DNA of 8,564 bases from positions 1 through 8,564 of the forward strand of contig CATOCA020000073.1 of NCBI GenBank assembly GCA_951406725.2, read 5' to 3'. This stretch comes from Octopus vulgaris. Taxonomy: Eukaryota. This document shows, one piece after another, positions 1 to 8,564 of the stretch. The translations under genes were made by a program, and so were the position numbers. Every line of letters starts with the position of its first letter. Within the stretch, counting starts at the first letter, position 1. The notes beneath the pieces were generated by a model that searched no databases, was not told the origin of the DNA, and saw only the letters and a program-made list of their open reading frames with translations.

Positions 1-1
1 A

Positions 2-313
2 CGATTTGAGAAGGATCGCTGGGAATCCATCAGGTCCAGCAGCTGAGTTTGTGTCAATCTCATCAATGGCTAGTGTGATATCATCTTCTTCGATGTTGAT
101 GTACTCAATTTTTGTCTCTTTGGCCGCTGGTAAAGTGGCAAAGAATTCTTCTGGGTTGTTTACTTGCCTGTGTCCTAGAGGTGTAGTGAACACACTTTGG
201 AACTGTTCGTTCAGTATTTCACTTATCCTCGTGGGATTTCCTGTGAGAGAGCCATCTTTTTGGAAGAGAGGTGCTATTCTCTGGTGCACTGTGGCTGTCT
301 CTTTGGCAAACTT
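2..313 (-). pseudogene. Frameshifted continuation of ORF2 (pre-reverse-transcriptase region), open to the window edge
   Basis: Manual translation gives 104 codons without a stop: KFAKETATVHQRIAPLFQKDGSLTGNPTRISEILNEQFQSVFTTPLGHRQVNNPEEFFATLPAAKETKIEYINIEEDDITLAIDEIDTNSAAGPDGFPAILLKS. The GPDG motif normally lies just before the RT core. Confidence 0.88.
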
Positions 314-1487
314 AAAAGAAAGCTTTAGGGTTTGATTTTATATTTTCTATTACCCAAGCTTCTTTATCTGCTCTCTCCTTTTCATGGGACTGATGTAGAC
401 TTTTCTCAGTTTCCGTTAGCATTCTTTCGAGCCGAGACTTCTCACCACTTTTGGTGTGCTTGCTCAGGCGGTTTGCAATCCTTGTCCGTCGTCTCATAAG
501 AATCCTCCTTTCTCTAGGGATCCTGTTTTTGTTCTTGTGTGTGCTGGCCCTGCACATTGGGACATATTTGTCACATATGGCTTGTATTATGGACATGAAG
601 TGTTTGTGTTTCATGTTTATGTCCGGTGTGGAGAGACATTCAGGCCAATCCTGTTTGAGGATCTCTTTCTCAATCGACTTCCAGTTGGCTTTATGAAAGT
701 TTAAGTTGGAGAGATAGTAGGTGCTTCGTATAGGCTGTGTGTCTGCGGGGGCATTTGTTCCATACATAGACAGCTCTATTATGTTGTGATCCGAGATCAT
801 TGTCGGCATCACATTAACATTATGGATAATATCCATATTGTTTGTGAAGCAGAGATCCAGTATATTATCTGTCCTTGTTGGTTGCAGAACTATTTGCTCC
901 ATGAAAGAGGTATTTGTGAGATGGAGCAGGGACTCCACCTGTGCCTGCTGATGGTGTGTCATCCCTGGGAGCATCTGCCCCCCAGGCCATTCCACATTGG
1001 GGAGGTTAAAGTCACCCATGAAGAATACACTGTTGTGCTGTTCAAGGTTGGTGAGGACTTCTCCTATTTTTGTTAGGCAGTCTTCAAACATGCCTGAGTG
1101 TTTTGGGGCGTCTGGTGGGCGATATGTAGTGCATATGACGATATTCAGTTGTCTTATGTGTACAATTTGAGTTTCACATACTGAGTTTGAATATGACAGC
1201 AGGACCTGGGGCGTGAGGTCATCTCGGATGTACATTGCAACTCCACCATGGCTCCTCCCTTTTCTATCTGTGCGTATGACTGCATATTGCGGCATGTGTA
1301 TTTCTGCATCACCTATATCGGGTTCAAGATGCGTTTCTGTGAGTGCCATGCATATAGCTTGATTGCATGTCACAAGGTCTCTCAGGAATGAAATTTTCTT
1401 TTTACAGTTTCCGCGCAGCAGCCCTCCTACATTCAGTAGAAATATTTTTGTGGTGTGTGTGTTGGTGTTGGTGTCTGTGGTGGCCAT
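312..1487 (-). CDS. LINE ORF2 N-terminal part: apurinic/apyrimidinic-like (APE) endonuclease domain plus linker
   Basis: The track ORF 312..1580 carries all APE motifs in order: IFLLNVGGL, ALTETHL, DRKGRSHGGVAMYI, YRPP, MGDFNLP, PTRTDNILDLCFTN, ISDHNII. The first in-frame ATG is at 1487 (MATTD...). The TAA at 314-312 results from an extra base in the A4 run at 314-317. Confidence 0.92.
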   Translation of the reverse strand: MATTDTNTNTHTTKIFLLNVGGLLRGNCKKKISFLRDLVTCNQAICMALTETHLEPDIGDAEIHMPQYAVIRTDRKGRSHGGVAMYIRDDLTPQVLLSYSNSVCETQIVHIRQLNIVICTTYRPPDAPKHSGMFEDCLTKIGEVLTNLEQHNSVFFMGDFNLPNVEWPGGQMLPGMTHHQQAQVESLLHLTNTSFMEQIVLQPTRTDNILDLCFTNNMDIIHNVNVMPTMISDHNIIELSMYGTNAPADTQPIRSTYYLSNLNFHKANWKSIEKEILKQDWPECLSTPDINMKHKHFMSIIQAICDKYVPMCRASTHKNKNRIPRERRILMRRRTRIANRLSKHTKSGEKSRLERMLTETEKSLHQSHEKERADKEAWVIENIKSNPKAFF

Positions 1488-2065
1488 CCTGCATCTGTTG
1501 GAGGTGGCCTTATGTGGTGGTAGTTCCAGCTTTGTGCTTGTAGCCAGGTCAGCTGCTGAACAATTTTTTGTGCCATGCACAAAAAGACTGCTGTTCAGCT
1601 GCCGCCCTTCTCACATCTGGGTGAAGCTGGCCACCTGTTGGGTTTCTGCTCACCACATCTGTATACCGTCTTTCAGTAGTGGTCAGTGCGCTTTTTTCCC
1701 TTCTTTTAACTTTTTGTTTTGTTTTTGTTCTCCCTGAGGGGGAGAACTGTCTAACGTCCGTGCGGTTTTGGTAGGGCCTCCGATGTGCAAAGCGACAGTT
1801 TGCACCTTCAACGCCGTACCAGCAGACCCCCTCAGGTAGAATTTGCAGGTGTTTCTTTCCCTGGCCTTACAGTTTTGCTGGGGTCCCTCTGATTTCTCTG
1901 GACAGGGCTTCCTTTAGCCTTGATTCTGTCACCCATTACCTCCTGCTTCCCATCAATTCCAGGGTGCCTTTCCTTTCTTGCGGCCATCGCACCTCTTTGG
2001 TCTTCAGTTGTGGTGTTGGAAGCTGGACATGTGTCATCGTTTCCCTGTGTTCCAGGCTTCTCCAT
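1433..2065 (-). pseudogene. Putative LINE ORF1 (about 211 aa after repairing three 1-nt deletions) with a CCCH-type zinc finger
   Basis: Pieces in successive frames: [11 protein letters not shown]...KTVRPGK, then [10 protein letters not shown], then [18 protein letters not shown]...RRYTDVVSRNP...EQQSF, then LCMAQKIVQQLTWLQ...PQKYFY* (TGA 1435-1433). Each join needs one extra base in a homopolymer (about 1856-1858, 1827-1831, 1581-1585). The position of the first join is not uniquely fixed. The start may be 5'-truncated. Confidence 0.62.
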
Positions 2066-2114
2066 TTGGCTTTGGATGCTTTCCTCATCATGTGTATATA
2101 TATATCCAGTGTAT

Positions 2115-2285
<171 letters not shown>

Positions 2286-2398
2286 TACATATATATACAC
2301 ATACACATATATACATATATATACACACATATATACATATATATACACATATATATATATATACACATATATATACACATATATATATATTTATATAT

Positions 2399-2607
<209 letters not shown>

Positions 2608-2640
2608 TATACATATATATATATATACATATATATATAT

Positions 2641-2691
<51 letters not shown>

Positions 2692-2710
2692 TATATATAT
2701 ATACATATAT

Positions 2711-2927
<217 letters not shown>

Positions 2928-2932
2928 TACAC

Positions 2933-3035
<103 letters not shown>

Positions 3036-3160
3036 TATATTTATATATATACATATATATATATACATATATATATACATATATATATACATATATATAT
3101 ATACATATATATATATACATATATATATATACATATATATATATACATATATATATATAC

Positions 3161-3195
<35 letters not shown>

Positions 3196-3196
3196 A

Positions 3197-3265
3197 AATA
3201 AATATAAGAGAGTGGTCACTATATGGCTCACTCTAGCACCAGTTAATCCAAAAGGTTTCAACCAC
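3197..3265 (+). other. Short unique island: AATAAA, hairpin and GTTAATCCA...TCAACC; possible 3' tail remnant of a Penelope-like repeat
   Basis: AATAAA at 3197-3202. Hairpin AGAGTG-GTCA-ctata-TGGC-t-CACTCT at 3209-3234. The layout parallels 7806-7872. Confidence 0.35.
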
Positions 3266-3269
3266 ATAC

Positions 3270-3302
<33 letters not shown>

Positions 3303-3359
3303 CATATACATATATATATATATACATACATATACATATATATATATACATACATATAC

Positions 3360-3434
<75 letters not shown>

Positions 3435-3435
3435 C

Positions 3436-3466
<31 letters not shown>

Positions 3467-3467
3467 C

Positions 3468-3584
<117 letters not shown>

Positions 3585-3595
3585 TACATATATAT

Positions 3596-4488
<893 letters not shown>

Positions 4489-4550
4489 TATATACATATA
4501 TATATATATACATATATATATTTACATATATATATATACATATATATATT

Positions 4551-4650
<100 letters not shown>

Positions 4651-4651
4651 A

Positions 4652-5059
4652 GGCGCAGGAGTGGCTGTGTGGTAAGTAGCTTGCTAACCAACCACATGGT
4701 TCCGGGTTCAATCCCACTGCGTGGCATCTTGGGCAAGTGTCTTCTACTATAGCCCCGGGCCGACCAATGCCTTCTGAGTGGATTTGGTAGACGGAAACTG
4801 AAAGAAGCCCGTCGTATATATGTATATATATATGTGTTTATGTGTTTGTGTGTCTGTGTTTGTCCCCCCCCAACATCGCTTGACAACCGATGCTGGTGTG
4901 TTTACGTCCCGTTACTTAGCGGTTCGGCAAAAGAGACCGATAGAATAAGTACTGGGATTACAAAGAATAAGTCCCAGGGTCACATTGCTCGACTAAAGGC
5001 GGTGCTCCAGCATGGCTTCGCAGTCAAATGACTGAAACAAGTAAAGAAAGTAAAAGAGA

Positions 5060-5060
<1 letters not shown>
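4652..5060 (+). mobile_element. Full-length tRNA-derived SINE (about 410 bp) resembling octopus OK/OR-type SINEs; subfamily not assigned
   Basis: tRNA-like head with Pol III A and B boxes, a CORE-like CTTGGGCAAGT (4728-4738), an internal TA/TG tract (about 4815-4863), a 3' stem-loop CAGTC-aaat-GACTG (5021-5034) and an A-rich AGTAAAG-like repeated tail. The family resemblance is from memory, not from a search. Confidence 0.9.
4662..4715 (+). promoter_or_regulatory. Internal RNA polymerase III type-2 promoter of the SINE (A box and B box)
   Basis: A box TGGCTGTGTGG at 4662-4672 (one mismatch to TGGCNNAGTGG). B box GGTTCAATCCC at 4705-4715 (matches GGTTCRANNCC). Spacing is tRNA-like. Confidence 0.85.
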
Positions 5061-6567
<1,507 letters not shown>

Positions 6568-6876
6568 CTAGACCTCCTAAAGTGTAGACACGAATCTGTA
6601 GGTACGAGTACGTATGTGTATATACGTGAACGTATGTAGATGTTTGTATGTATGAATATAACGCGTGCGTACGTGTATGTGTATAGAGTGTACGAATGGG
6701 TGTGAATGTACGTGCTAATGAATGTGCGTTTGGGAATGAGTACTTGCCTTCTAGTAGACAGACAAATGGACATGCTGCCATAGCCAGGATCCCTTAGCTC
6801 TAGCGATGAAAGATAACAAAAGTAATAAATGAAGATAATAAAATTAAAATTAGGGGAATGGGCCTGTATTGGATTG

Positions 6877-6911
<35 letters not shown>

Positions 6912-7006
6912 ATGTGTAGGTATGTATAGGTACACATGTGTATGTGTATGTGTATGTATGTGTGTATATGTATGTATGTGCACACATGTATATATATGTA
7001 TGCGTG

Positions 7007-7044
<38 letters not shown>

Positions 7045-7344
7045 TATGTGTATGTGGGTGTATGTATATATAGGTGTAAATATGTGTATATATATAGGAA
7101 CTAGGTGTGTTGTGTGTGCATGAGTGTATGTGCGTATGAATATATATTTTTCTGTGTATATATGTATGTGTGGTGTACGTAGGTATATATATACATGTGT
7201 GTATGCGTGCATGCATGGGAGTGAGTGTATGCATATATACGTGTGTGTATGTGTAGACAGGTATATACATGTGCATGTGTATCAATTTGTATATGTGGGC
7301 GGGTGTATGTATGTGTGTATGTAGATATGTATATATATGTGTAT

Positions 7345-7384
<40 letters not shown>

Positions 7385-7459
7385 ATATATATATGTGTGT
7401 AGATACGTATACATATGTGTATAGGTATAACTGAGAATCTCCTTATTTACCTATAACTC

Positions 7460-7509
<50 letters not shown>

Positions 7510-7600
7510 TTATATATATTTTATTTTTATTTATTTTTTTTATATTTTTTTTTATTTTTATTTATTTTTTTTAATTTTTTTAATTTTATTTTTTTAATTT
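6877..7600. repeat. Degenerate (TG/TA)n purine-pyrimidine repeat, then (TA)n and a T-rich low-complexity tract
   Basis: Directly visible. A short unique stretch lies at about 7430-7470 and the T-rich run at about 7505-7600. Confidence 0.93.
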
Positions 7601-7714
7601 ATCTATTCTTTCATCTAACTTACCACTGACTCCTTCGGCCTCCCCCAAGTATGATATTTTGCGCTATGCCTACCCCCAAAAAGTCCCCCACCACTCCTTA
7701 AACCTGCCTAAATG

Positions 7715-7721
7715 TATAAAT
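7715..7721 (+). promoter_or_regulatory. Candidate TATA box upstream of the hammerhead
   Basis: TATAAAT starts 29 nt before stem I, so a Pol II start would fall at the ribozyme 5' end. The motif alone is weak in AT-rich DNA. Confidence 0.4.
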
Positions 7722-7743
7722 GCTAATACAATTCATGTTAAAT

Positions 7744-7795
7744 AGCTTCCTGAAGATTTCTCTTAGATGAGAACAGTACTAGTCCTGTAGAAGCT
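7744..7795 (+). ncRNA. Minimal type I hammerhead ribozyme motif (one A short in the GAAA core as assembled)
   Basis: Stem I AGCTTC (7744-7749) pairs perfectly with GAAGCT (7790-7795). Core CTGAAGA at 7750-7756. Weak stem II at 7757-7770. GAAC instead of GAAAC at 7771-7774. Stem III ACAG...CTGT lies within the near-palindrome ACAGTACTAGTCCTGT (7773-7788). Cleavage triplet GTA at 7787-7789. Confidence 0.7.
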
Positions 7796-7805
7796 CCTTC
7801 TATAT

Positions 7806-7811
7806 AATAAA
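7806..7811 (+). promoter_or_regulatory. Candidate polyadenylation signal AATAAA downstream of the hammerhead
   Basis: AATAAA lies 10 nt after stem I'. It is supported only by context. Confidence 0.4.
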
Positions 7812-7882
7812 TTAATTTTACTCAGCTATGTATTGAGTACCTTACTTACTGTGGTTAACCCACGAATCAACCCGGGACCTAC

Positions 7883-7887
7883 ATATA

Positions 7888-7940
<53 letters not shown>
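7883..7940. repeat. (TA)n microsatellite between the PLE-like fragment and LINE copy B
   Basis: Directly visible. Confidence 0.95.
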
Positions 7941-7942
<2 letters not shown>

Positions 7943-8564
7943 TGATTGATTGATTGATTCTAGTTTCAGCTTATGAGCTGTGGCCATGCTGGTGCCATTT
8001 GGTGTTGCTACTTGGTTTCACTTCATGGAGGCTTTCTAGCAACTGCTATATTGGTGCATGAGAGAGTTCGATGCAGCTGCCTCATCTACCACCCTCCTGC
8101 CGTGAAGTTGGTTCATCTGGGACACCTGACAGGAAGAGATCCAGCTTCATATTTTAAAGACATCTGTATCCACCATGCAGGTCTCTCAGGTTCTTCGGGA
8201 GGATATTGAAGAGCTATTGGGCCTCGGAAGCCCAGGCTATCACAGAATCTTGTCCTACATCTTGATGGAAGGTTTGGAGTCCTAGGCACCACGCAGTGGC
8301 AACCCGGATTCTGGCATTTGCGTAACTCTCGATGCCAAAGTTTCAGGACACTTCCCTCCAGGATCTTCCAGATGTATATTATGGCATATCTTTCCCGCCT
8401 AATATAATATAATTTTAATGTCTTGAGTCTTTCCCAGTAGCACATTCTGCATAGAATATCTATCTTTGTGTAGCTTCGTTATCGCCTCAATTTTATCAAC
8501 TTACATATGATGACCATATAGAGCAATTAAGTGGCTTATACAAGTGTCTATCCAGAGGACCATC
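7941..8564 (-). mobile_element. CR1-type LINE copy B: 3' end with ORF2 C-terminus, short 3' UTR, terminal stem-loop and (ATCA)n tail; runs off the right edge
   Basis: CR1-type C-terminal peptides, a terminal hairpin CAGCT-cata-AGCTG (7980-7967) and a tandem tetranucleotide tail seen as (ATTG)n at 7941-7959. CR1 elements typically end in a hairpin plus microsatellite rather than poly(A). Confidence 0.9.
8023..8564 (-). pseudogene. Multiply frameshifted C-terminus of LINE ORF2 (post-RT region)
   Basis: Fragments across frames: YWERLKTLKLY, RRERYAIIYIWKILEG, NFGIESYANAR, HCVVPRTPNLPSRCRTRFCDSLGFRGP, LFNILPKNLRDLHG, KLDLFLSGVPDEPT, AAASNSLMHQ. Likely stop TGA at 8025-8023. Confidence 0.85.

What the first reader, a model, noticed from the sequence alone, without database searches (positions are those of the whole stretch)
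4998..5045. SINE 3' end matches the CR1 LINE 3' end at 7961-7996, with compensatory stem changes: a LINE/SINE partner pair in one window
Seen: the SINE reads CCAGCATGGC-ttcg-CAGTC-aaat-GACTG-AAAC-aag (5007-5041). LINE copy B on the minus strand reads CCAGCATGGC-ca-CAGCT-cata-AGCTG-AAAC-tag (from 7992 down). The 10-mer and CTGAAAC are identical, and the stem differs at two base pairs while pairing is kept (CAGTC/GACTG versus CAGCT/AGCTG). Known: stringent LINEs such as CR1 and L2 recognise a 3' stem-loop that partner SINEs borrow. Inference: this CR1 lineage or a close relative mobilises the SINE. The tails differ (AGTAAAG-like versus ATCA), so the true donor may be a sister family.
Basis: partly seen in the sequence, partly recalled or inferred. 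Interest (0 to 1): 0.7.

Follow-up and report, generated by a model that had tools for sequence, protein, structure and literature searches.

The report
Octopus-type SINE borrows a LINE's tail
A short non-coding jumping element in this likely octopus DNA ends in the same 40-base signal as an abundant CR1-type LINE retrotransposon, so it likely borrows the copying enzyme of that LINE or a close sister; such pairs are well known in other animals, including bivalves.

Summary
The SINE (4652-5060, +) and LINE copy B (8564-7941, -) share a 10-mer and CTGAAAC around a 5-bp hairpin at the extreme 3' end of each; 0 of 10,000 shuffles of the last 60 nt score as high. Contigs from four public runs show that this segment is the normal end of an abundant LINE family, not a stray SINE piece. 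They also show that copy B has lost about 5 nt: other copies read GGCGGTGCC before the 10-mer, the SINE GGCGGTGCT, so 18 of 19 bases match there and a second, upstream hairpin is shared. Weak points: the distal loop (3 of 4 bases) and the terminal repeats differ; the 'compensatory' stem changes rest on two sequences and can also be aligned as two indels; only one SINE copy was seen; mobilisation was not tested. Verdict: a stringent-type SINE/CR1 tail-sharing pair, with the donor this lineage or a sister family. The kind is textbook, and bivalve SINE/CR1 pairs with compensatory stems are published (PMC4824008). Nine paper searches found no octopus pair.

The parts
4652..4730 (+). SINE head, likely tRNA-derived Pol III promoter: A-box-like at 4662 (1 mismatch), B box at 4706
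   Evidence: ARAGORN finds no tRNA and Rfam lists no tRNA among 24 weak matches
4727..4997 (+). SINE body; first 20 nt resemble the start of the CORE domain of bivalve CORE-SINEs; internal TA/TG microsatellite at 4815-4865; no TTTT on the sense strand of the whole SINE
   Evidence: by-eye comparison with the supplement of PMC4824008
4997..5018 (+). SINE tail, predicted upstream hairpin (GGC-G-GUGC / GCAU-G-GC, loop UCCA); contains the shared 19-nt block 4998-5016
   Evidence: pair probabilities 0.95-1.0 for 7 of 8 pairs, 0.67 for the outermost; LINE-family match
5021..5041 (+). SINE tail, predicted distal hairpin CAGTC-AAAT-GACTG plus AAACAAG
5042..5060 (+). SINE terminal A-rich degenerate repeat, followed directly by (TA)n
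8036..8564 (-). LINE copy B: frameshifted C-terminal part of ORF2 (residues 880-1025 of 1033 of P0001), cut by the window end; stop at 8038-8036
7960..8035 (-). LINE B 3' UTR with the shared block; copy B has one base at 7993 where most family contigs have six, which removes the 5' arm of the upstream hairpin; distal hairpin at 7980-7967
   Evidence: (tables 3 and 7)
7941..7959 (-). LINE B terminal (ATCA)n repeat, 4.8 units, followed directly by (TA)n
   Evidence: same arrangement in the X13 contig
1..2095 (-). LINE copy A: 5' part (broken ORF1 region, APE endonuclease, start of the RT-proximal region); same best relative (P0001) as copy B; its 3' end lies outside the window

Best explanation
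The SINE's last 45 bases match the 3' untranslated end of an abundant APE-RT LINE family of likely CR1 type, and the SINE likely uses this borrowed tail to be copied by the ORF2 protein of this LINE lineage, either this family or a close sister. Shown: shared sequence at both 3' ends; the segment is the family's normal end; the shared block is 18 of 19 nt plus CAG..CTGAAAC.AG. Predicted: both RNAs fold into two adjacent hairpins ahead of a short terminal repeat. Inferred: a Pol III transcript from the tRNA-like head reads through the TTTT-free body; ORF2 binds the hairpins in trans, nicks target DNA and reverse transcribes from the terminal repeat. The SINE's distal hairpin and repeat have diverged from this family's, so the tail was probably captured from an ancestor or sister family.
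For: End-restricted shuffles 0, 4 and 3 of 10,000. Family loose ends at 7992 in 95, 89 and 74 contigs of X4, X5 and X7 read GGCACCGCC on +, and the window's T at 7993 is a minority letter (G in 29, 30, 16 and 1 contigs of the four runs). One contig spans ORF2 to tail. SINE end folds at z = -2.61, 4 of 200 shuffles as good. A box, B box and no TTTT. APE and RT, no RNase H, in 3 of 3 relatives scanned for RT and 2 of 3 for APE. Precedent: bivalve CORE- and V-SINEs share tails and compensatory stems with CR1-14_CGi (PMC4824008, passages); ORF2 of stringent L2 LINEs binds the 3' stem-loop (PMC4176376, passages). Sister families exist: P0002, P0003 and P0025 are 71, 71 and 66% identical to P0001 over the best local alignment, the next group about 52% or less.
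Against: Distal loop differs at 3 of 4 bases, and in zebrafish L2 elements a loop swap sharply cut retrotransposition while a stem swap was tolerated. Terminal repeats differ (A-rich versus ATCA). Hairpin plus flank only 13 of 21 identical. LINE copy B itself folds no better than shuffles (z = -0.74, 38 of 200), and with longer context neither end is significant (z = -0.94 and 0.18). Only one SINE copy was examined; no target-site duplication was found. No stem variant of the LINE appeared among the 40 difference rows shown, with 31 rows hidden, so covariation within the family was not seen. CR1 membership rests on domain content and recalled motifs, not on a tree with named references.
Confidence: 0.85

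Rival explanations
1. The tail is homologous but the family of copy B is not the working partner: a sister or extinct CR1 family with the SINE-type distal hairpin and an A-rich repeat does or did the copying. This is a sub-case of the best explanation and overlaps with it.
For: Loop and terminal repeat differ; loop specificity in L2 elements; related families at 66-71% exist in the protein collection, hosts mostly unnamed; O. vulgaris has 13 recently active CR1 families (PMC13282606, Table 1).
Against: The upstream block is 18 of 19 identical with this family; the family is very abundant in three runs; no LINE with the SINE-type hairpin was seen, though the one read-laying run was not built to find it.
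Confidence: 0.45
2. The SINE once took its tail from CR1 but is now copied by another LINE, such as RTE, R4-Dong, L1-Tx1 or Nimb, that reads the A-rich end.
For: A-rich terminal repeat unlike the LINE's; RTE-BovB and Dong-R4 are abundant in octopuses (PMC8967140; PMC13282606); a 10-nt word across the SINE's distal loop and stem also occurs in the tail of BivaMeta-SINE1 (by eye), a group assigned to Nimb.
Against: Both hairpins stay fully paired in the SINE, as expected if still recognised; the rest of the Nimb-type tail is absent; no sequence from another clade explains the 19-nt block.
Confidence: 0.1
3. The likeness is chance, or the segment at 7941-8000 is a separate SINE fragment attached to copy B.
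For: Raw score 28 is reached by 21 of 3000 whole-element shuffles and by an unrelated TG-rich match.
Against: 0 of 10,000 end-restricted shuffles; a contig from another study spans ORF2, motif and tail; the family match is longer than the window's.
Confidence: 0.03

Closest known systems
BivaCORE-SINE1 and BivaV-SINE2 with CR1-14_CGi (Nishihara et al. 2016, PMC4824008; passages and 2 of 4 parts of the supplement read); Vhc_1 SINEs with CR1-1/CR1-14_CGi (PMC4758252, passages)
   Same: Mollusc tRNA-headed SINE sharing a short 3' tail with a CR1-group LINE; predicted stem-loops with compensatory changes; the bivalve CORE-SINE head-proximal body resembles this SINE's over about 20 nt.
   Different: By eye the bivalve tails are AT-rich and do not contain the 19-nt block or CTGAAAC; only a short AGCT-like stem core recurs. 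So this is a separate tail, in another mollusc class.
HCD-SINE / CR1-Zenon, CR1, L2 and Nimb pairs of bivalves (Martelossi et al. 2024, PMC11481361; passages and supplementary figure 1 read)
   Same: Shared 3' ends of 35-61 bp at 72-95% identity; the present match is of the same length class.
   Different: Bivalves only: the main text has 0 occurrences of 'octopus' or 'cephalopod'. Whether this LINE is CR1 or CR1-Zenon was not tested.
Stringent L2 LINEs UnaL2, ZfL2-1 and ZfL2-2 (Hayashi et al. 2014, PMC4176376; passages read)
   Same: Supplies the mechanism: ORF2 binds a 3' stem-loop through the region between endonuclease and RT.
   Different: L2 clade, one stem-loop, tested in cells; here a CR1-type LINE, two predicted hairpins, nothing tested at the bench.
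Octopus SINEs OR1 and OR2 (Ohshima and Okada 1994; not seen, known only through citing passages) and the tRNA-Core and tRNA-Deu classes of octopus genomes (PMC8967140, passages)
   Same: Likely the same animal group; tRNA-like head and CORE-like start. I recall this element as one of the abundant octopus SINEs; that comes from no call.
   Different: No OR1 or OR2 sequence could be obtained, so identity is untested; none of the passages read names a LINE partner for them.

Membership tests
Stringent-type SINE/LINE pair | SINE 3' end homologous to LINE 3' end | tested here: met
   extended to 18 of 19 nt upstream
Stringent-type SINE/LINE pair | The shared segment is the LINE family's normal 3' terminus | tested here: met
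   (X13 contig 7941-8480; continuous cover in X4, X5, X7); ORF2 end at 8045-8036
Stringent-type SINE/LINE pair | Stem-loop kept in both tails | tested here: met
   predicted only; the upstream hairpin is broken in copy B and inferred by eye for the family
Stringent-type SINE/LINE pair | Covariation of the stem across many copies or families | tested here: inconclusive
   two sequences only; indel alignment competes; no stem variants among 40 rows shown, 31 hidden; collection scans gave no further copies
Stringent-type SINE/LINE pair | Same terminal repeat unit (common in such pairs, not universal; recalled) | tested here: not met
   A-rich degenerate repeat versus (ATCA)n; counts against this exact family as donor
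Stringent-type SINE/LINE pair | Trans-mobilisation of the SINE tail by the LINE's ORF2 | not testable with these tools
   needs a cell assay
tRNA-derived SINE | Internal Pol III A and B boxes, no internal terminator, under 700 nt | tested here: met
   A-box-like 4662, B box 4706; no TTTT in 409 nt; no long non-repeat ORF
tRNA-derived SINE | Head homologous to a tRNA | tested here: inconclusive
   ARAGORN 0 genes; no tRNA among Rfam matches; ends and a T-arm-like stem pair in the fold, z = -0.52
tRNA-derived SINE | Many dispersed copies, target-site duplications | not tested
   no genome held; the single read-laying run went to the LINE; no duplication of 6 nt or more found, flanks are (TA)n
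CR1 clade LINE | APE endonuclease plus RT, no RNase H, no C-terminal zinc knuckle | tested here: met
   knuckle pattern in 0 of 163 relatives
CR1 clade LINE | CR1-type rather than L2-type C-terminal motif (both motifs recalled) | tested here: met
   strict CR1-type pattern in 80 of 163 relatives, L2-type in 1 of 163; degenerate in copy B but intact in family loose ends at 8400-8401
CR1 clade LINE | RT groups with named CR1 (or CR1-Zenon) references in a tree | not tested
   no clade-named reference among the hits
CORE-SINE (OR1/OR2) | About 60-nt CORE domain behind the head | tested here: inconclusive
   about 20 nt at 4727-4747 resemble BivaCORE-SINE1 by eye; the rest does not obviously; OR1/OR2 sequences unavailable

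The most novel reading that the evidence does not exclude
This CR1 lineage is the so far unnamed engine of the octopus SINE explosion (SINEs are 11.6% of the O. vulgaris genome, PMC13282606), and it recognises a two-hairpin tail in which the upstream hairpin is the fixed signal while the distal hairpin tolerates stem and loop change, unlike the single loop-specific stem-loop of L2 elements.
Probability: 0.35. Interest if true: 0.45.

Novelty: new member of a known kind. Interest (0 to 1): 0.24.

Why it matters
SINEs make up a large share of octopus genomes, and they expanded together with LINEs about 18 million years ago in O. vulgaris (PMC13282606). Attention has gone to RTE and Dong-R4 LINEs (PMC9115989). 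Naming a CR1 lineage as the SINE's donor would tell annotators which LINE to watch and would give a defined RNA signal to test. It changes no general principle: SINE/CR1 tail sharing is textbook and already shown in bivalves.

Tried and rejected
No genome is held, so no genome-wide consensus or age profile was possible. Pattern scans for further tails: 1 hit in viral contigs, 76 in metagenomes; none of these 77 loci matched the SINE or LINE B by blastn or the ORF2 proteins by tblastn, and 5 of 77 had a paired inner stem, so all were treated as chance. GTDB scans gave 0 and 0; further viral scans 0 and 1 (the one hit was not examined). No phage record matched the SINE. The ORF2 alignment found 5 weak viral-contig loci at 26-32% identity, not followed. 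A score of 42 against pooled 'unique' window DNA was dropped: region by region the high scores (37, 35) come from TA runs. Positions 8483-8564 had no contig cover; not interpreted. Depth differences along the LINE were not used, since contig depth is not a copy number. 'Twhin', a SINE name I recalled, gave 0 papers; the 2015 octopus genome paper is not held. No OR1/OR2 sequence in the supplements searched (one of five files not searched; none readable). Supplements not seen (the FASTA and one PDF of PMC11481361, the SINEBase alignments, the Zenodo library and supplement of PMC13282606) could name this SINE or its partner. Earlier scan notes held nothing for this place or these sequences.

Full report
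Setting. The window is largely TA microsatellite (3236 of 8564 bases in perfect runs) with three retroelements. LINE copy A (1-2095, minus) carries an APE endonuclease and is 66-68% identical to residues 1-524 of protein P0001. LINE copy B (8564-7941, minus) is a frameshifted ORF2 end matching residues 880-1025 of the same 1033-residue protein; both copies have P0001 as best relative among 163 proteins. The only organism-named relative is from Argonauta hians, so the host is likely an octopod; that is an inference. No genome is held. The SINE spans 4652-5060 (plus), with an A-box-like word at 4662, a B box at 4706 and no TTTT on its sense strand. ARAGORN and Rfam do not call a tRNA, so the tRNA origin is inferred from the boxes.

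The observation. The 10-mer occurs only at 5007 (+) and 7992 (-). Both 5-bp distal stems are predicted with high probability. Whole-element significance is modest (21 of 3000 shuffles), and an unrelated TG-rich match scores as high. Restricted to the two 3' ends, 0, 4 and 3 of 10,000 shuffles reach the score for 60, 80 and 100 nt.

Is the segment the LINE's own end? Yes. The ORF2 stop lies at 8038-8036, leaving a 3' UTR of about 75 nt before (ATCA)n. I laid contigs of 4 of the 24 listed runs, from four coded studies, on 7937-8564. In X13 a single 1368-nt contig covers 7941-8480 with 11 other letters and 28 gap letters and continues into TA repeats; it has family-type letters, so it is not copy B itself. 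X4, X5 and X7 gave 4170, 7633 and 3191 contigs covering 26 of 30 bins without a gap from the tail into ORF2. One of these runs may be the window's source, but not all four.

The match is longer than seen in the window. At 7992, 95, 89 and 74 contigs break off from copy B and continue as GGCACCGCCATTTG on the plus strand, and T7993 is a minority letter. Copy B has therefore lost about 5 nt. On the element strand the family reads GGCGGTGCC before the 10-mer and the SINE reads GGCGGTGCT (4998-5006): 18 of 19 identical. The single difference falls in its loop, so by inspection the family forms the same hairpin; I did not fold a family sequence. Copy B, lacking the arm, folds no better than shuffles (z = -0.74). 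The agreement of these loose ends is only 0.63-0.66 over 30 letters with median length 10-11, so only the first dozen letters are reliable.

Limits. The distal hairpin and flank are 13 of 21 identical, with 3 of 4 loop bases different. The pairwise aligner explains the stem difference by two indels while MAFFT leaves it ungapped, so pairwise compensatory substitution is one reading of two. No stem variants appeared in the 40 rows shown (31 hidden). Terminal repeats differ. I saw one SINE copy only; scans of viral, metagenome and GTDB collections brought no others. All element ends in the window abut (TA)n, as does the X13 contig's, but the background is too TA-rich to read this as shared targeting.

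Mechanism. In stringent L2 LINEs, ORF2 binds the 3' stem-loop through the region between endonuclease and RT; stem swaps were tolerated and loop changes were not (PMC4176376, passages). By analogy the SINE RNA would present the borrowed hairpins to ORF2 of this lineage and be copied by target-primed reverse transcription. The changed distal loop and repeat suggest capture from an ancestor or sister. Related ORF2 proteins at 66-71% exist, and O. vulgaris has 13 recently active CR1 families. I put 0.85 on 'this lineage', split about evenly between this family and a sister. The CR1 label rests on APE plus RT without RNase H, no C-terminal knuckle (0 of 163) and a recalled CR1-type motif (80 of 163, L2-type 1 of 163); no tree with named references was built.

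What is known. SINE/LINE tail sharing is general, with CR1 and RTE clades predominant (PMC3747384, passages and part of Table 1). In bivalves, CORE- and V-SINEs share tails and compensatory stem-loops with CR1-14_CGi (PMC4824008; PMC4758252), later assigned to CR1-Zenon (PMC11481361). Those tails differ in sequence from this one (by eye). Octopus papers count SINE and LINE classes without naming a partner in what I read: PMC8967140 (passages, 0 occurrences of 'partner'), PMC13282606 (parts 1-2 of 3), PMC9115989 and PMC9068888 (passages), PMC10294476 (passages). PMC5786205, PMC5804259 and PMC3531059 (passages) add none. Nine searches found no octopus pair. The original OR1/OR2 paper, the 2005 review by the same authors, Repbase, Dfam and SINEBase entries were not seen and may already record it. 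Earlier scan notes list similar pairs in diatoms and a fungus; they are unchecked and show only that the scan meets this kind often.

Verdict. The modest added value is a candidate donor for an octopus SINE and a two-hairpin tail. Interest 0.24.

Noticed in passing
window 3786-3962: A perfect 177-nt poly(A) run sits inside the TA microsatellite; possibly a long-read sequencing artefact, as may be part of the 4.4-kb TA array.
   Followed up: no
window 1700-1900 (minus): The broken ORF1 region of LINE A shows Cys/His spacing suggestive of a CCCH-type zinc finger split over two frames; Pfam found nothing in the 105-aa piece tested.
   Followed up: partly
window 4790-4865: Mid-SINE, ACTGAAAGAAG resembles the terminal ACTGAAACAAG and is followed by a TA/TG microsatellite; the SINE may be a two-part element whose left arm has a decayed tail. 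Could be chance.
   Followed up: no
window 2095, 4651, 5061, 7940: The 5' end of LINE A, both ends of the SINE and the 3' end of LINE B all abut (TA)n; the X13 contig's LINE end does too. Possible shared preference for TA repeats, not tested against background.
   Followed up: partly
window 3195-3265, 6560-6880, 7600-7885: Short non-microsatellite islands without similarity to the SINE; not identified.
   Followed up: no
L078 (viral contig, 1501-4582): A contig filed as viral matches the LINE RT region at 32% over a 3-kb span; may be a misfiled eukaryotic retroelement.
   Followed up: no
loose ends at 7992: Beyond the first 14 letters the loose ends turn T-rich with low agreement, which may mean that other elements with different upstream sequence also carry the LINE-type tail.
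   Followed up: no

What the first reader, a model, noticed from the sequence alone, without database searches (positions are those of the whole stretch)
7744..7795. Hidden minimal hammerhead ribozyme with palindromic stem III in a TATA-HHR-AATAAA cassette
Seen: a perfect 6-bp stem I directly flanks CUGAAGA on one side and the GUA triplet on the other, stem III closes as ACAG/CUGU, and 7773-7788 is one mismatch from the perfect palindrome ACAGGACTAGTCCTGT. Known: Penelope-like elements and non-LTR retrozymes carry minimal type I hammerheads whose palindromic stem III allows dimeric self-cleavage. Inference: this is a self-cleaving RNA module of an unannotated PLE/retrozyme family, cleaving after 7789. 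As assembled the core reads GAAC rather than GAAAC and stem II is weak, so this copy is either dead or mis-called.
Basis: partly seen in the sequence, partly recalled or inferred. Interest (0 to 1): 0.8.

Follow-up and report, generated by a model that had tools for sequence, protein, structure and literature searches.

The report
Broken copy of a hammerhead-ribozyme repeat
This is one damaged copy of an abundant animal repeat whose sister copies carry an intact hammerhead (self-cutting RNA) motif; the repeat is likely the end piece of a Penelope-like jumping gene, a known arrangement, and one heavily A-to-G-changed sister sequence hints that the host's RNA-editing enzyme may wipe out the ribozyme's catalytic letters.

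Summary
The motif is at the stated place and is not chance (0 strict matches in 20 Mb of simulated DNA). It lies in a high-copy repeat of about 280 bp: 736-1391 contigs were laid in each of three large runs from three organisms. Sister copies lack base 7771 (77-100% of depth), so the family core reads CUGANGA...GAAA with a 3-bp stem II. The window copy is broken by an extra G (not a lost A) and a scrambled stem II that traps the catalytic bases. Two claims fail. It is not 'minimal' (stem III is 4 bp plus an 8-nt loop). The near-perfect palindrome is mostly a minority variant: 48-92% of depth has T at 7778, and 18% of random loops dimerise as well. Copies end after AATAAA or about 70 bp later, next to (TA)n, which fits a Penelope-like terminal repeat; no link to an RT/GIY-YIG gene could be tested. 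One contig from a putative RNA run shows 8 of 9 A read as G across both catalytic boxes, which suggests ADAR hyper-editing. Verdict: new family of a known kind; cleavage untested.

The parts
7600..7882 (+). One monomer of a high-copy repeat, set between a T-rich/(TA)n tract and (TA)n; likely the terminal repeat (pLTR) plus tail of a Penelope-like element. The 5' boundary is uncertain (depth rises about tenfold at 7640).
   Evidence: 1391, 1011, 736 and 20 contigs laid in four runs, all 29 bins covered; flanking simple repeats; no second copy in the window
7715..7720 (+). TATAAA, 24 bases before stem I; possible promoter element (inferred only)
   Evidence: no sister difference listed here; chance 30% anywhere in the island, 3% in position
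7744..7749 (+). Stem I, 5' strand
   Evidence: Pair probabilities 0.72-1.0; same letters in sister loose ends of run X2
7750..7756 (+). Catalytic box CUGANGA (N7 = A here, U in many sisters)
   Evidence: table 7
7757..7768 (+). Stem II region; in sisters U-U then 3 bp (UUC/GAA) closed by a pyrimidine tetraloop; in this copy the 3' strand reads AGAT instead of GAAT and the register gives U-U, U-A, U-G, C-A
   Evidence: table 7 (12, 29, 22, 25 and 3 contigs in five loose-end rows)
7769..7773 (+). GAAA box interrupted by one extra G at 7771 (reads GAGAA); these bases pair with 7758-7762 in the predicted fold
   Evidence: table 4: 7771 left out in 77%, 98%, 90%, 100% of depth (20, 19, 13, 1 contigs; shares); unpaired probability 0.02-0.19
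7773..7788 (+). Stem III, 4 bp (ACAG/CUGU) with an 8-nt loop holding a central CUAG; 7778 is A here, T in most sisters
   Evidence: table 3
7787..7789 (+). GUA triplet; predicted cut between 7789 and 7790
   Evidence: Sequence plus hammerhead numbering; untested
7790..7795 (+). Stem I, 3' strand
7806..7812 (+). AATAAA(T): first 3' end of the family; many copies go straight into (AT)n here
   Evidence: table 7: 12, 13 and 14 contigs in runs X3, X2, X6
7813..7882 (+). About 70-bp extension (tail-like); ends in (TA)n in this copy and in run X2, continues into other sequence in some contigs of run X3
   Evidence: table 7, place 7861 (16 contigs, agreement 0.96; 15 contigs, agreement 0.78)

Best explanation
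The 52 bases are a damaged, likely inactive copy of a type I hammerhead ribozyme motif that is intact in sister copies of an abundant repeat, which is likely the terminal repeat of a Penelope-like retroelement or a non-autonomous derivative of one. How it would work: the + strand is transcribed (from its own TATA-like site or by read-through); in intact copies stems I (6 bp), II (3 bp on a U-U pair) and III (4 bp) would bring CUGANGA and GAAA together and cut after GUA (7789 here), slowly, because stem II is weak; stem III is long enough for a monomer, with a strand-swapped dimer as an option rather than a need. Cutting at successive terminal repeats would free a unit-length RNA, possibly circularised, that the element's reverse transcriptase and GIY-YIG nuclease would paste into (TA)n tracts, leaving 5'-truncated solo ends like this one. 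Shown: motif, multi-copy status, intact family core, the lesions of this copy, ends at (TA)n. Inferred: transcription, cleavage, Penelope identity, circularisation, the insertion route.
For: Descriptor chance 0 of 20 Mb strict. Sisters in three organisms restore GAAA and stem II exactly where this copy fails (tables 4, 7), a prediction the window alone could not force. With sister letters the hammerhead fold is within 0.3-1.2 kcal/mol of the minimum-energy fold and G12-A14 are 61-87% unpaired, against 2-7% for 7769-7772 in this copy. Family 3' ends at AATAAA(T) and about 70 bp later, both against (TA)n, fit the tail and the (TA)n bias described for Penelope-like elements (PMC8557442 passages). 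Hammerheads are standard in their terminal repeats and mostly found as solo motifs (PMC4209133). A U-U pair at the base of helix II occurs in the axolotl HHR_Amex2, which cleaves 22% in one hour as a monomer (PMC7229834 section 15).
Against: No RT or GIY-YIG sequence in the window (the 50-codon frame 7593-7742 gave only 3 repeat-protein hits) and no long sister locus could be fetched, so the Penelope link is by analogy. Rfam gives no hit for this copy. The active fold holds only 2-4% of the ensemble even with sister letters. The family lacks G10.1-C11.1 and the long helix II of described minimal PLE hammerheads. No covariation could be counted: only short unitigs and loose-end majorities were seen, 65 loose-end rows were hidden, and far-end letters rest on few contigs. 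Eight of nine predicted Xenopus retrozyme dimers showed no cleavage in vitro, so even intact-looking copies often fail.
Confidence: 0.68

Rival explanations
1. The repeat is a stand-alone non-LTR retrozyme (tandem 170-400-nt units yielding circular RNA), and this is a dispersed monomer.
For: Size about 280 bp and 39% GC fit; stem I of 6 bp is the canonical length; mollusc retrozymes with non-canonical loops exist (PMC7229834 section 14); monomers are common in such families.
Against: Single copy in the window; no head-to-tail joint among the contigs laid (table 5: none, weak because unitigs are short); two distinct 3' ends at (TA)n look like pLTR plus tail. The 2026 preprint argues retrozymes are pLTR derivatives anyway, so this rival is close to the main reading.
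Confidence: 0.2
2. The family motif is a hammerhead fossil: once active, now non-cleaving in all copies, spreading passively with the repeat.
For: Weak stem II with U-U and a pyrimidine tetraloop; active fold 2-4% of the ensemble; an uncut contig spans the predicted site in the putative RNA run (record 6); low activity is common in this class.
Against: Both boxes and three stems are kept in the majority letters of three organisms; slow but real cleavage is reported for a U-U-based helix II.
Confidence: 0.08
3. The window copy is in truth intact or active and the extra G is an assembly error or a tolerated variant.
For: The window is about 56% simple repeat with a 177-base A run, a setting prone to errors; no laid run holds this exact copy (best share of words 0.27), so the base cannot be checked.
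Against: Removing 7771 alone does not restore stem II (hammerhead fold -3.6 against -8.5 kcal/mol, probability 0.0); the copy also departs from sisters at 7695, 7778, 7824, 7862 and several indels, as an old copy would.
Confidence: 0.03
4. Chance look-alike in an ordinary repeat.
For: No Rfam hit; fold z-score -0.53; loosest descriptor expects 0.14 per window.
Against: Strict descriptor 0 in 20 Mb; sisters repair exactly the two defective parts.
Confidence: 0.01

Closest known systems
Type I hammerheads in the pseudo-LTRs of Penelope-like elements (Cervera and de la Pena 2014, PMC4209133)
   Same: Type I topology, CUGANGA/GAAA core, dispersed solo copies, self-complementary element in loop III, position just before a 3' end
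   Different: Described animal forms have no or 1-2-bp helix III, a long helix II, G10.1-C11.1 and an extra base after position 9; this family has a 4-bp helix III with an 8-nt loop (closer to the 'large helix III' monomer-active forms of fungal and protist PLEs), a 3-bp helix II and U-U at its base. Link to an RT/GIY-YIG ORF not shown.
Non-LTR retrozymes, e.g. mussel retrozyme and axolotl HHR_Amex2 (Cervera and de la Pena 2020, PMC7229834; Li et al. 2026 preprint 10.64898/2026.07.22.740005)
   Same: Unit of a few hundred bp, GC under 45%, 6-bp helix I, U-U at the base of a weak helix II (Amex2)
   Different: No tandem array or circular RNA seen; helix III longer; copies end at (TA)n
Rfam Hammerhead_1 matches reported in the giant squid genome (235 loci; PMC6962438 passage)
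   Same: Type I hammerheads already noted in a cephalopod
   Different: Those were unexamined model hits; this copy does not score against Rfam; whether they are this family is unknown
ADAR hyper-editing of repeats (Porath et al. 2017, PMC5625713 passages)
   Same: Clusters of A-to-G in repeat RNA; octopus has among the highest rates; a lizard Penelope element is massively edited
   Different: Here the edits fall on both catalytic boxes of a ribozyme; seen in one contig only

Membership tests
Type I hammerhead ribozyme | CUGANGA box directly after stem I | tested here: met
   7750-7756; sisters CTGATGA or CTGAAGA
Type I hammerhead ribozyme | GAAA box before stem III, in this copy | tested here: not met
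   Reads GAGAA, extra G at 7771
Type I hammerhead ribozyme | GAAA box before stem III, in the family | tested here: met
   7771 left out in 77-100% of depth in 4 of 4 runs; loose ends read GAATGAAACAG in X3 and X11 and end GAATGA before AACAG in X3, X2, X6
Type I hammerhead ribozyme | NUH triplet and helices I and III, open ends in helix I | tested here: met
   GUA 7787-7789; 6-bp and 4-bp Watson-Crick stems
Type I hammerhead ribozyme | Helix II in register with the core | tested here: inconclusive
   Broken in this copy; 3 bp plus U-U in sister majority letters (data); no covariation count possible
Type I hammerhead ribozyme | Match to an Rfam hammerhead model | tested here: not met
   No hit at E<=10 for 7600-7885; an intact sister could not be scanned
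Type I hammerhead ribozyme | Site-specific self-cleavage | not testable with these tools
   Contigs cannot show RNA ends
Minimal hammerhead (min-HHR) of animal PLEs | Helix III absent or 1-2 bp, forcing a dimer | tested here: not met
   4 bp plus 8-nt loop; definition in PMC4209133
Minimal hammerhead (min-HHR) of animal PLEs | G10.1-C11.1 pair and an extra base between 9 and 10.1 | tested here: not met
   U-U at 10.1-11.1 with no spare base in the sister register; features listed
Minimal hammerhead (min-HHR) of animal PLEs | Palindromic loop III | tested here: inconclusive
   Central CUAG kept; homoduplex -12.8 (family) and -15.2 kcal/mol (window), matched by 18% and 9% of 5000 random loops
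Penelope-like element (EN+) | RT plus GIY-YIG ORF flanked by this repeat | not testable with these tools
   No genome held; no loci found; none in the window
Penelope-like element (EN+) | Ends against microsatellite, with a tail at one end | tested here: inconclusive
   Two ends at (TA)n, 7812 and about 7882; tail of about 70 bp is longer than the 30-40 bp described; LINE and SINE here also sit in (TA)n, so the bias is not specific
Non-LTR retrozyme | Tandem units each with a hammerhead | tested here: inconclusive
   Monomer in the window; no joints, but unitigs are short
Non-LTR retrozyme | Abundant circular RNA | not testable with these tools
   No raw RNA reads were offered

The most novel reading that the evidence does not exclude
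A very abundant, probably cephalopod, repeat carries a monomer-competent hammerhead of its own design, and the host's ADAR systematically hyper-edits its transcripts so that both catalytic boxes lose their adenosines: RNA editing as an off-switch that protects read-through or intronic host transcripts from thousands of embedded self-cleaving RNAs and curbs the element. Basis: one 174-nt contig of run X11 (depth 5.66) with 8 of 9 A read as G and 0 of 21 other letters changed over 30 bases on the ribozyme strand, spanning the uncut site.
Probability: 0.15. Interest if true: 0.65.

Novelty: new member of a known kind. Interest (0 to 1): 0.3.

Why it matters
Hammerheads in Penelope-like elements and retrozymes are well described, and this copy is broken, so the finding itself is modest. 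The family is still useful: it is abundant in at least three organisms, has an unusual stem pattern (3-bp stem II on U-U, 4-bp stem III), and was not found in my literature searches. If, as I recall from the neighbouring SINE, the host is an octopus, it offers a direct test of what happens when thousands of self-cleaving motifs meet the most active RNA-editing system known: whether editing disables them, and whether intronic sense copies are purged or decay (as this one has).

Tried and rejected
No own genome is held. Exact 19-22-base patterns found nothing in metagenome, viral or prokaryote genome collections, so no long sister locus, no alignment, no covariance model. Rfam: only microsatellite-driven miRNA noise on the window and two chance hits on the island. 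Run search: no RNA holder listed on record; 20 of 24 rows hold a part, none half of the words; 4 of 24 were laid. The 50-codon frame 7593-7742 is not a Penelope protein remnant: 3 hits in 1.84 billion proteins, all internally repeated proteins (LRR, LVIVD, unnamed), rejected. The LINE pieces on both sides are APE-RT elements on the - strand, unrelated to the ribozyme. A suspected inverted partner at 6720-6870 was not supported. A relaxed descriptor missed the motif because its loop limit was too short; corrected. Host name: homologue and cluster look-ups gave no names; ARAGORN found no tRNA. Lunse et al. on dimeric PLE hammerheads is not held; only its title and a review's summary were seen. 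Earlier scan notes: nothing by sequence, place or the long word list.

Full report
Setting. The window is eukaryotic repeat DNA, about 56% simple repeat by a rough count. It holds the 5' part of an APE-RT LINE on the - strand (endonuclease domain in 312-1610; 66% identical to P0001; 2-337 continues it), a SINE-like island at about 4651-5070 with A- and B-box-like motifs at 4662 and 4705, the island 7600-7882 with the finding, and the 3' end of a second LINE copy on the - strand (8113-8478 matches residues 880-977 of P0001; (TGAT)n tail 7943-7958). That the host is an octopus is my recollection from the SINE and the (TA)n load; no call tested it (searches gave no names; codes the organisms A, B, C).

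Observation. The predicted fold is a three-way junction of unremarkable stability. A type I descriptor with one core defect allowed found 0, 72 and 370 hits in 20 Mb of simulated sequence at strict, loose and loosest settings, and only position 7750 in the window. Rfam does not score this copy. TATAAA and AATAAA alone are weak signals.

Sister copies. No genome is held and five pattern scans were empty. The run search listed 24 runs, 20 holding a part of the island, none half of its words. I laid 4 of them, from three organisms, at 80% likeness: 1391, 1011, 736 and 20 contigs, all 29 bins covered; summed depth is no copy number, but hundreds of distinct short contigs mark a high-copy, diverged repeat. 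Base 7771 is left out in 77%, 98%, 90% and 100% of depth (20, 19, 13, 1 contigs). Loose-end majorities read GAATGAAACAG after 7764 (12 contigs in X3, 3 in X11) and end in GAATGA before 7772 (29, 22, 25 contigs in X3, X2, X6), with CTGATGA upstream in X3 and X2. So the family has both catalytic boxes intact and a stem II of U-U plus UUC/GAA with a UUUU or UCUU loop. Limits: only 24 loose-end rows were shown and 65 hidden; letters far from the junction rest on few contigs; positions 7754, 7765 and 7766 are not in the table of other letters, so their shares are unknown; contigs unlike the window are less likely to be laid; covariation could not be counted.

This copy. It has an extra G in the GAAA box and AGAT for GAAT in stem II. 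Together these form a new hairpin that pairs 7769-7772 (unpaired probability 0.02-0.07). The copy is therefore most likely dead. Whether G7771 is real or an assembly error cannot be told, but the other departures (7695, 7778, 7824, 7862, several indels upstream) fit an old copy.

Palindrome and 'minimal'. T stands at 7778 in 75%, 77%, 92% and 48% of depth, which makes the family loop less self-complementary than this copy's. Half of the 16-base palindrome is forced by the stem. A homoduplex of stem III is favoured over two hairpins (-12.8 against -2.8 kcal/mol), but random 8-base loops average -9.5 and 18% of 5000 do as well as the family loop (9% as well as the window's). Dimer cleavage is possible, not indicated as necessary. 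By the definition in PMC4209133 (read: parts 1-2 of 4, no figures or supplements) minimal PLE hammerheads have no or a tiny helix III, a long helix II, G10.1-C11.1 and an extra base after position 9; this family meets none of these and is better called a type I variant with long helix III and weak helix II. A U-U base of helix II occurs in axolotl HHR_Amex2, which cleaves 22% in an hour as monomer and better as dimer (PMC7229834, read: passages and sections 14, 15).

Host element. Family copies end at 7812, just after AATAAA, in (AT)n (12, 13, 14 contigs in three runs), or run on about 70 bases to 7882 and then into (TA)n (X2) or other sequence (part of X3); X2 also shows a different upstream sequence before 7640 (5 contigs). 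No joints were listed. This fits a Penelope-like terminal repeat with a tail and (TA)n targeting (PMC8557442 and its preprint, read: passages; review PMC6765202, passages), but the tail is longer than the 30-40 bp described, the LINE and SINE here sit in (TA)n too, and no RT/GIY-YIG link could be tested. Penelope-like elements cover 6.83% of the Octopus vulgaris genome in 190 families (PMC13282606, read: passages and supplement hits), with no mention of ribozymes there. A 2026 preprint (10.64898/2026.07.22.740005, read: parts 1-3 of 5, supplements not seen) derives animal retrozymes from such terminal repeats and found cleavage in 1 of 9 dimers tested.

Mechanism. Likely: + strand transcript, slow cut after the GUA in intact copies, release of unit-length RNA, possible circularisation, reverse transcription and insertion by Penelope proteins at (TA)n, frequent 5' truncation, then decay. 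If the TATAAA is a promoter, the start would fall at about 7745 and the cut would remove a capped leader of about 45 bases; this is inference only. Confidence 0.68 overall (family is a true hammerhead about 0.9; this copy dead about 0.9; Penelope-derived about 0.75, my estimates).

Unexpected lead. One contig of run X11 (RNA is the tool's guess; 174 nt, depth 5.66, laid on 7774-7822, across the predicted cut) has a 30-letter loose end equal to 7743-7773 without 7771 except for 8 A-to-G changes among 9 A, with 21 of 21 other letters unchanged; the chance that 8 changes all fall on A is 1.5e-6 before asking that all become G, picked from 24 rows shown. Both catalytic boxes are hit. This looks like ADAR hyper-editing of a ribozyme-sense transcript. 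Against: one contig, no DNA of the same individual, hidden rows in the DNA runs, and hyper-editing of repeats is commonplace, highest in octopus and frog and massive in a lizard Penelope element (PMC5625713, read: passages), so it may be incidental.

In print. I found no paper describing this family or an octopus hammerhead (searches; listings only unless named above); the giant squid genome paper lists 235 Hammerhead_1 matches (PMC6962438, passage). I found none on ADAR editing of natural retroelement hammerheads among the listings (20 of 71 shown). Repbase, Dfam, the supplements of PMC4209133 and PMC8557442, and Lunse et al. (not held) were not seen and may hold the family. This scan already has 323 notes with the words hammerhead, ribozyme and Penelope in at least 26 genomes, which shows how common the kind is, not support for this case.

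Verdict. Observation confirmed; interpretation partly supported; new member of a known kind; interest 0.3. Most novel reading not excluded: editing as an off-switch for repeat-borne ribozymes (probability 0.15, interest 0.65).

Noticed in passing
run X11, record 6 (laid on window 7774-7822; loose end covers 7743-7773): Contig with 8 of 9 A read as G and no other change over 30 bases on the ribozyme strand, hitting both catalytic boxes and spanning the predicted cut; looks like ADAR hyper-editing.
   Followed up: partly
run X11, loose end before 7779: One contig shows the CTGA.GA box twice in a row upstream of stem III, a locally duplicated or rearranged copy.
   Followed up: no
run X2 before 7640 and run X3 behind 7861: Some sister copies have other sequence before 7640 (5 contigs) or continue past 7882 into non-microsatellite sequence; these are the entry points to the element's body.
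   Followed up: no
window 1-2090, - strand: 5' part of an APE-RT LINE: 432-codon frame with endonuclease domain, a frame break near 312-337, and upstream short frames with a Cys/His-rich ORF1-like stretch; 66% identical to P0001.
   Followed up: partly
window 7943-8564, - strand: 3' end of a second, decayed copy of the same LINE kind with a (TCAA)n-type tail set in (TA)n; 59% identical to the end of P0001.
   Followed up: partly
window 4651-5070: tRNA-type SINE-like island with A- and B-box-like motifs (4662, 4705), inserted in (TA)n; recalled as an octopus SINE, not tested.
   Followed up: partly
window 3786-3962: A pure run of 177 A inside the (TA)n array; possibly an assembly artefact.
   Followed up: no
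window 3196-3265 and 6570-6870: Short unique islands inside the microsatellite; the first begins with TATAAA/AATAAA; neither matches the ribozyme island.
   Followed up: partly
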